This document shows positions 1 to 64,000 of a DNA stretch of 64,000 nucleotides, in pieces (position 1 is the first letter of the stretch; each line of letters starts with the position of its first letter). The position numbers were made by a program, and so were the translations under genes. The stretch spans positions 12,785-76,784 of IMG/VR virus record IMGVR_UViG_3300016467_000502. One strand, written 5' to 3'. This DNA is from a virus. Taxonomy: Duplodnaviria > Heunggongvirae > Uroviricota > Caudoviricetes. The notes beneath the pieces are model-generated. The model saw nothing but the letters and a program-made list of their open reading frames with translations, did not search any database and was not told the DNA's origin.

Positions 1-989
1 TAAAAGCTACCGTCATTTTGCACGCCGGGTAACATGTAACCCGCAGCTTTTGTTGGATAAATTGCTTCCAATGCCGCAAGCTGCTCACCAGTCATCATCC
101 ATCCATACTTGTCAACAATGTCTGACAGAGTCATAAGGTCTAAACGACCAACCCAGTTTGATTGAGAAATATACCTTGCCTCAGGACTTTTGTGATAGAA
201 CGTCAATACAGGATTCCACAGCTCAATGTCAAAATCATCCTCATTCATTTTAAAATGCCAGAACTCGCGATCTGTAATCAACATATCGCGGAAGGCTGTA
301 GTTTCTAGTTCTTTCAGATAGAAGCGCTCCTCATCAACGTTGTGCTGATGCGTTGCCCATTCCTCCACCATGCTGCGGTAATCTTTCTTAAAGAATTCCT
401 CAATCTCAGGAAGGGTCTTCAGGTTCTCAGGACTCATCATTTGTTGAGCCTTTTGCGCCTGCTCCTCGTCTTCAAGGTTCAGTCCCATTTTTTCAATGGT
501 CTGCTGCATTGTTCTTTCCGCTTCCGCCAGCAACGTTTCTTCAATCATCATTCGCTTGGCTTCCATCAGTTCGTTGAAACTGGTGTCATCCACTGCACGA
601 TAAGTGATACGGTCGTTACGTTTTGCAAACTCACCCACCATCACGTTGATCACGTTGGGGATTATAGGGAAAAACTTAAGCTGAAATGCAGACGCGTCTT
701 CCTTGGTAAGAACATCAATCAGATCAGCCACTTCGTTATCTTCTTCTACTACATAGTCTGTTTTGTCAATGATACCATTGGCAAGCTTGTAGTTCTTGAG
801 TAAACGACGTGAGTTACGGCGGATTTGCTTGAGCCCTTGCATCTCCAACCAGTCCATGTTCCACGCTCCCCAGGATTCATCTTTTTCATCGCGCAATAAA
901 AACTGCACGGGCTGGGTAATAGTGCCCATGCGGTTGTATTCCGCTCTGGCACCATTCTTTAATTGTAATGCGTTGTAAATCTTAGGCAT
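1..989 (-). CDS. hypothetical protein, 3'-truncated by window edge (possibly portal; immediately downstream of terL)
   Basis: Continuous minus-strand reading frame from ATG at 989 to position 1 with no stops (>=329 codons, MPKIYNALQLKNG...). The plus ORF 342..803 is its stop-poor antisense shadow. Portal is guessed from gene order only. Confidence 0.55.
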   Translation of the reverse strand, partial: MPKIYNALQLKNGARAEYNRMGTITQPVQFLLRDEKDESWGAWNMDWLEMQGLKQIRRNSRRLLKNYKLANGIIDKTDYVVEEDNEVADLIDVLTKEDASAFQLKFFPIIPNVINVMVGEFAKRNDRITYRAVDDTSFNELMEAKRMMIEETLLAEAERTMQQTIEKMGLNLEDEEQAQKAQQMMSPENLKTLPEIEEFFKKDYRSMVEEWATHQHNVDEERFYLKELETTAFRDMLITDREFWHFKMNEDDFDIELWNPVLTFYHKSPEARYISQSNWVGRLDLMTLSDIVDKYGWMMTGEQLAALEAIYPTKAAGYMLPGVQNDGSF

Positions 990-1009
990 GGTGTTTTCAA
1001 TAGGTCAGG

Positions 1010-3211
1010 TTAACGTAAGTTCCTGAACGGATTTCTGGGTTTTTTCATAAGTGAAGAACTGCCATTGGTTTGACCCATATGGCGAAAGGGGCTCTTATAT
1101 AATGTACTGAATTTGGAGGAGTTCTCCAAATTGGTCTGCTCACGTTCGACACGTTTGCTATAACCTCTATTTGACTCCTGCACCTTAGCAAAAGCAACGA
1201 GTGCACAGAATGCTACAAGCCTGTCGACGTTGAGCCCTTTGCGGTAGGCTTGCATCTCTTTCAGCAGCATAGGATCAGGGATTCTTTCTACTCCGTATAT
1301 AGACTTTACAATGTTTCCATGTTCATCAGTCTCATTGTCCAGCTCTTCTTCCATAAACTGTACAGCGTAGCTTAGCAGATTTCCTCGGAAGATGTTACCA
1401 ACGTTGCGCCATCCGTATTCTTGAAACACGTTGGTGTTACTCATCAGTTCTTTTAAAAACAGGATTTGGTTTTTAGGTACCAGGTATTTCTGCTTGCGCT
1501 TGGAAATCATGTACTGGATGAATAGGGAGATGTTGTTTTCTACTACTGTCCACGCATTGTACCACTCAATCATTAGCTCAAGGCGCTCATGGGTTTTATT
1601 GAGGTCGTCAAAACGACCGCACCAGCTTGCCACAATTTTGTCACGCTCAATGATCTGCTCAATACTGCCGTCTTTCTTATGACGGGTAATTTCCTGAGAA
1701 GTCTTGTAGATGAAGATGGAGCATAGCGACTCAGAGGTCGTCGTCTTACCTTCTGCCACGGGGTCAACGCTGGCATAGTACATACCAAACTGGGCATCCT
1801 TGATGGGGCGCTCATATACGCAAATAACCCCTTCCTTATTCTGAGTCTTAGGTGTAATGGGAAATTCCAGGATTGGAAGCTTCTTACTTTCCTGTGCCTG
1901 GATTTTACCGTGCTCATCGCGGTGCAGGTTTACGTACTCGGTAAAATACGTCTTGTCTTCAATGCGTCTGAGCTGCTGGGTAACCAGGTGAAGCGGAAAT
2001 ACTGAGTCTTCACGGGATGCAAATGCCTCTGAGATGTACATGGGCTTCTGAGAAACCCTCAGCTGATACTCATCCGGGCGTAGTTTCTTTTTCCAGTCCT
2101 CGCGTTCTGACAGGATCATGGTCATAGCCTCCTCTACTTTAGAGTTCCCGTACTGGTCAATGCAGGGTATCATACTCCACTGCTCTGGAATAAACAGTCC
2201 ACATTCCCCAATCTGTCCGTTCTCATCCATGAGGTTGGTTTCAACAGCTAGCACATCCTTGGAATCAGGATTTAAAATCATGTCCTTTAGCGGTTCACAC
2301 TGCTCCAGGTCACCGACAGATCCTGCTACCACAAACTGACCGGTGTAGATCATACCCGATTTCATGGCAGGAAGCAGGTACTCCAGGGTCTTACCCATGT
2401 GCGGAGCGATACCAGCCTCCTCGTGGAAGAACAGTGTACAGGGACCACCGACACCATTGGTAGGGTCTTTCTCCAGCACCAGGCCTATCAGAACGCTTTT
2501 CAGACCTACGTCACGTTTACGACCACCCTGGTTGATCTCAATCTTCTGTTCCCAGTTAAGCACCTTGTCAGGATTGCTGGGACGGTACCACGCGGTGTGG
2601 GTGTTCAGGAAGTTTCGGTATTCCTCCAGAAAACGCCAGGTACCTTTCTCTGCAATGTAGTCTTTTAGAGAGCCTGCCATCTTGTTGATGGCCCCCTCTT
2701 CAAACCAGTACAGATTGATCATCTTGGCGGCATGAAAGTATGACGAGGCAATCTGACGTTTCTTCAGGATTGCCGCGTGTTTGTAGTATTGCTTGGCTAG
2801 CTCCTCATATAACGCCATGTGGTACTGCGCGTCTCGTACATCAGGAAAGGTGAACTTACCTACCTCTTTGTTGTAAATAGGCAGGAAGTTCAGCCACATG
2901 TAGTAATCGCGCGGTAAATACCATGTCTTGTCACCATTCTTAAAGATGACACCGTTGCGACACTTGTCTTTTTCTGTGTCCCAGTAGTGTACAAAGTCTT
3001 TACTTTTAGGCGGTGCAGGGCAGTAGAACTTATCACGGTTAAACCTGCGGGCCTGCTCATTAAACTTCTGAGACGTTTCATCAAACCCATACTGGCCAGG
3101 TTCCTTGAACATCTCGTGTAAAAACGCACGAAATGTTTCACGTGTCACAAATTCCGTGTGGCTCCACTCACCAGTGGCATTATCATAGGTTGGGATTCTT
3201 ATGTACGTCAT
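1010..3211 (-). CDS. terL: terminase large subunit (ATPase + RNaseH-like nuclease domains)
   Basis: 733 aa. C-terminal nuclease-like motif YASVDPVAEGKTTTSESLCSIFIY (DP.a.G...D pattern of TerL nucleases); size and position next to a portal-like gene. Walker A is not canonical. Confidence 0.6.
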   Translation of the reverse strand: MTYIRIPTYDNATGEWSHTEFVTRETFRAFLHEMFKEPGQYGFDETSQKFNEQARRFNRDKFYCPAPPKSKDFVHYWDTEKDKCRNGVIFKNGDKTWYLPRDYYMWLNFLPIYNKEVGKFTFPDVRDAQYHMALYEELAKQYYKHAAILKKRQIASSYFHAAKMINLYWFEEGAINKMAGSLKDYIAEKGTWRFLEEYRNFLNTHTAWYRPSNPDKVLNWEQKIEINQGGRKRDVGLKSVLIGLVLEKDPTNGVGGPCTLFFHEEAGIAPHMGKTLEYLLPAMKSGMIYTGQFVVAGSVGDLEQCEPLKDMILNPDSKDVLAVETNLMDENGQIGECGLFIPEQWSMIPCIDQYGNSKVEEAMTMILSEREDWKKKLRPDEYQLRVSQKPMYISEAFASREDSVFPLHLVTQQLRRIEDKTYFTEYVNLHRDEHGKIQAQESKKLPILEFPITPKTQNKEGVICVYERPIKDAQFGMYYASVDPVAEGKTTTSESLCSIFIYKTSQEITRHKKDGSIEQIIERDKIVASWCGRFDDLNKTHERLELMIEWYNAWTVVENNISLFIQYMISKRKQKYLVPKNQILFLKELMSNTNVFQEYGWRNVGNIFRGNLLSYAVQFMEEELDNETDEHGNIVKSIYGVERIPDPMLLKEMQAYRKGLNVDRLVAFCALVAFAKVQESNRGYSKRVEREQTNLENSSKFSTLYKSPFRHMGQTNGSSSLMKKPRNPFRNLR

Positions 3212-3214
3212 TGC

Positions 3215-3386
3215 TTCAGGTCGTCTACTATCAGGCGCACATGGGGTTTGTCAATGCCCCACACCACATGCTTGATTTCATAAGTTGTGTTATTCAGCTC
3301 AAGCCACTCTCCTTTGCAGGGAACTTGCTTAAGTTCATGGTATCCAAGAAGACCATCTGCTTTATGGATTATCACCGTTTTGTGCA
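3215..3386 (-). CDS. small hypothetical protein (57 aa)
   Basis: Hand-translated ORF MHKTVIIHKADGLLGYHELKQVPCKGEWLELNNTTYEIKHVVWGIDKPHVRLIVDDL. It fills the gap upstream of terL. Confidence 0.3.
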
Positions 3387-3577
3387 TCGCAAGCGTTTTT
3401 TAGTTTTTCCATCAGTGAGGTCACACATTTGGCATCAATCAGCTGATGCGTCATTTCACCTCTGTTCCAGTACGCTTGATGGTCCTCACGATGGAATGCG
3501 TACCAGGTGTTATTATAGCTGTTATAGTGCAACAGCCATTCAAACATCCACTCTTGGTCAGTTTTGAAGTTTGTCAT
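3362..3577 (-). CDS. hypothetical protein
   Basis: 71 aa ORF in a densely packed minus-strand block. Confidence 0.4.
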   Translation of the reverse strand: MTNFKTDQEWMFEWLLHYNSYNNTWYAFHREDHQAYWNRGEMTHQLIDAKCVTSLMEKLKNACDAQNGDNP

Positions 3578-3776
3578 ACGGGTATATTTTTACATGCAAG
3601 AAATACAAACCAAAGAATGCAGCCGACACAGCATAGAACACGATATCCGTGATCCAGTATGAACCTGTCCACTCCATCACTAGGGCGAAAAGCGCATCGA
3701 AACCAAAAGGGTTGAAGAACATCGCCAGCATTAGCAGGATGTTCCTGGTATGGGTCTTTTTGTGTACTCGTATCAT
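3558..3776 (-). CDS. small membrane protein (2 predicted TM helices)
   Basis: 72 aa with hydrophobic stretches ILLMLAMFFNPFGF and IVFYAVSAAFFGLYFL. Preferred over the overlapping ORF 3574..3786. Confidence 0.4.
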   Translation of the reverse strand: MIRVHKKTHTRNILLMLAMFFNPFGFDALFALVMEWTGSYWITDIVFYAVSAAFFGLYFLHVKIYPYDKLQN

Positions 3777-3806
3777 CAGGGTCCATAGGATAGGGATTCG
3801 TTCAAC

Positions 3807-4331
3807 TTACATCTGGTCATAGCCCAGTTGCTGACCTCCGCGCACCATGCTTTTCTGTTCTTCCATCAAATCTTTATATGCTCCCTTGAAGCTCATGCGG
3901 ATGGCTTCAAACTTGGCAGCTGCATTGACCAGGGAGTTGATGTTTCCATCGCGTCCGTGTTCAATGGGCGTGGTTTCCATGTACTTTGCTAAGCGGTCTA
4001 GCATATGCTTCATCCCGATGTACGCGCGGTAGGTCGGGGTCTCATACAGTTTCTTGCACATCTCTAGGGCATAGAGAATAGTCTCATCTTCCGTAGAGAA
4101 GTCAGGGTTAATCTGAGAGAGAATCAGTTCTTCCTTTTCGTTCTCAGGGGTGTCAAAAAACGGATTCATGTCAGGATTTGGGCAGCTCATGTAGAACAGG
4201 TACAGATACACTTTCATGTAGCTGTCTGGATATTCTTCCATTATGTCTTTCAGGAACTTCAGCGCATAGCAATGTTCTGATGGGATGATTGCTCCTTCAT
4301 GTATGTCAAATAGTTTTACCATGTCTTCCAA
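3807..4331 (-). CDS. hypothetical protein
   Basis: 174 aa ORF with no recognised motif. Confidence 0.55.
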   Translation of the reverse strand: MEDMVKLFDIHEGAIIPSEHCYALKFLKDIMEEYPDSYMKVYLYLFYMSCPNPDMNPFFDTPENEKEELILSQINPDFSTEDETILYALEMCKKLYETPTYRAYIGMKHMLDRLAKYMETTPIEHGRDGNINSLVNAAAKFEAIRMSFKGAYKDLMEEQKSMVRGGQQLGYDQM

Positions 4332-4512
4332 AGGTTATGTTCTTTCTTACGCGCAGTTCCTTGTGAGTGAACTGCCACATCTCTCCTGTTTTATCAATAA
4401 TGACCGTATAGACGGTATCTGTTTCATGTCCGTAGTCTGTGACCAGCCATACAGTACCTTTGCCCCTCGGTGTGTTTACCTCTAGGCGGTTGTGTGGTTC
4501 GTAAATCATCAT
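4306..4512 (-). CDS. small hypothetical protein
   Basis: 68 aa. Its start overlaps the stop of the upstream gene in an ATGA arrangement at 4509-4512 (translational coupling). Confidence 0.4.
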   Translation of the reverse strand: MMIYEPHNRLEVNTPRGKGTVWLVTDYGHETDTVYTVIIDKTGEMWQFTHKELRVRKNITFGRHGKTI

Positions 4513-5225
4513 AGCAGCGTAACTTGTATTTGTTCATCTCTATCCACCAATACGTAATACAATTCAATGTCGCTGCTCCACTCCAAACCTGTCCAGAATT
4601 CAAAGCCTTTAAACCCTGCCTTGTATCGGCAACATTTCTCATAACCTCCCAGCAGGTACACGTGCGTGCATCCTAGCGCTGCAGCTAGCTCACACTCGTG
4701 CATCTGTGCGATGTTACCCAGTGACAACTTGGGGTGTTCATAGTTCCAGATAAACTGCATGGCCAAAAACTGGTCTTCGTAAATCTTATAAAAGCTCACG
4801 CCTACTAGTTTATCATCATGCCAGTACTCAATGCAACTACATCCTTCAAAGAATTCCCACTGGATATCCCTGGCAAAGTCATGGTAATTGCAATACTGCT
4901 CGTAAAGCTGCATGTAATCCGCCTGATTCAGTGTCAAATCACCCGGCTGGGTGCGCACCTTGCGGCTTAGTTTTCTGACAGTTTCTGTCGGGCGGTATTG
5001 TGCAACTTCTAAGCGGACGCTGCGCACATTATACCAGTCAGAGCCCCAGGGAATCCAGCCTTCTTTTAGTGCGTCCGCTCCAGACTCTCCCGGCTCCAAT
5101 ACCCCATAAGGCGCTGAGTAGATAAAGTCCAAGTCAGAAACCTTACCAAATCCTTCTATATGGTCAAAGTGTATTTTCACTTTTTCTTCTTCTTTTGCAG
5201 GGCGGCTGCATTGTCTTTGTACCAA
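4509..5225 (-). CDS. aminoacyl-tRNA--protein transferase-like protein (ATE_C domain; Bpt/ATE1 family of N-end-rule transferases)
   Basis: C-terminal motif HVYLLGGYEKCCRYKAGFKGFEFWTGLEW matches the ATE_C signature YLGY..C.KM.YK..F.P.E..W. Upstream LYEQYCNYH and LVGVSFYKIYEDQFLAMQFIWNYEH also fit. About 240 aa, as for bacterial Bpt. Confidence 0.55.
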   Translation of the reverse strand: MVQRQCSRPAKEEEKVKIHFDHIEGFGKVSDLDFIYSAPYGVLEPGESGADALKEGWIPWGSDWYNVRSVRLEVAQYRPTETVRKLSRKVRTQPGDLTLNQADYMQLYEQYCNYHDFARDIQWEFFEGCSCIEYWHDDKLVGVSFYKIYEDQFLAMQFIWNYEHPKLSLGNIAQMHECELAAALGCTHVYLLGGYEKCCRYKAGFKGFEFWTGLEWSSDIELYYVLVDRDEQIQVTLL

Positions 5226-6025
5226 CTCATGATAGATAAGACCTCATCTTTAAGATAAGGCAACTGGTAAGGAATCACCTCTTTTACAATGGGTTCTCCG
5301 TTGCTGTCAAGCTTACTAATAGGGTATCCAAACTCATCCTTCTCATCTTCCTCTTCAAACAAGATGTGATGTATGCGCAAGGACCCAGGCTTAAGGTTAG
5401 GGTTATGCTTCAGTATCATAAACATGTAGATACTTAACTGAAGATTGTAATGGTTCAGGTTGCAATCATCCAGGTGAGACACAGGGAAGTTCATCTTCTG
5501 GGAGATACCCTCCCAGTTCTTGAACGATTCTGCCTTGATTTCTTTGTTGGTTTTGTAGTCGGTAATGTGTACCATACCATTGGCAACCTCCACCAAATCA
5601 CTCTGTCCGCAGATGCCAGCAGAGCGCAGGTATACCATGTGTTCAGGATAGATTCCTTCAATCAGTTTCTGAGAAGGTGCGACCTTCTTACCATGCTCAT
5701 CAAACATGGGGCGGATTACCGGCAGTTCCCTGTCGTGACGTGTCAGGGTAACACAGCCGGTAATATCCTGCTCCCGCTGGTCATGGTACCAATTCCCCAG
5801 GTTGCAGGCGCGTTCTGATTCACGCTTCCATGCGGCCTGGATCTGTTCAACAGTCATACCATACCATTTCCCCTTTTTGTTGGCGGCACTTTTCTTCGCT
5901 ACTGTGTCGCTGTCAAAGGGTTGTTTTAGATGTCCGATCAGCGTGGTGACGCTGGTCCAGACAGTACTATCGCTGGTATCAATGCTCTTATACGAGTGGG
6001 TTGAGGGTTCAAATACTAACGCCAT
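5177..6025 (-). CDS. PD-(D/E)XK nuclease (Cas4/RecB/lambda-Exo-like)
   Basis: Motifs GQSDLVEV ... HITDYKTNK (D-x(n)-D/E-x-K) and QLSIYM (QxxxY). Confidence 0.6.
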   Translation of the reverse strand: MALVFEPSTHSYKSIDTSDSTVWTSVTTLIGHLKQPFDSDTVAKKSAANKKGKWYGMTVEQIQAAWKRESERACNLGNWYHDQREQDITGCVTLTRHDRELPVIRPMFDEHGKKVAPSQKLIEGIYPEHMVYLRSAGICGQSDLVEVANGMVHITDYKTNKEIKAESFKNWEGISQKMNFPVSHLDDCNLNHYNLQLSIYMFMILKHNPNLKPGSLRIHHILFEEEDEKDEFGYPISKLDSNGEPIVKEVIPYQLPYLKDEVLSIMSWYKDNAAALQKKKKK

Positions 6026-6366
6026 TACTCCTCCGTTTCTAATTGTTCATTTAACATGTCCTCTTCTTGCTGGGTCATAACCGCATTCCAGCGTCCGTCG
6101 TCACAGGAGGACGACAGCGAGCGGGTCTTCAGACCCAGGCTACAGCCACAAAGACCGCAGCAGGGTTGGGTACCCGGTATGGCACACCGGCTTCCTTCCC
6201 TATCAATGTGTGTACAGCTTTGGCAGATGCTCATGCGCTGCGCAGCAATCTGCTCCACATGTTCTTTTTTGAACACGCGGTTGGTGATTCCCTCAAGAAT
6301 CTTCCCCTTGTTCTTCCAGATTTGTAATATGGTGTTCTTCATAGGTTGATGATTTTCTCTTGGCAA
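6025..6366 (-). CDS. cysteine-rich zinc-finger protein
   Basis: CQSCTHIDREGSRCAIPGTQPCCGLCGCSLGLK: multiple CxxC pairs. Confidence 0.45.
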   Translation of the reverse strand: MPRENHQPMKNTILQIWKNKGKILEGITNRVFKKEHVEQIAAQRMSICQSCTHIDREGSRCAIPGTQPCCGLCGCSLGLKTRSLSSSCDDGRWNAVMTQQEEDMLNEQLETEE

Positions 6367-6712
6367 TGATTTCAGCTTTGCGATCGCGCTCTTGCTGAAG
6401 TTTTTCTTTAATCTCGTGAAACTTTGCTAGGTCTTTTTGACCTTGAAGCTTTATCTCGTATGCGAGCATAGAAGGCATTTGTTCCAGCTGTGGGATGCGC
6501 TTCTGCAGTATCTCCATCTTGCGGTCAAGGCTTTTAGGCTTGATCACAAACTGACCCAGGTTGGGCACCTGGATTGAATAGTAGTCCCCTGAACTCATAC
6601 GCTTTCTCAGGGTGGTGTAGAAGAACGACACGATGTCTTCAACCAGCTCCACCGGAAGCTCCATTTGCTGCGCTGTTTTAGCGATCAGCTCTTTACGCTT
6701 TACTGGCCTCAA
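6293..6712 (-). CDS. hypothetical protein (coiled-coil)
   Basis: 139 aa, charged heptad-rich C-terminus. Confidence 0.5.
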   Translation of the reverse strand: MRPVKRKELIAKTAQQMELPVELVEDIVSFFYTTLRKRMSSGDYYSIQVPNLGQFVIKPKSLDRKMEILQKRIPQLEQMPSMLAYEIKLQGQKDLAKFHEIKEKLQQERDRKAEIIAKRKSSTYEEHHITNLEEQGEDS

Positions 6713-7088
6713 CTGCTAGAAAGTTATAGTCCAACAACACGTTACCTTTGGCAGCCACGGGAATGCGCCTGGTAATCTCGATCATCTTCTTACCGCCCTT
6801 GCTTTTCTCGACCAGCGCCCGTTTTTCCAGCTTGACAATGCGGTTGCGCACGTTTTGTGCACGCACCGCGATCTCCTCCGGTTTTATCTCTGGGTTGAGT
6901 TTTTTGGCAGCCTGGGTACAAAATGCACCCAGCTCCATCGGACCCCATAGGGCCAGGAGTGTAAGCAACTCCATGTCAGAGGGGATCAGGTGCTCTTTGG
7001 AAAAGAACATCACCTCTGTCATGATCTGGTATTTGACCAAGTCATGTGACGTGACCCTGATCTTTTTTTGTATTCTATTGACTTCCAT
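6693..7088 (-). CDS. hypothetical protein
   Basis: 131 aa ORF, contiguous with neighbours. Confidence 0.5.
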   Translation of the reverse strand: MEVNRIQKKIRVTSHDLVKYQIMTEVMFFSKEHLIPSDMELLTLLALWGPMELGAFCTQAAKKLNPEIKPEEIAVRAQNVRNRIVKLEKRALVEKSKGGKKMIEITRRIPVAAKGNVLLDYNFLAVEASKA

Positions 7089-7246
7089 AGGACGTTAGTG
7101 TTGTATCGCTACACCCAGGACTTGCACCTGGATAACACCCGTTGTCACAAATGTTGCCAGTATTTGTGACGAGCTGCCCACCCGACAGCAGATGTGGTTA
7201 ACTTAAAGCTTCGCCCAGTGCGCGATACTGAGGTTTTTCATATTTG

Positions 7247-7327
7247 TTGTGCAGGAGGGACTCGAACCCCCACGCCTCACGGACCAGATTTACAGTCTGG
7301 CGAGCCAACCAGTTGCTCAACTGCACA
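7247..7327 (-). tRNA. tRNA-Tyr (anticodon GTA), class II
   Basis: Reverse complement folds as acceptor tgtgcag/ctgcaca, D arm gagc/gctc, anticodon arm ccaga-ctGTAaa-tctgg, long variable arm, T loop ttcgagt; 81 nt. Confidence 0.8.
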
Positions 7328-7335
7328 ATGGATTC

Positions 7336-7785
7336 TTAATCTAACAGCACCCAGTCTTCAGCCAGGATATCTGTTTGAGATGCTAACCAAGGCACGTAGT
7401 CTGAATATCCAGCACCCCAATAATGAGAATCACCAGCAGTTTTCATTACAATATGAGGAAGCATTTGTCCTGCCTTACCTTGTGTTTGTCCTTCTACTTC
7501 TGAATCAACAGCAGCCGAGTTTAAATGTCCGTTAACTGGGTATCCTTGAACTAAAGTCAAATACATTCCTTTACCATTCCATCCTTGACGGCATACTTTT
7601 TTACCATCTTTCATAGCTTCAATAGCCTGGCCAAACGTCAACCCCGCGTTGATCTTTGTTACACTGTATTTCTGACTTAGCGTTTGCATAAATTGTTCAA
7701 CGTCTGACGGAAACGTTACAACCGCATTGTCCCACTGCTTTTGCCAGTCTCTGACTTCAGCAATAAGCTCTAGTAAATTTTTCAT
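7336..7785 (-). CDS. DUF2829-domain protein (Tad2-like; candidate Thoeris anti-defence cyclic-nucleotide sponge)
   Basis: GKKVCRQGWNGKGMYL and C-terminal WLASQTDILAEDWVLLD match the DUF2829/Tad2 hallmark segments as recalled. About 47 aa of N-terminal extension. Confidence 0.55.
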   Translation of the reverse strand: MKNLLELIAEVRDWQKQWDNAVVTFPSDVEQFMQTLSQKYSVTKINAGLTFGQAIEAMKDGKKVCRQGWNGKGMYLTLVQGYPVNGHLNSAAVDSEVEGQTQGKAGQMLPHIVMKTAGDSHYWGAGYSDYVPWLASQTDILAEDWVLLD

Positions 7786-8048
7786 TTCTTTAACCCCTTG
7801 GCAATGCCCTTTACTGCATACATCTGCGCGGTTTCTAAATGTTCCATAGCAATGTCAAAGCATCTTTTCTGTTCAAGATGTGCTTCGATATCAACAATTG
7901 TAGAATTGATTTTCTCATTGTTGCAGTAGTCAATGGCATCTGCCATCATACGTTTGAATGTTCCAATCTTGTCATCCGAAGATGGATTGAAATTGATGTG
8001 ACATCTGGACTCCCCCAGTGTCAATGTTTTCATGTCTGTGTTTTCCAT
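7782..8048 (-). CDS. hypothetical protein
   Basis: 88 aa ORF overlapping its neighbour by 4 nt. Confidence 0.5.
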   Translation of the reverse strand: MENTDMKTLTLGESRCHINFNPSSDDKIGTFKRMMADAIDYCNNEKINSTIVDIEAHLEQKRCFDIAMEHLETAQMYAVKGIAKGLKK

Positions 8049-8056
8049 AGTTGGTT

Positions 8057-8221
8057 TTAGTTAATTGGTACTTCAAATACTACTACACCGCAATGGTCCG
8101 CGTTGTCCCATAGGGTTGAATCATCACAGTTAAGAATCTCTAAGAGATGCTTTGCTTCTTTCTGTGTGGTCTCTCCAGTATTGTAGATCAAGAGAGTTCT
8201 TTTGGTTTGCTTTTTAGGCAT
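8057..8221 (-). CDS. small hypothetical protein (54 aa)
   Basis: Hand-translated MPKKQTKRTLLIYNTGETTQKEAKHLLEILNCDDSTLWDNADHCGVVVFEVPIN. It fills an intergenic gap. Confidence 0.35.
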   Translation of the reverse strand: MPKKQTKRTLLIYNTGETTQKEAKHLLEILNCDDSTLWDNADHCGVVVFEVPIN

Positions 8222-8241
8222 GTTGTTTTGGTTTTTATTGG

Positions 8242-8580
8242 TTAGTCTTTCTCATAGATGCGCTCCATTAACAGCTGTACAAGCAGTCCTACCATTTCTT
8301 CTGACTCCACCTCACGTTGTCGCAGGATGTCAAATGCGGCAAGAACAACTACTCTGGAAATCATGGCCAGCTCTCGCTTACCGTTGATCACCAGCAAATT
8401 CTTCACGCCGTGTTTTGTGTTCCACTGTCTGAAGGCTACAGGTAATCCTGTTAACTCTTTAGCAGCGCTTTCAGCTTCTTCCTTGCTCAGGAAGAAATCG
8501 ATTTCTGAAGTAATGTTTACTTCATTCTCCAACAGCAACACGTCCTGTTGCAGAAGGTCTAGGGTAATTATTTTTTTCAT
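8242..8580 (-). CDS. hypothetical protein
   Basis: 112 aa ORF. Confidence 0.5.
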   Translation of the reverse strand: MKKIITLDLLQQDVLLLENEVNITSEIDFFLSKEEAESAAKELTGLPVAFRQWNTKHGVKNLLVINGKRELAMISRVVVLAAFDILRQREVESEEMVGLLVQLLMERIYEKD

Positions 8581-8599
8581 AGATTGGTTTTAAAATTTG

Positions 8600-8673
8600 T
8601 AGCGGGGAGTGGATTCGAACCACTGACCTCCAGGTTATGAGCCTAGCGAGCTGACCATCTGCTCTACCCCGCC
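8600..8673 (-). tRNA. tRNA-Met (anticodon CAT; elongator type, or Ile2 if lysidinylated)
   Basis: Reverse complement folds as acceptor ggcgggg/ccccgct, D gagc/gctc, anticodon arm ctagg-ctCATaa-cctgg, T arm agtgg-ttcgaat-ccact; 74 nt. Confidence 0.8.
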
Positions 8674-8679
8674 TTCCGT

Positions 8680-8916
8680 TTAGGCTTCTACAAAGTCCTT
8701 CAGCTTTGCCAGGAATTTGTTGTTAGCCTTTATGCTGTCTTCCACTGCTGTCTGCTCAACTTTGAGCGCGGTGATTTTGTCGTCCAACTCACTGCTCAAC
8801 TTCTCTTGTTCGGCAATCACCAGGTGCATATCTTGATAGGCGCTGGTGAAAATGCTCATGACTTTGTCAGACTTCTCCTTGAGAAGCTGACTCTTGGTTT
8901 TTTGTGGTGCAAACAT
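8680..8916 (-). CDS. hypothetical protein (coiled-coil)
   Basis: 78 aa ORF. Confidence 0.5.
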   Translation of the reverse strand: MFAPQKTKSQLLKEKSDKVMSIFTSAYQDMHLVIAEQEKLSSELDDKITALKVEQTAVEDSIKANNKFLAKLKDFVEA

Positions 8917-8937
8917 TGGATATTGGATTATTAGGGA

Positions 8938-9225
8938 TTACCACACAATTGCTACCTCGTACTCATTCAGCATCAGGTAATGCTTGTCTTCCAATGGCAC
9001 GACTTCACAGCTTTGTAATGCACTGCCGGAGATATACACTTCATCTCCCGCCTTTACACCTTCCACTTCTTCACCTACCGCAGACACTTTGAGGCGTGTC
9101 CACTTGCTGATGAATTCACGGTCCAGTGCAGCTTGCTGTTCTGGGGTCAGCTCAATAGCTGACTTTGGACGCTCTGGTTTCTCGATGAGAATACGGCGTC
9201 CCTTTAGGGCTTTAAACTCTAACAT
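8938..9225 (-). CDS. GroES/Hsp10-like co-chaperonin (T4 gp31 functional analogue)
   Basis: 95 aa. GRRILIEKPE ... AGDEVYIS ... YEVAIVW mirrors the GroES layout RVIVKR / GDIVIF / ILAIV. Confidence 0.55.
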   Translation of the reverse strand: MLEFKALKGRRILIEKPERPKSAIELTPEQQAALDREFISKWTRLKVSAVGEEVEGVKAGDEVYISGSALQSCEVVPLEDKHYLMLNEYEVAIVW

Positions 9226-9512
9226 TACTTTTGGGTCTTTAAGGGTCTTACTTTGGGGGACTCTTGCTCCTGGTCAACAGGGGCGTTTTGTTGTTGCTGC
9301 ACTTGGGCCATAAACATGGTGGCCTGTAGGCGTTCAGCGTCATTTTTGGCAGCGCGGTTCTGCTGTTCAGCAAGATCAGCGCGTAGAGTAGCCAGTTCAA
9401 TTTGTTCTTTGTACCACGCTACTACTTCTTCGCGCGACACTTCCTTTTCAGGAGCTTCAGTGTTTGACATAGGGTTAGTTGGTTTATTCAGCAAATTGCT
9501 GAGATTTAACAC
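9225..9512 (-). CDS. hypothetical coiled-coil protein
   Basis: 95 aa, Q/E/A-rich. Confidence 0.5.
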   Translation of the reverse strand: MLNLSNLLNKPTNPMSNTEAPEKEVSREEVVAWYKEQIELATLRADLAEQQNRAAKNDAERLQATMFMAQVQQQQNAPVDQEQESPKVRPLKTQK

Positions 9513-9536
9513 TACAAATATACTTCAAAAGTTTAA

Positions 9537-9580
9537 CCTCTACAAATTTATGCGTATTTTTGTAGAGAGAGGTCTACATT
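9537..9580. promoter_or_regulatory. divergent promoter/operator region with TCTACAAA / TTTGTAGA inverted pair plus a third GTCTACA
   Basis: TCTACAAAT (9539) ... TATTTTTGTAGAG (9555-9567) ... GGTCTACA. TATTTTTG fits the Bacteroidetes -7 box TAnnTTTG. Confidence 0.45.
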
Positions 9581-9593
9581 ATTATCCACCACT

Positions 9594-9893
9594 ATGAAAC
9601 CTGAAAGAAAAACACAGCGCTACAAACTGATGCGCAAAGAAGATGGCCACACGGTTTGGGCCAATGAAATACACTGGATTGAGTGGAACGAACATGGTCG
9701 CGGTAGAAAATCCCACAAAGAGCCTGGCATAGGTAGAAGCCTGCTTTGTGACCCATCTATGAACGGTCTTATGTTTGTCTGGCTAACCACACCCATCGTA
9801 GAAATAGTAAAGCAGTCCCCAAAGAGACTGCTTTTCAAAACCAGAAACTCCACCTATCTACTTACAGACAGGCATGCTGGTAAATCGTCATAA
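9594..9893 (+). CDS. hypothetical protein (lone plus-strand ORF among minus-strand genes)
   Basis: 99 aa ORF about 30 nt downstream of the TTTGTAGAG element. No motif recognised. Confidence 0.3.
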   Translation: MKPERKTQRYKLMRKEDGHTVWANEIHWIEWNEHGRGRKSHKEPGIGRSLLCDPSMNGLMFVWLTTPIVEIVKQSPKRLLFKTRNSTYLLTDRHAGKSS

Positions 9894-9895
9894 TC

Positions 9896-10246
9896 TTACT
9901 TGACCCTCCATATGCGCGCAAAGCGCTCATCAGGTTTAATCACAGCTGATTTCATTATCATTGATGCGTGCTGTGTTTTGATTAGTTTCTTTACCGTGTG
10001 AAGTTTCACTCTTGGTACTACAAAAGATTGTCGCGGTTTAATCTGAGTAAGTATTTCATTTACTCTAATTACAAATTCAGGATCCCTCACTCCCCTTTCA
10101 GGCATTGGTACATTTGTTTCCAATTTAAGTACTTCAGGTTGATTTAAGGGGCGTCCCACTTTTGCAGGTAATTTCTCTGCAGATTTTTTAGGTGTTGCCA
10201 TATGATTGTTTTTGATTACTGCTTGGCAAAGTATAGAAAAGTCCAC
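9896..10246 (-). CDS. hypothetical protein
   Basis: 116 aa ORF. Confidence 0.5.
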   Translation of the reverse strand: MDFSILCQAVIKNNHMATPKKSAEKLPAKVGRPLNQPEVLKLETNVPMPERGVRDPEFVIRVNEILTQIKPRQSFVVPRVKLHTVKKLIKTQHASMIMKSAVIKPDERFARIWRVK

Positions 10247-10306
10247 AAATTACAAAAACATTTTGCACAGTTAAAGATTGACCTCTACATTTGTATTGCA
10301 CACCTT

Positions 10307-10585
10307 ATGAATGACAATCTAAAATCTAAGCTAACACTGTTTAGCACCGGGGTATTTCAAGTCTACTTTGTAGCAATCAACACCTATTTTCTAAGCAAAG
10401 AGTTTTACCTGGGCGTCACATTTGCCGCCTTTATGATCTCCATGATATGGTCACACAATATCAAAAAAATCGCTTTTGGGACGACGACGGACAGGGTGCT
10501 GTACTCCCTGGGGGCCACGGTCGGTTCTCTCGCAGGCCTGGCAACGTCCAAAGCGCTAACCCAAACCCTATACAATCTGCTATGA
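10307..10585 (+). CDS. small membrane protein
   Basis: Start reassigned to the in-frame ATG at 10307 downstream of CTCTACATTTGTATTGCACACC (TACATTTG = TAnnTTTG). Hydrophobic segments. Confidence 0.5.
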   Translation: MNDNLKSKLTLFSTGVFQVYFVAINTYFLSKEFYLGVTFAAFMISMIWSHNIKKIAFGTTTDRVLYSLGATVGSLAGLATSKALTQTLYNLL

Positions 10586-10782
10586 CGATCAACAACAAAT
10601 TCAAGCTGGGCGAGATGGTGTACCTGCGTACAGATCCCGACCAATTCGGACGCATCATTGTGGCCATCCAAATCACCGTAGATGGTGGGATGCTTTACAA
10701 GCTTGCCATTGGTATGAATGAACAGTGGCACTACGAAGTCGAACTTGCCAGGGAGAAGACACCAGACTTTCTCCAAAACTAA
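10582..10782 (+). CDS. hypothetical protein
   Basis: 66 aa; ATGA overlap with the upstream gene. Confidence 0.5.
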   Translation: MTINNKFKLGEMVYLRTDPDQFGRIIVAIQITVDGGMLYKLAIGMNEQWHYEVELAREKTPDFLQN

Positions 10783-10828
10783 CTCCCTCGACCGCTACCT
10801 TGGGACCTGTTACGTGACAAGCAGGACA

Positions 10829-10862
10829 AAGCCCCGGCCTCATCGCTGGGGTTTTTTGTTGC
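10829..10862 (+). terminator. rho-independent terminator
   Basis: gccccggcctcatcgctggggttttttgttg: GC stem followed by a T-tract. Confidence 0.5.
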
Positions 10863-11390
10863 CATAGGTGCATGCAAAATCTGGAAAAATTCATGCAGTT
10901 GTGCGGGTTCACTGTCCAGTTTTTGCTGTAAAAAACTTGACATATGTAGCGCTACTTAGATGATCCCCCTAGGGTACGCTGGTTCTCACCTACCCCCGGT
11001 CAACTGCAGGGGTGAACATACCCCCCCATGTACCTACCAAGTTCAGGGACAGGGAAACGTGTGAGGGGGAGAGAGAGGGTACCCCCTACCTCAACCCTCC
11101 CCGCCCTCGCCAACCACAACCCTCACCCCCCAATCAATTCAGCAGTAAACCCAAATCTGATGAGACAATTTATCATCGCGGGTATGGTCATTTATGCAAA
11201 GACTCTCGTAGAAGCGTACTGCTACTACAGGGAGTTCTGCAAAGAGGACTAACACACTGTCTCGATAGAGGCGGACCGCACAGGCAGAGCACAGAGAGTT
11301 GGCAACGACTCTCTGATATGCTCATATAGCCCTGTCGTCCACAACTCTCACCTCCCACGTAATTCAGTATAAACCCCTAAATAACAAACC

Positions 11391-11915
11391 ATGAGCAAAA
11401 TCACAATGCTTGCGGACGCCAACGGGTTGGTAGTCCGCGCCTCTCAAAACGACACAACCACGGGCTTCATCGTGCTTCAGAGCAAGAAAGTCCAAGTCCG
11501 TGGTCGTCGTGCCAAGACCGTTAAGCGTAGCTGCTATATCAGCGGTACGCTTGAGGATTTGGCTGACCTTCAAGCCTATTGGGCGACTGAAGGCATCAGC
11601 GGTAAGATTGTAGTCCGCGAGTATGTCAAGTCTCAAGTTCCTAACGAGTTCATCGTTAAGAACCGCGAGACCAAGCTTCCTGATTGGAGTCGCATGACAC
11701 CCAAGCGTGCAGGCAACGAGGGTCCAGTCTTGACACTTGCGGGCGAGCCCATATATCGCTTTGCCATCTACGACGAGACAGGCGAGATGTCTGATATCAT
11801 TGTAGATCACGACAATAGCGATGCTGTCAAGGCCTATCAGGCTGCGGCTGCGGCTAACGCTGCGAAGGCGGCATTGCCTACGGGTCGTGGTCGCAAGGCT
11901 ACTGCGAAAGCGTAG
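11391..11915 (+). CDS. paralog 1 of tandem duplicated protein with C-terminal AT-hook-like basic tail
   Basis: 174 aa. Shares ...G.PI.RF.IYDE.GE.SDII..HDN.DA... with the ORF at 12139. Tail ...KAALPTGRGRKATAKA. Upstream CAGTATAAACCCCTAAAT motif. Confidence 0.6.
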   Translation: MSKITMLADANGLVVRASQNDTTTGFIVLQSKKVQVRGRRAKTVKRSCYISGTLEDLADLQAYWATEGISGKIVVREYVKSQVPNEFIVKNRETKLPDWSRMTPKRAGNEGPVLTLAGEPIYRFAIYDETGEMSDIIVDHDNSDAVKAYQAAAAANAAKAALPTGRGRKATAKA

Positions 11916-12138
11916 TCCTCGCACGGATACACGGTGGCTCACTTCGGTGGGCTGCCGCGTATTCACCGTGCACCTGCCACACACAACGCAAGTCACCCAC
12001 AGTGAGAACTGTATCCACTTGGTGAACTCGCATGAACGACGTTGATCAGAACGGGCTCATCACACCCTGCCTGACACAACCCACACCTCCCAAAAGATAC
12101 AGTATAAAACAAATAGTTAAACCCTAAAACCCAGAGCT

Positions 12139-12639
12139 ATGAGCGTAAAAATCGCCCCATCTGAGAGTGGTCAGTTGATCACAGCAACATCTAACCCTGA
12201 TTACGGCTACATGAGAGTCGTTGAGAAAAAGACCAGCGTGCAGGGACGTTGGTCACGCACTGAAGAGAGAAGTGCATTGGTACTCGGCACCATTGACTCT
12301 CTGGTAGATATCGTTAAGACCGCCCGCAATGGTGAGATGTCTGGACGTATCGTATACCAGGACTACCTTCAGTCTGAGATGCCTGACCATGTGCGTAAGG
12401 ACTTGGTAGGCAAGCGTGATGAGGAAGAAGCATTGGAGTCTTCCTTCCGTCGTGCTGGTGCTGATGGTCCGTACTTGACCATTGGCGGTGAGCGCATCGT
12501 CCGTTACAAGTTCTACGATGAGTCAGGTTCTACATCTGACATCATCTTGCAACACGATAACGGTGACGCTATCCGTGAGCACCAGGCGGCTAGTGTAGCG
12601 AAGGCTAAGAAAGCCACGTTGCCAGCAGGAAGGAAGTAG
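12139..12639 (+). CDS. paralog 2 of tandem duplicated protein with C-terminal AT-hook-like basic tail
   Basis: 166 aa. GERIVRYKFYDESGSTSDIILQHDNGDAI; tail KAKKATLPAGRK. Upstream CAGTATAAAAC...TTAAACCCTAAAACCC. Confidence 0.6.
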   Translation: MSVKIAPSESGQLITATSNPDYGYMRVVEKKTSVQGRWSRTEERSALVLGTIDSLVDIVKTARNGEMSGRIVYQDYLQSEMPDHVRKDLVGKRDEEEALESSFRRAGADGPYLTIGGERIVRYKFYDESGSTSDIILQHDNGDAIREHQAASVAKAKKATLPAGRK

Positions 12640-12655
12640 TGAGTGAGGGATCTGT

Positions 12656-12698
12656 ATATAGAGAGGGGAGACAAGTTCGTCTCCTCTCCTATATCAGT
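12656..12698 (+). terminator. long imperfect palindrome / terminator-like hairpin
   Basis: tatatagagaggggagacaagttcgtctcctctcctatat: roughly 17-bp arms. Confidence 0.4.
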
Positions 12699-12840
12699 TC
12701 TTGCCAGCGCTAGCTACCTCTAATCAGTTAGTATCACCCCTAACAGTTCTTTCCAGGCACCAATCAGCACTAGTATTTATTACGTAAAAACATCTACTAA
12801 AGTGATGTTTAATACGTAAAAACATGTATATTATAAGTGT

Positions 12841-13353
12841 ATGGAACACAGAAATATACCAATTGAAGGTCTTGAGAACTATCAAGTTACTGAAGACGGG
12901 CAGGTTTACAACACCAAAACCAAGCGCTACAGAAAGCATTTCATCAATCCTGGAGGCTATGCGGTGGTCAATATCATGATCAAAGCCAAGAGCAGAACCT
13001 TTCAGGTTCACCGTTTGGTTGCTGCTGCTTTCTGCAAGAATGACGGCTATCCTGTTGTAAATCACATAGATGGCGACAAGTTGAACAATCACTACACCAA
13101 CCTTGAGTGGTGTTCACACGCACATAACCGACTGCACTCTGCAAGAGTTCTGGGAAACACAGACAGTAAACACTTGTTTCAACCAGGTAATGCTAGCAGG
13201 TCCAGACCATGTCGCATTGTAAAAGGCCCAAAACCAGGTGATTATCCTTCTTTCAAAGCTGCTGCAGATGCTAATGGAACTACAAGCTCTTACCTTTCCA
13301 CCATTGTCAGACGCAACATTAACTCATCAGTCTTCATTGTAGAAAGACTCTGA
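12841..13353 (+). CDS. HNH homing endonuclease (HNH_3/AP2-like)
   Basis: VVNHIDGDKLNNHYTNLEWCSHAHNRLH is a classic HNH_3 motif. Confidence 0.7.
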   Translation: MEHRNIPIEGLENYQVTEDGQVYNTKTKRYRKHFINPGGYAVVNIMIKAKSRTFQVHRLVAAAFCKNDGYPVVNHIDGDKLNNHYTNLEWCSHAHNRLHSARVLGNTDSKHLFQPGNASRSRPCRIVKGPKPGDYPSFKAAADANGTTSSYLSTIVRRNINSSVFIVERL

Positions 13354-13477
13354 GCTTTTTGTGCGGGATTGAGCAGAGAATGAGGGAGGTGATGAGGGGG
13401 ACCACTCCACCCTCCACTGATTGCTAACTCCCTAAGTGACAGTACTTTACCCACAAAAATATGCTCACGTAGATAGC

Positions 13478-13540
13478 TACACATGTAAGTACGCATGTAA
13501 GTAAGCTAGTAAGTAAGCATATATGTCAGCACAGTAAGCC
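13478..13540. repeat. iteron-like tandem degenerate repeats (GTAAGTAAGC-like, period about 12 nt)
   Basis: catgtaagtacg / catgtaagtaagc / tagtaagtaagc / atatgtcagc / acagtaagcc. Confidence 0.5.
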
Positions 13541-13631
13541 AGTGTGTTATGCTCTATATACATTACTCTCTATGGGTGATGATTCAGAGTCATAGCCACC
13601 CGCGTTTTCGTTAACCCCTAATCTGTACAAG

Positions 13632-13883
13632 ATGAAAGCTTTCCTTATCCTCTCTGTGGTATGCATGCTTGCGACTACCGCAGACACCTGGGTTAATCCC
13701 CATCCAGAAGTCAACCGTTCTTTTGATAAGGTTGACCAAGCTGTTCAGCATATAGACTCTTTGGGTCTTGTGTATGATGACGTTACTGATGATAACATCA
13801 CCGCTGCTATTCTTGAGACGGCTGATGTATTATCTCTTTCAGACGATGAGCTCCAGGCAGTCGTTGATCACTATGCTGATTGA
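13632..13883 (+). CDS. small secreted protein (N-terminal signal peptide)
   Basis: MKAFLILSVVCMLATTADTW is signal-peptide-like; acidic remainder. Confidence 0.5.
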   Translation: MKAFLILSVVCMLATTADTWVNPHPEVNRSFDKVDQAVQHIDSLGLVYDDVTDDNITAAILETADVLSLSDDELQAVVDHYAD

Positions 13884-14461
13884 CGACCGCCTTGGTGTAA
13901 TGCACCACAACTCACGTGGATATATATAAAACCACACTGACAATCAATTAGGAGATGAAAACGTCCACCTACATTGTCAGTCTCCCAAGGGTGAGCAGTT
14001 GTAACAACCAAGAAGCTAAAAACGAAGAAGACGACCACCCTGACAAGCGTGGAGTTACGGAGCGCGATCTCCCTGGTTAATGTTACAACTGAGTGCAGAG
14101 GGACTCCTTTGACACAATCGCACTGAAGATAACACAGCAGGGGGAAACGACCCGCTTGGGTCTACTTGGCAGTATAGGATAACCATGTCCTTAGTACTTG
14201 CAGAGTCCGTGAAGCCTGCTAGTCTTTTGCAGACCATGTCTTACGGGACAGGATAAAACTGTTGAGTGATGGTTCACGTCAGCATAGCAAGAGGGTCAAG
14301 TACTACAACCTTGACAAAACATTAGGCCGTTTGACCCGCATATGGGGAGGTCAAGACCCATAACTGGATATGCTCGGTTATGTCGCGCTGAAGACAGAGC
14401 GCAAGGGGGACGGATAGAGATCCCCCTAAATCTGTCAAAGTTTAACCTTAATACCACAGCC

Positions 14462-14692
14462 ATGAGTAAGTTCATCGTGTTCAATACCCAGAAACAGGCA
14501 GAGCACTGGGTCAAGTTCAAGAATGCCATTGTGCAGAAAGAATTGGAGCTTGCACAAGACTCTGAAAGATTTGCCCATTTCAGGTTGAGTTCCAAGAACC
14601 GTGTCGTCTACGTCAGTGGATGGCAGTGTGGCTGTGGATGCGACCGGGGGCACACCTCTGTGAGCGTAGTCGGGCGTTTCAAAAGCGCCTGA
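14462..14692 (+). CDS. hypothetical protein
   Basis: Start at the internal Met (MSKFIVF...), preceded by AAGTTTAACCTTAATACC; ends in a terminator hairpin. Confidence 0.5.
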   Translation: MSKFIVFNTQKQAEHWVKFKNAIVQKELELAQDSERFAHFRLSSKNRVVYVSGWQCGCGCDRGHTSVSVVGRFKSA

Positions 14693-14701
14693 CTTTTTTT
14701 T
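14672..14701 (+). terminator. rho-independent terminator
   Basis: ggcgtttcaaaagcgcc followed by tgactttttttt. Confidence 0.55.
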
Positions 14702-14817
14702 ACATAAAGCATTCAGCGCATGTCGAAAACACACGGCTCGCCTGCTACGCGGGTTCTATGTGAGTACACATGCGCTTTTGCTTTTGAGTTTGAAGTTTAA
14801 CCAATACCTGAAATACC

Positions 14818-14952
14818 ATGAAAAATTACACTCATGAAGACATGCACAAAGAGTTCAAATTGGGCATGCTTGCTGGAATCACCCTTGTGTTGGGTGTAGC
14901 CACCGTTGCAGCCTGCGTTTACATCATGTTTAACCCCCAAATCTTAGGATAA
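14818..14952 (+). CDS. small membrane protein (44 aa)
   Basis: Hand-translated MKNYTHEDMHKEFKLGMLAGITLVLGVATVAACVYIMFNPQILG, preceded by AAGTTTAACCAATACC. Confidence 0.4.
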   Translation: MKNYTHEDMHKEFKLGMLAGITLVLGVATVAACVYIMFNPQILG

Positions 14953-15167
14953 TGAGAACATTCATCGCTATTATGGCTTTTGTTGGTACCTATTGCTGCC
15001 TTTACACGTGTGTAGCAGCATTCTTTGCCATGGTCACCACAGCCACCTTCCAGGAAATTTGTGGACACCCTAGCTATATGGTCGTTCCCAGCATGATCTA
15101 CTTGATTTTAGCAGGGTATGTATCTGAAGAAGTATATAATACTTATGGCCAAGTTAAAGACCATTGA
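14952..15167 (+). CDS. small membrane protein
   Basis: 71 aa, hydrophobic throughout. Confidence 0.5.
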   Translation: MRTFIAIMAFVGTYCCLYTCVAAFFAMVTTATFQEICGHPSYMVVPSMIYLILAGYVSEEVYNTYGQVKDH

Positions 15168-15268
15168 AGTTTCTATGCAGGAGATCTGGGCGCACACGCG
15201 TCCAGTCGTGCACAAGAACAAGAAGAAATACACACGCAAGAACAAACATAAACCCAAATCCGACGACA

Positions 15269-15502
15269 ATGAGTGAACACTTTTTGCACGACCACATTGA
15301 CCTGTCAGGCGATACGCCCAAGATCGTACGCAAATACATCAACATGAAAAAGATGGACATCACCCTGAAGTCCTTTGATATTGCCGGCAAAGGCATTGGC
15401 AGTTACAAACCGTTTCATGGACAGCGCGTCTTTGGTCACGTGCGGTTGAACAAATATGTGTTACGCGGATTGTTTGTGGATCCTAATAACTACGCCGTAT
15501 GA
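15269..15502 (+). CDS. hypothetical protein
   Basis: Internal ATG start (MSEHFLHD...) of table ORF 15164..15502; the upstream part is a Thr/Arg-rich artefact. Confidence 0.45.
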   Translation: MSEHFLHDHIDLSGDTPKIVRKYINMKKMDITLKSFDIAGKGIGSYKPFHGQRVFGHVRLNKYVLRGLFVDPNNYAV

Positions 15503-15663
15503 GTGAACCTGTAAAAGAAAAAACATGGACAGTGATTTATCACTTTGACCGTGACAAGACCCAAGTAATCACCGGTCTTACCAGAGAGGAGGCAGAACGC
15601 CATCTTCAAATATGTGTGTTTCGCAACCAAGATTGTGTGAACGCACAAGTCTTTCGTTCCTGA
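15499..15663 (+). CDS. small hypothetical protein (54 aa)
   Basis: ATGA-coupled to the upstream gene; MSEPVKEKTWTVIYHFDRDKTQVITGLTREEAERHLQICVFRNQDCVNAQVFRS. Confidence 0.4.
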   Translation: MSEPVKEKTWTVIYHFDRDKTQVITGLTREEAERHLQICVFRNQDCVNAQVFRS

Positions 15664-15750
15664 TATTAAACTGAAGTGTGCAGTCTCTCTGAGTTTTGGT
15701 TTTGTTTAGTTGCCAAGAGAGCAGGGTTTACTGCTATAAACCGCACTTAA

Positions 15751-15790
15751 TGTCCGCTGGCAACGGACGCTTCAGTTTTCTTTTTTGTCT
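15751..15790 (+). terminator. rho-independent terminator
   Basis: gtccgctggcaacggacgc followed by ttcagttttctttttt. Confidence 0.45.
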
Positions 15791-15810
15791 AACCTAATCC
15801 CAATAACCCC

Positions 15811-16347
15811 ATGAAGAAGTTATTTGAAATCACCCTTGCAACACTGCTGTTTAGCGTTGTGATGCTCATCAGCGTAAGTTTTTACAAGTCTACGCATGAT
15901 CTCAGTCTTTCTTACAATTCAAGAACAATGATACTGGTTTTTGATTTGCTGTTGAAGGTAATGTTCATGATCAGTTCAGCCATGCTTGCATTTTTAATGC
16001 TAAAGATGGCAAATGATTATTTCAAGAACTATGAAAAGCCTGAACGTCGTCCGCTTATGTTCCACTCCAGGGCAGAAGTATCTTGGGTAGAAGTAGAGTA
16101 CGACCCTGAAGGCGAAGAAATCAGACGTAACAAACACTCCCTTGAGCTCGTGCACAACATGTGTCGCACTGAAGATGACAACACACTGGATTACGTGGTT
16201 CAATCTTGGCATACATGGCGTCGCGCAAACGATAAGAAAGATGCAAAGTCTGCGCAGGATCTGTGTGACTACATCAATATGCACACGCTGTACAAAGCGG
16301 CAACCACAAAAGAAGAGTTTTACCAATTATTAAAAGGAAAGTCATGA
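15811..16347 (+). CDS. membrane protein (2 N-terminal TM helices)
   Basis: 178 aa; preceded by TCTAACCTAATCCCAATAACCCC. Confidence 0.55.
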   Translation: MKKLFEITLATLLFSVVMLISVSFYKSTHDLSLSYNSRTMILVFDLLLKVMFMISSAMLAFLMLKMANDYFKNYEKPERRPLMFHSRAEVSWVEVEYDPEGEEIRRNKHSLELVHNMCRTEDDNTLDYVVQSWHTWRRANDKKDAKSAQDLCDYINMHTLYKAATTKEEFYQLLKGKS

Positions 16348-16928
16348 AATACTTTATCTACGACACCAAGTCACTGACATACAAGTCAGTCCCTCATCCA
16401 GTGTACAATGGTACGTTCTTGATGAGATACATCGCCATTACTTTGCTGTTTGGACTTTGCATGATAGTGCTGGGCAGATGGATGGGCCAGCAAGATGTTC
16501 AAGAACCTTCTCAGAAGGAACTCAAGGTTATCATTCAGGAAAGCGACCCTTTCACTGAAGAAAAACTGGTAGCATATCTGAAGGACCTGAACATCAAGTA
16601 CCCTGAAATTGTGTATGCACAGGCTGTATTGGAAACAGGAAACTTCAAAAGCGAAGTGTTTTTGCAGAACCACAATCTGTTTGGCATGAGAGAAGCTCTC
16701 ATACGCCCGACGACAAACTGTGGTACTAATCTGAACCATGCGACGTACGCTCATTGGAGAGAATCTGTGCTTGACTATGCATTATACCAAGCTTCCTACC
16801 TGTATGAAATCAGGTCAGCAGATGAATATTACGCTTACCTATTCCAACACTATGCTGAAGATAAAACGTATGTTGATAAGATTAAAACGATTGCAGAACA
16901 AGAGGACACGCGAGCAAGTTTTTCATAA
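16344..16928 (+). CDS. peptidoglycan hydrolase, glucosaminidase (FlgJ-like) domain with N-terminal membrane anchor
   Basis: EIVYAQAVLETGNFKSEVFLQNHNLFGMR matches the PF01832 pattern AQAilESGwG.S...nNLFGik. N-terminal TM segment YIAITLLFGLCMIVLG. Confidence 0.6.
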   Translation: MKYFIYDTKSLTYKSVPHPVYNGTFLMRYIAITLLFGLCMIVLGRWMGQQDVQEPSQKELKVIIQESDPFTEEKLVAYLKDLNIKYPEIVYAQAVLETGNFKSEVFLQNHNLFGMREALIRPTTNCGTNLNHATYAHWRESVLDYALYQASYLYEIRSADEYYAYLFQHYAEDKTYVDKIKTIAEQEDTRASFS

Positions 16929-17133
16929 CCTGCGAGCGTATAGCACTTATTCTGTAATGGTGATTGATCACAGTCAGCGAAGCATTCAGCAAATGGAGTT
17001 TGCTGAACTTAAGGACGCGGTTTCCTACATCTACCCTCACTGTAAAACACAATACGACAAAGAGTTTTTTGTGTATGCAAACACCAGTAAGGGTAAAAAG
17101 TTCCTTCAATTCAAACCTGTAATCTTGTAGACT

Positions 17134-17400
17134 ATGCCCAAATACGATGAACGATTTGCCCAGGAAGCTCAAGAAGAAGAGTACCTGCGTCTCAAACATC
17201 TTGACGATGAGTATTGGTATACCAGATTTCAAGAAGAAGAACAGCTACGTAAATCCTCTCCGGCAGTCATTGGTCTTGCTATAAACAGCAACCATGATGT
17301 ATTTGCCGTACTTGGTTTGAGCCAGGAGGATATGCGAAAGCGTGCAGTTGAACACGGTCTTAAAGTGATGTATTCCTTTGAGCCTAAACAAATTATCTGA
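17134..17400 (+). CDS. hypothetical protein
   Basis: 88 aa; TTGTAGAC lies directly upstream of the ATG. Confidence 0.5.
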   Translation: MPKYDERFAQEAQEEEYLRLKHLDDEYWYTRFQEEEQLRKSSPAVIGLAINSNHDVFAVLGLSQEDMRKRAVEHGLKVMYSFEPKQII

Positions 17401-17597
17401 TGTTGATACAAGCTTACCTGGTGGTTATCTATCTTTTCGGTTTGATGGTGATCACCATGAAGTACCATAAGGAAGGCGAACTGCTTGCGGGAGACCTGCT
17501 CCTCCTGCTTGCCAGTCCTTTCTCTATGGTATCCGTCCTGTTGATACGCCTGGTCTCTCCCTTTGTGGATATAGACCAGGTTATCCTCAGGAAATAA
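17400..17597 (+). CDS. small membrane protein
   Basis: 65 aa with 2 hydrophobic helices; ATGA-coupled. Confidence 0.45.
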   Translation: MLIQAYLVVIYLFGLMVITMKYHKEGELLAGDLLLLLASPFSMVSVLLIRLVSPFVDIDQVILRK

Positions 17598-17631
17598 ACA
17601 CGTACCTGTTGACAAAAATCTTCTGCGTTTA

Positions 17632-17690
17632 ACCTCTACATTTTTGGAGGTTACATCTACAGAATGTACTTTACATCTACAAATCCCTAA
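17632..17690. promoter_or_regulatory. promoter region with ACCTC-tacattttt-GAGGT palindrome and 2x CATCTACA direct repeats
   Basis: aacctctacatttttggaggttacatctacagaatgtactttacatctacaaatccctaacc. Confidence 0.4.
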
Positions 17691-17696
17691 CCTTTA

Positions 17697-18236
17697 TTGT
17701 GTATGAAAAAGATTGCAATTGTATGTGCAAATGCACAGGGTATTATCACCATTGATGACAATGGTCGCGCTCAAATGCAGCGTTATGACAAGATATACCA
17801 ATCCAACCTTGGTAGAAATAACAAGGTTAACCGCACCCGTCAGCGTGTAGAAACAGAGACGTACAACATGAACATGGTTCAGCGTCAGATGTTTCGTCGC
17901 TTGATGTACGGTCTCAAAGAGTATTCACCTGAACAGGTTGCCGCCATGAGTCCTGCTTCACTGGGCCGCATTGTGGACGACTACAATAAAGCCAAGCGTG
18001 CATTGCATGTGATGAAGGCTAAGAAGCACTTCCGCATTGAGACCAAGCTGATCAACGAGATCTTCCGTCACTGTCCCATTGGTGACAAAGATTACGATTG
18101 GTTTGACCCGCTGCCTAAGAACGTTACACTACGTTCGCTTGGTATTTCTACCAAAGAGGTAGTGGATGAATTCATCCGTCGGAAGTTGCTACCAAAAAAC
18201 TTTCACTCACTAACCCTTCAAACCCCTTCAATATGA
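17697..18236 (+). CDS. hypothetical protein
   Basis: 179 aa ORF. Confidence 0.55.
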   Translation: MCMKKIAIVCANAQGIITIDDNGRAQMQRYDKIYQSNLGRNNKVNRTRQRVETETYNMNMVQRQMFRRLMYGLKEYSPEQVAAMSPASLGRIVDDYNKAKRALHVMKAKKHFRIETKLINEIFRHCPIGDKDYDWFDPLPKNVTLRSLGISTKEVVDEFIRRKLLPKNFHSLTLQTPSI

Positions 18237-18556
18237 TGGAGAATACCACCACTGCCCAGACCAACAAGTATGCTGGTCTTGACAACAAAGAGTTGGTCTT
18301 TATCTACTATAAGATCAAAGAGTTTGTCTCCAACCTGGATAAGAACCTTGATGATAAGAAAATGCGCAAAGAAGTTGATACCCCTATGGGTAAAGGCGTT
18401 GCGTACATTGGCATCAGTGAAGAACAGGTGGATAAAGTCAAGAGTACAGAGCACTACAAAGTCATGCACGATGTGCTTGACAAGCTCCAACCTATTATAG
18501 AAGTGATTGAAGAATGTGATGAAAGCAGCAAGGAATTCGCGAATGACCTACGGTAG
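18233..18556 (+). CDS. hypothetical protein
   Basis: 107 aa; ATGA-coupled. Confidence 0.5.
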   Translation: MMENTTTAQTNKYAGLDNKELVFIYYKIKEFVSNLDKNLDDKKMRKEVDTPMGKGVAYIGISEEQVDKVKSTEHYKVMHDVLDKLQPIIEVIEECDESSKEFANDLR

Positions 18557-18812
18557 AGTGGCTAACCAGGCGGTGTTCTTCCCAGAACTATCCCTGGAAG
18601 CCAAAGGACTCTATGCAATACTGTGCAGCCTGTGCGGTACCAAGAATTACTGCTACCCTAGTGTCCAGACGTTAGTGCAGTTGTCCGGCAAAAGTCGGTC
18701 AACTGTACAGCGTCTGCTTGCAGAACTGTCCAGCAAAGGGGTCATTAAGCGCAGCTTTGACCCGCAAAAAAACTTAACAATAACTGTCCACTTACTGGAC
18801 AAACAATCCTGA
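18543..18812 (+). CDS. helix-turn-helix DNA-binding protein
   Basis: SVQTLVQLSGKSRSTVQRLLAELSSKGVIKR is HTH-like. Start moved to the internal ATG at 18543 to reduce overlap. Confidence 0.5.
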   Translation: MTYGRVANQAVFFPELSLEAKGLYAILCSLCGTKNYCYPSVQTLVQLSGKSRSTVQRLLAELSSKGVIKRSFDPQKNLTITVHLLDKQS

Positions 18813-18815
18813 CCT

Positions 18816-19316
18816 ATGAAAAAATCAACAGCCTCCTATATGGAGCAAATTGCAGCATTCAACGCATCATGTGAATCTGCAGGCATTGAAACAAATGACG
18901 GAATCGTACTAGCCATTGAGTGCGACGATCACGGCAAGCCTATTGGCTCTGTGCTCAAGCAACAAGGCAGTCCGTTTATGTTGATCGGTATGATTGACAA
19001 GGCCGTTGCTATGTTGGAAGATGCCAAAGCAGAGATTATGAAGCGCTTTGAAGAGAACGAACGCCTCAGTCGTATGATTGATAAGCTTCCCAGCGGGTTA
19101 GCACAGAAAATCAAAGACCTTGAGATTCGCATGCGTGCAGCTTCTGCCAAACAAGATATGGAAGAAATGTTACGCATACAGAAAGAACTTGACGAAACTC
19201 TGGACTCCGCCAAGGATGACCTCATCGACTTCTTGAAAAAGAAAGAAGGTGGTAAAGGACCTGAAGGAGGTTCCGGTGACATAGACTTATCAGACTTTTT
19301 GAAGGGTGGGTTGTAA
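18816..19316 (+). CDS. hypothetical coiled-coil protein
   Basis: 166 aa ORF. Confidence 0.55.
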   Translation: MKKSTASYMEQIAAFNASCESAGIETNDGIVLAIECDDHGKPIGSVLKQQGSPFMLIGMIDKAVAMLEDAKAEIMKRFEENERLSRMIDKLPSGLAQKIKDLEIRMRAASAKQDMEEMLRIQKELDETLDSAKDDLIDFLKKKEGGKGPEGGSGDIDLSDFLKGGL

Positions 19317-19335
19317 GTGAAGTGTCCACGTGGGG

Positions 19336-19460
19336 GTGTCTCATCAGTGAGACATCCTCCATGTTGGGCGCTAATATTCTTAATACTCTCTTTACTTACC
19401 TGTCACTGGTGAGACGGGGTAAGTCTCATGGATGAGACACCCTTGTGTCACTGGTGAGAC
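19336..19460. promoter_or_regulatory. operator-like cluster: two perfect 7-bp inverted repeats (TGTCTCA/TGAGACA) and a 15-bp direct repeat
   Basis: TGTCTCAtcagTGAGACA (19338-19354); GTCTCATggATGAGAC (19423-19438); tgtcactggtgagac at 19401 and 19446, the second abutting the ATG at 19461. Confidence 0.5.
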
Positions 19461-20036
19461 ATGCTAACAGACAGTTTAACATTTATGGGTGTAGACATTT
19501 ATGGCATAAAACCTTTGGTTCCAGAGCCTTTGCTTACGGAAGACGCAACGCCTGAACAGGTACGCATTGCCCGTGAGATTCGTGAAAAATGGAAGCAAGA
19601 CTCACCAGGAGCATATTTTGCCAACAACTGGTGGAACTGGAGACCCATTCAAATGCTGATTAATGTGTTCAACATGTCCTATGAGCTAAACATTCCTATA
19701 GAGGAGATTGATGCGCTAAACTCTAATAGTGGTCAGGGTATTACAAGTCCTGAACATTGTCAGCGTTTGGCTTATTGCTTTGAGGAGATCATCAATGACA
19801 TGATCAGCCGTGATTATACAACGGTGTATCTGAACACTGGCTTATGGGCAGATGAAAACGGTCGTCCTGCCAATGACAAAGACCTGGCAATATTGCAAGG
19901 TATGGAATTAGGGATCATGTATGGTCCTGTAAATCTGGGTGATAAGACGTATAAACCTTATCACGCCACAAATATTGACAACTTAAAACGCTTTGCAGAT
20001 TTCTTGATGAACTGCAACGGCTTCAACGTTTACTAA
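19461..20036 (+). CDS. hypothetical protein
   Basis: 191 aa ORF. Confidence 0.55.
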   Translation: MLTDSLTFMGVDIYGIKPLVPEPLLTEDATPEQVRIAREIREKWKQDSPGAYFANNWWNWRPIQMLINVFNMSYELNIPIEEIDALNSNSGQGITSPEHCQRLAYCFEEIINDMISRDYTTVYLNTGLWADENGRPANDKDLAILQGMELGIMYGPVNLGDKTYKPYHATNIDNLKRFADFLMNCNGFNVY

Positions 20037-20056
20037 CAACCCAAAACCATAAGCAA

Positions 20057-21334
20057 ATGCTTTTAAAATCATTCATTGAAGGTACAAACTACCACGTACG
20101 CCCCTTAGAAGGACAAGCTATTGAGAAATCATTCACCCGTAAGATGGAGGATGTGAAAATCACCTGCACCATTGCAGACTTCGCCCAGTTTCCACTTAGC
20201 ACCCTGTTCTTCTGTGAGAATCCTGAGATTCCTGAGGGTGACCACCTTCATATCCCCAAGGGCGCTGCCATTCCGTTGATGTACGGTACGTCAGTGTTCC
20301 CATTGACAACGTTGGGAGACAAGCTTGAGTCGGTGGTGAACTACACCGTTGACTACATGATCAGCAACGCTGAGTACGGCATTGACGCTGCCAAGGATTT
20401 CACCAAAAAGGTAGAAGCCTACGGGTTTACCTATGACTGGGATGCCAAGTTAGCTATTCCTGAGCCTGGTTCAGGTCCTACACCGATGGGCGCTATGAAA
20501 GCATCCATTGCAGCCAAGTTTCCTGTACCAAAGGTAGAGGACATTGGCTTCCAGGTAGATCCTGACAAGTGGTATCTCATGGTGCGTAACGTGTTGCGCG
20601 GTGAGAACACCCTTCTTATAGGCCCTACCGGTTCTGGTAAGACAGAGATCATGACCCACTTGGCTGCGGCCATGGAGCGTGAGCTGCACATCCAGGATAT
20701 GGGTACTGTGCAGGATGCATCGTCATCGTTGCAGGGTGTTCACCGTTTGAACAAAGAAGGCCACTCTGCCTTTGAGTTCGCACCGTTCGTGGACCACATC
20801 AAGAGTGGTGGTATTGTCTTGCTTGACGAGTTGAACCGCTCGCCTCTCGCTGCCAATAACATCTTGTTCCCATGCCTGGACAAGCGTCGCTACTTACCGG
20901 TAGACATTGCTTGTGAAGGATGTGACCGCAAGGTGATGGTCAACGAGAACACCGTGTTCTTTGCGACCGCCAACTTGGGTGCAGAGTACTCTGGTACCCA
21001 GGCTATTGACCGCGCGTTGCTGGACCGCTTCTTCCCTATCGAGTTGGATTACCCACAAGAGAAAGATGAGGTGCGTGTATTGATGTTGCGTACAGGCATT
21101 GACGAGAAGTCTGCCACCGGTATTGTGAGAGTCTCTAACGAGATCCGCAAGCAGTACAAGGAGCAGGAGTTGTCCAACGCCGTTTCTGTGCGTCATACAC
21201 TTCAGGCTGCCGGTCTGATCGCTGACGGATTTGAGGCTGACAAAGCCTTGAGACATACGATCCTTCCTCTGTTTGAGGATGGTATCGGGGTGACTGAGCG
21301 CTCTAAGGTGCTCAGCATCATGGCTGCATTCTAA
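20057..21334 (+). CDS. MoxR-type AAA+ ATPase (AAA_5; CobS-like)
   Basis: Walker A LLIGPTGSGKTE, Walker B VLLDELNR, and an arrangement typical of MoxR/CobS. Confidence 0.75.
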   Translation: MLLKSFIEGTNYHVRPLEGQAIEKSFTRKMEDVKITCTIADFAQFPLSTLFFCENPEIPEGDHLHIPKGAAIPLMYGTSVFPLTTLGDKLESVVNYTVDYMISNAEYGIDAAKDFTKKVEAYGFTYDWDAKLAIPEPGSGPTPMGAMKASIAAKFPVPKVEDIGFQVDPDKWYLMVRNVLRGENTLLIGPTGSGKTEIMTHLAAAMERELHIQDMGTVQDASSSLQGVHRLNKEGHSAFEFAPFVDHIKSGGIVLLDELNRSPLAANNILFPCLDKRRYLPVDIACEGCDRKVMVNENTVFFATANLGAEYSGTQAIDRALLDRFFPIELDYPQEKDEVRVLMLRTGIDEKSATGIVRVSNEIRKQYKEQELSNAVSVRHTLQAAGLIADGFEADKALRHTILPLFEDGIGVTERSKVLSIMAAF

Positions 21335-21405
21335 AGCTGTACAGGGAACAGCTACAGTTGAGTGGGGAGATCCGTTCTCCCCCTCATCATTCCCCAAGTT
21401 GAACT

Positions 21406-23343
21406 ATGGACAGTACACCTTACATGGGTAAATACGTAAAAGACTGGTTTAATAGACGCGCGGAAGACGCGTTCACCCACGTTGATGAATCAAAAAGATT
21501 ATTCAGCTGGGACCATGGAAGAGATTCATACTCTTCTTTCTTCCACTCTGGCAAGAACCCCGCTAAAGATGCGGGTAAAATGATTGGCTCCATGTTCAAG
21601 GTGATTGGACTTCCCAAGCATCTGAAGTATACACCGGTGGCTAAACAGGTCAAGGAAAGCCTGGGTTCAGGTCAGCCCAAAGTGCACATTCCCATTGGCA
21701 TGTTGCGCGATGAAGATGGCGACTGGAACGATGATCCTGAAACCCTGGATGCGTTCTATGGTGCGTGTATTCAGAACGCAGCTCTTGCAGCGATGCAGTC
21801 TGACTCGGATTACAGACGTACCATTGGTCCCCGCTATGGTGACGACAAGAAGAACGTGCAGCAGTTGCTGACGTCCATCCTGAACACCGAGCGCATTGAC
21901 AAGAAGTTGTCAGAGCGTTTACCAGGCTACCTGAAGTTCGTGCAGAAGTTCAAGAACTACATGTACGAAAAGAACCATGAGGCTCTTCCTGAAGACGCGC
22001 CCGCAAGAGCACGCCTGCTGGACCTGGTGACCCGCATGTTGCGCTATCCTGCCCACATCACTGAAGAGGAGATGGAAGAGTTCAAGAAGCCCATTGAATC
22101 GATTGAGCGTATGCTTAAGCGCAGAGGTGGTATTCCTGATACGTTTGATGAGTGTGATTCTTTTGCCCGCTCTATGGCCAAGTTGGTCTATGAGTATGAG
22201 GAAGAAGAGCCACCACCACCCCCGGACGGAGGAGGCGGAGAAGGTGAAGGAGATGGTGAAGGCGGTGAAGGTACACCACCACCTATGATGGGTGGATCTA
22301 AAGGTGACGGATCTGCAGAGAGCGGAGGTACAGGTTCTGAGAGCGGAGGTTCATCATCCATGAGCAAAGGCGATCTGGATGCGATGGCAGACAAGATGAT
22401 GCGTGAGCTGATGAGCGGTGACGAAGGTGATGAATCAGACCACAAGATGATGGCTGACTTCCGTGACTTTGAGGATTCCACCAAAGAGGAGAACGAAGAC
22501 ATCTTCAGTCGTTTGGAAGAAGGCTCTGTGGCCAAAGGTAAGGTCACGTTTGAACTTGCCAAAGGTGACAAGACCCGCTACATGCGTGAGCGTGCCAAGA
22601 TCGACCTCACCAAAGCACAGGTACTGGCCCGTCTGTTTGCTCGCAAGAGCAAGGACTACCAGTTCACCATGAAGTCTATGCGCTCCGGTCGTTTGGATGT
22701 GGGTAAGCTGGCAGAAGCCAAGCAACATGTTCCTACAATCTATGAACGCATGGGTCAGGTGAAGACCGACAAGGTTTGTGTAGGTGTGTTGATCGATGAG
22801 TCTGGTTCTATGGGTGGTGGCCGTATTGAACGCGCCCGCCAAGGTGCAATCTTCTTAAATGAAGTGTTTAAGAAGATGCCAAGCGTAGAGCTGTTTATCT
22901 ACGGTCACACTGCTGACACCAAAGGCGAGGGATCTACCGACATGATGGTATACTGCGAGCCTGGCAAAGCAACCGATCCATTTGCTCTGGGTTCTGTTGA
23001 AGCGCGTTGTGAGAACAGAGATGGCGAGGCTATCCTGGCTACCGCTGCACGCATTCGTTCCAAGACCAAGAACAACGGTTTGTTGTTTGTATTGTCTGAC
23101 GGTGGACCTTGTGCGCACCACTACCATGGCCGTGCTGCCATTGCTGACGTTCGTAAGAAAGTCTTGCAGGCAGAAGCCATGGGATTTCAGGTGATCCAGA
23201 TTGCGATCTCTGAAGTCGTTCCTTCCTCTGAGATGTTCAACCACTTTATCAAAATGACAGATATCGCCAACCTTCCAAAGGACATGGTGAACTACATGAG
23301 TAGAAAAGTGGGTAAGCTCATCAAAGAGCGTGTGTTTGTTTAA
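21406..23343 (+). CDS. vWA-domain protein (CobT-like partner of the MoxR ATPase) with acidic Gly/Glu/Pro-rich central linker
   Basis: C-terminal vWA MIDAS motif VGVLIDESGSMGGGR; central EEEPPPPPDGGGGEGEGDGEGGEG... Confidence 0.75.
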   Translation: MDSTPYMGKYVKDWFNRRAEDAFTHVDESKRLFSWDHGRDSYSSFFHSGKNPAKDAGKMIGSMFKVIGLPKHLKYTPVAKQVKESLGSGQPKVHIPIGMLRDEDGDWNDDPETLDAFYGACIQNAALAAMQSDSDYRRTIGPRYGDDKKNVQQLLTSILNTERIDKKLSERLPGYLKFVQKFKNYMYEKNHEALPEDAPARARLLDLVTRMLRYPAHITEEEMEEFKKPIESIERMLKRRGGIPDTFDECDSFARSMAKLVYEYEEEEPPPPPDGGGGEGEGDGEGGEGTPPPMMGGSKGDGSAESGGTGSESGGSSSMSKGDLDAMADKMMRELMSGDEGDESDHKMMADFRDFEDSTKEENEDIFSRLEEGSVAKGKVTFELAKGDKTRYMRERAKIDLTKAQVLARLFARKSKDYQFTMKSMRSGRLDVGKLAEAKQHVPTIYERMGQVKTDKVCVGVLIDESGSMGGGRIERARQGAIFLNEVFKKMPSVELFIYGHTADTKGEGSTDMMVYCEPGKATDPFALGSVEARCENRDGEAILATAARIRSKTKNNGLLFVLSDGGPCAHHYHGRAAIADVRKKVLQAEAMGFQVIQIAISEVVPSSEMFNHFIKMTDIANLPKDMVNYMSRKVGKLIKERVFV

Positions 23344-23348
23344 CCCTA

Positions 23349-23386
23349 TACCCCAGGTGTAACAGCCTGGGGTTTACTTTTTTTCT
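23349..23386 (+). terminator. rho-independent terminator (loop TGTAACAG)
   Basis: ccccaggtgtaacagcctggggtttactttttttc. Confidence 0.6.
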
Positions 23387-24253
23387 ATGAACATTGTACA
23401 GACCTTAACCCGTAAGAGCATGGTCATCAGACCAAGCGGTAGAAGTACTGACTATATCAGCCCGTCGTTTGGCTATGGCTGTTTGTACAACTGTACATAC
23501 TGCTACATGAAACGACACAAGCCAGAAGGATTGGACATTGCCACCAACACAGCAGAAATCCTGACCGCCATTGACCACCACTCGTGGTTTGCAGATGCAG
23601 AGAAACCCAACCAGACGCATGAGCAGTACATCACGTATGATATCTCTTGCAATGAGGACTTTGCATTGCATGCCAAACAACACGAGTGGCAAAAGATCTT
23701 TGGCTTTTTCAAAGATCACCCCCGTGCTATGGCATCGCTTGCTACCAAGTATGTGAACCCTGCACTGCTGACGTTTGATCCAAAACAGAAAGTCAGGGTG
23801 CGTTTCAGCCTGATGCCTATAGAATATTCTCTTATGCTTGAGCCCAACACCAGCAACATATGGCATAGAATCTATGCTATCAATGATTTCATTGAGGCAG
23901 GGTATGATGTGCACATCAACTTCTCACCTGTGATTGTAGCTAAAGATTGGTTAGATAAATACAGGCTTCTTTTTGCGATGGTGGATACAGTGGTGAAACC
24001 AGAGTATAAGGACCGTGTGAAAGCAGAGGTGATCTTCATGACGCACAATGAGCAGAAGCACAAGTACAATCTGAAGCACAACTTGCCTGGAGAAGACCTG
24101 TTATGGGTTCCTCAAGTACAAGAGTCCAAGGTCTCCCAATACGGAGGCACCAACATCCGCTACAAGCACGACGTCAAAGCAGAGTACATCAAACAATGGA
24201 CTGCTGTGCATGATGAAGTGATACCGTGGAACACAATACGTTACATCTTTTAA
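23387..24253 (+). CDS. radical SAM enzyme, spore-photoproduct-lyase/COG1533-like
   Basis: GCLYNCTYCY gives a CxxxCxxC cluster followed by Y, as in SPL-family radical SAM proteins. Confidence 0.55.
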   Translation: MNIVQTLTRKSMVIRPSGRSTDYISPSFGYGCLYNCTYCYMKRHKPEGLDIATNTAEILTAIDHHSWFADAEKPNQTHEQYITYDISCNEDFALHAKQHEWQKIFGFFKDHPRAMASLATKYVNPALLTFDPKQKVRVRFSLMPIEYSLMLEPNTSNIWHRIYAINDFIEAGYDVHINFSPVIVAKDWLDKYRLLFAMVDTVVKPEYKDRVKAEVIFMTHNEQKHKYNLKHNLPGEDLLWVPQVQESKVSQYGGTNIRYKHDVKAEYIKQWTAVHDEVIPWNTIRYIF

Positions 24254-24265
24254 ACCCTTAATCCT

Positions 24266-24634
24266 ATGAACAAAGAATTTGTACCCTACGAGTTGGCGGT
24301 TAAACTCAAAGAACTTGGATTTGATGAAACTTGTTTAGCTTCTTATTTTCACGCAGGTAAAATGTTAGATGTCTGTGAATATATTACTCACGGTAAATAC
24401 ACAGTATTAGCACCAACATTCTCACAAGCATTTAGATGGTTTAGAGAGAACTATGGGTTATTTGGTATTATGTTACCATATCTTATTACAGGTAATCGAT
24501 GGTATTATAAAATAACCAATAGAAACAATAGTTCAGATTTACCTTTTGAAACAGGTTTTGATAGTTACGAAGAAGCAGAACTTGCTTGTCTTACCAAGTT
24601 AATATCAATCGTTGAACAACAAAAACAAAAATAA
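24266..24634 (+). CDS. hypothetical protein
   Basis: 122 aa ORF; CCTTAATCCTATG start context. Confidence 0.5.
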   Translation: MNKEFVPYELAVKLKELGFDETCLASYFHAGKMLDVCEYITHGKYTVLAPTFSQAFRWFRENYGLFGIMLPYLITGNRWYYKITNRNNSSDLPFETGFDSYEEAELACLTKLISIVEQQKQK

Positions 24635-24635
24635 A

Positions 24636-24965
24636 ATGAAACTATACACAGAAGAGCAATTAAGAAAAGCGTGGAATACTGCTTATGTAGATGCTTTAGC
24701 ATTAGATAATGAAGACTATAAACCTATATTTTATGATGATTTCATAGCATCATTAACCCCAATTCAACTGCCAAGTGATGAGGAGATAGAGGGAAGGTAT
24801 TATAAAGAATTGGAAGAACGTAAAGAAATTGCGAAAAATTTTTCAGGTCAAGTGGCAGGTAGACATCCTGATATGTTTGGACATAATGAGGTTCATAACA
24901 TGGTTAGAGGCTATATTGAATGCGCAAGATGGATGAGAGATAAAATACAAGGAGGTGACAAATGA
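24636..24965 (+). CDS. hypothetical protein
   Basis: Internal ATG (MKLYTEEQL...) chosen so it abuts the upstream stop. Confidence 0.5.
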   Translation: MKLYTEEQLRKAWNTAYVDALALDNEDYKPIFYDDFIASLTPIQLPSDEEIEGRYYKELEERKEIAKNFSGQVAGRHPDMFGHNEVHNMVRGYIECARWMRDKIQGGDK

Positions 24966-25066
24966 GTGATCAAATTGCAAACGCTCTCAGCATCACCCTG
25001 CTTGGGATGATGGTAGTTGGCTTAGTCTACATTATGTTCTGGCAACCTAAAGACAGAGTCAAGTAG
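24962..25066 (+). CDS. small membrane protein (34 aa)
   Basis: Hand-translated MSDQIANALSITLLGMMVVGLVYIMFWQPKDRVK; ATGA-coupled. Confidence 0.4.
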   Translation: MSDQIANALSITLLGMMVVGLVYIMFWQPKDRVK

Positions 25067-25069
25067 CCT

Positions 25070-25459
25070 ATGAAAAATCTAAACATGACAGAAGAGCAGA
25101 AGCTCCGGGTACTGAATGCCATCATGTGGATTCAGACCTGTGTCTACGCCTGTGATAGCGTAGAAGACATTGAGTGGTTTATGGCCAGACGCGTCAAGTA
25201 CCTGGCTAAGAACCTGGTGGAGACGTCTCTGAGAGACCACAGCCACATCATTAAAGCATTGTGGGAAGATGAAGGTGCCCAGATGGGTACTGTTACCAAT
25301 GAAATGGACGGCTTCTGTAAACGTGTGGCTGGTATAGACTACTGGAAAATACCTGAACTCAACCACTTGCTGGACCTTTACAAACAAGGCAAACTGGATC
25401 ATTTATTCACTAAACCCACTGACCATGACCAAGATGGAAAGACTGAAAGTTGTGTATAG
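25070..25459 (+). CDS. hypothetical protein
   Basis: 129 aa ORF. Confidence 0.5.
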   Translation: MKNLNMTEEQKLRVLNAIMWIQTCVYACDSVEDIEWFMARRVKYLAKNLVETSLRDHSHIIKALWEDEGAQMGTVTNEMDGFCKRVAGIDYWKIPELNHLLDLYKQGKLDHLFTKPTDHDQDGKTESCV

Positions 25460-25946
25460 CACTCTGTCTGAAGTGCTTGAGCAATTCCCTGCCAAGTCTT
25501 CTCACAAGGCTGCTGCATACATCGACAAGCGTATGCTTGAAACCCTCAAAGAGCTTGAGAAAAATGACACCGGAGAGGTTGTACCCATCCATATCTTTCA
25601 CCCCTACCCTACGGTACTACACGACAACGATGGCTACCCCACCCCGGAAGCATTGAAGTACCTGGAGAACTGGTGGTTTGGATGGTATGAAGGTGAGTTG
25701 TACAAGGGTGAGTTCTCTGAATGCAACAAGCAGAACATCACCGCTCTTGTGAACTACCTGCGTAAGCTCTGGCACTTTGCCGACTGGGGATTTGTCCACA
25801 ACCAGGCAGAGAAAAAGCTGGAACTGCACACCGGTGGCTGGTCAGGCAATGAAGAGATCGTCCCCTATCTGGAAAAGACCTGGTTTCACAAAATTTACTG
25901 GACCATGACCAGAACAGGAGGACACTACTACTATGAGTGGAAATAG
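25425..25946 (+). CDS. hypothetical protein
   Basis: 173 aa ORF. Confidence 0.5.
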   Translation: MTKMERLKVVYSTLSEVLEQFPAKSSHKAAAYIDKRMLETLKELEKNDTGEVVPIHIFHPYPTVLHDNDGYPTPEALKYLENWWFGWYEGELYKGEFSECNKQNITALVNYLRKLWHFADWGFVHNQAEKKLELHTGGWSGNEEIVPYLEKTWFHKIYWTMTRTGGHYYYEWK

Positions 25947-26139
25947 CATGACAGAAACCATACTGCGCAATGCGCTGAACAGTCCACACACCCACGGGGT
26001 GCTGATGGTCAATGACAAAGCGGTCATGTACCGGGTGGATGGTGACAAGATCACCACCTTCCTGGAATATGTACCGTACATTCAGAGCGCAGTGTCGCCT
26101 GAGTTTTACGCTAAACACATACGAATCTTATTACCCTAA
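25933..26139 (+). CDS. hypothetical protein
   Basis: 68 aa ORF. Confidence 0.4.
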   Translation: MSGNSMTETILRNALNSPHTHGVLMVNDKAVMYRVDGDKITTFLEYVPYIQSAVSPEFYAKHIRILLP

Positions 26140-26143
26140 CCCT

Positions 26144-27244
26144 ATGAAGAACGCATGGTTCCAATCAGGTAGCAACTTCTCTATTGATGAAGTCACCTCA
26201 CAACTTGACAAATTACCCGTTGCTGTATACAAACTACAGTACAATGAGATGATAAACAAGTATTACTTGACCCGCATCTCAGATAAGTTTGAGTTTCCTT
26301 ACAAACTCTACAACACAGAGAACAAGTTTGTTGACCGCGTCAAAAAGACCTGGGACAACACCACCGGCAACATGGGTATCCTGCTCAACGGCATCAAGGG
26401 TACAGGTAAAACCGTGACGGCAGAGTTGATCTGTAACATCATGGAACAGCCTGTGATCTTGATTCCTGCTGCATACAAAGGACTAACCAACTTCCTGAAC
26501 GAATTGCAACAGGACTGCACCATTTTTATCGACGAGTATGACAAGTTGTTTGACAAGTACAGCAACTCGTTGCTTACTGTGATGGATGGTGTACTGAAGA
26601 CCAACTCCCGCCTGTTATTCTTGCTGACCTCCAACAACCAATGGCTGGAGCAGAACATGATGCAACGTCCCAGCCGTATCCGCTACATCAAGCAGTATGG
26701 TGACCTTCCGTTAGAGACCATCATTGAGATCGTGGATGACATGTTGATTCACAAACACCACCGCAAACAGACCATTGCGATGATTGCCAGTATGCCGATC
26801 ATTACCATGGACTTGGTGAAGAGTGTGATCCAGGAGGTTAATATACACGACGAAGCACCTGAAGAGTTCAGAAGCTACTTCAATGTCAATGGAGAAAACG
26901 ACCGCACGGAGTACAACATCTACTACATCAATGAAGAAGGTCAGAAGGTGTTGCATACACCTAAAGCCACCATCAACATCAAGGCCATTAAGCCTGGTAT
27001 TGAAGGGTATGACTTTAGAATTGAAAGCGGTAGACCTACCGACCATCACCATACTGGTTACCAGGGTGAGGTCAAAAATGTAGTGGGTGAGAACCAGTTT
27101 TTGGTAGAAACCCGTGTTGAAGAACGCATCAGAACAACTGACCCGAACATGCCTGAAGAGACGAAAGAATACTACATCGACCGCATGTATATCCTTGAGC
27201 CTATCTCCAAGTACCACAATGTATTTAACGCCTATGCCTTCTAA
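26144..27244 (+). CDS. AAA+ ATPase, clamp-loader (RFC/gp44-like) candidate
   Basis: Walker A LLNGIKGTGKTV, Walker B IFIDEYDK, sensor-like LTSNN and an SRC-like box PSRIRYI. Start set at the MKNAWFQ... ATG after CCCTAACCCT. Confidence 0.5.
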   Translation: MKNAWFQSGSNFSIDEVTSQLDKLPVAVYKLQYNEMINKYYLTRISDKFEFPYKLYNTENKFVDRVKKTWDNTTGNMGILLNGIKGTGKTVTAELICNIMEQPVILIPAAYKGLTNFLNELQQDCTIFIDEYDKLFDKYSNSLLTVMDGVLKTNSRLLFLLTSNNQWLEQNMMQRPSRIRYIKQYGDLPLETIIEIVDDMLIHKHHRKQTIAMIASMPIITMDLVKSVIQEVNIHDEAPEEFRSYFNVNGENDRTEYNIYYINEEGQKVLHTPKATINIKAIKPGIEGYDFRIESGRPTDHHHTGYQGEVKNVVGENQFLVETRVEERIRTTDPNMPEETKEYYIDRMYILEPISKYHNVFNAYAF

Positions 27245-27650
27245 GAAAGAAAGACAAATCGTGCACAACTCCGTACTCTGTTTAGGATGCGGAGCGGTGC
27301 TCGTGTCTCACCACCGCCATGACTACAAGACTTGTGACTGCGAGAACAAAACCATGGTTGACGGAGGTAATGCCTATCTGAGATATGGTGGTGCAGATAT
27401 GACTAAAGTAGTGAGCACACCTGTGTTCTTAGATGAACCTTTTGAGAAGGTACGTCACTTTGCCAAACGCGGTGCACGCGGTAAAAACGGGGACCAACCC
27501 CTGACATGGATACCTATATCCGAACTGTCCAATAACCACCTTGCTGCTATACTTGAGTATGGAGGTGCAGACTGGCATCTGAAACTGATCGCCCAGGAGA
27601 TATCCTATCGCAAGCTGCATGGCATTGAGATAGCAGACAAAGAAGTTTAA
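27234..27650 (+). CDS. Cys/His-cluster protein
   Basis: MPSKKERQIV...CLGCGAVLVSHHRHDYKTCDCENK: putative zinc site. Confidence 0.45.
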   Translation: MPSKKERQIVHNSVLCLGCGAVLVSHHRHDYKTCDCENKTMVDGGNAYLRYGGADMTKVVSTPVFLDEPFEKVRHFAKRGARGKNGDQPLTWIPISELSNNHLAAILEYGGADWHLKLIAQEISYRKLHGIEIADKEV

Positions 27651-27668
27651 CCCAATATCATTTAAACC

Positions 27669-28085
27669 ATGAGAGTTTCAAGGTCTGAATCCGTGGAGAA
27701 CTATGCAAAGTTCATCCAGGAAGTTTACGAATTGACACATAAAGCGCCAGTCAGGGTTCCCCTTCACGCACTGGCCAGAAAGCACCGCATTTCACAGATG
27801 GTATCCACTGCGTTACAGCAGGAAGGATCACTGCGCAGAGGTAAGCTAAACACCTATCGTTGGATGGGCCCCGCTCCTACTCCTACCTACACAGCGGGAA
27901 TTCGCAACAGTGTAATGGTGTATCATAAAGAGAGCAGCAAAAAGAATAAAGCTGAACGCATGAAAAACCAAGCGACATTGAACCTGGCACCGGAAACTGC
28001 AGTAACACCGACCGTTACCAGAACCAAGTACAAGAGAAAGAAAAACATCTCTTTGTTCTGGGGTCTTATCAAGTTCAGTTACTGA
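27669..28085 (+). CDS. hypothetical protein
   Basis: 138 aa with a basic C-terminus. Confidence 0.5.
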   Translation: MRVSRSESVENYAKFIQEVYELTHKAPVRVPLHALARKHRISQMVSTALQQEGSLRRGKLNTYRWMGPAPTPTYTAGIRNSVMVYHKESSKKNKAERMKNQATLNLAPETAVTPTVTRTKYKRKKNISLFWGLIKFSY

Positions 28086-28086
28086 T

Positions 28087-28293
28087 ATGTTTGAAGAGAA
28101 TCAATGGTGGGGTTACCGCCACACTTCTGGTTCTTTACAAGCTAAGCGTTATTGGGGACCTCTTGACATTCAAGAAGCTCAAGAGAGTCCCTTCTGCGCT
28201 GCTGTCGTAGGACCATTTTGGGCGTCTGACAGAGAAGATGCCCTCAAGAAAGTTGAATTAATGACCAACACCTATGGAAAGAATCCCCTTTGA
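28087..28293 (+). CDS. hypothetical protein
   Basis: 68 aa ORF. Confidence 0.4.
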   Translation: MFEENQWWGYRHTSGSLQAKRYWGPLDIQEAQESPFCAAVVGPFWASDREDALKKVELMTNTYGKNPL

Positions 28294-28801
28294 CTATGAC
28301 AAATATAGTGCTGACCGCAACGCATGGAAAGTGTTTACAAATAATGACACTTTGGTAGCGTTTGTGATTAAATCATCTGATAAGGATGAAATTTACCCTT
28401 ACTACGGGATAGTTGTAGATGAAGACGGTGCGCCTAGTCCTGAAACGTGGAATACAAAAGGCTGGTACACTACGGAAAGCGAAAAACACCGCTTGAGCTT
28501 AAAAGACATGGAGTATATAGGCAAAGAAAAGCCTGTGGAAACCAAGGTTGTAAGCTCCCTGACACCAAGGTTACGCAACATCTATTACAGCCGTCTCACT
28601 AACTCTGTAGTCATGGGTACCAAGACTCATGAAACCTGGATAGAAGCAATGGAATATGCCAACCGAACATGCTTACACCAAAAGAATTTAGAGCACCTGT
28701 GCATTTCCAGCCTGGAAGAACACCCGCAGATCAGAGAGATACTGATTGCTAAAGGTTTAACAGAAGTTATTGTAGATCCTGAACTTCAAGAAACAGAATA
28801 A
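28274..28801 (+). CDS. hypothetical protein
   Basis: 175 aa ORF. Confidence 0.5.
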   Translation: MERIPFDYDKYSADRNAWKVFTNNDTLVAFVIKSSDKDEIYPYYGIVVDEDGAPSPETWNTKGWYTTESEKHRLSLKDMEYIGKEKPVETKVVSSLTPRLRNIYYSRLTNSVVMGTKTHETWIEAMEYANRTCLHQKNLEHLCISSLEEHPQIREILIAKGLTEVIVDPELQETE

Positions 28802-28819
28802 TCATTAAAACTTAGCAAA

Positions 28820-29215
28820 TTGTCGCATCCTTTACACCACGCTATTTCTTCAGCCCGCAAGTTTGGAGGAACATTTGAAGCATACCTTCCACTCCATAAC
28901 TGGTTTGATGAGACGAAAGCTCACTACCCTGACATGCGCCACCGTGCGCTACGACACCACTCAGAAGGCATCTTCTGGGCGGAAAAAGAGTTTGGTGTAT
29001 ACATCACCAACTCTGATGGCAAAATGGTCCCTACCCGTGCTGTAGGTGAACAACATGTCCTAGAGGACATTGGGTTTATTCCCACAATTAAAGACTACCT
29101 GGACTGCATGGAGCAGAAAGGGTGGATGTACAAGCCCGGAGAAGGGCGCAAGGTCCTGAAAGAAATCGCCCAGGATAAATCAGATTATGTTCAACCAACA
29201 GCAAAATTACCATGA
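28820..29215 (+). CDS. hypothetical protein (TTG start as called; true start uncertain)
   Basis: 131 aa ORF. Confidence 0.4.
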   Translation: MSHPLHHAISSARKFGGTFEAYLPLHNWFDETKAHYPDMRHRALRHHSEGIFWAEKEFGVYITNSDGKMVPTRAVGEQHVLEDIGFIPTIKDYLDCMEQKGWMYKPGEGRKVLKEIAQDKSDYVQPTAKLP

Positions 29216-29907
29216 GTGAAAAAACTTTTTCAATCCAGCAAATCATTGACTGGTGTGACAAGATGACCGCAGAAGACAAGCGACCTATCCTTAAGTGGGA
29301 AGGTGGCGGTGACTCTGGCTGGGTTTATATGGAAGATGAAGAGGGCAATCGTTATGATGACCAGAAAGAAGCAGAGCATTTGGTCAACGAAATGTATGAC
29401 ACGCTGGACTATGGATCATGGGCCGGTGAGTTCAGTGCCAACGGTGAAGCCATGTACAATGCAGAAACAAAGTGTTTTGAAGGTACTGACTACTACAGCG
29501 AAGAAGAACGCGAATCGTGCGATGCCAACATCCGCATTGAAATTCCAGCGTTCATTCCGTTTGACCGTTTAGAGATTGAGACAGAAGGTGAAGAAAACGT
29601 AAGTGTTAACTGTGCGCTTGCGCTAGATAACGGTTATGTTCACCCTGCTTCTCATGATGTTATGACGGCTTTAGAAAAGCAGCTTAGTGAAGAAATATCA
29701 TCAGCCATTGACACATATGAAGGTCCTGATGAATTCAGCAGCGCATATAGTCATTACGTAATTGACCGTAACGATTTTAAGCGTGAAGGTGATATGATGG
29801 TGTACAACCTAAAGGATGTTGAGTTTAGCGTTCATAACACTGTAGACAAAGACATAATGATTGACCTTAAAGAACTTTTAGAAAATGAGCAAGACCTCAA
29901 CAATTAA
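29212..29907 (+). CDS. hypothetical acidic protein
   Basis: 231 aa; ATGA-coupled. Confidence 0.5.
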   Translation: MSEKTFSIQQIIDWCDKMTAEDKRPILKWEGGGDSGWVYMEDEEGNRYDDQKEAEHLVNEMYDTLDYGSWAGEFSANGEAMYNAETKCFEGTDYYSEEERESCDANIRIEIPAFIPFDRLEIETEGEENVSVNCALALDNGYVHPASHDVMTALEKQLSEEISSAIDTYEGPDEFSSAYSHYVIDRNDFKREGDMMVYNLKDVEFSVHNTVDKDIMIDLKELLENEQDLNN

Positions 29908-30628
29908 TTACAGCCAGCTTGAGTATAACATTAATCGCATAGGGGGATTCTCTTTCCCCCTTGCGATGAGTATCTGGAAAACTCAACACAAAACTTTTGA
30001 CAAATTTGAAAGTGTGACCCGCGCTAACTATGAAGGTACAGACTTTAGCGATTACTTTGATGTAGTGCGTAAAGCCTGGGACAGCACCCCTGAATTGACA
30101 GTGAAGCAGGCGTTCACTGCTACCAACATTGAGCACCGTCGTGTGATGTTTAATGTTATGGGTGTGGATAACCTGATGGCAAGCCTGAAGCCTCAACTAA
30201 TTGACCGGCAGACCATTACCCGCGATAACCTGGTATTTGACAACGATGGTAACAAACGCATTGAGACAATGATCGACACTTATGAGCTGTACAAGATTGA
30301 TGGTGACCGATTGTTTGAGGGTGCTACCAACCCTAATCGTTGGGCTCGCGAACGTGATAACAGTGTGTATGCGGTAAAATGCAAAGATGCATCAACGGAA
30401 CGCGAGTACTGGATCTATGTGACAGAAGAAGCTGCCAATGGTAAAAATGCTTTGGAAGCAATTGCCTGGACCTATCAGATGAAGAGCGGAGTAAATACTG
30501 AAGAGGTATACCGCCAAGGTGAGGTCATCATTGCCAAGCATGGTAATGCGATAGAGCCTAACCATTGGGGAAGGTTCTATCACATGACCAAAGAAGAATA
30601 TCTAACCAAGATCAAAGCTCAGAGCTAA
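29885..30628 (+). CDS. hypothetical protein
   Basis: 247 aa ORF. Confidence 0.5.
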   Translation: MSKTSTINYSQLEYNINRIGGFSFPLAMSIWKTQHKTFDKFESVTRANYEGTDFSDYFDVVRKAWDSTPELTVKQAFTATNIEHRRVMFNVMGVDNLMASLKPQLIDRQTITRDNLVFDNDGNKRIETMIDTYELYKIDGDRLFEGATNPNRWARERDNSVYAVKCKDASTEREYWIYVTEEAANGKNALEAIAWTYQMKSGVNTEEVYRQGEVIIAKHGNAIEPNHWGRFYHMTKEEYLTKIKAQS

Positions 30629-30906
30629 TGAGAAAGCTATACGAAAACAAAGACAATAAGCTGGCTCTTGCCATGGGCAGAACCGGCAACGGACACATAC
30701 TGAGCAGCATCAGCGGCAAAAAGACCATTGAATGGACAGAAACCGTTGATCGTCAGACGAATACAGTAGAATTTAGGCTGACTGAACCTGCCATTCTTCT
30801 TCATCCTGAGCACTCACCAATTGTGCTTGAGCCAGGGGTGTACACTCGCACCTTACAGGTGGAGTTCAACCCCTTTGACAGAACTGTAGGTTACATTTTT
30901 GACTAA
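30628..30906 (+). CDS. hypothetical protein
   Basis: Internal ATG at 30628 (MRKLYENK...) abuts the upstream stop (TAATG). Confidence 0.45.
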   Translation: MRKLYENKDNKLALAMGRTGNGHILSSISGKKTIEWTETVDRQTNTVEFRLTEPAILLHPEHSPIVLEPGVYTRTLQVEFNPFDRTVGYIFD

Positions 30907-30910
30907 AAAT

Positions 30911-30965
30911 TTTGCACAAACATTTTGTAGATGTGCAAAATCTTGTTGTAATATTGTAGACCTCT
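30911..30965. promoter_or_regulatory. promoter region with TTTGCACAAA/TGTGCAAAA inverted repeat flanking TTTGTAGA, plus ATTGTAGACCTCTA
   Basis: tttgcacaaacattttgtagatgtgcaaaatcttgttgtaatattgtagacctcta. Confidence 0.4.
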
Positions 30966-31433
30966 ATGAACACCACGCTGAAGCGCGCCCTCTATCTAGA
31001 TGATGTGCGCACCCCAACCGTTACCCTGGAAGGCTTTGCGCCATTTACAGTGGTAAGAAACTATGACGAGTTTGTCGGGCACATCCAATCCTTTGGAGTG
31101 CCTGACCTTATATCTTTTGACCACGACCTGGCTGATGAGCACATGAATGATTACTGGGAGAACCAGTACAAGGGGAACCCCGTGGTTGAATATGACAAGT
31201 TTACTGAAAAGACAGGCCTTGATTGCATCAAGTGGCTGTGTAACTACATCCTTGATGAGTATGAAAAAGGTAATACTATTCCTATGCCTACTGTGTGTGT
31301 GCATAGCCATAACCCTGTGGGTGGTGCGAACATACATAACTATGCAAATAGTTTCTGCGCATCCATGGGCTGGCCTGATATTGCTTCTTTTGTGAGAATA
31401 CCGTTTGAAATTCAAACCAAGATAGAACCATGA
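30966..31433 (+). CDS. hypothetical protein
   Basis: 155 aa ORF. Confidence 0.5.
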   Translation: MNTTLKRALYLDDVRTPTVTLEGFAPFTVVRNYDEFVGHIQSFGVPDLISFDHDLADEHMNDYWENQYKGNPVVEYDKFTEKTGLDCIKWLCNYILDEYEKGNTIPMPTVCVHSHNPVGGANIHNYANSFCASMGWPDIASFVRIPFEIQTKIEP

Positions 31434-31603
31434 TCAACAAACCTGTCCTCAAAGCTCTGGTATTCCTGGTCATCAACGTTGTGTTGATGCTGGTGTGGCT
31501 CAGAGTATTCAAAAGTCCCTTACCCTTTCTGGGCTGGGCGTGTATCATCCTGCACGTAGGCGCTCTGTTAAGTGTCAACTGGATGAAGATCCTTAGTAAG
31601 TAA
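31430..31603 (+). CDS. small membrane protein (57 aa)
   Basis: Hand-translated MINKPVLKALVFLVINVVLMLVWL...; ATGA-coupled. Confidence 0.4.
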   Translation: MINKPVLKALVFLVINVVLMLVWLRVFKSPLPFLGWACIILHVGALLSVNWMKILSK

Positions 31604-31619
31604 TTAATTCAAAAACCAA

Positions 31620-32396
31620 ATGAAAAAGTTAGTATTCTTTTTTGCCTTAGTGGCAGTTGTATTTACAGCATGTAACCCTGTTCAACCCAACTTTGAAGGG
31701 GTGTTGATGCAAAACTATGGCCGCAATGGTGTGGCTGATTTCTCTATTGTGACTGGTACGCAAGGCATGTTAGGACCTGGTTCTGAGTTGTACCAGGTGC
31801 CTATGTATGAGCAGACCGCTGACCCACAGCAAGTGACCATTACTGCAAAGGATGCAGGTGTATTTACCGTTGACCCTATGTATACGCATGAAGCGTTACG
31901 CGGTAAGGGTATTGACATCGTGTTCAACTACAAACACGTAGGATTGGATGATAAGTTAGACAACCTAGAGAACATGATCCTTAGCCCTATTGTAATCAAT
32001 GCTTTCAGAGAAGAGGCCAGAAACTTTACCACTGACTCACTCATGAACCATCTGAACGCATTTGAATCAAACGTGCAAGCTCGTCTGCAGAAAGAGTTTG
32101 AAAATAAGTTCTTCAAGCTTAACTCATTGACATCAGGATTGACTCCTCCTGCATCTATGGCAGATGCTATTGAGAAGCGTAACAACCAGAAGCAGATGGC
32201 AGAGCAGGTTCGCAATGAGCTTGAGGTAGCCCGCATGCAGAAAGAGAAAGCGCAGATTGAACAAGAGACCAACCGCATCAAGTCTCAGGGTTTGACCAAA
32301 GAGATCTTGACAGAGCGTTACATTGACGCGTTGCGTTGGAGTAACAACAGAATCATCATTACAGACGGCAAGACCCCTGTGATGTTGAATCAATAA
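31620..32396 (+). CDS. SPFH/band-7 domain lipoprotein
   Basis: Lipobox VVFTAC; VTITAKDAGVFTVDPMYTH and a C-terminal coiled coil, then RYIDALRWSNNRIII, typical of the SPFH family. Confidence 0.5.
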   Translation: MKKLVFFFALVAVVFTACNPVQPNFEGVLMQNYGRNGVADFSIVTGTQGMLGPGSELYQVPMYEQTADPQQVTITAKDAGVFTVDPMYTHEALRGKGIDIVFNYKHVGLDDKLDNLENMILSPIVINAFREEARNFTTDSLMNHLNAFESNVQARLQKEFENKFFKLNSLTSGLTPPASMADAIEKRNNQKQMAEQVRNELEVARMQKEKAQIEQETNRIKSQGLTKEILTERYIDALRWSNNRIIITDGKTPVMLNQ

Positions 32397-32413
32397 GGTG
32401 TAGCGCTACGCCC

Positions 32414-32485
32414 GCGTCCATAGTGCAACGGTAGCATGACGGTCTCCAAAACCGTTGGTCCTGGTTCGAATCCAGGTGGGCGTGC
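32414..32485 (+). tRNA. tRNA-Trp (anticodon CCA)
   Basis: Acceptor gcgtcca/tgggcgt, D stem gtgc/gcat, anticodon arm acggt-ctCCAaa-accgt, T arm cctgg-ttcgaat-ccagg. Confidence 0.75.
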
Positions 32486-33355
32486 AACAACGTTCTTTGA
32501 CATATACTCTTTCATGTACAATAGTACCAAACAAACCTCCGCGTGTGCTGACACAGAGATCAGATGTGAGGGAGCGGTTCCCACAGTTCAATGTACTCTT
32601 TATCCAGTAAGCGCTATATCCGCTGAACCATCATTGAGTGCCTTCCCAGCCGCAGGGTAGAACAAGCAGGAGATTGATCAGGGAAATGTAACATGAAAGA
32701 TGAGATTAAGGAGTGAGTTAAAAGACCAACAAGAGGAAAATGATCACCCAGATGGTACCGAGTAGGTGTATCTGTAGTACTCTTAACGCGATTGAAGCAA
32801 CACCTCCTCAGGTTTATACATGGTTGACAACAATAGTCCGAGCTATCTTCAAGCGGGTGTGATTAACCCGTGGCTCCGCGTGAATACTAAATCATAGAGA
32901 TCACAGACTAGAACAAGGCGCACCGCTTGAAGAGCGGTTTAATACAACTAAACAAACGCCAAGTTCCGTTGTCATCCATGTACAGGCTACGCAGTACAGA
33001 TAGCAGGCCGGGTAGCTCCCGGTCGCCCCAGTTGAACAAAAGTCCAGGTAAGATGCGCATAATCCTGGTGCGCTATAGTACTGGGTTCTGTACTGCATCC
33101 ACACAGTCAGGCTGCGAGTAATCAGCAGTAAGGAGGCAAGATAATGAGCATATAAAAGGATTGCCTAAGGTATAAGCGGTTGCGCGGAAGCATAAGTTTC
33201 ACCGTTATAGCCTTTCCCGTGAGTGCTCTGCGTAGGGTTGCGCCCTACCCTGACTGCTAAGTGTTGTTCCCTTGAGAAAGGAATAGATAAAGGAGGATAA
33301 GCTGCTTTCAAAAGCATTGTATCTCACAACACAGAGGACTTCTCATCCTCAACAT

Positions 33356-33437
33356 AGTCAGGTGACTGAATTGGTTAAGGTTGCCTCCCGCTGATGACGG
33401 GATAGAGTATATACAGGTTCGAATCCTGTCCTGACTA
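33356..33437 (+). tRNA. tRNA-like unit A (Ile-like anticodon arm GAT; noncanonical 3-nt insertion before anticodon stem and 10-nt variable region)
   Basis: Acceptor agtcagg/cctgact, D act-gaattggttaa-ggt, anticodon arm tcccg-ctGATga-cggga, T arm acagg-ttcgaat-cctgt; 82 nt. Confidence 0.45.
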
Positions 33438-33491
33438 CCGTAGGTTTATTTGAGAGTAAAGACCTATTCAAAAATCTTAATAACTCTTGTT

Positions 33492-33564
33492 AGTCAGGTG
33501 GCGGAATTGGCAGACGCACTGGGAATAAAATCCTTGGGTACAGGTTCGAATCCTGTCCTGACTA
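33492..33564 (+). tRNA. tRNA-like unit B (Leu-type D arm, anticodon TAA position but A33 and 3-bp anticodon stem, no long variable arm; likely degenerate)
   Basis: Same acceptor and T arm as unit A; D arm gcg-gaattggcaga-cgc; loop aaTAAaa. Confidence 0.35.
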
Positions 33565-33685
33565 CAACAGCTCTTAACGTAAGAGAACGAAACATAGATT
33601 TGGCATCCCATAAGAACTGCTCGCTCAAAATCTCTAAATCGTTAGTTAGCAATGTTTGTGACTCATTAATGTAAAAGTCACACAT

Positions 33686-33793
33686 AGTCAGAGAAGCATG
33701 ATTAGGTTATATGCCCCACCTGGGTTGAAGGCTGGTAACTTCATTAAACAGATGCCGCATGGGAGATAGCAGGTTCGAATCCTGTCCTGACTA
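33686..33793 (+). ncRNA. tRNA-like unit C (108 nt; extra hairpin and an 8-nt anticodon-like loop gctGGTaa; not a canonical tRNA)
   Basis: Acceptor agtcaga/cctgact (6 of 7 bp), D-like gcat-gattaggttat-atgc, stem tgaag/cttca, identical 3' half. Confidence 0.3.
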
Positions 33794-33875
33794 CAAACTT
33801 ATGTTTGCATACAGAGTAATCTGTCGTCAAAGTCCTGAGCATATTGACGTTAAAGACTTTAAACTGCTTAAACAT

Positions 33876-33957
33876 AGTCAGGTGGCGGAATGGCAGACGC
33901 TGATGTAGATGAAGCATGGTAAGTTCATCCTTACAGGTTCGAATCCTGTCCTGACTA
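33876..33957 (+). tRNA. tRNA-like unit D (Leu-type D arm; anticodon loop agatgaa lacks U33; noncanonical)
   Basis: Acceptor agtcagg/cctgact, D arm gcg-gaatggcaga-cgc, class II length of 82 nt, identical 3' half. Confidence 0.35.
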
Positions 33958-34085
33958 CGAATGTGGTTCAACTCCACTCGTTGACTGAGGTTATGGTAAG
34001 TAGGTGTGCCAAGGTTCGAGCCCTTGGGTCTGGTGACAGATGATGGTAGACACGAACAGTCTGACTGCAGGGAAAGACCTGTCAG

Positions 34086-34168
34086 GCCCAAGTGGTGGAA
34101 TTGGTAGACACACACGTCTCAGAAGCGTGTATCCAAAAGATGTGCAGGTTCGAGTCCTGTCCTGGGCA
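34086..34168 (+). tRNA. tRNA-Leu (anticodon CAG), class II
   Basis: Acceptor gcccaag/cctgggc, D arm gtg-gaattggtaga-cac, anticodon arm cacgt-ctCAGaa-gcgtg, 14-nt variable arm, T arm gcagg-ttcgagt-cctgt. Confidence 0.8.
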
Positions 34169-34170
34169 CT

Positions 34171-34404
34171 ATGAAAAAATGTTTTTACTGTGAGCGCAAG
34201 CTCCCCCTGTTCATGTTTCCATTGAACAGACGTGCCTATCAACGCCCTGAAGATAAGGGCCGGTGCAAATCATGTCACATATGCAACTACAAGTCCTGGT
34301 CTCGCCAGGGTTTTGCGTGGTTGTTCAATCTTAACACGAACAAGTTTGAACGTGTGGAGTTTAAATCTAAGTTGGACGTTATCAGAAAAATACTATGGAG
34401 GTAA
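34171..34404 (+). CDS. small zinc-ribbon protein
   Basis: CFYCERK...CKSCHIC gives two CxxC pairs. Confidence 0.45.
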   Translation: MKKCFYCERKLPLFMFPLNRRAYQRPEDKGRCKSCHICNYKSWSRQGFAWLFNLNTNKFERVEFKSKLDVIRKILWR

Positions 34405-34946
34405 AAGAATTTGAGAGTTATCTCACCATGGATGAGTTGGCAAACTTCAAGAAAAATGTTGAAGAAAAAAAGCTTATAAAGTACCATGAATATATACAAC
34501 TCAAAGATGCTAAGAATGTAATTGCAGGAGCTTTTGGATGGGCTGATTCAGAGCAAGGACATGCTTATTGGTCTGAGATACAGAATCGTTTAACAAAAGG
34601 TGAGCCACTGACATCAGGCTACCTAAAAGGTCATAAATACATGCGGTACTTCACCGCTGATCAATGGAGTGAACTGTGCACCATTGCCATGGAGTTTTTA
34701 GGTATTGAACTATACAGCAAGTGGATGGAAGGTACGTACACAAACATGACCAACTTTCTTGGCTGTGGTATTCCTACCAGTAAACAGTCCAAGTTTGTCA
34801 ACAACATCCGGGTGGCTGACAGTAAATCCTACCGTATGTCCAGAGGCTACCAGGTAACGCCCGGTGAGTTTCTGACCAAGGTAGAAATAGACAGAGACAC
34901 ATATACCTCAACAACACGCATACACGAGACCTATGAGATACGTTAA
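34395..34946 (+). CDS. hypothetical protein
   Basis: 183 aa ORF. Confidence 0.5.
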   Translation: MEVKEFESYLTMDELANFKKNVEEKKLIKYHEYIQLKDAKNVIAGAFGWADSEQGHAYWSEIQNRLTKGEPLTSGYLKGHKYMRYFTADQWSELCTIAMEFLGIELYSKWMEGTYTNMTNFLGCGIPTSKQSKFVNNIRVADSKSYRMSRGYQVTPGEFLTKVEIDRDTYTSTTRIHETYEIR

Positions 34947-35286
34947 AGGCAAGCTGACTAAGACCAGCAACAACGAATGGGTGTTCATCACCCGCTTGAC
35001 AACTAAAGACAGTAAGTCTGAACTGAGCAGGGTGCAATCCTACCCTATCACACCCCTTGACGAAGAAGTGGTCCGCTATCATGAGCAGGATCTGAGAACT
35101 TCTCACAACATGGAATACCGTGGTGAGAGCATGAGAGCTGAGCTCAAAGACTATTGGAGTTCTCCAGACGGCAAGTACACAGAGCTGCATCCATCGGAGA
35201 GCTTCAGAAAATTTGCTAACAAAAAAACATTTGCTAAACTGATTTATACAGATAATGAAGATCAACATCAAGAAACTGCACCCTGA
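34933..35286 (+). CDS. hypothetical protein
   Basis: 117 aa ORF. Confidence 0.5.
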   Translation: MRYVKGKLTKTSNNEWVFITRLTTKDSKSELSRVQSYPITPLDEEVVRYHEQDLRTSHNMEYRGESMRAELKDYWSSPDGKYTELHPSESFRKFANKKTFAKLIYTDNEDQHQETAP

Positions 35287-35773
35287 TGCAGTGATCCCTG
35301 TGTACGCCAAGCCCGGTGACGCAGGATTAGACCTGACCGCTATTTCAAAGCGCGTAGAAACAGGTATTGACTACAACGGTGAGTACATCGAGTACGGCAC
35401 TGGCCTGGCCATTGAGATCCCAGAAGGGTATGTTGGTCTGGTATTTCCCCGCTCATCGGTGAGCAAGAAGGATCTGTTCCTGGCTAACGCGGTGGGTGTA
35501 ATTGACTCTGGTTACAGAGGAGAGATTAAGCTCCGCTACAAACTTGAGCAAGACTACGATGCTTTAGTAGACTGGGAACACCCCACCCGCATCATGTCTG
35601 ATGTTATCAATTATACGCATGATGACCGTAAGTTTTATGCCAACATATATGCTGTTGGTGACAAAGTTGGACAGTTAATTGTCATGCCTTATCCCCATGT
35701 TGAACTGATAGAAGTGTCAGAACTTGCTTCTTCAGATCGTGGTGAAGGAGGCTTTGGCTCAACAGGAAAGTGA
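35255..35773 (+). CDS. dut: dUTP diphosphatase (trimeric dUTPase)
   Basis: AKPGDAGLDLTA (motif I), GLVFPRSS (motif II), GVIDSGYRGEI (motif III), and a C-terminal RGEGGFGSTG motif V. Confidence 0.85.
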   Translation: MKINIKKLHPDAVIPVYAKPGDAGLDLTAISKRVETGIDYNGEYIEYGTGLAIEIPEGYVGLVFPRSSVSKKDLFLANAVGVIDSGYRGEIKLRYKLEQDYDALVDWEHPTRIMSDVINYTHDDRKFYANIYAVGDKVGQLIVMPYPHVELIEVSELASSDRGEGGFGSTGK

Positions 35774-35912
35774 TGAGAGTTGCAACAGGATTTAACATAA
35801 CGCGCTTGGGGTTATGTCTCTACATTAAGAGACAGCCCCTAAGAGAGCGCTACCGCTACAAGATTGTACTACACCTTGTGGTACTTGAGGCGGTACTTAG
35901 ATTTAATCTGCC

Positions 35913-36281
35913 ATGGAAATGAATGAGGAAAGTGGGCAGGTGGAAGTGATCAGCCCTTATGGTAGGATTTATCTGTACACCCATGACCACGCAGCAAAGA
36001 TGACCAATGACGTTTACAGCGCCCTGGCCGCACGGTTGCGCTGGGATGACGCTGACTACCTGGCAAAGATTATCTTCTGCCATATGGTTCCCATAGAGTG
36101 CTGGCAGGACGATAAAGGTTACGGTATAGGTACACAGATGTATGCTGACATCAATCTACTGATTACAGTGGATACCGTCAAGCAACAGATCACCATTACC
36201 TCTGCCAAAGACAAGACTTTTTGGTACCGTTCCAGCTTCCAGGATTTTGTGGAAGGGTACACTAAAAGCGCAGAACTTTAA
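35913..36281 (+). CDS. hypothetical protein
   Basis: 122 aa ORF. Confidence 0.5.
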   Translation: MEMNEESGQVEVISPYGRIYLYTHDHAAKMTNDVYSALAARLRWDDADYLAKIIFCHMVPIECWQDDKGYGIGTQMYADINLLITVDTVKQQITITSAKDKTFWYRSSFQDFVEGYTKSAEL

Positions 36282-36308
36282 ACTTTGGAAGTTTAAACTT
36301 TTTATCTA
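36282..36308 (+). terminator. rho-independent terminator
   Basis: taaactttggaagtttaaactttttat. Confidence 0.5.
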
Positions 36309-36397
36309 GCTTTGTGTAAAACTGTGAGTAATTTATACTCACACGCTGAAACGCAAGCTGGTAAACGGTTTTGAAGGGTCCAAGTTTTTACAAGCAT

Positions 36398-36428
36398 AGC
36401 CGCCTCCAAAAAAGAGGTGGCTTTTTTA
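36398..36428 (+). terminator. rho-independent terminator
   Basis: gccgcctccaaaaaagaggtggcttttttat. Confidence 0.55.
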
Positions 36429-36542
36429 TGTGCATAATTAATTGTAGCAATATAGTGGAAAAGATGTAGAGGTGTTTATATATTTGTAGACCGACCTCTT
36501 CAGTTTTAGTATACTTTAGTGACTAAGTTTTAGACTTGCACT

Positions 36543-36827
36543 ATGTTATACCAGCTACCCAACGGAAAGTGTGTGGAGTTGACCATGGAGCAGTTCTTAC
36601 GGATGACAGATGAAGAACTAAAAGGCATGGTAGCTTTCAATGCAGGGGATGAGGTCAACGACCCGTTTGCCCTGAGTGTCTTGCGCTACGGTCCTCACAG
36701 ACTGGCAGAAGACATAGATGATATTGATGACTACGAAGAAGTGCCCATTTCAGATCTTACTGATGTTGAACTAGAAGAAAAGCTTTATGATCGTGACTTT
36801 ATAGACTTTGACAACCTAGAAACCTAA
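36543..36827 (+). CDS. hypothetical acidic protein
   Basis: 94 aa; D/E-rich C-terminus. Confidence 0.5.
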   Translation: MLYQLPNGKCVELTMEQFLRMTDEELKGMVAFNAGDEVNDPFALSVLRYGPHRLAEDIDDIDDYEEVPISDLTDVELEEKLYDRDFIDFDNLET

Positions 36828-36887
36828 TGTGTTTTCACATTCAGGTTTAAACCGCAGCATTATGCTGCCCTGAATAACTACGTTTAT

Positions 36888-37301
36888 ATGCAAGCTAAGC
36901 CTAAAACATGTGCCGGATGCGGTGAGACAAAGCACATCTGGAAAAATCATGAAGGAAAAAAGTACTGCAAAGACTGCTGGTACAGAAACGAAGTCCCAAA
37001 GACTCCATCACAACGCAGGCCCATGAAGCCTGTTTCTGACAAGAAAGACGTACTTGACGTCCTCTATTCAAAACTGCGCAAGGAATTCCTGGAAAAACCA
37101 GAGAACGCCACCTGTCGCGCCAAGCTGCCTGTATGCCAAGGTGGATTTAAACAAGAACTTACCGTACATCACACCAAAGGTCGTGGCAGGTATTACCTGG
37201 ATACCGCTACCTGGGTGCCGTTATGTATGTCATGCCACCGCTGGGTTGAGGAACACCATGCGGAAGCCAAAGAAATGTTCCTCTCACAACACAGAAAATA
37301 A
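36888..37301 (+). CDS. HNH endonuclease with N-terminal zinc ribbon
   Basis: CAGCGETKHIW...CKDCW, then LTVHHTKGRGRYYLDTATWVPLCMSCHRWVEEHH (HH...N...C..CH..H). Confidence 0.6.
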   Translation: MQAKPKTCAGCGETKHIWKNHEGKKYCKDCWYRNEVPKTPSQRRPMKPVSDKKDVLDVLYSKLRKEFLEKPENATCRAKLPVCQGGFKQELTVHHTKGRGRYYLDTATWVPLCMSCHRWVEEHHAEAKEMFLSQHRK

Positions 37302-37303
37302 CT

Positions 37304-37537
37304 ATGAAAAAGTTTATTGGTTACTACATTATCGGTGCGCAGAACGCTGAAGATGCGCGAAATGAAAAAGGCTTACTGCTATGGAGCTCTGTAAAGCCCA
37401 GCTGGTTTAAACGCACGCTCAATCGTGTGTTGCTCAACATCTACTGGGTAGACAAAGAGCGCTACAGTACCGGTAGTGAAAAGAAAAACCCTGACGTTCA
37501 GCTAAGCAAAGTACGCTGGACTAAACAACCAAAGTAA
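37304..37537 (+). CDS. hypothetical protein
   Basis: 77 aa ORF. Confidence 0.45.
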   Translation: MKKFIGYYIIGAQNAEDARNEKGLLLWSSVKPSWFKRTLNRVLLNIYWVDKERYSTGSEKKNPDVQLSKVRWTKQPK

Positions 37538-37538
37538 T

Positions 37539-38669
37539 ATGACAGAAACTGGATTATCTAAAAGAGAAATAATCCAGCAGGAAGCAATGAAGGCCACAGA
37601 AGGTAAATACCGCTGTGGTCTTGCCATCTCAATGGGTGTGGGTAAAACCTACATCGGGTTGCAGCACATGCAGCGTGAGTATACCTATGCCCAGCAAATG
37701 GGCAACATTCCCAGGTTTTTGGTTGTGGCACCCAAGGTGTCTATTTTCCAAAGCTGGAAGGATGATGCTGAGAAATTTGGCCTTACGCACCTGTTGGAGT
37801 TTATAACTTTCACAACGTATTTATCGCTGTCCAAACAGCCTAATGACTATTCCTGTATATACCTGGACGAATGTCACAGTTTGCTATACAGCCACGAGTT
37901 CTACCTGGGTACATATCCTGGACAAATCGTGGGACTTACAGGCACGCCTCCCCGCTATAAGAACTCTGAGAAGGGTGAAATGGTGGCACGCTTCTGCCCT
38001 ATCGTGTACTCCTACATCACAGACGATGCAGTGGAGGACAAGATTCTCAATGACTATAAGGTAATTGTGCACCAGCTTGAGCTGAACACGCAGAAGAACT
38101 ACGCTGTCAAGCTTAAAAACGGCGGGCAGTTCATGACCTCCGAGCGTGAGCACTACATGTACTGGACCAACAGGATAAATGACACTACCAACTTTGCGCA
38201 GCAGAAGATTTTCCGCATCATGCGTATGAAAGCCATGATGGAGTATAAGACCAAGGAGAACTATGCCAAGGCAATGCTGGACATGATCCATGACAAGTGC
38301 ATTGTGTTTTGCAATACCACCGAGCAGGCTGACCGTATCTGTAAAGACAGTTACCACAGTAAGAACCCTGACAGTGAAGACAACCTGCTCGCGTTTAAGA
38401 ACGATGACATCGATCAGCTTAGCTGTGTACTGCAACTCAACGAGGGGGTAAACATCCCCAACCTGAAGGCAGGGATTATCCTGCACGCATACAGCAACGA
38501 GCGCAAGAGCGCACAGCGCATTGGACGTTTGCTTCGTTTAAATCCTGATGACAAAGCGGTGATACATATCCTTATGTACCGCGACACGCAGGATGAACAG
38601 TGGGTACAAGAAGCACTTAAGGATCTTGACCCTGAGAAGATAAGTTACACGTATTCAATGATTGACTGA
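37539..38669 (+). CDS. SF2 DNA/RNA helicase (DExH-box)
   Basis: Walker A GVGKTY, motif II YLDECHSL, motif VI QRIGRLLR. Confidence 0.7.
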   Translation: MTETGLSKREIIQQEAMKATEGKYRCGLAISMGVGKTYIGLQHMQREYTYAQQMGNIPRFLVVAPKVSIFQSWKDDAEKFGLTHLLEFITFTTYLSLSKQPNDYSCIYLDECHSLLYSHEFYLGTYPGQIVGLTGTPPRYKNSEKGEMVARFCPIVYSYITDDAVEDKILNDYKVIVHQLELNTQKNYAVKLKNGGQFMTSEREHYMYWTNRINDTTNFAQQKIFRIMRMKAMMEYKTKENYAKAMLDMIHDKCIVFCNTTEQADRICKDSYHSKNPDSEDNLLAFKNDDIDQLSCVLQLNEGVNIPNLKAGIILHAYSNERKSAQRIGRLLRLNPDDKAVIHILMYRDTQDEQWVQEALKDLDPEKISYTYSMID

Positions 38670-39061
38670 TGAGTAACGCAACTGTACACTACGTCAAAAA
38701 AAATGGACAGCTGGTGCTTGCTTCTGATAGAGATGCGGGTGCCTTAAAGCTGTTCAACATGGCCATCAAAGATGGAGACGTCATTGAAGTCTACTTGACA
38801 AAAACAGATGGTCAGCAAAAGACCGTTGGGCAATTAGCCAAGGTTCACAAGATGATCCGCGACCTGGCCAATTTTACAGGTGACAACTTTGAAGACATGA
38901 AAGACGAGGTCAAGCGACGTGCCGGACTCTATGTTATTACAGGTCCAGAAGAAAAAAACACAGAACTCAAAAGCTTTGCAGATTGTTCAAAGGATGAACT
39001 GTCTGCTGCTATTGAAATCTGTGTTCAGTTAGGCCACCTGGTAGGATACTATATGGACTAG
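38669..39061 (+). CDS. hypothetical protein
   Basis: 130 aa ORF. Confidence 0.5.
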   Translation: MSNATVHYVKKNGQLVLASDRDAGALKLFNMAIKDGDVIEVYLTKTDGQQKTVGQLAKVHKMIRDLANFTGDNFEDMKDEVKRRAGLYVITGPEEKNTELKSFADCSKDELSAAIEICVQLGHLVGYYMD

Positions 39062-39369
39062 AGTTCAGAGTCAAGCAGTTCACGCATTTCTTCTGCAGTA
39101 ACCTTCTTGACAAATCCTTGCTCTTTAGCCATGTTTTCAAACTCCTTGCATAGAATAAGCATGGTTTCATAGTGCTTGACCCACTCATCTGTATACGTTT
39201 GTTTACGGATTTGTTCATGCGCCTCGTTGATTTGCTCAGGAGTCTTGCCTTTTACAAAAGAGGCAGTAGCTTCCTGAATACGGCGGTAGTATCCCGCGCT
39301 CATCTTGACACTTACCAAAGCTTCTTTGGTGATGATGTCAAAAAGCTGTTCTGATTTTGGAGTTTCCAT
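39058..39369 (-). CDS. hypothetical protein (lone minus-strand gene in a plus-strand block)
   Basis: 103 aa ORF, convergent with the upstream gene. Confidence 0.5.
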   Translation of the reverse strand: METPKSEQLFDIITKEALVSVKMSAGYYRRIQEATASFVKGKTPEQINEAHEQIRKQTYTDEWVKHYETMLILCKEFENMAKEQGFVKKVTAEEMRELLDSEL

Positions 39370-39390
39370 TCTGTTAATGTGTGGATATTG

Positions 39391-39430
39391 TTCTACAAAT
39401 GTAATCGTATTTATTAAGTCTCTACAAATT
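39391..39430. promoter_or_regulatory. promoter region with 2x TCTACAAAT direct repeats
   Basis: ttctacaaatgtaatcgtatttattaagtctctacaaatt, directly before the ATG at 39431. Confidence 0.45.
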
Positions 39431-40147
39431 ATGAATCAAAAAGTTACAGTCAATCATGATGAGGTTATAACAAAACTCTCAAGCATGCTCAAGGATTCCG
39501 GTTGGCACAACGTGCTCAAAGGTTTTCTTGTCTCTGAAGATTTCAAGAAGATTCTTGTTACTCTCAATGACATGGTCAATAGTGATCAACGGTTTACGCC
39601 ACCGCTAAAACAGGTGTTTCGCGCTTTTCAAGAGTGTCCTTTTGATCAGCTGCGTGTGGTAGTAGTGGGCCAAGATCCTTACCCACAATTAGGAGTTGCT
39701 GATGGAATAGCTTTTTCCTGTGGCAACACTAAAAAACCAGAAGCGTCCTTGCGCTACATTTTAAAAGCGGTAAACGGCACAGTGTATGACGATAAGCAAG
39801 ACTTAAAGAATGTAGACCCAGACCTTACCCGCTGGGCAAATCAGGGTGTACTTATGCTTAACACAGCATTGACTACAGAAGTTGGCAAAATAGGAAAACA
39901 TTTTGACATTTGGCAACCTTTCATATCATACTTAATTGATATGCTTAGTAAAAGAGATACACCCTTGGTATGGGTTTTTATGGGCAAGCAGGCTCAAAAC
40001 CTGGCTGATCTTGTTGATGATCACCACACGGTTTTAACTTGTTCACATCCTGCTTCTGCTGCTTACCAAAAGCAACAGTTATGGGATTGTAACGATGTGT
40101 TCAACAAAGTGAATGAAGCGCTGATTACAGACGCCATAGTCTGGTAA
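39431..40147 (+). CDS. ung: uracil-DNA glycosylase, family 1 (UNG) homologue
   Basis: VVVVGQDPYPQLGVADGIAFSC (compare GQDPYH...GLCFSV), RWANQGVLMLNTALT, LVWVFMGKQAQ, HTVLTCSHPASA (compare HPSPLS). Confidence 0.7.
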   Translation: MNQKVTVNHDEVITKLSSMLKDSGWHNVLKGFLVSEDFKKILVTLNDMVNSDQRFTPPLKQVFRAFQECPFDQLRVVVVGQDPYPQLGVADGIAFSCGNTKKPEASLRYILKAVNGTVYDDKQDLKNVDPDLTRWANQGVLMLNTALTTEVGKIGKHFDIWQPFISYLIDMLSKRDTPLVWVFMGKQAQNLADLVDDHHTVLTCSHPASAAYQKQQLWDCNDVFNKVNEALITDAIVW

Positions 40148-40236
40148 AAAGTTATGAACACCGCCCAACTTTATGTAGAGGTAAATTGCTTTAGCTCTAC
40201 AGTTTTACTATCTTAGCAATCTCTTTCCGCACCTTT

Positions 40237-41256
40237 ATGTACGCTCCTTCAACTTCTGCACCTGGTCCGCCAAGTGCAAGCAAACCCGTCTCTTCTAAAT
40301 TGCCCTGGAAGAAGTACACGGACATTATGCAACAGGGTATTGACTACATTTCCTCCCGCGCAAAGGGAGAGATCAAATCCTTAAGAACACAGTGGGAAGC
40401 GTTCAATAAGATTGGACTCAACGGTATTGAGTGGAACTCCCTCTATGTCCTTGCTGCCAGACCAGGTGTGGGTAAGACGCTCATTGCTTCTTCCCTGACC
40501 CGCGAATTGCAACGGATTAATACAGACCAGGACTTTGCCGTCCTGCACTTCCAGTTTGAGATGCTGGGCCGCAACATTGCCCTTCGCGAACTCTCTGCTG
40601 CCAACAGGCTGAACATCCGCTACCTGCAAAGTTCAGGGGATGATGGCATGCCACCACTCAGCGCAGAAGACATGAAGAAGCTGCACAACTATGTAGCTAC
40701 CCAGGGGCATCGCCAGGATTATATCATTGATACCGCCCTTACGGTGAACGAGATGCGCAAAGCCCTGGTGGATTTCTACAAGGAAGTAAAGAAACCTTTT
40801 GTGGTCACCCTTGACCATACCCTGCTGGTTAAGCAAAGCGGCACAGAAACCAACAGGCAGATGACTCTGCAAAACCTGGCAACCATGCTCACAGAAATGA
40901 AGAACGCCCTGCCGGTAACGTTTCTGATTCTGACACAGCTTAACCGGGAAATTGATGATCCTGAGCGTCAGAAACCTGGCTCTCTGAGTAACTATCCTAC
41001 AGAAGCTGACGTGTACGGATCTGACTATTTATTGCAATGCGCAGATGTAATGGTGGCATGGAATCGTCCAGCCAAGTACAACCTGAGTGTATACGGTCCA
41101 CTAAAGTACATCATCACTCCTGATGACAAGTACTTGTTGGCAATGCACGTTCTCAAAAACCGGTTTGGCGACACCGGAATTCAGTGGTACCGCGCAGAGT
41201 ATGCACTGATGACAGTCGTGGAGACCGCCACTCCACATCAACAACCTAGAAAATAA
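40237..41256 (+). CDS. DnaB-like replicative helicase (RecA-fold C-terminal domain)
   Basis: Walker A LAARPGVGKT, Walker B-like VVTLDH and arginine-finger region, as in DnaB/gp41-type helicases. Confidence 0.6.
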   Translation: MYAPSTSAPGPPSASKPVSSKLPWKKYTDIMQQGIDYISSRAKGEIKSLRTQWEAFNKIGLNGIEWNSLYVLAARPGVGKTLIASSLTRELQRINTDQDFAVLHFQFEMLGRNIALRELSAANRLNIRYLQSSGDDGMPPLSAEDMKKLHNYVATQGHRQDYIIDTALTVNEMRKALVDFYKEVKKPFVVTLDHTLLVKQSGTETNRQMTLQNLATMLTEMKNALPVTFLILTQLNREIDDPERQKPGSLSNYPTEADVYGSDYLLQCADVMVAWNRPAKYNLSVYGPLKYIITPDDKYLLAMHVLKNRFGDTGIQWYRAEYALMTVVETATPHQQPRK

Positions 41257-41267
41257 ATCCAAGAAGT

Positions 41268-41918
41268 ATGAGTTATTCAAGCACTGATGCTAAGAAACAC
41301 ATCACAGAAATCACAGCGGACTGGCGTCCGTTTTGGCAACCTGTCTTTGACACACTGCCTAACTCCAATCCTTTCTTTTCAGCAAAGCTGTGTTACATGG
41401 GCAAGGAGTTTAGCGGCGGATCTTCTCGTGAAGAATGCGTAAGATTCTTTCCCAACGAGCTGAACAATGAAGACGGTGTGTACTGTGAGATGTTTAACTG
41501 GGAGCAAGGTTATTACCACGAAGGATTTCGTGTGTTGTATCACCTGCCCCACAATCCACACTGGAGAACAAGCTCTGACTACAAAGAGGTGACCACCAGC
41601 AGTTCGGGAGCTAAGTTGACAACACCTACCTATGTGGTGAAGTTATCGTCCCTTATTGCGGTAAACAAAACACCAGTAAAGGCCCTCGTGCCTGACATGA
41701 CAATCAAAGACGCAGGTATTCCTGATCTGTTTTCAGCCAAGATCGAAGACCTGCTTGACGAAGAAAAGTTTACTGAAGCCTACAGTGAGCTTGAGGATGA
41801 TCACTATACCAAGATGACCATCCGCGACCTGTACTGCATGCTGCAAAACGTTCCTTTGTCAAACAAAAAGTGGCTGAATCAACTAATTCAAAAAGGTAAA
41901 CAATGCCAGACAAAGTAG
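41268..41918 (+). CDS. hypothetical protein
   Basis: 216 aa ORF. Confidence 0.5.
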   Translation: MSYSSTDAKKHITEITADWRPFWQPVFDTLPNSNPFFSAKLCYMGKEFSGGSSREECVRFFPNELNNEDGVYCEMFNWEQGYYHEGFRVLYHLPHNPHWRTSSDYKEVTTSSSGAKLTTPTYVVKLSSLIAVNKTPVKALVPDMTIKDAGIPDLFSAKIEDLLDEEKFTEAYSELEDDHYTKMTIRDLYCMLQNVPLSNKKWLNQLIQKGKQCQTK

Positions 41919-42694
41919 AAAAAAAGGCGGTTGGAGCTGATATTCCACAGCCAGAGTTTGTGTTGCCCACAGGCAAGATTAAAGCAGTGTCACAGAATCC
42001 AAAAAACATGATCATCTTCAGCAAGCCTAAGGTTGGTAAAACAACATTGCTTGCAAGTCTTGACAACTGTTTGATTCTTGACCTTGAAAACGGTTCAGAT
42101 TACGTTGATGCTGTTAAGCTGAAAGCACACAGCATTGCGGACATCGTAAAGATCGGGACCCTGATTCTGGCCAACAACAAGCCTTACAAGTACATTGCTG
42201 TTGATACCATCACGGCTTTGGAAGAAATGTGCATTCCTTATGCAGAGGAGTTGTACTCCAAGACATCCATGGGTAAGAACTGGTTCACTGACGGCAAAGT
42301 CAAGTATGGTGCTATCACCAATCTGCCTAACGGTGCCGGTTATCCATACCTGCGCCAGGCGTTTGAGAAAATCATTGCGTACATCAAGACTCTTGCACCC
42401 CATGTAATTCTCTTGGGTCACGTGAAAGACACCCTTCTGGAAAAGAACGGTGCCGAGTTCAATGCACTAGACCTGCAGCTGACCGGTCGTATCAAGAGTA
42501 TCACCGCTGCATACTCAGACGCTATTGGTTACCTGCACAGAAAAGGTGACAAGAACATCTTAAGTTTCAAAACTACTGACGAAGTAAACTGCGGTGCGCG
42601 TCCAGAGCACCTGCGTAACAAGGAGATTGAAATCTCTACAATTGACAAAGAAGGCAATGTAAATGCTGACTGGAGCAAAGTATTCATAGATTAA
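41903..42694 (+). CDS. Sak4-like (AAA_24) RecA-fold recombination ATPase
   Basis: MIIFSKPKVGKTTLLASL Walker A at the extreme N-terminus, typical of AAA_24/Sak4 proteins. Confidence 0.6.
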   Translation: MPDKVEKKAVGADIPQPEFVLPTGKIKAVSQNPKNMIIFSKPKVGKTTLLASLDNCLILDLENGSDYVDAVKLKAHSIADIVKIGTLILANNKPYKYIAVDTITALEEMCIPYAEELYSKTSMGKNWFTDGKVKYGAITNLPNGAGYPYLRQAFEKIIAYIKTLAPHVILLGHVKDTLLEKNGAEFNALDLQLTGRIKSITAAYSDAIGYLHRKGDKNILSFKTTDEVNCGARPEHLRNKEIEISTIDKEGNVNADWSKVFID

Positions 42695-42711
42695 TTTTTA
42701 ATTCAAAAAAC

Positions 42712-43449
42712 ATGTTTAAAGCATCAAACTTTAACCCCAATGCGGGTTCTAACGTACCAAAAATCTTAACACCTGGTACTCACTTTTGTCGCATCATTGA
42801 AATGAAGTTGGACACCCCACCTTATGATGCATCTGCTTACAGTATCAACCTGCTTTTGGAAGGTACTGACAGAGGTGATGATTTCCAAGGTGTAGCCATT
42901 GACAAAAATCGTCCTGACCTAGGCACATATCGTGGTCAGATTGCAAACGTGCGTTCTGGACGTTATCCTTTTTCAACGTATACCTACCAGGGCAAAGAGA
43001 TTCAACGCGATGAGCAAATCTTCCGTTGGGTAAACAATCTTGCCAAGCAAATGGGCGTGTTGGATAAGATGAACTCTGACGGTGTAGAAGCAGAAACAAT
43101 CGAGGACTATGTGGCAGCTGTTGCAAAGTATCTGACTGACCCTGAATTGTGGGGTTACTTTACCATTGGTGGTCAGGAATACTTTACTGACGGGTATGAC
43201 AAGCCTAACTATCGCATGTTCTTCCCTAAGCAAGAAGGCAAGTTGTTCCCTTATTCTGCACTAGAGAACGACGACCGTCAACCTTTGAACCTGTTACCAT
43301 TTGACCGCGAAAAGCACATCATTGCAGACAAGAACCGTCCGCAAGAAAGTGCTGTAGAAAGCGTAAGTGGCTTTGGTGGCCAGGCTGATCCACTTGGTGG
43401 ATTAGGTACTGCTCCATCAGCAGGTCTTGGTGACTTACAGTTGCCCTAA
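42712..43449 (+). CDS. hypothetical protein (candidate ssDNA-binding protein; flexible G/D-rich C-terminal tail)
   Basis: Position between Sak4 and primase; tail GFGGQADPLGGLGTAPSAGLGDLQLP. No OB-fold motif verified. Confidence 0.35.
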   Translation: MFKASNFNPNAGSNVPKILTPGTHFCRIIEMKLDTPPYDASAYSINLLLEGTDRGDDFQGVAIDKNRPDLGTYRGQIANVRSGRYPFSTYTYQGKEIQRDEQIFRWVNNLAKQMGVLDKMNSDGVEAETIEDYVAAVAKYLTDPELWGYFTIGGQEYFTDGYDKPNYRMFFPKQEGKLFPYSALENDDRQPLNLLPFDREKHIIADKNRPQESAVESVSGFGGQADPLGGLGTAPSAGLGDLQLP

Positions 43450-43469
43450 TCAACTTCAGAATAACCTAA

Positions 43470-43498
43470 GGGGAGGGTGAAAGCTCTCCCCTTTTTAT
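43470..43498 (+). terminator. rho-independent terminator
   Basis: ggggagggtgaaagctctcccctttttatt. Confidence 0.55.
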
Positions 43499-43508
43499 TC
43501 TTAATCCT

Positions 43509-44528
43509 ATGTTTTCAAGTAAAAGCTTTATAGACGACGTGCATGCCGTGCCTGCTCATTGGATATTTGAGACCTACCTGGGTCTTGAGCCTCTCAATGG
43601 TCAGCGCATACGTATTCGCAGCATGTTCAACCCCGCTGACAAAACTCCGTCGATGTTTATTTACTATAACAGAGACGCGGAAGCCTATCGTTACAAGTGT
43701 TTTTCCACTGGTAAAGGCGGCAGTGCAATTGACCTAATGATGCACATGTGGAACATGACCTTTGCACAAGCTGCAGAGCGCATCATGATCGACTACAGTA
43801 ATTACCTGAAGACAGGTCGTCGCTGCGACACTAAGATTATTGAGCACGCCAACTGGAAGGTTGCCGACTTTACTGTGAGAGGATGGACTACTCTAGATGC
43901 ACAGTTCTGGAGTCCGTATAATATCTCCAGTGTTATGCTGGAACGCTACAACGTCCGCCCACTGGAGCGCTATGTGATGAGCAAAACCATGGAAGACGGT
44001 ATCCAGGTGCAGGAGTTTGTGGTTACAGGTCCCAACATCTACGGGTACTTTACCGCAGATGGTGTACTGTATAAAATCTATCAACCCAAGAACCGCGAAC
44101 GTAAGTTCATCAAAATCTGTGATTACCTGCAAGGTCAGGACCAATTACAGAACAACAAGTTCCTGGTGATTGCCTCCGGTCTCAAAGACTGTATGGCATT
44201 ACAAAGTTTACCGCTGCTCAAAATTGACGTCATTGCTCCTGACTCTGAGAACGCTATGATTGCAGAAGAAAAGATCCTAGAGTTTAAGGATCGTTACCAT
44301 GCAATAGTAACCATGATGGATTCAGATCAAGCTGGTATTACCAGCATGCACAAGTATCGTGACCTGCACGGGTTACCGTTTGTGTATCTGCCCAAGGAAA
44401 AGGACGTAAGTGACATTATTAAAGTGCACGGGGTACAGAACGCCCTGCACTACGTCATTCCCATTCTGGACCGCGCAGTTAACAGCTATGATGCCATGCA
44501 AAATATTTTTGTAGAGCACCGCGCGTAA
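43509..44528 (+). CDS. DnaG-like DNA primase (zinc-binding-like N-terminal domain with cysteines replaced, plus TOPRIM)
   Basis: NPADKTPSMFIY...YKCFSTGKGGSAIDLMM parallels the DnaG zinc-binding motif CPFH.EKTPSF...HCFGCG.GG. TOPRIM-like ASGLKDCMAL and MMDSDQAG (DxD). Confidence 0.55.
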   Translation: MFSSKSFIDDVHAVPAHWIFETYLGLEPLNGQRIRIRSMFNPADKTPSMFIYYNRDAEAYRYKCFSTGKGGSAIDLMMHMWNMTFAQAAERIMIDYSNYLKTGRRCDTKIIEHANWKVADFTVRGWTTLDAQFWSPYNISSVMLERYNVRPLERYVMSKTMEDGIQVQEFVVTGPNIYGYFTADGVLYKIYQPKNRERKFIKICDYLQGQDQLQNNKFLVIASGLKDCMALQSLPLLKIDVIAPDSENAMIAEEKILEFKDRYHAIVTMMDSDQAGITSMHKYRDLHGLPFVYLPKEKDVSDIIKVHGVQNALHYVIPILDRAVNSYDAMQNIFVEHRA

Positions 44529-44565
44529 TGTAGAGGTTGATTATATTTGTACACGCTAACCTCCT

Positions 44566-45018
44566 ATGAACAACTGGATCTACTTACCCTCTGGTGAAGA
44601 AATCACCAAGGTAAACCAACTGCCTAATCATGAAGCCACTGTTGGCTTTGTATACAAAATCACTAACCTGAAAACAGGTAAGTTCTACATCGGGCAAAAA
44701 AGCCTGTATCACTCACGCAAGAAAAAGATTAGTGCCACTGAAAAGCGTCTCACCGGAACCCGCAAGAAGTTCCGTACAGAGATTAAAGAATCAGACTGGC
44801 TGTTGTACCACGGGTCTTCCAAAGATCTGACAAACGACATCAGTAAGCTAGGTAACAGATACTTTAAGCGTGAAATTCTGGAGCTATGTTGCTCCAAAAA
44901 ATACCTGTCATACTGCGAGCTGGCATGGCAGGTCAAGCTAGACGTCTTGAAAACTGACAGCTACAACGGTAATATCCTGGGCCGTTACTTCCACCGGGAT
45001 ATGGAAAACTGTAATTAA
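44566..45018 (+). CDS. GIY-YIG homing endonuclease (freestanding)
   Basis: GFVYKITNLKTGKFYIGQKS: GIY...YIG motif. Confidence 0.65.
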   Translation: MNNWIYLPSGEEITKVNQLPNHEATVGFVYKITNLKTGKFYIGQKSLYHSRKKKISATEKRLTGTRKKFRTEIKESDWLLYHGSSKDLTNDISKLGNRYFKREILELCCSKKYLSYCELAWQVKLDVLKTDSYNGNILGRYFHRDMENCN

Positions 45019-45022
45019 CACT

Positions 45023-46078
45023 ATGGCATCATCGCTAACCAAATCCTTTGTAGCACCACCGTCTATCAGTGAGCGCTACCAGAAAGAAGATGAGTTCTTC
45101 AGTAAGCAATTTCTGATGTCTTACTCAGGACTCAATAGACTATTATACAGCCCTGCGCTGTTTTATCAGCACTATGTGCTGAAGCAACGTGATGACACCA
45201 TGGATCCTAACATGATTGAGGGCAGCCTCATTCATTGTTTGCTCCTGCATCCAGATAACTTTGACCAGCAGTTTGTCCTGTCTGTTCAAGACCCACCCAG
45301 TGACAATCCCCGCAAGGTTCTTGATACTTTGCTCATTCATCATAAAGACCTGAAGGCTCATGGTGACGCGCGTACAGAACTTAATGAGTTCAGTGACGCT
45401 ATCCTAGACATCCTTCGCGACATGAATCTGTATCAATCTCTAAAGACAGATGCTCAGCGTCTTGAAAAGATGATAACACCCCGTCATGAGGAGTACTGGC
45501 GCTATCTCACTACTATGGAAGGGAAGATTGTAGTAGGTCAAGAGACCTATGATTTCTGTAAAGCTGTAGTGGAAAAGATTACTTCAACTCCTACCGTCAT
45601 GGATCGCATGGGATACTTTGGTGACAGTTTCAACGGCATCACCAAAGAAAACGAGAAAGAGATTGTCAGCTTTCCTGAGGACCTTCCTTTTGGTCTGAGA
45701 GGATTTATTGACAACCTTGTTTTTGACCCCAACAATAAAGTCATCCGCGTAAACGACGTCAAGAAGACCAGCAAGGACCTGAACAGTTTCTCTGACAGCA
45801 TTGAATACTTCCGCTACTGGATTCAGGCAGCAATGTATGTGATGATGGTAGAGCAGCAGTATCTGTCCAAACCTGAGTATGAAGGCTGGACCATTGAGTT
45901 CAGATTCATTGTTATTGACCCGTACATGCAGATTGCGCCTGTCAAAGTAAGCGAAGAGAAGTTGAACCAGTGGATCAGTACAACAAAGGAAAAGCTGAAC
46001 GAAGCACGCTATCATTTTGAAAAGCGTGATTTTAGTTTACCCTACCAGTACCTGCTTCACGAAGAGATGACATTATGA
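45023..46078 (+). CDS. PD-(D/E)XK exonuclease (Cas4/RecB-like), probable recombination partner of Sak4
   Basis: GSLIHCLLL (motif I), GFIDNLVFD, VNDVKKT (D-x-K), QAAMYVMM (QxxxY). Confidence 0.6.
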   Translation: MASSLTKSFVAPPSISERYQKEDEFFSKQFLMSYSGLNRLLYSPALFYQHYVLKQRDDTMDPNMIEGSLIHCLLLHPDNFDQQFVLSVQDPPSDNPRKVLDTLLIHHKDLKAHGDARTELNEFSDAILDILRDMNLYQSLKTDAQRLEKMITPRHEEYWRYLTTMEGKIVVGQETYDFCKAVVEKITSTPTVMDRMGYFGDSFNGITKENEKEIVSFPEDLPFGLRGFIDNLVFDPNNKVIRVNDVKKTSKDLNSFSDSIEYFRYWIQAAMYVMMVEQQYLSKPEYEGWTIEFRFIVIDPYMQIAPVKVSEEKLNQWISTTKEKLNEARYHFEKRDFSLPYQYLLHEEMTL

Positions 46079-46626
46079 TATCTGAAATTTATAGAAAATA
46101 CTTTCAAAAGTCTTACACGTTTCTGTACCCGCTTCTTGGATTCCACAAAACTAAACACCCCAAACCTGACCAAACCTATGTGTCATGGAACGGGGCATTT
46201 AGTACGGAGGACCGCAAGCTGGCGTGTGTATTTGAGAAAGAAGACACGGATGCCTGGCGTAAGTTTGAAACTGAGGTGTTGATTACCCACAAGTTTTTAG
46301 ACTACTGCCAGCCTATTGACGACAAGTACATTGTATATGTGTTTGACCTGAACAGCATAGCGGAAGATTACGACAACTTTGTTGCCGGCAAGTACTCACG
46401 CATGAGTCAACAGGCCAAGAAGATGCTTACTGACTATTACGGTGTACACACTCCAGAGTGGGTGTACATTGAAAGCTTTCTGTTTCCAGAGAAGTACTTT
46501 AAGCAATACGCTGATATCCTTGACATAGATGAAGATCTACTTAAAGAGGTAGGCGAGCTTTGTGAAAAGTACGACCCGGTGCAGGAAGACTATGCTAACT
46601 CTGAAATATTAACCAACAATCCATAA
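46075..46626 (+). CDS. hypothetical protein
   Basis: 183 aa ORF. Confidence 0.5.
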   Translation: MISEIYRKYFQKSYTFLYPLLGFHKTKHPKPDQTYVSWNGAFSTEDRKLACVFEKEDTDAWRKFETEVLITHKFLDYCQPIDDKYIVYVFDLNSIAEDYDNFVAGKYSRMSQQAKKMLTDYYGVHTPEWVYIESFLFPEKYFKQYADILDIDEDLLKEVGELCEKYDPVQEDYANSEILTNNP

Positions 46627-46631
46627 CAGCT

Positions 46632-47030
46632 ATGCAAAACATGCTTGCTTACAGTACAGATTGGTACGGACACAAGACGTTCCGTTTGATGCCAGTCACT
46701 ACCGATTGCCCATTTGTAGAGGCAATCTATGATCCATCCACAAAAGTGCTTGCCATCATTGGTAAGACTTCCATGGAAAAACCCCTCATGTTACCCAAGT
46801 TGAACGACAAGGGTCAGACCATTCCGTTAAAGAATGGCGGTCAAGGTGTAGTAGAAGAGCGTCGTATCATGACGACCTTCACTGAGTACTACATGGACAA
46901 CACAGACGACGTGGTGGGTTTCATCAAACGTTTTGTGGTCAACCCTGATGCTGAATTTATTCAGAACGCGTTGTTTCCTAACCCTCAACAATCAGTAGAA
47001 CAAGAACAGCTACCTGACCAGGAGGGATAA
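46632..47030 (+). CDS. hypothetical protein
   Basis: 132 aa ORF. Confidence 0.5.
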   Translation: MQNMLAYSTDWYGHKTFRLMPVTTDCPFVEAIYDPSTKVLAIIGKTSMEKPLMLPKLNDKGQTIPLKNGGQGVVEERRIMTTFTEYYMDNTDDVVGFIKRFVVNPDAEFIQNALFPNPQQSVEQEQLPDQEG

Positions 47031-47033
47031 AGT

Positions 47034-49013
47034 ATGAGACAGCGAAAGTTCTGGGTAATGGACCTAGAAACCATAGTCAACTGCTTTATCGCTGTGTTTG
47101 AGGACGTCTTCAGCGAAGAGCGTAAAGTCTTTGTGGTAGGTCCCTATCAGAATGACATGCGCTCTTTCACGGAGTTCCTCATGGAGTCACGGGCAAGCAA
47201 TGATTGGCACTTTGGTTTCAATAACCTGGCGTTTGACGCGCAAATAACTGAATACATACTAGCCAACCAGGAAATGTTCTGCCGCACAGATATAGACGCG
47301 GAAACATATACGACGGTTATATACCAGTATGCTCAATCTGTCATTGAGAAATCTAGAAATGGTGAGTTCCTTGACTACCCAGAATTCAAACTGTCCATAC
47401 CTTGTGTGGATATCTTCAAGCTCAACCATTGGGACAACCGCGCCAAGAGCAGCAGTCTCAAGTGGATTCAGTTCTCTATGGACTGGCACAACGTAGAAGA
47501 GATGCCCCATCAGCACTATGAACATGTGCGTGACCGGCAGACCGTAGACATGGTAGTGAGTTACTGTATCAACGACGTGCAAAGCACCAAGTCGATCTTC
47601 AACAGGACCAACCCCAAAGGAGAAAAGGTCATGTTCTCTCAGATCAATTTGCGTGCAGAGCTGAGTAAGCGATACGGTATCAAACTCTACAGTGCTTCTG
47701 AGCCACGGATATCCAAGGAGATATTCCTGTACTTCCTGAGTGAAAAGCTGGGGAAGGACAAGAAGGTGATTCGCAACATGCGCACCCCGCGTGATCAGGT
47801 TGTGGTCCGCGAAATCCTGCTCCCCTACATCAAGTTTGACACACCGGAATTTATTGCGGTGCACAACTGGTTCAAAGCGCTCACCATAGACACAACAATG
47901 GATATGGATGAGCTGGAGAAAAAGAAGGGTCCCAAGTACAGGATGAATTACCGCAAGGTCCCAACGGATTACGCGCTGGGTGGTCTGCATGGTTGTATTG
48001 CTTCTGGTATCTATGAAGCAAAAGACAACAAGATTATTCTGTCAGCAGACGTAACGAGCTTCTACCCTAACCTGGCAATCAGGAACAAGTGGTCACCAGC
48101 TCACCTGCCTAAGCATGAATTCTGTGAACTGTATGAATGGTTCTTTGAGGAACGTAAAAAGTATGACAAGAAAGATCCGCTGAACTACCTGTTCAAGATC
48201 ATCCTGAACGCGACCTATGGTCTGAGTAAGGATAAACACTCTTTTCTGTATGACCCGGAGTTCACCTTCCGCATCACCATCAACGGGCAGCTCTTGCTGA
48301 GCATGCTCTACGAGATGTTGGCTACCAGGATACCTGGCGCCCAGCCACTGATGCAGAACACGGACGGTCTGGAGTTCATGATAGACAAAGAACATGAAGG
48401 ATTGTTTTACCAGATTTGCAAGGAGTGGGAAGAAATGACCAGCCTGCAACTGGAAACTGTAGAGTACAGCAAGATGATCATTGGAGACGTCAACAACTAC
48501 ATTGCTGTATTCAAAGATGGCAAGACAAAATGCAAGGGTCGGTTTGAGTTTGATGAACTCGCCCTGCATAAAAACAAGAGTATGCTGATCATCCCCAAGG
48601 CATGGTTTGCATACTTCATACACGGCACAGATCCCAAAGAGTTCCTTGCGAACAACCGGGACATTCATGACTACTGTGCAGGTGCTAAGCTGAAAGGCGA
48701 CTGGTTCTTCATCCGTCAGTATGTGCAAGACGGAACTTACCAGGAGGAGACTCTCAAAAAGCTGGTGCGTTACTACAATTCCCGCAAGGGGTCCAAGCTG
48801 ATCAAGGCCAATCCTGACGGACGCCAGATGCAGCTGGAAAGTGGCAGCATCCACCAGACCATTTTCAACAAGTTCCAGGATAAGACCTGGGAGGAGCATG
48901 ACGTGGATGAGAAGTACTACCTGGACAAGATCTATGATGAGATCGCCAAGATTGAGAAAGAAGCACCTGTTTTACCAGCACATTTAGTAAACCAACAATT
49001 AAGTCTGTTCTGA
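47034..49013 (+). CDS. DNA polymerase, family B, with 3'-5' proofreading exonuclease (compact, 659 aa)
   Basis: Exo I MDLE, Exo II FNNLAFD, Exo III YCINDV; Pol A DVTSFYPNL, Pol B KIILNATYG, Pol C NTDGLEF. Confidence 0.7.
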   Translation: MRQRKFWVMDLETIVNCFIAVFEDVFSEERKVFVVGPYQNDMRSFTEFLMESRASNDWHFGFNNLAFDAQITEYILANQEMFCRTDIDAETYTTVIYQYAQSVIEKSRNGEFLDYPEFKLSIPCVDIFKLNHWDNRAKSSSLKWIQFSMDWHNVEEMPHQHYEHVRDRQTVDMVVSYCINDVQSTKSIFNRTNPKGEKVMFSQINLRAELSKRYGIKLYSASEPRISKEIFLYFLSEKLGKDKKVIRNMRTPRDQVVVREILLPYIKFDTPEFIAVHNWFKALTIDTTMDMDELEKKKGPKYRMNYRKVPTDYALGGLHGCIASGIYEAKDNKIILSADVTSFYPNLAIRNKWSPAHLPKHEFCELYEWFFEERKKYDKKDPLNYLFKIILNATYGLSKDKHSFLYDPEFTFRITINGQLLLSMLYEMLATRIPGAQPLMQNTDGLEFMIDKEHEGLFYQICKEWEEMTSLQLETVEYSKMIIGDVNNYIAVFKDGKTKCKGRFEFDELALHKNKSMLIIPKAWFAYFIHGTDPKEFLANNRDIHDYCAGAKLKGDWFFIRQYVQDGTYQEETLKKLVRYYNSRKGSKLIKANPDGRQMQLESGSIHQTIFNKFQDKTWEEHDVDEKYYLDKIYDEIAKIEKEAPVLPAHLVNQQLSLF

Positions 49014-49014
49014 C

Positions 49015-49791
49015 ATGAAAAAAACTATGAGCGGCATGCCTGCGTATGCCACCATCTTGGGCGCAACATTGCCTGAGAAAACTGAAACTTACACACCTAT
49101 ATCTCACGTATCTGTCATCAACCGTGTCAGAAGTGAGATCACAAGCGCTGGCTATTTTATCACCGGTGAAGAGTATCGCTGCTCCAACAACGGTGAAATT
49201 GCGGTGGGCTCGTTCCGCCTGAACTACAAGAGTGACCCAGACATTGAATTGTCTGCCAATTTCTTGAACTCTTACAACAAGCAGTACGCCTTCAGGTTTA
49301 ACCTAGGCGGCATGGTGAAGGTCTGCATGAATGGCATGATGCTGAACAACAACAAGTTTGCTGCTTACCGTCGTGTGCACACTGGAGCTGCAGACTCGCT
49401 TGCCGAAGGTACAATCTCTGGCGCTATTAAAGACGCTGAAGAGTACTGGAACACGCTTGTTAAGCATAAAGAATTATTCAAGGACGAGCTTCTGACAAGC
49501 ACCAATCAGCATGATATCCTGGGCGAGCTCTTCTTTAACCAGGAATTGCTTACCGGCATGCAGATGAACATCATCAAAAGCGAGATGAAGAAGCCAAGCT
49601 TTGACTACAAAGTGGACGCTGATTCTGCCTGGGCATTGTACAATCACATTACCCTGGCACTGAAGGAAACCCATCCTGCTGACTGGATGAACGCACAAGG
49701 CGACGTGCACGCGTTGTTTGAACGCATGCTCATTGGTGAACCTGCCGTTGCAGAGTATCCGCTGCCTATAGAAGCAGCATTTCACGCATAA
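49015..49791 (+). CDS. hypothetical protein
   Basis: 258 aa ORF. Confidence 0.5.
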   Translation: MKKTMSGMPAYATILGATLPEKTETYTPISHVSVINRVRSEITSAGYFITGEEYRCSNNGEIAVGSFRLNYKSDPDIELSANFLNSYNKQYAFRFNLGGMVKVCMNGMMLNNNKFAAYRRVHTGAADSLAEGTISGAIKDAEEYWNTLVKHKELFKDELLTSTNQHDILGELFFNQELLTGMQMNIIKSEMKKPSFDYKVDADSAWALYNHITLALKETHPADWMNAQGDVHALFERMLIGEPAVAEYPLPIEAAFHA

Positions 49792-49798
49792 TAAGAAA

Positions 49799-49829
49799 CG
49801 CCAGTCACTCCGGTGGCTGGCTTTTTTTC
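49799..49829 (+). terminator. rho-independent terminator
   Basis: gccagtcactccggtggctggctttttttct. Confidence 0.6.
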
Positions 49830-49837
49830 TACTACCT

Positions 49838-49996
49838 ATGAAGAAAGACATGATCTATGAGGAGTTCTGCAAGGTAGCAGAACGACCCTCCCGCACCAAC
49901 AAGGTGTATCTCTTGATGCGTTACCTCAGGCTGAAGTACCGGATCACCATTGACAAAACAAGCTTAGTAAAACGCATTAAGACCTGGACCAAATGA
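49838..49996 (+). CDS. small hypothetical protein (52 aa)
   Basis: Hand-translated MKKDMIYEEFCKVAERPSRTNKVYLLMRYLRLKYRITIDKTSLVKRIKTWTK. Confidence 0.35.
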   Translation: MKKDMIYEEFCKVAERPSRTNKVYLLMRYLRLKYRITIDKTSLVKRIKTWTK

Positions 49997-50058
49997 ACAC
50001 CAACCTGATTGGCATTTCTGGCAAAATCGTTTCTGGGCTTGCAAACTGACTACATATT

Positions 50059-50799
50059 ATGTATATTCTTGATATGAATACTACACATATTTACGTACTT
50101 ATTGACCCAAGAACTGATGAAGTCAGGTATGTAGGAAAAGCAAACAATGTTTCACAGAGATATAAAGCTCATCTGAACAGAGCAAGAAAACACCAGGTGC
50201 ATAAAGCAAACTGGATTAAAGCTCTGACACAAGAAAAGTTGAAACCAATTGTAGAAGTTGTTGACACTGTTAACATTGAAGACTGGGTTTTTTGGGAATC
50301 GTATTGGATCAGCCAGTTTAGAACCTGGGGATTCAATCTACTAAACTACACACACGGTGGAGAAGGTACAACATTTGGCAATCAAACCTCATTTAGTAAA
50401 GGCAACAAACCTTGGAATAGAGGTAAAGGTCATACAAAAGCATGTGAGGTATGCGGTAATTCTTTCAATGTACATCCTGCAAGCAGTAAAAAACGAAGGA
50501 CATGCTCACATGAATGTTCTAAACATCTTACTACTAAGCAGTTAAATCCTAATAGATTTTCAAAAGGTGCACGGGCATGGAATAAAAACTTGCAAGGATA
50601 TAAGATTGGCGGTTTGAAAAAATCGTTACCAGTTCTACAATACACATTAGATGGAACATTTGTTCAAGAATTTGCAGGTTGTAAAGAAGCTGCACAAAGC
50701 ATGAACTGCATACCTGAAAACATCAGAAGAGCCTGTGTAGGCAAAAGCAAAACAGCTAAAAATTTTATATGGAAATACAAATATGAAACACAACACTAA
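50059..50799 (+). CDS. GIY-YIG homing endonuclease with C-terminal zinc finger/NUMOD-like region (freestanding)
   Basis: HIYVLIDPRTDEVRYVGKA...RYKAH (GIY-YIG), CEVCGNSF...CSHECSKH. Confidence 0.65.
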   Translation: MYILDMNTTHIYVLIDPRTDEVRYVGKANNVSQRYKAHLNRARKHQVHKANWIKALTQEKLKPIVEVVDTVNIEDWVFWESYWISQFRTWGFNLLNYTHGGEGTTFGNQTSFSKGNKPWNRGKGHTKACEVCGNSFNVHPASSKKRRTCSHECSKHLTTKQLNPNRFSKGARAWNKNLQGYKIGGLKKSLPVLQYTLDGTFVQEFAGCKEAAQSMNCIPENIRRACVGKSKTAKNFIWKYKYETQH

Positions 50800-51568
50800 C
50801 CTCATTGGGATTAGCGGGAAGCTAAACAGTGGGAAAGACACAGTAGCTGCTATCATTCAGTTTCTTACAGCTGAAGACCGTTCAGCAGTTTGTGAAGACC
50901 TGCTCAAAAACGGCAGAAGTATTCAAGGACATCACAACAGCAGATATGAAATCAAAAAGTTTGCAGGCAAGCTGAAGACCATAGCGTCCTTGCTTACAGG
51001 TATTCCTGTAGAGAAGTTTGAAGACCAAGAGTTCAAGAAAGAATACCTGGGTGAAGAGTGGAGTGTGCATGTGTGGAACGACCCAGACCCAATTGAAGAC
51101 AATGATTATCGCATTACCTCTCGTGTACAGTATGAAGGCGACACATCGCTGATTACTTATAATGAAGGTTATAGCGAAGCAGAAGTCTTTGATGATGAAA
51201 TTGAAGAAATACCTATGACAGTACGCGAACTTTTGCAGAAACTAGGTACTGAAGCTATGCGTGAGGGATTGCATCGAAACGTATGGGTCAACGCATTGTT
51301 TGCTGATTACAGACCCATCAAGCTTTCCCAGGACGACCCCAGCTACTGGCTGGTGACTGACACGCGCTTCCCCAATGAGGCAGAAGCCATTACTGAACGC
51401 GGCGGAATCCTGCTGCGCATTGAGCGTCCCGGTGCATCCACCGGTGACCACCCGTCTGAGACGGCACTTGACGACTACCCGTTTGAACATGTGATCATGA
51501 ACGACGGTGACTTAAACGACCTGATCAACAAGGTCAGGTATTTCTTAACTCAACAAAACATCATCTGA
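50783..51568 (+). CDS. deoxynucleoside monophosphate kinase (T4 gp1-like)
   Basis: LIGISGKLNSGKDTVAAII: P-loop in a dNMP-kinase context. Confidence 0.55.
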   Translation: MKHNTNLIGISGKLNSGKDTVAAIIQFLTAEDRSAVCEDLLKNGRSIQGHHNSRYEIKKFAGKLKTIASLLTGIPVEKFEDQEFKKEYLGEEWSVHVWNDPDPIEDNDYRITSRVQYEGDTSLITYNEGYSEAEVFDDEIEEIPMTVRELLQKLGTEAMREGLHRNVWVNALFADYRPIKLSQDDPSYWLVTDTRFPNEAEAITERGGILLRIERPGASTGDHPSETALDDYPFEHVIMNDGDLNDLINKVRYFLTQQNII

Positions 51569-51569
51569 T

Positions 51570-52115
51570 ATGGGACTAGATATGTACCTCACCAAGAAAA
51601 CATACATTGGTGCTGAATACGAACACCGTGAAGTGAAAGCGGACATCAACATTACTGTCATGGGCAAACCCGTGAAGATTGACCCTAAGAAAGTCTCCTA
51701 CATCCAGGAGTCTGCCATGTACTGGCGCAAAGCCAATCACATCCACAACTGGTTTGTCCAAAACATACAGGACGGTGACGACAACTGTGCAGAATACCCT
51801 GTGTCCAGGGAAGAACTGAAAGCGTTGCTTGACACCTGTAAGAAGGTTGCGAACTCGCTGAAAGAATCACCTACTACCAAGAAGAAGTTCAAGATCGGTT
51901 TTAGTGGTGGCAAAGATCTCTTTGAAGACTACGACGTGTTTACCAATACGGAAGTAGCTGAAGAGCTGCCGCCTACGAGCTCAGGATTCTTCTTTGGTGG
52001 CACCGAGTATGGTCGTTACTACCTGAAAGACCTGGAAGAAACCATTAAGGGGCTTGAAGAGATCTTGGCAGACACAGACACCAACGCTTCCTACTACTAC
52101 CAATCTTCATGGTAA
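51570..52115 (+). CDS. hypothetical protein
   Basis: 181 aa ORF. Confidence 0.5.
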   Translation: MGLDMYLTKKTYIGAEYEHREVKADINITVMGKPVKIDPKKVSYIQESAMYWRKANHIHNWFVQNIQDGDDNCAEYPVSREELKALLDTCKKVANSLKESPTTKKKFKIGFSGGKDLFEDYDVFTNTEVAEELPPTSSGFFFGGTEYGRYYLKDLEETIKGLEEILADTDTNASYYYQSSW

Positions 52116-52226
52116 AATTAATCCGTACCCTATACTACGCGTCGCCCTGGTATGCTCTCAAGTCGTGGTTCACCACCCTTGATGAGCTTGCCAGTCCGGC
52201 GTTGTACAAACCTAAATCTTAATCTT

Positions 52227-52553
52227 ATGAGACACTACGTTGTGAATACTGAAGATGACAGTATTGAATACTACATTGACAAAACGGAGGATGAGAACAC
52301 CGGGCATGACGTCTGGCAACTTACCCGCAGCAAAAGCCATGACTGGTCTGAACCAGCAAGAGGTGAAGCTATCCTTACTATCATTGACGACGGCAACGGG
52401 TTCAAAGTCAAGTGGGCAGAGAAGCCTGAAAAGAACCGCCTGAATTATTCCCAGATGCGGGAGCTTCAGATGCTGCTGACCCACATCCAGCGTCAAAGCC
52501 CGATTGCTGATCCTGTGATCCTGTTGGAACACAGCGATAAGCTGCGTATGTAA
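52227..52553 (+). CDS. hypothetical protein
   Basis: Internal ATG start (MRHYVVN...) after TTAATCTTATG. Confidence 0.45.
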   Translation: MRHYVVNTEDDSIEYYIDKTEDENTGHDVWQLTRSKSHDWSEPARGEAILTIIDDGNGFKVKWAEKPEKNRLNYSQMRELQMLLTHIQRQSPIADPVILLEHSDKLRM

Positions 52554-52625
52554 ACACAAAACCCCCACCGTTGTGAGGGCTTTGCGGAAGAAACCAACTA
52601 TAAACAAACTACTGAAGTAGTCTTT

Positions 52626-53285
52626 TTAGCTTAAGCTTTTGAGCATCTCCACCATCTTAGGATGCGGGTAGATGTCTACTTTGTCTTTTCTGACAGAGTT
52701 ATGGGTAAACACTCCTGCCTCTCCTTTGAGAGCGCGGGGTGTTACATCCCAGATGTCCTCATCATATGTGAGAGGAATACCGTACTTGTTTTTCCACAAC
52801 AACAAAAGTTGTCTGGTTGACTCGATCTGTTTGTCTGTGTAGTTGTGATAGAACTTGTGCCCTTTGTAAGGAGTTGCAAGTTCACAGACTTCATCTGCCG
52901 GAACTTCCTTGCCCACGTAGTTATAGAACTTACCGTTCTTTTGCGTGAGCTGTCCCCAGCAACATATCTCGATACCAATGCTGTTTTTGTCCAAAGCTCT
53001 GTAAGGCACCTTGTGTGTTTTAAATACAGACTCTTTGACACCCAGGTGGTACGCCCAGTACTTGGAAGAAAATCCCTGTACGATTTGACCATCTAGTTCT
53101 GGCTTGCCAGGAATCTTACCAGTGATGGTTACACAGGTAGCAATACGTTCAGGATTGCTGGCCCATGCTCTAAATACAGCTTCACCATCAGCATTGCCTG
53201 CTGTATGATGAATATAAATCTGTGTCTTTCTGTGTTCTTCCTGCAGATACTGTCCTGCGGGAAACTCTACTTGTTTGATATTCAT
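52626..53285 (-). CDS. N-acetylmuramoyl-L-alanine amidase (Amidase_2/PGRP; endolysin candidate)
   Basis: TQIYIHHTAGNADGEAVFRAWASN is an Amidase_2 HHTAG-type motif. Confidence 0.6.
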   Translation of the reverse strand: MNIKQVEFPAGQYLQEEHRKTQIYIHHTAGNADGEAVFRAWASNPERIATCVTITGKIPGKPELDGQIVQGFSSKYWAYHLGVKESVFKTHKVPYRALDKNSIGIEICCWGQLTQKNGKFYNYVGKEVPADEVCELATPYKGHKFYHNYTDKQIESTRQLLLLWKNKYGIPLTYDEDIWDVTPRALKGEAGVFTHNSVRKDKVDIYPHPKMVEMLKSLS

Positions 53286-53289
53286 AGGA

Positions 53290-53913
53290 TTAGCGTTTAA
53301 ATGAAATCTTCCAGTAACTGGATAGCATGTAAGTCATGACGCCACGATTGTCCAGACCTGCGCTGAGACCAAAGATTTGGTCTTTCTTGTTCTTAAAAAG
53401 AACGCCTGCCTGTACGTTGGTGATGGCAACAGGATAGGTAGCGCCAACGGCACCACCTACATACACCTGTCGCTTGGGTGGTAGTGGAATAGTCTTAGTG
53501 ATTGTGATTGTAGGAATTTTGTATTTGTGGTTGTACATCCGCTGAGCCAGCATGTTCTTGCGGACAGTGTCTGTCAGAACCATAAACCCAATAGAGTCAA
53601 TGTAGACAGTGTCCTGGTAAATATTCTTACTGGCATATTGTAACACCAAGTATTCATACTGCTTTTTAAGCGCGGCATAGTTAGTATCAGGAACCATCCA
53701 TGGTTCTTTGATATACTGTGTGTCCGTCTTGGTCTTAGTGACCGTCTTGGTTTCTGTAAGGGTAATGTACTTGTAGGTGGTATCTACCTCCACACCTGGC
53801 TTTTCAGGCTGTACAGGCTCAGGACACTTAGGTGTACACGCACGCTGAAGTAAAATGATAAACACCAGGACAAGAATGATCCCGGTGAAGAAGCTGGTTT
53901 TGCGGTCTATCAT
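53290..53913 (-). CDS. membrane-anchored protein in lysis cassette (spanin-like candidate)
   Basis: N-terminal TM FFTGIILVLVFIILL followed by Cys and a Pro-rich segment; located between amidase and holin-like genes. Confidence 0.4.
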   Translation of the reverse strand: MIDRKTSFFTGIILVLVFIILLQRACTPKCPEPVQPEKPGVEVDTTYKYITLTETKTVTKTKTDTQYIKEPWMVPDTNYAALKKQYEYLVLQYASKNIYQDTVYIDSIGFMVLTDTVRKNMLAQRMYNHKYKIPTITITKTIPLPPKRQVYVGGAVGATYPVAITNVQAGVLFKNKKDQIFGLSAGLDNRGVMTYMLSSYWKISFKR

Positions 53914-53918
53914 AGGGG

Positions 53919-54443
53919 TTATATATCAGGAGTATCCTCTTTCTTTTTCTGATTTGGTTCTGCATCTTCTCCCATAGCATCCACCAGGTCATCGCTCTTG
54001 CGGCCAATGATGGTCTTGATGCGACTCCAGATATCCTGCTTGGTTACAGCTTCTATACTTTCTATGATACTCTTGAACTCTATAATTGCGATTACTGTGC
54101 CTATGAGTTTGGCTACAGGAATCATATCTGTGATAACATACTTTTCAATCAGGAACCCTGATATGATTGCCAATTGATAAAGCAGCAGTTTAGTGACAGT
54201 GTCACTCATACGTCTTGAACGTATGCGCTGTTTGAGTTTTAAAGCTTTCCATACACCAACCACCAGGTCAGCGCCCACAAGAAATCCGACTGTGAGCATG
54301 AGCTCTTTGATTGGCAAAAGGATAGACAAGCTAGCTAAAAACCAGATCTTGATTTTCATAAGAAACGCAAAATTCATATTGTAGAGATAAGAAATTGTTC
54401 TCCACCACCCTCTACAAGAATATACACAATAATGCTGAGACAT
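53919..54443 (-). CDS. multi-pass membrane protein (holin candidate)
   Basis: Three hydrophobic helices and a charged C-terminus; adjacent to the amidase. True start probably the internal Met (MNFAFLMK...). Confidence 0.4.
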   Translation of the reverse strand: MSQHYCVYSCRGWWRTISYLYNMNFAFLMKIKIWFLASLSILLPIKELMLTVGFLVGADLVVGVWKALKLKQRIRSRRMSDTVTKLLLYQLAIISGFLIEKYVITDMIPVAKLIGTVIAIIEFKSIIESIEAVTKQDIWSRIKTIIGRKSDDLVDAMGEDAEPNQKKKEDTPDI

Positions 54444-54490
54444 TGGTCACTTAAAAAACTTAATTAGTTATGTACCTAATGTGTGGAAAT

Positions 54491-54545
54491 TATTTTGTAG
54501 ACTATAGATGCAGGTCTACAAATGGCTACTATATTTGCAGCCCTC
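54491..54545. promoter_or_regulatory. divergent promoter region with TTGTAGAC...GTCTACAA inverted repeat
   Basis: attttgtagactatagatgcaggtctacaaatgg, then tatatttgcag (TAnnTTTG-like). Confidence 0.45.
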
Positions 54546-54581
54546 TTTTAAGAATTTACACTAACACCTAATTCTAACCTT

Positions 54582-56501
54582 ATGGAAGAAACACCCATTC
54601 TCCAAAGGGATTCATCATCTGTAATCCCTTGGGGACCAGTAGGTTACGTTACCTACAAGCGTACCTACTCCCGTCCATTGCAAAATGGAAAAACTGAAGA
54701 ATGGCAGGACACTATTGAACGTGTCATCACTGCCTGCAGAGAACAGCTGAACGTAGGTTTCAGCCCTTCTGAAGAAGCAGCGGTTCGTCACATGATGATG
54801 AACCTGAAAGGAACTGTGGCAGGACGATTCCTGTGGCAGCTCGGAACAAAAACGGTAGACTCCCTGGGTCTGCCTTCATTACAAAACTGTGCGTTCGTTG
54901 TCGTGGACGCGGCTATCAGACCCTTTACCTGGACGTTTGAGATGTTGATGCTGGGCTCAGGTGTTGGATTTAACATCCAGCGCGAGCACGTATACCAAAT
55001 CCCCAAGGTTGTTGGTAAGGTGACTATTGAGCGCAAAGACGTAAACGACGCTGACTTCATCGTTCCAGACTCCCGCGAGGGCTGGGTAGAGCTGCTACGT
55101 CGCGTGCTAGAAGCATCGTTTGTAACCGGTAAAGGATTCAGCTTTGCCACACACCTCATTCGATCCAAGGGTTCACCCATCAAAGGTTTTGGCGGGGTAG
55201 CTTCTGGACCGGAAGACCTGGTCCGTGGTATGCAGCAGATCAATAACCTGTTGAACAACCGTGCCGGTCAGCGCGTGCGTCCGATTGACTGCCTTGACAT
55301 CATGAACATCATTGGTAGCATCGTTGTTGCCGGTAATGTGAGACGCTCTGCACAAATTGCCCTAGGGGATTATGACGACTTTGAATTCCTGCGCGCCAAG
55401 CGTTGGGATTTGGGTGGCATTCCCAACTGGAGAGCAATGAGTAACAACTCCGTGATCTGTGACGACACCGCCAAGTTACCAGAGGAGTTCTGGGAAGGAT
55501 ACAAAGGAAACGGTGAACCGTATGGTCTTATCAACCTAGACGCTGCCCGTCGCATGGGTAGAACTGGGGAGACTCAGTATCCAGATTCTGACGTTATGGG
55601 CTTCAACCCTTGTGCAGAACAGTCCCTGGCCAACTTTGAAACGTGCTGTTTGGCAGAGATTTATTTGCCCAACATCAACAGCCTGGGTGAATTGCTAGAG
55701 GTAGCGCGTTTGCTCTACCGCATCAACAAGCACTCTTTGGCCATTAAGTGTGCCGTGCAGGAAACAGAAGACATTGTACATCAGAATATGCGTATGGGTA
55801 TCGGGGTTACCGGTTACTTGCAGGCTACTGAAGAACAGAAGTCTTGGTTAACCAGCTGCTACACGTATCTCAGAGCTTATGACAAAGAGTACAGTGAACA
55901 TAAAGGATTCAATCCTTCCATCAAGCTGACTACTGTAAAGCCTTCAGGTACGTTAAGTCTACTGGCTGGAGTCACTTCAGGTGCTCATCCAGGATACTCG
56001 CAGTTCTACATCCGCCGTATCCGCATGGCGTCTGACAGCCCGATTGTAAATGTGTGTCGCACGCATGGTTATCACGTCGAATACCAGCGTAAGTTTGATG
56101 GAACAGAAGATCACTCTACCGTAGTGGTGTCTTTCCCTTGCAAGTTTCCTGAGGGAACGATGCTCGCAAACGACATGAGCGCAATCGATCAGCTGAAGGT
56201 AATCCAGCGTTTGCAGACTGAGTGGTCTGACAACGCAGTATCGGTGACCATCTACTACCGCAAACATGAGTTGGAGGAAATCCGTAACTGGCTTGCCGAC
56301 AACTATGTGAATGTAAAGTCTGTGTCTTTCTTACTGCACAACGAGCACGGTTTTGACCAGGCTCCGCTAGAAGAAATCACAGAAGAAAAGTACCTGGAGC
56401 TTTCTGGCGGTGTAAAAACCATTACCAGCTTTGATGAGACCATCAACCTGGATGATATGGACATCGCAGATTGTGACGGAGGTGCTTGTCCAGTACGCTA
56501 A
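54582..56501 (+). CDS. nrdJ: ribonucleotide reductase class II (adenosylcobalamin-dependent, monomeric NrdJ)
   Basis: NPCAEQSLANFETCCLAEIYL (compare NPCGEQ...CNL) and C-terminal redox cysteines CDGGACPV. Confidence 0.75.
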   Translation: MEETPILQRDSSSVIPWGPVGYVTYKRTYSRPLQNGKTEEWQDTIERVITACREQLNVGFSPSEEAAVRHMMMNLKGTVAGRFLWQLGTKTVDSLGLPSLQNCAFVVVDAAIRPFTWTFEMLMLGSGVGFNIQREHVYQIPKVVGKVTIERKDVNDADFIVPDSREGWVELLRRVLEASFVTGKGFSFATHLIRSKGSPIKGFGGVASGPEDLVRGMQQINNLLNNRAGQRVRPIDCLDIMNIIGSIVVAGNVRRSAQIALGDYDDFEFLRAKRWDLGGIPNWRAMSNNSVICDDTAKLPEEFWEGYKGNGEPYGLINLDAARRMGRTGETQYPDSDVMGFNPCAEQSLANFETCCLAEIYLPNINSLGELLEVARLLYRINKHSLAIKCAVQETEDIVHQNMRMGIGVTGYLQATEEQKSWLTSCYTYLRAYDKEYSEHKGFNPSIKLTTVKPSGTLSLLAGVTSGAHPGYSQFYIRRIRMASDSPIVNVCRTHGYHVEYQRKFDGTEDHSTVVVSFPCKFPEGTMLANDMSAIDQLKVIQRLQTEWSDNAVSVTIYYRKHELEEIRNWLADNYVNVKSVSFLLHNEHGFDQAPLEEITEEKYLELSGGVKTITSFDETINLDDMDIADCDGGACPVR

Positions 56502-56504
56502 TCA

Positions 56505-56540
56505 GACGGGGCTGTGTAACAGCAGCCCCTTCTTTTTTTA
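56505..56540 (+). terminator. rho-independent terminator (loop TGTAACAG)
   Basis: ggggctgtgtaacagcagccccttctttttttaa. Confidence 0.6.
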
Positions 56541-56550
56541 AACCAACACT

Positions 56551-57177
56551 ATGAAAGAATTATATGATTACCTGGTACGCGAAAAGATCACCCCCAATGG
56601 GCTGTTCATTCTTCACGCTACCTATCATAACTACATGTACACCGGCTTTGTAAATTTCAAGCATGAGCAGTACAGGCTGAGTCTGACTGGCCACTTGCAA
56701 GAAATCAAAGACGAGAAGATGCTCTCTCCGTTGTACAAAATTACTGACAAAGGCTTGCACGTTATCCGGGAGGCAGAAAACACTCTTGGTAAAATCAAAC
56801 GCGCAAAGAAAACAGATGTACCATTCTCAGAGTGGGAAGGTTATATAGAAAAGTACAACAGTCTTTTTCCTAAGGGTAAGAAAGAAGGTTCATCTGTCAA
56901 TTTCAGAACCAACCCCAAGGATCTTTTTGAAAGATTCAGGTGGTTTTTCAAAGAGTACCCAGACTATACCTGGGAAGATGTGCTGGATGCTACGGAAAAG
57001 TATGTCCGCGTGTATGAAGAAGCTTCTGATTTTACCTTCATGCAGACCAGCAAATATTTTATCAAGAAAGAAGACAAGAGCAAGACCACTACATCAAACC
57101 TGGCAGACCTGTGTTACAACATAAAGTCTGGCAACAATGATGATGTGAGCTCAGGTTTTCACTATTTTGGTCCCTAA
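56551..57177 (+). CDS. hypothetical protein
   Basis: 208 aa ORF. Confidence 0.5.
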   Translation: MKELYDYLVREKITPNGLFILHATYHNYMYTGFVNFKHEQYRLSLTGHLQEIKDEKMLSPLYKITDKGLHVIREAENTLGKIKRAKKTDVPFSEWEGYIEKYNSLFPKGKKEGSSVNFRTNPKDLFERFRWFFKEYPDYTWEDVLDATEKYVRVYEEASDFTFMQTSKYFIKKEDKSKTTTSNLADLCYNIKSGNNDDVSSGFHYFGP

Positions 57178-57559
57178 TATGAAATCAATTTACATTGACA
57201 CAGCAACCCAGTTTGTTGGTCAGGTGGATGTGGAGACGACCGTGGATATAGATACATATCTGCGGTCCTCTACATTCAGGATCAAACACTGTGAGTTCAA
57301 CGGTATACCTGTCATGGTATACATCCCTGATGGGATTGAGTTTATGCCCTCTGAAAATGTGGGTGACGCTTTTACTTTGGCATTCTTGCCAGATATTGTT
57401 ATCTTCAACAGCGCGCTGCTGTTCACCAATGACGGCACAAATCACCGCAGCGATTGCACGGTGAGCGCGGTCGAGATTGCTGAACACCTGCGTGTGCTGT
57501 CAGAAGAAGAAAGAAACAAGGTGTACAGCAAGATTATAAATCCTGAAGTACCCTTCTAG
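57167..57559 (+). CDS. hypothetical protein
   Basis: 130 aa ORF. Confidence 0.5.
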   Translation: MVPNMKSIYIDTATQFVGQVDVETTVDIDTYLRSSTFRIKHCEFNGIPVMVYIPDGIEFMPSENVGDAFTLAFLPDIVIFNSALLFTNDGTNHRSDCTVSAVEIAEHLRVLSEEERNKVYSKIINPEVPF

Positions 57560-57574
57560 TATAAAGACATAAGC

Positions 57575-57640
57575 CTTGCTCTGGCTTATTTAGGGAAGAA
57601 GTTGTGAGGGGGCGGTGATGAGCCCCCTTGCACTTCAATT
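57575..57640. terminator. bidirectional terminator between convergent genes
   Basis: aagccttgctctggctt and gggggcggtgatgagccccc hairpins. Confidence 0.45.
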
Positions 57641-58049
57641 ACAATCCCAGCAGTTTAAAAAACACCGGGTAGAACCCTTCTGTTTCTACTGCACTGAAAT
57701 CCTCAATGTTGAAGATAGGATGTTCAACCTCTTCTTCCACCTTTAAGAGTTCACTTACTGCATCGCGCAGTACAATATAGTTTTCATTTACCTTACCATC
57801 AATCATCTCAGGTACGCTAATAGCACCATTGTCATCTTCTACACCCAGCTCTTTAATCTTTTCATTGCGCACAGACTCAAAATGAGTTTTGTGTTCGCTT
57901 GTGATCTTGGCAAGCTTAGTCAGATAAAACTTAGTAGTCAAACTAAGCTTCTGAGAAAGTAGACCGGCCTGAGCAGATAGTTCTCCGGTCAACTCTCCAT
58001 GAAGTGCCCATAGCTCTGCTACGGTAAGTTTAGTTTTTGTGTTTTGCAT
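57639..58049 (-). CDS. hypothetical protein
   Basis: 136 aa ORF. Confidence 0.5.
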   Translation of the reverse strand: MQNTKTKLTVAELWALHGELTGELSAQAGLLSQKLSLTTKFYLTKLAKITSEHKTHFESVRNEKIKELGVEDDNGAISVPEMIDGKVNENYIVLRDAVSELLKVEEEVEHPIFNIEDFSAVETEGFYPVFFKLLGL

Positions 58050-58055
58050 AGGTTA

Positions 58056-58190
58056 ACCCTGTCCTTTGTATAGCTTCTTGTAATGCTTACTGGACTTGAG
58101 TCCTGAAGTCTTACTTTTAGCATGCACGCCAGGACGTTTACGACGCGCCTTGGGTACAAAGGTACTAGAAGATTGTTTTGCTTTTGCCAT
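58056..58190 (-). CDS. small highly basic protein (44 aa)
   Basis: Hand-translated MAKAKQSSSTFVPKARRKRPGVHAKSKTSGLKSSKHYKKLYKGQG. Confidence 0.35.
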
Positions 58191-58206
58191 TGTTGTATAA
58201 AATGTG

Positions 58207-60198
58207 TTAGTCTATTAAATCAAGAACGTCTGCAATCTGAATAAAGTCAAAGTCATCTTCCACGCGATAGCGATATGAAGAAACGTTGGCGCCTTCTAAG
58301 CGAAATGATGGATATCTATCCCAAGCTTCATAGTCATTCTTGAGGAACATCATCTTGTATTTGGTACCAAAAGGTTGTTTGATAACAGGGTTTTGGATTC
58401 TTACATTGTAAAACGCGTCAACACATTTGAAGTGAGTTGTCTGTCCATTTAGATATGTAATGCTTGTACCTCTGTTTCCAGGATCTTTTGAGAAGCATGC
58501 ATTGAGTACTGTTCCCTCGTTTGTAAAATCAAAATCAGTATTATTTTGCTGAGTGTACAAACGCTGAACAAGCTCATCAGCATCGCCCCAACCGGTATGA
58601 AACTGTATACCAAAAGGTCCCTCATACACAGGCAGCAGAATATCAGGCTTGTCACCTAGAAGTCTCCACAATGGGTTATTATCAGCATCCACACTTGACA
58701 AGTCAGGTCTGCAATATCCATTTACTAAATCACAAGTAAATCCTTCAGGACATGGCTCTGTTTCAGAACATGCTAAACCTGAGTTACCGCCACTTACAAT
58801 GATAGACTTGAGTCTTCTTTTTCCTTTGCCAGCTCTGGAAAGCTTAACATATCCATAGTCTTCAGTATCAGAAGATCCGTAAATTCTATATTCTTCTCCA
58901 TCATCCCAATCTGTGTGTAACTCTATGCTACCATCTGCAGCGTCATGTGTTTTTATACCAGGCCCTCTATAAATAGCACCACCTCCAGGTTTTGCACCAA
59001 TCTGCAGCCACACTTGATTTGTTACATCTGGTACGCACACGCCTTCTTCATGACACATGAATCCATCAGGACAATCTCCATCTCTAGAACACACAAAAGA
59101 ATTACTCAAACCTTCACCGACAAGAAGTCGTCTGATTTGTGTGCCATCAACACATGTGTAACCATAACGAGAACTTGCAAAAGAGTTATTGCAATCTGAA
59201 GAGCTCGTCTGACCATAAACCAAATAACTACTACCATCAAAAGACAGTTGGTTAGTAACACCAATGTCATCAATGGTGAATGTCATAGGTACATTGACTG
59301 TCACCTTGCAGCTGTAAGGTTGAATACCTCTGTCAATATTGTTTTCAGCACCACATGAGTTAAGCGTAACAGATTTAGTTGAGCGCAAGAAATAACCAAG
59401 ACCTGACAGTTTTGTCATACAACCATCTATCAATGTGTACTTTTCGTCTTTGATCATGAATCCTGCAAGCTTGCAAGACTCTGCGCGACAAGAGTTAATG
59501 ATATTACTCTTACCGCTATCAAGCATAAATCCATGGCCTGCGGCATTCAGTACGGTACAGTTTTCAATTATTGCACTCATTGCACCCAGGATTAAGATTC
59601 CATGGTTGCGGGTACCGTTGACTACAACGTTCTGAAGCACCACATCATTGATAAATTCACTTTCAGAAAAAGGACTGCCTTTGATTATGTGTACTCCACC
59701 AGCACCGGTTGAGTTATACAAAGTGCTTTGCTGATCATCATCAACTGCAATGTCAGAAGCAATTCCTTTGAGCTCAACATTACGCAGTTCAAAACCATTG
59801 CGAGACACCCAGTTTTCCTGTTCTGCCATTTCCACAGTTGCACCTACAAATACATGGTATCCTGCACCGGCACCATTCATAACAAATTGTGTAACACCAG
59901 CATCACCAACTGTGGTTGAACGTGACGCTCCCATAATTTTTACATTAGGTGCATATACGTTGAACATGTTTGTGTTGCCTGTGCCAGAATAAGTCAGAGT
60001 CAGGTTTCCAAATAAAAGCGTAACGCTTCTTGTGATGTTGATAGGAGCTCTAAAAGTGATTCGTCCTGAGTAAGAGGTGCAATCAATTACAGTACCTGGT
60101 GCTGCGTTTTTAACTGCGTTCTGCAGTTTTGCAGCAAAACTTGCCGCTTGAACAACAGGTAATCCAGGAGAAAATGTTTCAAGTTTTACAGTAGCCAT
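58207..60198 (-). CDS. tail spike / tail fibre protein with pectate-lyase-like beta-helix (depolymerase candidate)
   Basis: 663 aa. Repetitive G/N/V/T-rich beta-helix-like segments (NVELKGIASDIAV, VHIIKGSPF, NAAGHGFMLDSGKSNIINS) and a Cys-rich C-terminal region. Confidence 0.55.
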   Translation of the reverse strand: MATVKLETFSPGLPVVQAASFAAKLQNAVKNAAPGTVIDCTSYSGRITFRAPINITRSVTLLFGNLTLTYSGTGNTNMFNVYAPNVKIMGASRSTTVGDAGVTQFVMNGAGAGYHVFVGATVEMAEQENWVSRNGFELRNVELKGIASDIAVDDDQQSTLYNSTGAGGVHIIKGSPFSESEFINDVVLQNVVVNGTRNHGILILGAMSAIIENCTVLNAAGHGFMLDSGKSNIINSCRAESCKLAGFMIKDEKYTLIDGCMTKLSGLGYFLRSTKSVTLNSCGAENNIDRGIQPYSCKVTVNVPMTFTIDDIGVTNQLSFDGSSYLVYGQTSSSDCNNSFASSRYGYTCVDGTQIRRLLVGEGLSNSFVCSRDGDCPDGFMCHEEGVCVPDVTNQVWLQIGAKPGGGAIYRGPGIKTHDAADGSIELHTDWDDGEEYRIYGSSDTEDYGYVKLSRAGKGKRRLKSIIVSGGNSGLACSETEPCPEGFTCDLVNGYCRPDLSSVDADNNPLWRLLGDKPDILLPVYEGPFGIQFHTGWGDADELVQRLYTQQNNTDFDFTNEGTVLNACFSKDPGNRGTSITYLNGQTTHFKCVDAFYNVRIQNPVIKQPFGTKYKMMFLKNDYEAWDRYPSFRLEGANVSSYRYRVEDDFDFIQIADVLDLID

Positions 60199-60199
60199 A

Positions 60200-60472
60200 T
60201 TATGAGAGAGTTAAGTTAAGCTTTGTTGAAGCCCACGCAAACGCTGAAGGCGTAGCGTTGGGTGAAGTGTTCCATACAATATACTCAGAATCAGCCATAC
60301 GTAAGTTACCATTGCTGATAACTTCATCATTTGTGCTGAGCATTTCATAGTAAAATATTGCTTCGCTATACAAGTCATCATGCACAACACGCAACAAAAG
60401 TTTAGTTGCTGTTTGTGTCACACCGTCTTTCCAGATATCCACAGGAGAGATGTTGTTGATCATGTCATTCAT
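60200..60472 (-). CDS. hypothetical protein
   Basis: 90 aa between fibre genes. Confidence 0.45.
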   Translation of the reverse strand: MNDMINNISPVDIWKDGVTQTATKLLLRVVHDDLYSEAIFYYEMLSTNDEVISNGNLRMADSEYIVWNTSPNATPSAFAWASTKLNLTLS

Positions 60473-60712
60473 TTACGCTTGTGAAGAAAGAGGTTGGTAT
60501 ATGTAATCTATTTCATCTTGTATGTTGGTAAATGTCACACCGTTTACAGTGCTGTCTTTGATGAATATGGGAGTGATGTCATTGTCCAGTTCTATGTTGG
60601 CAATGTCATCACCTATAATTTCATACCCTTGTGGTAAAAGCCCATAGGTAAAGAACCTGTCCTTACCAAGTATGTTTACACCACCCTGAATTTTAGTTAT
60701 ATTCACTATCAT
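60473..60712 (-). CDS. hypothetical protein
   Basis: 79 aa; overlaps the upstream fibre gene stop. Confidence 0.45.
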   Translation of the reverse strand: MIVNITKIQGGVNILGKDRFFTYGLLPQGYEIIGDDIANIELDNDITPIFIKDSTVNGVTFTNIQDEIDYIYQPLSSQA

Positions 60713-62907
60713 CGCTTTATCACTTCAAAAAAGGTTAATATAAACACGTCAGGTGTAGTAATGCCAAACAATGAGAATAAGAAGTATTGATCAACAGTCC
60801 AGTCAATAGCTACATTCCTACCATCAAAGGTATTTCCAGCATCATCACTTGCAACGTTTGTATTTGTTGCAAATAATTCAGTATTTGTTGTTGTGTTTTT
60901 AATGACACCATGTCCATAGTATTGAGTCCATCTTGTTGTTGTTCCTATTATGGAAGATTTCCATACAGTAGCTCCAGTTAAGTTATTTGCTGTATTTACA
61001 TGAATGTGAGATTGGGCAGATGTACCATTAGCATTTCTTCTAAACCTTACCCTTACCTGAATAGTATCTCCTGCTGCGAATGTATTTGCAGGTATGAGTA
61101 CAGACGCTAAAGCCTGAGTACCAGTACCTACGGATGTATAATCGCTAACGCTTTTTGCTACGATTGTTGTACCAATAGTTGTATTTGGGATAGTCTGCGT
61201 ACTCAGAAGTCCGGCAGCATCAGCAACTACCATTCTAGATCCAGAACCTGCAAGTGAAGATACTGTTACGCTACCAGTTCCTCCTGCAATACGTACGCGA
61301 TCAACAAGTGTTTGCACTGTTGATCCTGTTACGCCAGTGTTAGATGTTCTGAGAATAATATCTCCAGGTGTACCGGTACCTGTTCCTCGTCCTCCTGCAA
61401 TTGTAAAATGTGCACCTCCTATGTCTGTTCCAAAACCTGAGGGTGCGTGCATGATGATATCCACAAGTCTGCCTCCAGCATCTGCTGTAAAAGGCATTTG
61501 ACCAAAGTAAAAATCTTTAATTGTAGAGCTTGTGTTATATCCGCCACCTATAAAAGCGTGAACAGTGCTTGGAATTGTGCTAGCGTCGTTTAGTCTATAG
61601 CCGCTACCTGCAACAATGTGTATGCTGTTAGATAAAGATGTTGGAAGGTTATTGGCATCGGTACTTGAAACCATGACGTTTCTTGTCCCAGTAGAAATTC
61701 CAACGCCTGCTCCAGAACCTATAAAAACATTTGAAGCTCCTGTCGTCAAATTACCTCCAGCGTTTCTTCCAAAAAGGCTGTTATTGATTCCGCTTAAAGT
61801 ACTGTAACTTGCAACAGGCGACACAATTGTATTTCTTGTTGCAGAAATTGACAAGGACATGCTGGATCCGCCAATAAATATGGAACCGTCATTTGACATT
61901 CCTTTTATCACAGCACCTGTAGATCCTGTCTGACCTAAATAAAGTGTGCTGACACGACCTGCACCGTTTACATCAAGAGCATAACCGGCATCAACACTTG
62001 TGTTGACAAACACCTGTTTTGCAATAATCTTGTAAACACCTAAATCAACATCTGAAGTAGCACCGTTGTATGGAACGTAACCTGCATCCGCATGGTTACC
62101 CCATCCATATGCAAGAAACCATTTGTCAATATCTGCTTGAAGTATGCTAAACGCAGGACTGCTGCTAAATATAGGATCTTGTTCTGTGAAACTTGTGAGA
62201 TAACCAACTTGCGAATGATCTCCCCATCCGTATGCAGTATTCCAGTTTGTCAAGTCTGTTGAAAGAATGCCTGCTGCAACACTTGCAGAATAGACTGGAT
62301 CTGTTTCTGTGTAGCTTGTGAGAAACCCTGCGTTCTCTAAATTAAAAACGCGGGTATCCAAACCTGTTGTTACACCGTATAGATTTGCGATATCCAACTG
62401 TGCAGCCGCAACGGCACTTTCAAGAACTGTTATACTTCCTTGAATATTAATGACGTCTGCTAAAACCAAATCAACAGTTGTCTGAAGCGCATTAACACTT
62501 CCTTGCAAGCTTGTAATGTCTCCTTGGATGTCAATGATTACTTGACAGTTTAACAGTTCTGTACAGTCAATGCCTCCGCTACCTGTTGTCTGAATGACAA
62601 GTTCACCTCCTACATATTGGGCGGTACCCGTCACGTCTCCTACTAACTTCAATGTGCTTAAGCTGCGCTGGATTTTTTCCATTGCGCTAAGTACAGTATC
62701 AGAAGCGGTTACAGGATTTGCATAACGATTTACTTCAGTAAATCCGTCAAGCGGTCGCTGTAGCACAAGGTCTGTTTCTATAACTCCGTCGCTCTTTACC
62801 CACCAACCTAACTTGATGTAGGTCAATACAAATCCTGGATCCGCACTGCTTGTAGGAATCCCCTGATAATCAGGTAGTTCAAAGGGTACAAGAAACTTTG
62901 ATGGCAT
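60709..62907 (-). CDS. tail fibre protein with internal sequence repeats
   Basis: 732 aa. Repeated TETDPVYSAS...WNTAYGWGDHSQVGYLTSFTEQDPIFSSS...WFLAYGWGNHADAGY units; G/S/T-rich. Confidence 0.6.
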   Translation of the reverse strand: MPSKFLVPFELPDYQGIPTSSADPGFVLTYIKLGWWVKSDGVIETDLVLQRPLDGFTEVNRYANPVTASDTVLSAMEKIQRSLSTLKLVGDVTGTAQYVGGELVIQTTGSGGIDCTELLNCQVIIDIQGDITSLQGSVNALQTTVDLVLADVINIQGSITVLESAVAAAQLDIANLYGVTTGLDTRVFNLENAGFLTSYTETDPVYSASVAAGILSTDLTNWNTAYGWGDHSQVGYLTSFTEQDPIFSSSPAFSILQADIDKWFLAYGWGNHADAGYVPYNGATSDVDLGVYKIIAKQVFVNTSVDAGYALDVNGAGRVSTLYLGQTGSTGAVIKGMSNDGSIFIGGSSMSLSISATRNTIVSPVASYSTLSGINNSLFGRNAGGNLTTGASNVFIGSGAGVGISTGTRNVMVSSTDANNLPTSLSNSIHIVAGSGYRLNDASTIPSTVHAFIGGGYNTSSTIKDFYFGQMPFTADAGGRLVDIIMHAPSGFGTDIGGAHFTIAGGRGTGTGTPGDIILRTSNTGVTGSTVQTLVDRVRIAGGTGSVTVSSLAGSGSRMVVADAAGLLSTQTIPNTTIGTTIVAKSVSDYTSVGTGTQALASVLIPANTFAAGDTIQVRVRFRRNANGTSAQSHIHVNTANNLTGATVWKSSIIGTTTRWTQYYGHGVIKNTTTNTELFATNTNVASDDAGNTFDGRNVAIDWTVDQYFLFSLFGITTPDVFILTFFEVIKR

Positions 62908-62957
62908 AGTTCATAGAGAGGAGCATTTTGCTCCTCTCTATATAATATACTCAATTC

Positions 62958-64000
62958 TTACTGATTTTTCTTCATCTGTTGCACTCTGTTTTGAGGATCA
63001 AATAAGTCGCGGAAGTTGCGAATACCAGTCAAATCTTCAATGTCTTTAACAATCTTAGCATCACCCTCTTCAAAGCGCCCTGCCTTACGAGTGTAGAACG
63101 CTTCTTTCCAGATGCTGTAGGCCAAATCTCCATCGTATTCAGGATCTGGTTCTTCCCCGCCGTTGTACATCATGGCCATGATATAGTTCAATCCGTGTGA
63201 TCCAAAACGCTTGATGGCATTAAGTTCTCGTGTGTAGACTGTCAGCGTTGTAAAGTTGCGGATGTATTCCTCAGAACCTCCACCCACCGGGAACATGGAG
63301 GTGGTCTCTCCTTTCACACCCCAAATAATGCGGAGTATGTTACCTTCTAGCATGCTCAACTCTTCATCCTCATCATCTTTTCCGCGCAGGTAAGACATTG
63401 CCATCATTGACAGCATGGTAGTTATGGCCATCATAAATACATCACGACGTGCTTGGTTAATCTTTTTGGAGTACAAATCTCCTTGACGTTGCACCATCTG
63501 ACCTGTAGACTTATCCATAACATCAATAAGGTCCATAGTTCCACCAAACTTCCTTGCAGTCTTGCTTCCTAGCACCAATGCTTTGAGAGTGTTGGCAGGA
63601 CCATAATATTGCCATGCCATGGACACTGCTCTCCAGTATCCCAGTGCCACCTCTCCTGCTTCCCAGTTAGGTCTAAGATAACCAAAGCGGTTAAGTACTT
63701 GAGGTGCAAGGTACTTACGGTAGAAAAACATCAGTTTTCCCAACACTGTTTGTTCAAACTTAGTAGAATCAGAAGCCGCGTAGTTACCCTGTGCACGACG
63801 AATCTCTGAGTAGATAATGTTTCTCAGACGGTTCTCGTCATCTTCAGAGTACTCAATCATTGGATTACGCACCAGCATACCCGTACTGTCGCGGTAATAT
63901 GCTTCATGCGCAGGTACCAATACATCATTGCCGTCAGTGTCTTTCTTGTATACCGGCTGACCATTGGCGTCATACTTTTCAATCTGCTTGAACTTGTACT
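62958..64000 (-). CDS. hypothetical structural protein, 5'-truncated by window edge
   Basis: The table start at 63920 is a TTG; the same frame stays open upstream to position 64000 (YKFKQIEKYDANGQPVYKKDTDGNDVLVPAHE...), so the gene begins beyond the window. Confidence 0.5.
   Translation of the reverse strand, partial: YKFKQIEKYDANGQPVYKKDTDGNDVLVPAHEAYYRDSTGMLVRNPMIEYSEDDENRLRNIIYSEIRRAQGNYAASDSTKFEQTVLGKLMFFYRKYLAPQVLNRFGYLRPNWEAGEVALGYWRAVSMAWQYYGPANTLKALVLGSKTARKFGGTMDLIDVMDKSTGQMVQRQGDLYSKKINQARRDVFMMAITTMLSMMAMSYLRGKDDEDEELSMLEGNILRIIWGVKGETTSMFPVGGGSEEYIRNFTTLTVYTRELNAIKRFGSHGLNYIMAMMYNGGEEPDPEYDGDLAYSIWKEAFYTRKAGRFEEGDAKIVKDIEDLTGIRNFRDLFDPQNRVQQMKKNQ

Follow-up and report, generated by a model that had tools for sequence, protein, structure and literature searches.

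The window (the whole 64,000-nucleotide stretch of DNA analysed here) belongs to a crAss-like phage. TerL is encoded at 1010–3211 (phrog_6681) and a Crass_capsid gene lies farther along the same 125.7-kb contig, in agreement with the phage origin assigned in the initial annotation, and the host is probably a member of the Bacteroidota. The features of the locus are as follows.

5177..6025, minus strand: PD-(D/E)XK exonuclease, 282 aa (PDDEXK_1; phrog_298 exonuclease, E 3.6e-27), whose stop overlaps the transferase start
4509..5180, minus strand: ATE/Bpt-like transferase, 223 aa, GTG start at 5180-5178 and TGA stop at 4511-4509
5043..5060, minus strand: codons of G41-W-I-P-W-G46, the counterpart of the ATE_N motif GFRRSG by hhalign, with Ile43 at the position of klAte1 Arg80
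4695..4697, minus strand: codon of Glu162, predicted donor side-chain pocket, corresponding in alignments to klAte1 Glu277 and Bpt Gln189
4620..4625, minus strand: codons of Tyr186-Lys187, predicted catalytic pair, corresponding to klAte1 Tyr303-Lys304 and FemX Lys305 (alignment to 7wfx)
4306..4512, minus strand: g68, a 68-aa partner gene with an SH3/Tudor/KOW-like prediction, whose ATG overlaps the transferase stop (ATGA)

The open reading frame described previously at 4509–5225 is real and lies on the minus strand, which had been left unstated. Counted from a TTG it encodes 238 aa, the length originally reported, but this version is probably an over-extension that misses the start. The GTG at 5180-5178 is most likely the true start, giving 223 aa, because the public gene call for this protein is 223 aa long and 100% identical, homologues all start with MK[IV]xFDH, and the GTG shares bases with the TGA that ends the upstream gene. 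Three peptides quoted from the product, LYEQYCNYH among them, are all present; YLLGGYEKCCRYKAGFKGFEFWTGLEW, which had been taken as the end of the protein, is followed by 22 residues, and the C-terminus lies ~35 residues past the YK motif. Of 81 loci, just 11 have the upstream exonuclease gene next to the cassette; this gene is lineage-specific context outside the conserved unit.

The proposal that the product carries an ATE_C domain is borne out far above chance. Pfam PF04377 (ATE_C) matches the transferase with 41.4 bits (E=2.5e-10; gathering cutoff 25) and all 41 members of its family, compared with 132–150 bits for real Bpts and about 42 for the phage protein. When PDB entries were searched with a profile built from sequence alone, just the C-terminal half aligned, and real Bpt sequences, taken from plasmid and chromid records, were therefore brought in as a bridge; hhalign of the transferase against four real Bpt proteins gave 96.6% probability (E=5.5e-10) over residues 53–202. 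The AF2 model (pLDDT 89) has ATE1 8tzv_A as its best PDB fold match (E 3.5e-9, TMq 0.67), and the top 24 matches are all ATE1 chains. Below ATE1 rank only other aminoacyl-tRNA transferases, MprF, FemX, Aat and Sbb17/Sba18, at E of about 1e-5, and the sole sequence-level link to these other GNAT-fold enzymes is a clan-level match to Acetyltransf_6. By these comparisons the protein is a homologue of the ATE1/Bpt aminoacyl-tRNA-protein transferases of the GNAT-fold superfamily.

The clade to which it belongs comprises at least 535 IMG/VR contigs and 350 clusters at 50% identity, and has diverged to about 25–40% identity; dN/dS for the transferase is about 0.06, indicating purifying selection. So far the clade has been found almost only in viruses. 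A scan of 185,579 species genomes, with patterns specific to the core subgroup and hence showing virus restriction for that subgroup only, returned a single match, on a phage-sized contig. The description of the gene as unusual for a phage holds in the sources searched: a tblastn search of 50,697 records from cultured phages gave no match, PHROGs contains no family for it, and the literature searched for phage or viral ATE/Bpt enzymes held nothing relevant, leaving no characterised phage counterpart. Megablast of the region returned nothing beyond a 93-bp DUF2829 match, and exact-sequence look-up of two other window proteins found no record.

The residues predicted to carry out the chemistry are retained across this divergence. 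Tyr186 and Lys187 are invariant across group A1, and among 101 clade representatives the Lys is present in 100 and the adjacent residue is Tyr in 85 and Trp in 12 (Tyr/Trp in 97). In klAte1, K304A and Y303F abolish activity (PMC9351520). Glu162 is likewise invariant in A1, and its position is Glu in 80 of the 101 representatives. The absence of catalytic residues had been named as grounds for rejecting the assignment; here they are present. A protein so heavily minimised relative to ATE1 and Bpt, with substrate-binding elements lost, might instead bind or sequester charged tRNA or the g68 product with no transfer, as a pseudoenzyme, decoy or regulator, but retention of the Lys, the Tyr/Trp and the pocket Glu makes this very improbable. 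Chemistry is favoured over mere binding because the catalytic residues have been kept despite divergence to such low identity, and the transferase is probably an active member of the superfamily.

The donor pocket gives a mixed picture. In klAte1 the side chain of Arg is bound by the acidic Glu277 (PMC9351520), while the Bpt pocket for Leu is hydrophobic and uncharged (Ala168/Ala185/Gln189/Leu201), and the phage transferase has Glu at the Gln position. Aligned pocket residues are A140/A158/E162/V174 here, S/S/E/L in the wider viral clade consensus, S/S/E/Y in ATE1 and A/A/Q/L in Bpt. Since Glu162 is the ATE1-type acidic residue rather than the Gln of Bpt, Arg (or Lys) appears a likelier donor amino acid than Leu, although three of the four pocket residues in the core subgroup are Bpt-like (Ala/Ala/Val) and count against this preference. 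Helix 66–72 and its flanks (TVRKLSRKVR) are Arg/Lys-rich and align with Bpt SRGQKRIRQLNR; with the tRNA acceptor-arm helix of klAte1 (K112/K115/K119/R120/K123) as reference, alignment places this basic helix at the region of Bpt predicted to bind the tRNA acceptor arm.

In contrast to the catalytic core, the N-terminal region aligned with the acceptor-recognition module has been remodelled. Of the two Pfam domains proposed for checking, only ATE_C is found; ATE_N (PF04376) matches none of the 41 family members at E<=1, whereas control Bpts score 76–82 bits. In klAte1, recognition of an acidic N-terminus (Nt-Asp/Glu) requires Arg80, which belongs to a positively charged acceptor pocket (PMC9351520). 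In the motif GFRRSG it is the first of the two Arg residues. The corresponding GWIPWG places Ile at this position, which is L/I/A in 77 of the 101 clade representatives; R/K occurs at 43/44 in 4 of 101. Per-column hhalign confidence for this alignment is low, yet the same register was obtained from two independent references, GFRRSG itself and the GWRHFG of a Bernardetia protein. An 8-residue deletion after GWIPWG removes the Cys/zinc loop (PxCxxCxxC in Bpt), and the CX2CXnCC zinc/Fe-S motif of ATE1 is absent; 41 of the 101 representatives have no Cys whatever in their N-terminal 60 positions. Both the stability and the function of scATE1 depend on this loop (PMC10115844). A new invariant motif, FDHxxGFGK, is found where Bpt has CxYL. 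Arg53, which is clade-specific, near-invariant (94/101) and adjacent to the deleted loop, could take over the role of Arg80 and restore recognition of acidic N-termini. Taken as they stand, the alignments indicate that the acceptor is probably something other than the canonical acidic N-terminus.

These observations bear directly on the function originally proposed, in which a Bpt-type enzyme transfers Leu from tRNA onto N-terminal Asp/Glu, thereby directing proteins to ClpS/ClpAP. Bpt is defined by leucylation of N-terminal Asp/Glu, which feeds ClpS/ClpAP, and bacterial Bpt and Aat both supply this pathway (PMC3692480). A canonical N-degron writer of this kind, adding Leu, or Arg that host Aat then extends, to proteins of the host or the phage, would account for superfamily membership, the conserved catalytic core and the Bpt-like residues of the core-group donor pocket, and it could be reconciled with the N-terminus if Arg53 substitutes for Arg80. 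We nevertheless consider it unlikely, and the Bpt model is not supported as first drawn: beyond the absence of ATE_N, the deleted Cys loop and the Ile/Leu at the Arg80 position, the NCBIfam Bpt equivalogs (arginyltransferase, PRK01305) give only 20–42 bits (best 42.1) against cutoffs of 170–358, and Bpt Gln189 is replaced by the A1-invariant Glu. Public pipelines annotate clade proteins as 'arginyl-tRNA--protein-N-Asp/Glu arginylyltransferase'; as regards the acceptor, this label is probably wrong.

A link to the phage's own tRNA-Leu was also part of that proposal. ARAGORN finds 7 tRNAs in the window, 6 of them supported by Rfam, and the phage-borne tRNA-Leu is confirmed as tRNA-Leu(CAG) at 34086–34169. 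Its link to the enzyme is unsupported: in the majority of related core loci no tRNA lies within 6 kb, and tRNA-Leu is common solely around distant members located in tRNA arrays, which is unconvincing as a link.

The conserved 68-aa gene g68, which the initial annotation overlooked, is present at the same offset in 80 of 81 related loci with 63–90% identity; its N-terminus (MIYEPxNR) is conserved. The overlap with the transferase gene is 35–38 nt long in 5 of the 80 loci, and in the other 75 it measures 4, 11 or 14 nt. Transferase and g68 are thus encoded as a translationally coupled pair, and g68 is more conserved even than the transferase; its dN/dS is about 0.10, again indicating purifying selection. 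The g68 family (287 clusters, 62–78 aa) has no Pfam assignment, and g68 itself has no match in Pfam, PHROG or PADLOC. AF2 predicts a small five-strand beta-barrel (pLDDT 78, best model only), for which Foldseek returns generic SH3/Tudor/KOW-like matches alone (best E 0.27). In most of the distant clade members g68 is missing and another protein is adjacent instead, so g68 is not required clade-wide. Proteins at the partner position elsewhere in the clade are a ~160-aa HE..EK protein, a 148-aa HExxH protein and a WYL_2 protein; remote homology among these and g68 was considered and rejected (hhalign probability <1%). We infer that g68 and the enzyme act together, with g68 either standing in as an adaptor for the substrate-binding elements that were lost or being itself the substrate.

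Recurrent neighbours of the cassette comprise small uncharacterised proteins, a GroES-like protein and DUF3310, and PADLOC gave no match to the cassette or neighbouring genes. An anti-defence island was rejected as an explanation, adjacent Tad2-like genes (4 of 158 loci) and Acb2/Tad1-like genes (11 of 158) being too rare. Scans for sigma-70 promoters and terminators showed no enrichment over shuffled sequences; such scans are also unsuited to Bacteroidota promoters.

Comparison with known enzymes shows how far the phage protein departs from each. Bpt (ATE_N + ATE_C) is near in size, about 240–270 aa compared with 223 aa, and shares the YK pair, SLG, Y.LG.Y and a basic helix past the R-x-[IV] strand; it differs in GFRRSG, the Cys loop, CxYL and Gln189 as described above, and in gene setting, Bpt lying beside aat and the viral transferase beside its 68-aa partner. 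ATE1 (7WFX, 7TIF, 8E3S, 8TZV) is the best structural match and has in common the catalytic Tyr-Lys, Glu277/Glu162 and Trp260/Trp145. However, ATE1 is about 500 aa long with a C-terminal variable domain, while the phage transferase is less than half that length, without this domain, the zinc/Fe-S site or Arg80, and identity is only about 15%. A departure of a similar kind is seen in an ATE_C-DUF952 fusion from Bernardetia sp. (WP_338791038.1), a member of the suspected host phylum, in which the canonical Cys loop is missing, GW opens the motif (GWRHFG), and the pocket Glu and YK pair are kept. Unlike the phage protein, it retains Arg where klAte1 has Arg80, gives a weak ATE_N match (20 bits) and carries DUF952 as a fused domain, and its similarity to the phage family is weak (hhalign E 0.007).

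Aat L/F-transferase, FemX/FemABX, the MprF C-domain and Sbb17/Sba18 belong to the same fold class but carry other acceptor domains; an aminoacyl-tRNA donor and a Lys-stabilised intermediate are presumably common to the phage enzyme and to Aat, FemX, MprF and Sbb17. By analogy with MprF, FemX and the Sbb17/Sba18 peptide synthases, which its GNAT fold also matches, the transferase might act on a non-protein acceptor, such as a small molecule, the head group of a lipid, a precursor of the cell wall, or a nucleotide or base that carries a modification. The loss of ATE/Bpt elements that recognise protein acceptors would fit, and the aromatic, Trp-lined replacement motif could hold a cationic amine. 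We regard such an acceptor as doubtful, given that sequence homology is specific to ATE_C/Bpt, that ATE1 folds match better by at least 3 orders of magnitude, that a membrane domain is absent, and that genes for biosynthesis or DNA modification do not occur consistently beside the cassette.

The reading that we favour, with moderate confidence, is an active aminoacyl-tRNA-dependent aminoacyl transferase of a virus-specific, minimised ATE1/Bpt clade, paired with g68 and probably directed to a non-canonical acceptor. With the GNAT core kept, the Tyr-Lys pair would stabilise the tetrahedral intermediate as the enzyme, having bound charged tRNA, moves the aminoacyl group onto a primary amine. Pocket residues suggest that Arg or Lys would be selected through Glu162, and g68 could serve as adaptor or as substrate. 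Most plausibly, selected proteins of host or phage would receive an N-terminal tag while a Bacteroidota host is infected. A more specific version, which we advance tentatively, is that this viral lineage has acquired a new acceptor specificity and aminoacylates, probably arginylates, a non-canonical target during infection, with a small partner as guide or target (the 68-aa SH3-like protein here, the ~160-aa HE..EK protein in other phages).

To our knowledge, non-ribosomal tRNA-dependent protein aminoacylation, as carried out by ATE1, Bpt and Aat, is known solely from cells, in housekeeping or N-degron roles. The phage enzyme is a virus-specific variant of the known ATE/Bpt type, and represents a large, strongly constrained viral clade in which the predicted chemistry has been kept, the target-recognition half rebuilt, and the gene tied genetically to small partners. 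If the enzyme is active, phages would redirect charged tRNA into modification, post-translational or otherwise, and the 223-aa protein, with no metal site, would be the smallest known ATE-family scaffold, of use for mechanism and engineering. If a new acceptor is indeed used, it would constitute an unrecognised tRNA-dependent phage route to rewriting protein ends or other host-cell amines, and one enzyme with one 68-aa protein offers a testable entry to N-terminal aminoacylation in Bacteroidota-phage interactions.

The open reading frame initially annotated at 4509-5225 exists, on the minus strand, and encodes all three peptides quoted from its product, but the 238-aa start at a TTG is probably over-extended, and the YLLGGY...GLEW block cited as its C-terminus is followed by 22 further residues. 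The TTG falls 46 nt inside the upstream gene, and the identical protein in the public gene call (cluster record P0001) has 223 aa. Every homologue in A1, our alignment of 41 close family members, starts at MK[IV]xFDH. A GTG at 5180 overlaps the TGA stop of the upstream gene (GTGA), and the TGA of the transferase gene overlaps the ATG of the next (ATGA). Since the P0001 length, the homologue starts and these overlaps agree, we took the gene as:

4509-5180, minus strand: transferase gene (223-aa public call, homologue starts, stop/start overlaps)

The sequence derives from a metagenomic contig of 125.7 kb and belongs to a crAss-like phage of ~45% GC. The transferase gene lies within a same-strand block that reaches the large terminase (1010-3211, phrog_6681) and extends past the window start, where it includes a gene of portal size and one for a major capsid protein that has an unmarked Crass_capsid match in Pfam. 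Together with a 68-aa partner gene, g68, it forms what we call the cassette. Other genes of the phage include:

directly upstream of the transferase gene: PD-(D/E)XK exonuclease gene
7336-7785, minus strand: Tad2-like (DUF2829) gene, ~2 kb upstream of the cassette
7782-8048, minus strand: Acb2/Tad1-hairpin-like gene, beside the Tad2-like gene and ~2 kb upstream of the cassette
8941-9225, minus strand: GroES-like co-chaperonin homologue, 41% identical to a phrog_3188-like protein of related loci
12841-13353, plus strand: HNH_3/NUMOD4 homing-endonuclease-like gene (weak Pfam matches, public gene call), amid small unannotated genes
50783-51568, plus strand: dNMP kinase (DNMK)
52626-53285, minus strand: Amidase_2 lysin
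54582-56501, plus strand: class II ribonucleotide reductase
58207-60198, minus strand: beta-helix fibre protein

The Tad2-like and Acb2/Tad1-hairpin-like genes are likely anti-defence genes and do not travel with the cassette (4/158 and 11/158 loci). A GroES-like gene lies less than 6 kb from the cassette in 74/158 loci. Just past the window end the contig encodes giant proteins, one of 2011 aa and another of at least 1464 aa.

The ATE_C resemblance noted at the outset is not due to chance: PF04377 matches with 41.4 bits (gathering cutoff 25, E 2.5e-10), and the second Pfam match is a clan relative, Acetyltransf_6. An AlphaFold2 model built on A1 (pLDDT 89.2, pTM 0.86) finds its best PDB matches exclusively among ATE1 structures, with human 8tzv_A at E 3.5e-9 (TMq 0.67) and the yeast and K. 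lactis enzymes at about 3e-6; after these, only other aminoacyl-tRNA-dependent GNAT transferases match (MprF, FemX, L/F-transferase Aat and Sbb17/Sba18). Against Bpt genes drawn from chromid and plasmid sequences of A. baumannii (where the gene adjoins aat), S. meliloti, Aeromonas and Azospirillum, profile-profile comparison gave a match over residues 53-202 with 96.6% probability and E 5.5e-10. Sequence and model together place the transferase, at the superfamily level, as a predicted ATE/Bpt enzyme and ATE_C superfamily member.

Residue-level tests were referenced to the structure-function study of K. lactis Ate1 (klAte1; PMC9351520), in which mutants of Tyr303 and of Lys304, the equivalent of FemX Lys305, were both inactive. 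Tyr186-Lys187 of the phage protein align with this catalytic pair and are invariant in A1; among 101 clade representatives the Lys is kept in 100 and the Tyr in 85, Trp replacing it in 12. That a protein retaining these residues should be a non-catalytic binder is very improbable. The basic segment of Bpt aligns with TVRKLSRKVR, a helix rich in Lys and Arg (66-72 in the model). The donor pocket is Ser255/Ser273/Glu277/Tyr289 in klAte1 and Ala/Ala/Gln/Leu in Bpt (PMC9351520); alignments give Ala140/Ala158/Glu162/Val174 for the transferase and a Ser/Ser/Glu/Leu consensus for the wider clade. Glu162 is invariant in A1, and Glu occupies this position in 80/101 clade representatives. In klAte1 it is Glu277 that acts as charge determinant towards the Arg side chain, E277K and E277A being nearly dead and E277D wild type (PMC9351520). 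Because Glu162 is kept where Glu277 sets this preference, a basic donor (Arg, possibly Lys) appears likelier than the Leu of Bpt, judging from these four positions.

The acceptor half is remodelled. Arg80 of klAte1 is essential for Nt-Asp/Glu substrates, and R80E is inactive (PMC9351520). When a real Bpt is aligned to the 7wfx chain of klAte1, Arg80 is the first Arg of GFRRSG, and Tyr87 is the Tyr four residues past the motif. Global and permissive hhalign runs alike placed the phage GWIPWGSDWYN--------VRSVRL on this region, making Ile43, Pro44 and Tyr50 the equivalents of Arg80, Arg81 and Tyr87 and the 8-residue gap a removal of the Cys loop, all with low per-column confidence; a divergent Bacteroidota ATE_C protein from Bernardetia (GWRHFGTHFYR) independently gives the same register. 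Position 43 is Leu, Ile or Ala in 77/101 clade representatives, and only 4/101 have Arg or Lys at 43/44. Arg53, which is clade-specific (94/101) and immediately follows the deletion, could in principle take the role of Arg80. The CX2CXnCC zinc site critical to scATE1 stability and function (PMC10115844) has no counterpart in the phage family, and the N-terminal part lacks any Cys in 41/101 representatives. Pfam detects ATE_N (PF04376) in 0/41 members even at E<=1, versus 76-82 bits for control Bpts and 20 bits for the Bernardetia protein, and the NCBIfam Bpt equivalog models, whose cutoffs are 170-358, score only 20-42 bits. Instead of the lost elements the family has a Trp-rich hairpin and an invariant N-terminal motif of its own, F5-D6-H7-x-x-G10-F11-G12-K13.

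The phage protein therefore fails the ATE_N, GFRRSG/Cys loop, equivalog score and Gln pocket of Bpt, and the Arg80, metal site and architecture of ATE1. With the Bpt-defining tests failed, the leucylation of N-terminal Asp/Glu for ClpS envisaged in the initial annotation is unsupported, and a canonical Bpt-like N-degron writer, which would account for the ATE_C match, is unlikely. The Bernardetia protein itself, encoded on a plasmid (NZ_CP147018.1, L085:763-1824), is a divergent ATE_N/ATE_C transferase fused to DUF952; it has GWRHFG and the donor-pocket Glu, lacks the Cys loop and carries no annotation beyond 'DUF952 domain-containing protein'.

When the window neighbours were compared by tblastn with 81 related loci, the sole conserved one was g68 (4306-4512, minus strand). 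It is present at the same offset in 80/81, the exception being a locus that ends 171 nt past the transferase gene, and in 75/80 the two frames share 4, 11 or 14 nt. Across related loci g68 is more conserved than the transferase (63-90% versus 51-81% identity), and both are under purifying selection (dN/dS about 0.10 and 0.06, respectively). Only about 12 loci share the remaining neighbours, such as the nuclease and TerL, so the cassette occurs in at least two different genomic backgrounds. The g68 family comprises 287 clusters of 62-78 aa with no Pfam domain, PHROG match or PADLOC match. Its predicted fold is a five-strand beta-barrel (pLDDT 78 in the best model, about 53 in the other four) with only generic SH3/Tudor/KOW/Agenet matches (best E 0.27). 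Such a conserved partner is without precedent in the ATE/Bpt family.

Diverged g68 homologues, with a different N-terminus and the core TPKG..DYG..GE.W..N.T.GR, occur in 5/66 distant-clade loci: in L120, L130 and L132 the gene overlaps the transferase gene on its downstream side, in L156 it lies immediately upstream, and in L117 it is 4.5 kb upstream. At the overlapping downstream position, 44/66 distant-clade loci (among L092-L164) carry another unannotated protein of ~152-185 aa with the motif YDIPYVAGYSKDGK.VYIDRH...IHE..EKAL...AH; neither Pfam nor PHROGs recognises its N-terminal part, and 11 sequences fuse it to a phrog_36119 domain of ~240 aa that weakly matches nucleotidyltransferases. 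Directly upstream of the transferase gene, 45 core loci encode a 148-aa HETMH (HExxH, metallopeptidase-like) protein, again with no Pfam or PHROG match; if it is a protease, its place beside an N-terminal transferase would be a suggestive pairing. Examples are:

L138:5674-6168 and L117:5665-6873: ~152-185-aa protein
L031:5361-5807 and L035:5558-6004: 148-aa HETMH protein

Neither protein was found in the window, and no two partner-position proteins have detectable kinship. What recurs across loci is the pairing of a conserved transferase and a small protein that is tightly coupled to it and specific to the lineage.

Searching 5.8 billion proteins for relatives gave 156 clusters, nearly all of 220-231 aa and several on contigs of 117-127 kb. 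At E<=1e-3 the A1 profile matched just 350 of the clusters formed at 50% identity, out of 1.84 billion representatives, so the clade is compact and separate from the large Bpt/ATE1 families of cellular organisms. In IMG/VR, close relatives lie on 139 contigs and relatives of the wider clade on at least 535. A scan of 185,579 species-representative genomes with core-subgroup motifs gave a single match, on a contig of 117,852 bp that had been binned with a Chitinophagaceae MAG from Lake Mendota; equal in size to the phage-sized contig of cluster P0054, it is probably a phage genome. Given the motifs used, the scan supports virus restriction for the core subgroup alone. The binning weakly suggests a Bacteroidota host from freshwater. 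The rarity claimed for phages held: cultured phages, PHROGs, BFVD and the literature searched yielded no characterised counterpart, BFVD matches being uncharacterised fragments from uncultured phages.

ARAGORN called seven tRNAs in the window, six of them backed by Rfam. An array of tRNA-like units occupies 33351-34169 (plus strand). The units have a common 5' end (AGTCAGGTG) and an identical or near-identical 27-nt T-arm and 3' acceptor segment (TACAGGTTCGAATCCTGTCCTGACTAC), four copies of which end at 33438, 33565, 33794 and 33958; the tRNA-Leu that ends at 34169 contains a copy at 81%. ARAGORN reads three units as Ile(GAT), Phe(AAA) and His(ATG), with odd A34 anticodons; Rfam backs the first two and not His(ATG), and neither program called a tRNA in the unit ending at 33794. 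Possibly the units are paralogous tRNAs that have partly degenerated. ATE1 reads the acceptor arm of tRNA; a link of the array to the transferase is pure speculation, and the proposed connection with the phage tRNAs found no support. Some distant-clade loci carry amber-suppressor tRNAs (CTA anticodon, labelled tRNA-Pyl by ARAGORN), and one a predicted permuted tmRNA, which hint that those phages may recode stop codons or take over translation:

L089:6961-7035, minus strand; L103:3-77, plus strand; L121:9449-9857, plus strand: CTA-anticodon tRNAs and permuted tmRNA

The transferase combines a GNAT core and intact catalytic pair with a remodelled acceptor half, a coupled partner and strong purifying selection. 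From its sequence and model it is predicted to work like an ATE/Bpt enzyme. The basic helix would bind a charged tRNA, placing the aminoacyl ester at Tyr186/Lys187 and the side chain in the Glu162 pocket, which would favour Arg or Lys. The residue would then pass to a primary amine in a predicted site formed by the GWIPWG hairpin and FDHxxGFGK motif, and g68 could be an adaptor completing the acceptor site or a substrate supplying the amine. By family analogy protein N-termini, probably not acidic ones, are the most likely target class; a non-protein acceptor, which the rebuilt site might accommodate, is improbable. N-terminal Arg is a secondary destabilising residue in the ClpS/ClpAP pathway (PMC3692480), and would be so here if the product were N-terminal Arg and the host had Aat, ClpS and ClpAP; a degradative outcome is speculation.

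Family and rarity thus survive from the original reading; its mechanism and tRNA link are unsupported. The arginyltransferase label already attached by database pipelines (JGI auto-annotates many clusters as 'arginyl-tRNA--protein-N-Asp/Glu arginylyltransferase') is over-specific, and the transferase is best described as a virus-specific offshoot of a known enzyme kind. For specialists in N-degrons and aminoacyl-tRNA transferases, a viral clade this large, with its acceptor site rebuilt and a partner that is obligate, would be both surprising and directly testable.

Follow-up and report, generated by a model that had tools for sequence, protein, structure and literature searches.

What does a small gene encoding a Tad2-like protein contribute to an uncultured phage, and which immune signal would its product take up? 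The gene in question lies on the minus strand at 7336..7785 of the window, the window being the whole stretch of DNA that was analysed, 64,000 nucleotides in length. The first-pass annotation of this DNA had put it forward as a Tad2-like DUF2829 protein with an extra N-terminal extension and as a candidate sponge for both Thoeris and CBASS signals. Taken alone, the gene is one Tad2 homologue more among thousands, an ordinary member of a known family, and it very likely encodes a genuine Tad2-family sponge whose predicted role is most likely anti-Thoeris. What lifts the locus beyond routine annotation is an anti-Thoeris slot behind a conserved hairpin anchor together with a clean swap of the insertion domain, which mark out a compact group of anti-signalling genes in an uncultured phage distantly related to the crAss-like ones.

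The gene is a minus-strand open reading frame that starts with ATG at 7785, ends at 7336 and specifies a protein of 149 amino acids. The protein matches PF11195 'Tad2-like' (DUF2829) over residues 50-147 with 85.1 bits (E=5e-24; the Pfam gathering score that serves as cut-off is 25 bits), the match spanning profile positions 2-72 of 73, and two PHROG families, 1048 and 872, are matched as well (E about 1e-25). Both stretches that had been quoted as DUF2829 hallmarks are present, GKKVCRQGWNGKGMYL as residues 61-76 and WLASQTDILAEDWVLLD as residues 133-149, and the HMMER comparison with PF11195 that was originally suggested as a check places the protein far above the threshold. A sequence search of the PDB returned seven distinct solved Tad2/AcrIIA7 sequences with E-values of 2e-13 to 1e-9, namely SptTad2 (8wjd), ModTad2 (9eib, 8v3e), HgmTad2/AcrIIA7 (8kbi and others), pdAcrIIA7 (9kzr) and SPO1 Tad2 (8sme, 8wje). 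Each of these alignments begins at residue 47-50 of the query, and the extension of about 47 residues is therefore real, as had been claimed.

The predicted fold points to the same family. An AlphaFold2 (AF2) monomer model, for which 65 homologues formed the alignment input, has a mean pLDDT of 82, with values of 85-96 in the core (residues 47-149), where a helix (H51-59) is followed by strands in the order of the Tad2 fold, that is an N-terminal helix and an antiparallel sheet. SPO1 Tad2 uses helix alpha1 to form one of its interfaces, and this helix is conserved here (FGQAIEAMK vs FGQALESLK). When the model was compared with the PDB by Foldseek, the top 24 matches were Tad2 structures only (E 2e-7 to 1.5e-4; 8wjd, 9eib, 8kbi, 8v3e, 8wje and entries beginning 8sm are among them), and beyond these 24 nothing had E<1, the next match lying at E>1. 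The comparison of a model with Tad2 structures, likewise suggested at the outset, thus speaks for the family at the level of the monomer. The gene is made up of the following parts.

7336..7785, minus strand: the Tad2-like gene as a whole, with head, core and insertion domain (open reading frame, PF11195, PDB matches, AF2, Foldseek)
7645..7785, minus strand: head domain, residues 1-47, of low confidence and probably flexible (AF2 secondary structure)
7564..7644, minus strand: N-terminal part of the core, residues 48-74, with alpha1, GWNGKGM and the pocket residues W69/N70/G71 (alignment to HgmTad2, SptTad2 and ModTad2)
7393..7563, minus strand: insertion-domain cassette, residues 75-131, of the 'GYPVNGHLN...GDSHYWGAGYSDYV' type (DNA similarity to the sister phage L001 is absent exactly there)
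7336..7392, minus strand: C-terminal part of the core, residues 132-149 plus stop, PWLASQTDILAEDW (residue mapping; pocket residues W133, L134, S136, T138 and D139)

Fundamental to the question of the ligand are the residues that line the pockets. In HgmTad2, gcADPR is contacted by W21, N22, G23, M76, A78, V84, W87, L88, S90, T92 and D93 (Li et al., PMC10680739), which correspond here to W69, N70, G71, M114, T116, V131, W133, L134, S136, T138 and D139. All 11 of the 11 contacts are kept, 10 as identical residues and one, A78 to T, as a conservative replacement; they represent the full set that holds 1''-2'/1''-3' gcADPR in HgmTad2, and across the 65 homologues the pocket residues are mostly invariant or near-invariant. 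HgmTad2 also has a second pocket that holds cGG/cGAMP via R31, S47, F70 and N85 (PMC10680739). SptTad2 has all four of these contacts, whereas the present protein has none of the four (V79, V93, M108 and P132), a count in which the alignment within the insertion is uncertain while R31 and N85 fall in well-aligned flanks. Judged by these residues, the ADPR pocket is intact and the known HgmTad2-type cyclic-dinucleotide pocket is not. Of the two activities originally proposed for the 149-aa protein, the anti-Thoeris one is therefore supported, both by these contacts and by the genomic slot discussed below, and the anti-CBASS one is unsupported. Tad2 homologues with similar cores vary in specificity, with 3'cADPR, His-ADPR, N7-cADPR, cUMP/cCMP and cyclic dinucleotides among their ligands (PMC12393519), and for this reason the exact ligand is a prediction that draws on 11 residues.

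The insertion domain lies between beta2 and beta5. The segment from GWNGKGM to WLASQTD has 58 residues, compared with 60 in HgmTad2, 54 in SptTad2 and 42 in ModTad2, which places the protein in the 'long insertion' class, and in sequence the domain is unlike that of every solved Tad2. The GYPVNGHLN / GDSxYWGxGYSDY signature that it carries is common to most of the 120 closest homologues listed, and for this abundant 'GYPVNGHLN' subfamily no solved structure or assigned second ligand was found, as far as this could be checked. Could the protein then be mainly a sponge for cyclic (oligo)nucleotides, such as the cyclic dinucleotides of CBASS or the cUMP and cCMP of Pycsar, bound via a second pocket in the insertion with the ADPR pocket only secondary? 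The length of the segment agrees with this, HgmTad2 takes up cyclic dinucleotides, and MoTad2 cUMP, in second pockets at that interface, and the strong conservation of the insertion in a large subfamily and its exchange as a unit suggest a selectable function. However, other residues stand at all four of the HgmTad2/SptTad2 contact positions (V for R31, V for S47, M for F70 and P for N85), nothing is missing from the canonical ADPR pocket, and the neighbours found in the same slot in relatives are anti-Thoeris and not anti-CBASS families, so that a cyclic nucleotide as the main ligand appears improbable and an ADP-ribose-derived signal is preferred.

The exchange of the insertion becomes apparent when the gene is compared with its closest relatives. 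A sister phage (L001, an 80-kb contig) carries the same overlapping pair, the Tad2-like gene and the hairpin gene upstream of it. Reading down from 9564, the DNA of the two phages is 94% identical as far as 7563, shows no similarity between 7563 and 7392, and beyond that is alike again, at 82%. In a codon alignment codons 1-74 are near-identical in nucleotides and codons 132-149, the last 18, are 100% identical, whereas codons 75-131 are unrelated, with about 30% nucleotide identity. These same codons 75-131 are about 88% nucleotide-identical to a 102-aa Tad2 gene of another element (L003), which adjoins PcfJ and DUF1281_C genes and whose flanks are only 50-60% identical to the window. The breakpoints of the swap fall where the gene encodes the conserved GWNGKGM and PWLASQTD motifs. 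In a third syntenic relative (L141), the head and the overlap with the hairpin gene are accompanied by yet another type of insertion, such that three unrelated cassettes occupy three syntenic sister phages (the window and L002, L001, and L141) in a head-plus-core gene that is otherwise conserved. As codons 75-131 are swapped between conserved flanks, the insertion domain behaves as an exchangeable module. One head and core with three insertion domains represents a natural experiment, which would make it possible to ask whether the insertion sets the specificity for a second ligand. The relatives of the cassette at about 88% identity are 102-aa Tad2 genes on other mobile elements.

The head, residues 1-47, is predicted to form two helices (4-19 and 27-39) with a pLDDT of 56-67 in the AF2 model. 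Its start codon and the stop codon of the gene before it share the sequence ATGA, and in the first 50 codons five of the changes relative to the sister phage L001 are synonymous and one is non-synonymous; the overlap and the synonymous bias show that the head is coding. It is conserved in three homologues (P0001, P0003 and P0112), the last of which keeps both helices with a 42-aa loop inserted between them. With the head as query, no Pfam family was matched, a word-indexed search gave zero candidates, and phmmer against 1.84 billion representative proteins gave no credible relatives; the three matches that phmmer did return look spurious, being proteins of 537-1684 aa with several short repeated stretches. 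A number of candidate identities were considered and rejected. Neither the Sequestin (PF21825) nor the Acb4 (PF13876) profile matches the head as a truncated module, a PDB match of the head alone is a leucine-rich-repeat artefact, and what looked like a match along the full length in a Cellvibrio MAG (L044) was dismissed as a homologue of the head because it runs over a stop codon. Of the 120 closest homologues listed, 26 are extended at the N-terminus by 39-103 aa, with sequences of several kinds. An assignment of the 'GYKVVYEDGY.SWSPK' N-terminal modules of some homologues to Acb4 was not confirmed by Pfam and was dropped.

The head also bears on whether the protein could be an anti-CRISPR of the AcrIIA7 type, in which a tetramer binds tracrRNA in a basic groove and blocks assembly of the Cas9 ribonucleoprotein. 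AcrIIA7 belongs to the same domain family, and a 2026 study found that headless AcrIIA7 binds tracrRNA (PMC13133391). The core here is acidic, with a pI of 5.15 and a net charge of -4 against a pI of 8.9 for the core of HgmTad2, and basic residues (K59 and K72) stand at just two of the groove positions K58, K66, K71, K93 and R101, K66 being replaced by Q67 and the positions of K93 and R101 lying in the non-homologous insertion. Moreover, a head is present here, and in the same study the head-bearing pdAcrIIA7 of Phocaeicola dorei (PDB 9KZR) neither inhibited Cas9 nor shifted sgRNA. In that protein 48 extra N-terminal residues make up a flexible two-helix 'head domain', and the full-length form is a tetramer that binds cGG and 2'cADPR, with sgRNA binding and Cas9 inhibition lost (PMC13133391). 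The acidic core, the retention of only two of the five basic groove residues and the presence of the head together make an AcrIIA7-like tracrRNA binder highly unlikely. A head domain of about 48 aa had thus already been described for pdAcrIIA7, which the first-pass annotation did not know.

The gene does not stand alone but follows another small gene on the same strand. This neighbour, which lies directly upstream and is coupled to the Tad2-like gene, was overlooked at first pass. The features around the pair are as follows.

7782..8048, minus strand: upstream partner of 88 aa, of the Acb2/Tad1-hairpin family (PF24729), whose stop shares 4 nt (ATGA) with the start of the Tad2-like gene
7247..7327, minus strand: tRNA-Tyr (GTA), 8 nt downstream of the Tad2-like stop (ARAGORN; Rfam RF00005, 52.8 bits)
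8600..8673, minus strand: tRNA-Met (CAT), upstream of the pair in the same minus-strand run (ARAGORN; Rfam, 65.9 bits)
9515..9546, minus strand: Bacteroidota-type promoter-like motif TTTG-N20-TAtaTTTG (consensus match only)

The 88-aa protein matches PF24729 over residues 27-84 with 34.2 bits (E=3e-8; cut-off 27 bits), and the precomputed PF24729 label is attached to nearly all of the 120 homologues listed for this highly conserved family. AF2 predicts a helical hairpin (H27-48 and H54-86), the best model having a pLDDT of 80.5 and the other four 55-62, and structure searches did not set the 88-aa protein apart from generic hairpins. Similarity to T4 Vs.4 is weak (hhalign P=0.0098, at a reported probability of 4.2%), with a pairwise global score that is reached by 56 of 3000 shuffles. 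The cyclic-dinucleotide pocket residues of Acb2 used for comparison were Y11 and K26 of PaMx33 and Y8 and K23 of T4. An alignment made by eye, with a non-significant local score, sets F20-N-P-S-S-D-D-K-I-G against Y8-K-P-H-T-E-E-K-I-G of T4 and puts M35 at the position of the pocket lysine, with K32/R33 one helical turn earlier. As the structure searches do not discriminate and the similarity to T4 Vs.4 is weak, the gene is filed under its Pfam family only. The 88-aa protein is also recorded on a 125.8-kb contig.

The Tad2-like gene is translationally coupled to this hairpin gene, and the same 4-nt overlap occurs in L001, L002 and L141. An independent assembly (L002) contains the 713-nt pair formed by the two genes without a single difference, from which it follows that the pair is no assembly artefact. 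These observations also bear on whether the gene might be a decayed or non-defence relic that has kept a Tad2-like fold and lost the binding of immune signals. There is precedent for inactivity among such proteins, as 19 of 84 tested Acb2/Tad1/Tad2 sponge homologues, about a quarter, blocked none of seven defence systems (PMC12393519). Against this stand the intact pocket residues, the purifying selection seen in the head in the five synonymous changes to one, the full identity of the gene pair in an independent sample and the conservation of translational coupling in three related phages, and with pocket, head, pair and coupling all conserved a dead relic seems very improbable, which leaves a working sponge as the preferred reading.

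The first-pass annotation had also placed the gene in an 'early' block, which finds little backing, given that the same minus-strand run holds the large terminase and the sole hint of early expression is the promoter-like motif at 9515-9546. Within the window the Bacteroidota-type promoter pattern has seven matches where 2.1 are expected, while a sigma-70 promoter scan was at chance level, with eight found and 7.1 expected. Between 6500 and 10600 the minus strand has just two TAnnTTTG (-7) motifs, both of them in the intergenic stretch at 9515-9550, and of these two only the one at 9515-9546 has an upstream TTTG. On this pattern match the motif is a possible start of the transcription unit that holds the pair. 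The large terminase, in the same strand and run, shares 25-27% identity with its counterparts in crAss-like phages that infect Bacteroides, Flavobacterium and Cellulophaga; the source phage is uncultured and distantly crAss-like, and its host is probably a member of the Bacteroidota. No close phage was found in the reference phage collection, and of two genome scans for a host the first gave none and the second gave relatives at no more than 49% identity, spread over many phyla.

What, then, occupies the position behind the hairpin gene in other phages? The next gene was examined at 46 IMG/VR loci in which the 88-aa gene has a homologue, and the 34 loci with close homologues were counted. The next gene often overlaps the stop of the hairpin gene, and in 18 of the 34 loci it is one of the following.

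Lockin: 7 of 34 loci (PDB 9p8l, E=6.5e-28)
Tad2-like: 6 of 34 loci
RyR-domain / RyDEP (PF02026): 3 of 34 loci
Sequestin (PF21825): 2 of 34 loci

For each of these four families anti-Thoeris activity has been validated by experiment (PMC12265669, PMC13232231), and the slot gives strong contextual support for the Tad2-like gene acting on a Thoeris-type signal. The window itself has no Lockin, Sequestin or RyR/RyDEP gene. Uncharacterised genes in the slot of relatives include families of 107 aa, 115 aa and 187-200 aa and DUF4494, and because the slot alternates among four validated anti-Thoeris families these offer an inexpensive and well-founded starting point in the search for new sponges or for enzymes that degrade signals. 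Neither the slot nor the swap of the insertion cassette had been remarked upon at first pass.

Taken together, these observations invite a broader proposal, which is tentative and, as a whole, possible rather than probable. The Tad2 insertion may be an exchangeable specificity cassette that recombines at GWNGKGM and PWLASQTD between phages and mobile elements, the cassette here may form a second pocket for a signal new to Tad2, and the uncharacterised genes that follow the hairpin gene, the post-Acb2 slot genes of relatives, may be new anti-signalling proteins.

The mechanism envisaged for the protein itself is more conventional. As in the solved Tad2 proteins, it would assemble into a homotetramer with pockets between protomers, and these inter-protomer pockets would hold, with high affinity, an ADP-ribose derivative that a TIR protein makes as a signal, 3'cADPR or 2'cADPR being the most likely one. 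With the signal sequestered, the Thoeris effector would never be switched on and the phage would escape abortive infection. The head would act as a flexible appendage that leaves tetramer formation and ligand binding unhindered, by analogy with the head-bearing pdAcrIIA7. The insertion domain, of 57 residues, would be the exchangeable module, which contributes a second pocket in other Tad2 proteins and is not expected to form a cyclic-dinucleotide site of the HgmTad2 type here. The two-gene cassette formed with the upstream hairpin protein would probably cover more than one immune signal.

How does this locus compare with known systems? HgmTad2/meAcrIIA7 (8KBI-8KBM, 8WJC) and SptTad2 (8WJD) share the PF11195 domain and the fold, carry GWNGKGM and WLASQTD motifs identical to those of the 149-aa protein and originate in phages or elements of Bacteroidota, the group to which the host here probably belongs. 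The present protein differs from both in its 47-aa head, in the replacement of the four cyclic-dinucleotide residues and in an insertion of different sequence with an extra GDSHYWGAGYSDY segment, and from HgmTad2 also in its acidic core. SPO1 Tad2 (8SME/8SMF/8SMG) and ModTad2 (9EIB, 8V3E) have the same fold, with a Foldseek target-normalised TM-score of 0.63-0.84, and the same N-terminal helix and WNG motif, but are short-insertion forms of 85-90 aa, unlike the long insertion here; ModTad2, which binds His-ADPR and, in its second pocket, cUMP, has WTPSVSD in place of WLASQTD.

The likeness to pdAcrIIA7 lies in the head, which has the same size, position and predicted structure in both proteins and is followed by the Tad2 core. 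Phocaeicola phage PV4-TP1 gp52, a close relative of pdAcrIIA7, has MKTLDEKAAEY...FPEL where the present protein has MKNLLELIAEV...FPSD, such that the heads both begin MK.L.E..AE and carry an FP motif. This similarity is marginal, with a global score reached by 9 of 5000 shuffles and no phmmer match to 9kzr; the pdAcrIIA7 head is far more acidic (pI 4.1 vs 5.0 here) and the insertion domains differ.

The arrangement of the two genes has its parallel in T4, where vs.4 (Acb2, 88 aa) overlaps the next gene on the same strand, vs.3, which encodes the TadIV-1 sponge (PMC13243611), just as the hairpin and Tad2-like genes overlap here. The downstream partner in T4 is of a different family and a dimer, whereas here it is a Tad2. 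The same logic of a Tad2 module joined with a second sponge module to deal with several signals is found in the Acb4-Tad2 and Sequestin-Tad2 fusions (PMC12265669), although in the present phage the modules are encoded by separate, overlapping genes.

The gene directly behind the Acb2/Tad1-hairpin gene changes identity from one relative to the next. Across the 34 IMG/VR loci that carry close homologues (L087-L120), four validated anti-Thoeris families alternate in this slot, namely Lockin at seven loci, Tad2-like proteins at six, RyR/RyDEP at three and Sequestin at two. In other loci of this set the slot holds small uncharacterised genes:

L098 and L099: a 107-aa family
L100: a 115-aa protein that matches PF24729 weakly
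L103: a DUF4494 gene
L107, L109 and L110: a 187-200-aa family
L108: a 206-aa protein

Because the slot otherwise houses validated anti-Thoeris families, these small genes are, through guilt by association, candidates for new anti-signalling proteins.

The accessory block that holds the sponge pair, that is the hairpin gene and the Tad2-like gene behind it, also differs among relatives in its gene order, which is shuffled. This follows from the position of a 112-aa gene that lies upstream of the pair in the window, since in L092 its close homologue (1479-1820, E=5e-51) lies downstream of the hairpin gene and is followed by a long Tad2-like ORF. In L093 and L094 a radical SAM protein (PF20903) is encoded at 2011-2895, some 300 nt behind the hairpin gene, and the window encodes a close homologue of it elsewhere.

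8242-8580, minus strand: 112-aa gene
23387-24253, plus strand: 288-aa ORF, close homologue (phmmer E=2e-112) of the spore-photoproduct-lyase-like radical SAM protein, PF20903

What is the source of DNA resembling the insertion cassette of the window's Tad2-like gene? The cassette matches at about 88% the DNA of headless 102-aa Tad2 genes (L003 6001-6309, and also L004-L006), the protein of which is about 80% identical to the window's core. Genes for PcfJ (PF14284) and DUF1281_C adjoin these headless genes, a setting that resembles that of a conjugative or plasmid-type element and not that of a phage.

The window's phage, whose contig is on record at about 126 kb, appears to represent a distant, uncultured crAss-like lineage, and its host is probably a member of the Bacteroidota; the crAss-like phages compared infect Bacteroides, Flavobacterium, Cellulophaga and Azobacteroides.

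1010-3211, minus strand: large terminase, only 25-27% identical to crAss-like phage terminases
4509-5225, minus strand: 238-aa protein matching Acetyltransf_6 (FemAB-like GNAT) and, at 41 bits, ATE_C (the C-terminus of arginine-tRNA-protein transferase)
12841-13353, plus strand: homing-endonuclease-like ORF of 170 aa (HNH_3 and NUMOD4), near the switch from the minus-strand to the plus-strand gene block
32414-34169, plus strand: cluster of five tRNA calls (ARAGORN)

The 238-aa ORF shares one minus-strand run with tRNA genes, and an aminoacyl-tRNA-dependent transferase would be unusual in a phage. Within the plus-strand cluster the Ile-GAT and Leu-CAG genes are 84 nt long, and two calls, Phe-AAA (33492-33565) and His-ATG (33876-33958), have unusual A34 anticodons. 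Rfam confirmed four of the five, the exception being His-ATG.

The coupling of an Acb2 gene to an anti-Thoeris sponge has a cultured-phage precedent in T4, where vs.4 (Acb2, 63078-63344) and vs.3 (TadIV-1, 62800-63078), at 5079-5345 and 4801-5079 in locus L135, are same-strand neighbours with one nucleotide in common.

What the first reader, a model, noticed from the sequence alone, without database searches (positions are those of the whole stretch)
33356..34170. Array of four tRNA-like units with identical 23-nt 3' halves but noncanonical anticodon domains, next to canonical tRNA-Leu
Units at 33356, 33492, 33686 and 33876 all begin with (A)CATAGTCAGG and end with the identical ACAGGTTCGAATCCTGTCCTGACTAC. 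Each therefore has a perfect acceptor stem (agtcagg/cctgact) and a canonical T arm. Their middles diverge. A is 82 nt, has a GAT anticodon loop, a 3-nt insertion and a 10-nt variable region. B is 73 nt, has a Leu-type D arm and TAA at anticodon position, but A33 and a 3-bp stem. C is 108 nt, with an extra hairpin and an 8-nt loop gctGGTaa. D is 82 nt, has a Leu-type D arm and a loop lacking U33. A further T-arm-like hairpin (gtggttcaactccac) and ccaaggttcgagcccttgg lie at 33960-34030 with no matching acceptor. By contrast Trp(CCA), Leu(CAG), Tyr and Met in the same window fold perfectly. The array could be recently duplicated tRNAs under relaxed or new selection. It could hold expanded-loop suppressor-like tRNAs, or decoys and replacements aimed at host anticodon-nuclease defences. 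It could also be a new tRNA-like ncRNA family.
Basis: seen in the sequence. Interest (0 to 1): 0.7.

Follow-up and report, generated by a model that had tools for sequence, protein, structure and literature searches.

The report
Anticodon-less tRNA-Leu scaffold RNAs in phages
The four tRNA look-alikes belong to a large phage RNA family, not found in the literature I searched, that keeps the upper half of a leucine tRNA and replaces the codon-reading part with a different insert in almost every copy, so they are very unlikely to read codons.

Summary
Four units (33356-33437, 33492-33564, 33686-33793, 33876-33957) share AGTCAG(G/A) at the 5' end and the same 25-nt T-arm/acceptor end.

They are not a local oddity or a recent duplication. 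The same chassis occurs 621 times in 326 fetched phage and metagenome loci, with up to 11 copies per locus.

- **Conserved:** positions 1-25 and 48-73, including U8, A14, A15, G18G19, U48, the T loop and A73.
- **Hypervariable:** positions 26-47, the anticodon and variable arms. There are 532 unique units in 375 insert clusters, with total lengths of 54-281 nt.
- **Acceptor helix:** it shows 46 compensated double changes.
- **Flanks:** they match those of genuine tRNAs in the same arrays.
- **ARAGORN:** it calls few units, and with implausible anticodons.
- **Modularity:** units and spacers recur as separate modules in otherwise unrelated phages, with junctions inside the chassis.
- **Absences:** no cultured phage and no bacterial genome other than MAG contigs carries the chassis. 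No partner protein and no separate Rfam family was found.

Best reading: these are non-decoding, tRNA-Leu-derived RNAs made and processed like tRNAs. They keep the parts that E. coli LeuRS needs. What the insert does is unknown; it could be cargo, a decoy or irrelevant.

The parts
33356..33437 (+). Unit A (82 nt). It has the chassis plus a 5-bp stem and 7-nt loop CUGAUGA, 3 extra nt after the D stem and a 10-nt unpaired variable region. It is followed by C74.
   Evidence: (Rfam tRNA 42.3 bits). No homologue of its middle was found in 2.4 Mb of loci or in IMG/VR.
33492..33564 (+). Unit B (73 nt). It has the chassis with a Leu-type D arm. The middle is CUGGGAAUAAAAUCCUUGGG, with no proper anticodon stem.
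   Evidence: (44.7 bits, mismatched stem).
33686..33793 (+). Unit C (108 nt), a divergent member. It starts AGTCAGA and has G8, A48 and a D-like arm GCAUG/UAUGC. The middle contains a hairpin UGAAG-GCUGGUAA-CUUCA.
   Evidence: It is not called by ARAGORN and has no Rfam match even at E<=10. No exact relative of its hairpin was found in IMG/VR.
33876..33957 (+). Unit D (82 nt). It has the chassis, a single-stranded UGAUGUA and then a hairpin GAUGAA-GCAUGGUAAG-UUCAUC.
   Evidence: (37.3 bits). It is 97.7% identical over 88 nt to L272 4549-4636. The same hairpin-loop motif with different stems occurs in L010 and L042.
33105..33256 (+). A 152-nt element closed by the same AGTCAGG/CCTGACT helix. 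It has G73 and a 6-bp, 5-nt-loop hairpin instead of a T arm. It is a possible distant relative.
   Evidence: the MFE keeps the closing helix; z = -1.85. No homologue was found.
33259..33355 (+). Conserved structured leader. A GUGUUGU/ACAACAC helix encloses the UUCCCUUGAGAAAGGAA motif and a variable hairpin. Hairpin GAGGA-CUUCUCA-UCCUC follows, then AACAU and unit A.
   Evidence: (11 loci besides the window; 96% identical in L053).
33439..33491 (+). Spacer between A and B.
   Evidence: It is 98% identical in L203, L248 and L272, where it lies between units with different middles.
33566..33685 (+). Spacer between B and C, ending in hairpin GUGACU...AGUCAC and then ACAU.
   Evidence: The part at 33601-33646 is 78-83% identical in L018, L089 and L061, and 33581-33665 matches L115 at 75%.
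33959..34085 (+). Structured spacer after D. It holds two T-arm-like hairpins (33964-33978, 34010-34026) and a CAGG-GAAAGA-CCUG hairpin (34068-34081) 4 nt before tRNA-Leu.
   Evidence: The 33931-34005 segment, which includes D's conserved 3' end, is 90.7% identical in L243. By eye, the L243 element continues with covarying hairpins.
34086..34168 (+). Canonical tRNA-Leu(CAG), with a D arm and T arm close to the chassis.
   Evidence: (49.9 bits).
32414..32485 (+). Canonical tRNA-Trp(CCA) at the start of the 1.7-kb region that contains no convincing ORF.
   Evidence: (64.7 bits).

Best explanation
**What it is.** The four units are members of a large phage-borne family of tRNA-Leu-derived RNAs that do not decode.

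**How it most likely works.**
1. Each unit is transcribed on the + strand together with the phage tRNA array.
2. It is cut out like a tRNA: RNase P at the 5' end, then 3' trimming and CCA addition.
3. It folds into the upper half and core of a tRNA: the acceptor helix, T arm, D arm, U8-A14, A15-U48 and the G18G19/T-loop elbow.
4. A type-specific insert sits where the anticodon and variable arms would be.

**Consequences.**
- The chassis carries the elements that E. coli LeuRS needs, so the RNAs may be chargeable with leucine.
- With no anticodon arm they cannot act as adaptors.
- The chassis therefore works as a processing and stability handle and as a tRNA mimic. The insert is either a displayed cargo or a bait, or it is free to vary.
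- Units and spacers are exchanged between unrelated phages by recombination inside the identical chassis halves.

**Shown versus inferred.**
- Shown: family membership, the conservation pattern, helix covariation, tRNA-like flanks, modular exchange, and the lack of a normal anticodon arm.
- Inferred: transcription, processing, folding, charging, and any role of the insert.
For: **Spread.**
- Pooled, there are 621 units in 326 loci.

**Conservation.** It is sharp at positions 1-25 and 48-73: U8 135/143, A14 120, A15 122 and U48 118. It falls to background at 26-47.

**Acceptor helix** in the acceptor-unbiased sample:
- 80 of 90 units have 7/7 pairs.
- There are 46 compensated double changes and 19 different fully paired stems.
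- G.U outnumbers A.C 16 to 4, which points to sense-strand RNA.

**Same flanks as true tRNAs of the same loci.** Both have T at -1 and C(A/T)A after position 73. The same stem-GAAAGA-stem hairpin precedes both units and tRNA-Leu.

**Not decoders.**
- 32 of 148 are called, with a scatter of anticodons, against 227 normal tRNAs nearby.
- Median length is 100 nt, and only 36% fall within 70-95 nt.
- Rfam scores are 31-50 bits against 48-73 for canonical tRNAs.

**LeuRS elements.** A73, A15-U48, G18G19, A20a and the D/T-loop pairs are needed. The anticodon and variable arms are dispensable, and truncated tRNA-Leu is still charged (PMC9976931).

**Units are discrete conserved genes.**
- In 12 of 15 homologous pairs, 83-94% identity stops at the unit ends.
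- L037 versus L120: the flank is 90.9% identical, the middle is 51/51 identical, and the only two changes are compensatory.
- D is 97.7% identical in L272, inside a 23-tRNA array.

**Other points.**
- Middles are slightly more structured than controls: mean z -0.55 against -0.14, p = 2e-4.
- Engineered tRNA scaffolds with this architecture are an established tool (title and hits for PMC3753655; how they behave is from my memory).
Against: - There is no expression, end-mapping or charging data.
- The thermodynamic signal of the middles is weak, and unit C has z = -0.06.
- Most inserts are singletons (287 of 375 clusters). That fits neutral drift as well as it fits diverse cargo.
- Spacers are shared between phages about as often as middles (52-53% against 47%). 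Conservation of the middle could therefore partly reflect recent transfer.
- In L066 versus L074 the middle (92%) is barely more conserved than the flank (89%).
- No partner protein was found.
- LeuRS rules come from E. coli and Aquifex, not from the unknown host.
- A1-U72 and the dominance of one acceptor sequence are unexplained.
- Unit A has a regular anticodon stem-loop and could still decode.
Confidence: 0.6

Rival explanations
1. **Decoys or titrants for tRNA-targeting host defences or toxins.** This is a functional sub-case of the main reading. The chassis is bound as a class II tRNA. The hypervariable region is the part such nucleases cut, and the arrays give high dosage.
For: - Variability is confined to positions 26-47, the anticodon and variable arms.
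- Arrays reach 11 copies per locus.
- Units sit inside phage tRNA arrays.
- Septu and retron-Eco7 cleave the variable loop of the class II tRNA-Tyr.
- Over-expressed phage tRNA partly protects host tRNA.
- SegB-type homing endonucleases reshape phage tRNA regions (PMC13096335).
- A homing-endonuclease ORF cluster is among the commonest neighbours: 12 of 138 loci, phrog_314.
Against: - No defence that targets tRNA-Leu is known to me.
- Nothing here shows binding or cleavage.
- Many inserts are longer than any tRNA arm, and some are strictly conserved. A pure bait does not need either feature.
Confidence: 0.22
2. **Processing punctuation (t-element-like).** Only the chassis matters. It recruits RNase P and the 3' processing enzymes to cut long transcripts and release neighbouring mRNAs or the structured spacers. 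The middle is free to drift.
For: - In L145, units lie singly between ORFs.
- Spacers are conserved at 98% between unrelated phages.
- Spacers end in hairpins 3-5 nt before the next unit.
- Middles are mostly singletons.
Against: - RNase P and 3' processing do not need A15-U48 or a Leu-type D loop, yet these are conserved.
- Tandem arrays with short spacers and no ORFs are hard to explain this way.
- Inserts are longer, not shorter, than tRNA arms.
- The middle is 51/51 identical where the flank is 91% identical.
Confidence: 0.15
3. **Decaying tRNA-Leu pseudogenes with no function.** Their ends stay alike through gene conversion or recombination with functional tRNAs.
For: - Some members still look like degraded class II tRNA-Leu.
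- A truncated copy exists at L145 7694-7775.
- Middle diversity is high.
Against: - Canonical tRNA-Leu genes of the same loci have different acceptor and T stems, so they cannot be conversion donors.
- Changes in the acceptor are compensatory.
- Tertiary-pair nucleotides are kept.
- The same chassis is kept in hundreds of otherwise unrelated contigs.
- Phage genomes rarely keep kilobases of junk. This last point is inference.
Confidence: 0.1
4. **Unusual but functional decoding tRNAs.** Examples would be unit A reading Ile codons, or expanded-loop suppressors.
For: - Unit A has a perfect 5-bp stem and the loop CUGAUGA with U33.
- A, B and D pass the Rfam tRNA threshold.
- The 90-nt type (L066, L074, L105) has a UUAAG loop and a class II variable arm.
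Against: - B, C and D lack a regular anticodon stem-loop.
- A has G37, 3 extra nt at position 26 and a Leu-type identity set, so it would be mischarged.
- Anticodon calls across the family are a scatter, with many A34.
- Lengths reach 281 nt.
Confidence: 0.05

Closest known systems
Phage-encoded class II tRNA-Leu
   Same: - Same D arm (GGCGGAAUUGGUAGACGC).
- Same type of T arm, A73 and A15-U48.
- Same flanking context and the same place in tRNA arrays.
   Different: - There is no regular anticodon arm or variable arm.
- The acceptor is A1-U72 AGUCAGG, not G1-C72.
- The chassis is nearly invariant between phages, while true tRNA-Leu genes vary.
Minimalist tRNA-Leu substrates of E. coli LeuRS (Larkin et al. 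2002, as reviewed in PMC9976931)
   Same: The acceptor with A73, the D arm and the T arm with their tertiary pairs are kept, while the anticodon and variable arms are removed. Such RNAs are still leucylated.
   Different: Those are laboratory constructs. Here the arms are replaced by inserts rather than deleted, and charging has not been tested.
Engineered tRNA scaffolds for recombinant RNA (Ponchon and Dardel; PMC3753655)
   Same: A foreign RNA is inserted in place of the anticodon stem of a tRNA. From my memory of that work, the chimera is then processed and protected like a tRNA. The paper itself was only identified, not read.
   Different: Those are artificial and use tRNA-Lys or tRNA-Met. 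The family here is natural, Leu-type and phage-borne.
tRNA-like processing signals: plant mitochondrial t-elements, MALAT1 mascRNA, MHV68 tRNA-like/miRNA transcripts (from my own knowledge, not checked here)
   Same: They are non-decoding tRNA mimics recognised by RNase P and RNase Z.
   Different: Those are single conserved elements. They do not form a family with a constant chassis and hundreds of different inserts, and they usually lack a full D-arm identity set.
T4 stable RNAs species 1 and 2 (RNA C and D) in the tRNA cluster (from my own knowledge)
   Same: They are non-tRNA stable RNAs encoded in a phage tRNA cluster and co-processed with the tRNAs. Their function is unknown.
   Different: No sequence relation was tested. 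They are not a multi-copy family built on a Leu chassis.
tmRNA and bacterial Y RNA (YrlA; PMC4201824)
   Same: Both are tRNA-like domains fused to another RNA module.
   Different: - ARAGORN finds no tmRNA.
- Rfam returns only tRNA matches.
- There is an A73/Leu-type D arm rather than Ala identity, and no tag ORF.
- From my own knowledge, the tRNA-like part of YrlA is internal, not formed by the RNA ends.

Membership tests
Canonical tRNA (Rfam RF00005) | Score at or above the curated gathering score (29 bits) | tested here: met
   A scores 42.3, B 44.7 and D 37.3 bits. C has no match even at E<=10. Family members in other loci score 31-50 bits.
Canonical tRNA (Rfam RF00005) | 7-bp acceptor, 5-bp T stem with a T loop, and a D arm with G18G19, U8 and A14 | tested here: met
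   Met for A, B and D. C has G8, a 7-66 mismatch and a D-like arm only.
Canonical tRNA (Rfam RF00005) | 5-bp anticodon stem with a 7-nt loop, U33 and a purine at 37 | tested here: not met
   Met only by A. B has a mismatched stem and A33. C and D have other hairpins in its place. In the family, 116 of 148 units get no call at all.
Canonical tRNA (Rfam RF00005) | A sensible anticodon repertoire and normal length | tested here: not met
   Anticodon calls are a scatter (aga, ata, ctc, agg, acc and others), against the usual set in 227 neighbouring tRNAs. Median length is 100 nt, range 54-281.
Canonical tRNA (Rfam RF00005) | Aminoacylation and use on the ribosome | not testable with these tools
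   This needs tRNA-seq, acid gels or charging assays.
LeuRS substrates (E. coli identity set) | A73, A15-U48, G18G19, A20a and the D/T-loop tertiary pairs. The anticodon and variable arm are not required (PMC9976931). | tested here: met
   By sequence only. A73 is present in 75/90, A15 in 122/143 and U48 in 118/143, with GGUAG in the D loop and an intact T loop. In the window A, B and D meet it. C does not, because it has A48 and G8. Actual charging was not tested.
tmRNA | tRNA-Ala-like domain plus a tag reading frame and pseudoknots | tested here: not met
   ARAGORN reports no tmRNA, and there is no Rfam tmRNA match.
tRNA gene interrupted by a group I intron | An intron of about 200 nt or more in the anticodon loop, flanked by the two halves of an anticodon arm | tested here: not met
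   There is no Rfam intron match. Inserts are mostly 20-100 nt, and no conserved anticodon-arm halves flank them.
t-element / mascRNA-type processing signal | Acceptor and T-arm mimic cut by RNase P and RNase Z | tested here: inconclusive
   The structure and the tRNA-like flanks are present. Cleavage cannot be tested here.
Replicative mobile element (MITE-like) | Copies within a genome share their internal sequence | tested here: not met
   Copies within one locus have unrelated middles.

The most novel reading that the evidence does not exclude
Phages of freshwater bacteria carry a natural cassette system. It consists of one constant, possibly leucine-chargeable, tRNA-Leu chassis into which hundreds of different RNA modules are slotted in place of the anticodon and variable arms. 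The modules are swapped between unrelated phages by recombination inside the identical chassis halves, perhaps helped by the homing endonucleases common in these regions. The products would act as anti-defence tRNA mimics or as scaffolded small RNAs.
Probability: 0.25. Interest if true: 0.85.

Novelty: new variant of a known kind. Interest (0 to 1): 0.72.

Why it matters
- **A new class of phage RNA.** If these RNAs are made and processed as inferred, phages use the tRNA fold as a general-purpose handle for non-coding RNAs. That is a natural counterpart of the engineered tRNA scaffold. It would also add a large and diverse class of phage RNAs to the tRNA and anti-defence picture.
- **A direct experiment.** It would make testable whether LeuRS charges natural RNAs that cannot decode.
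- **Annotation.** Standard tools report these units as tRNA-Ile, Phe, His, Glu(ctc), Ser(aga) and others. That inflates and distorts phage tRNA repertoires and any codon-usage inference drawn from them.
- **Phage mosaicism.** The identical chassis halves mark recombination junctions between otherwise unrelated phages, which bears on how phage mosaicism arises.

Tried and rejected
- **Close relatives among cultured phages.** Megablast and blastn of the region, and a spliced chassis query, found only generic tRNA-Leu and tRNA-Trp matches.
- **Host tRNA origin.** The 24-mer is in only 18 of 32 million genome contigs. All are MAG contigs, about half of them binned as Bacteroidota.
- **Known RNA families.** Only tRNA matched at or above gathering score, and the sub-threshold matches listed at E<=10 look like chance.
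- **A shared motif in the inserts.** k-mer enrichment found nothing universal.
- **Antisense targets.** All reverse-strand hits of the inserts within the fetched loci were simply homologous units on the other strand.
- **A partner protein.** The best ORF cluster is in 15 of 138 loci. The top clusters are DUF932, terminase, homing endonuclease, T5orf172 and a phosphoesterase.
- **Spacers versus middles.** The two are shared between loci about equally often, so this did not separate the hypotheses.
- **Non-templated CCA in assembled contigs.** 88 metagenome contigs carry ...ACTACCA. All matches are internal, so they are templated.
- **Exact relatives of the A and C middles in IMG/VR.** None was found.
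- **Promoter and terminator scan.** It was uninformative.
- **Covariation inside the inserts.** Only 1-2 compensatory pairs were seen per type, because each type has 4-8 members.
Full report
**1. The observation.**

The window carries a 1.7-kb stretch (32486-34085) without convincing ORFs. It lies between tRNA-Trp (32414-32485) and tRNA-Leu(CAG) (34086-34168).

The sequence ACAGGTTCGAATCCTGTCCTGACTAC occurs three times exactly and once with one mismatch, where none is expected by chance. Each copy is matched upstream by AGTCAGG (AGTCAGA in unit C). This gives units of 82, 73, 108 and 82 nt at 33356, 33492, 33686 and 33876.

- ARAGORN calls three of them: Ile-gat, Phe-aaa and His-atg.
- The Rfam tRNA model gives 42, 45 and 37 bits, against 50-66 bits for the four regular tRNAs of the window. 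Unit C has no Rfam match.
- Small corrections: B is not preceded by CAT, and C has a mismatch at pair 7-66 plus G8 and A48.

**2. It is a family, not a local event.**

Almost every hit has AGTCAGGTGGCGGAAT(T)GGTAGACGC 40-250 nt upstream, although that half was not part of the query.

The 5' half is the D arm of class II tRNA-Leu. It is close to the D arm of this window's own tRNA-Leu and, from memory, the same as in E. coli tRNA-Leu.

- Pooled over all fetched loci there are 621 units in 326 loci, with 1 to 11 per locus.
- 532 units are unique, with a median length of 100 nt (range 54-281). Only 36% lie in the 70-95 nt range of real tRNAs.
- 88 further metagenome contigs carry the rare variant with a templated CCA.
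- That variant makes up 4 of 157 units. As a rough inference, the public metagenome set therefore holds units in the low thousands.

The chassis is absent from 50,697 deposited phage genomes. It is also absent from bacterial genomes, apart from 18 MAG contigs. About half of those are binned as Bacteroidota. It is therefore phage-borne and not a copy of a host tRNA.

**3. Anatomy.**

Conservation is sharp.

- Positions 1-25 and 48-73 are conserved. This includes U8 (135/143), A14 (120), A15 (122), G18G19, U48 (118), the T loop and A73.
- Positions 26-47 are at background.
- The missing part is exactly the anticodon arm plus the variable arm.

By insert sequence, the 532 unique units fall into 375 clusters, of which 287 are singletons (earlier sample). 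No motif is common to the inserts. They fold slightly better than shuffles and than nearby control sequence, with mean z of -0.55 against -0.14.

**4. RNA-level selection.**

In the sample not selected on the acceptor, with the 5' strand taken in fixed register, the results are as follows.

- 80 of 90 unique units form 7 of 7 pairs.
- The 36 non-consensus stems carry 46 compensated double changes, 16 single changes that keep pairing and 10 mismatches.
- They include 19 different fully paired stems, for example TGTGTGG/CCACACA, AGTCCTG/CAGGACT and TACCGGG/CCCGGTA.
- These variants also have non-tRNA middles.
- G.U outnumbers A.C by 16 to 4, as expected for an RNA of the + strand.
- D-stem and T-stem variants are also compensated, as seen in examples.
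- Units always lie on the same strand as neighbouring genes.

**5. They look like tRNA genes to the processing machinery.**

- Units have T at -1 and C(A/T)A after A73. The 218 regular tRNAs of the same loci have the same flanks.
- A stem-GAAAGA-stem hairpin 3-5 nt upstream precedes both this window's tRNA-Leu (34068-34081) and units in L142, L009 and L053.
- Units sit inside regular tRNA arrays. 48 of 120 loci hold other tRNAs.
- In L272, two units lie between tRNA-Leu and tRNA-Ser of a 23-tRNA array.
- Relatives of this phage, found through the neighbouring SPFH protein, differ at the same place. Some have 21 regular tRNAs (L140, L141), some have other units (L142, L143, L145) and some have nothing.

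**6. They are not decoders.**

- Only 32 of 148 units are called by ARAGORN. The anticodons it reports are aga, ata, ctc, agg, acc and a few Leu.
- The 227 other tRNAs of the same loci show the normal phage set: cat, taa, ttg, ttc, tct, tgt and others.
- The Leu calls rest on mismatched stems.
- Real tRNA-Leu genes in the same loci have G1-C72 acceptors, clean anticodon arms and variable arms, and they differ from phage to phage.
- In the window only unit A has a regular anticodon stem-loop. It also has G37, three extra nucleotides after the D stem and a Leu-type identity set.

**7. What the chassis retains.**

According to the review PMC9976931, E. coli LeuRS needs A73, the A15-U48 pair, G18G19, A20a and the D/T-loop tertiary pairs. 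[quoted passage not shown]

That list matches what is conserved here. This is a sequence-level match only. Whether the host enzyme charges these RNAs is untested.

**8. Modular evolution.**

- In 12 of 15 pairs of units with related inserts, 83-94% identity begins and ends at the unit borders, and the flanks are unalignable.
- The spacer between A and B is 98% identical in L203, L248 and L272. There it lies between units with other inserts.
- The window and L203 share nothing else of note in 10 kb, only one further 45-nt match.
- The leader before unit A is 96% identical in L053, up to the first 20 nt of the unit. The inserts after that point are unrelated.
- Unit D is 97.7% identical in L272, where it is followed by the A-B spacer.

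Junctions therefore fall inside the identical chassis halves.

Where flanks are alignable, the insert can be more conserved than the flank.
- L037 versus L120: 51/51 in the insert against 90.9% in the flank, and the only two changes in the unit compensate each other.
- L066 versus L105: 38/39 against 89.8%.
- L066 versus L074: only 36/39 against 89.4%.

Middles and spacers are shared between loci about equally often.

**9. Partners and neighbours.**

No protein family accompanies the units. The most frequent ORF cluster is in 15 of 138 loci. The top clusters are DUF932, terminase, a homing endonuclease (phrog_314), T5orf172 and a phosphoesterase. In the window the nearest upstream genes include a cREC_REC domain protein and an SPFH protein.

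**10. Interpretation.**

The evidence supports a non-decoding, tRNA-Leu-derived RNA family that is made and processed like tRNAs.

The purpose is open, and I rank the options as follows.
- (a) A chassis that displays a specific insert, that is, a scaffolded small RNA.
- (b) A tRNA mimic that engages tRNA-binding enzymes, including defence nucleases. Such nucleases cut exactly the anticodon or variable region. Septu and retron-Eco7 do this on tRNA-Tyr (PMC13096335).
- (c) A processing punctuation mark.
- (d) Relics.

Inserts longer than tRNA arms, strict conservation in some types, tandem arrays without ORFs and the retained D-arm identity set argue for (a) or (b) over (c) and (d). The singleton-rich diversity and the weak folding signal keep (c) and (d) alive.

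**11. Novelty.**

Five full-text literature searches found no description of such a family. Rfam files its members only under tRNA. The closest things known are listed under Closest known systems. None combines a constant natural chassis with hundreds of inserts.

Noticed in passing
window 33259-33355; also L010, L015, L024, L029, L041, L053, L056, L069, L095, L118: A conserved structured leader: (U)GUGUUGUUCCCUUGAGAAAGGAA, a variable hairpin, ACAACACAGAGG-UUCUCA-CCUC, then AAC(AU). The helix GUGUUGU/ACAACAC and a covarying 3' hairpin are visible. It sits in front of a unit or a regular tRNA (L069). It has no Rfam match.
   Followed up: partly
window 34068-34081; L142 about 3742-3757; L053 about 661-676; L009: A small hairpin with a variable 4-5 bp stem and the constant loop GAAAGA. 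It lies 3-5 nt before the 5' end of tRNA-Leu and of several units. It may be a processing or 3'-end-protecting element for the upstream RNA.
   Followed up: no
window 33959-34085; L243 860-740 (minus strand): The 127-nt spacer after unit D contains two T-arm-like hairpins without acceptor stems. It recurs in L243 with covarying hairpins, again between a unit and a regular tRNA.
   Followed up: partly
window 32486-33104: About 620 nt after tRNA-Trp with no convincing ORF, no Rfam match and no homologue in 2.4 Mb of related loci. It contains perfect 10-11 nt inverted repeats (32991-33000/33087-33096 and 32846-32856/32923-32933).
   Followed up: partly
window 30966-31433: The gene about 2 kb upstream of the first unit encodes a cREC_REC domain protein (cyclic-phosphate processing receiver domain, PF20274, E = 3.5e-18). 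From my own knowledge this domain is linked to RNA-repair systems. No RNA ligase or RtcB was found among the neighbouring ORFs scanned.
   Followed up: partly
loci L001-L138 (for example L002 398-1198, L091 3697-4266): A homing-endonuclease ORF cluster (phrog_314, 12 loci) and a T5orf172-domain cluster (9 loci) are among the commonest neighbours of the units, about 2 kb away on the same strand. SegB-type endonucleases are reported to associate with and reshape phage tRNA regions (PMC13096335).
   Followed up: partly
L037 5696-5797, L120, L009 1327, L116, L119, L142 3926-4039, L140 about 1-106: One insert type (102-106 nt units) carries AUCACCUCCCC or GCACCUUCC. From memory this resembles the anti-Shine-Dalgarno end of 16S rRNA. 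The type occurs with three different D-arm versions and is also present in close relatives of this phage.
   Followed up: no
L140, L141, L272 versus the window: Relatives of this phage carry 21-23 regular tRNAs at the position where the window has only Trp, Leu and the tRNA-like units. The locus is very plastic.
   Followed up: partly
window 33356-33958 and family-wide: Standard tools label these units as tRNA-Ile, Phe, His, Glu(ctc), Ser(aga), Tyr(ata), Pro(agg) and others. This is a source of wrong phage tRNA inventories.
   Followed up: yes
window 7106-7229, minus strand: Directly downstream of tRNA-Tyr there is a stretch with a T-arm-like hairpin (CCAGG-UGCAAGU-CCUGG) and a 5-bp closing helix (AUCGC/GCGAU). 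It is not called as a tRNA.
   Followed up: no
L145 7694-7775: A truncated unit with an intact 5' half but no 5' strand of the T stem. This shows that copies can decay.
   Followed up: no
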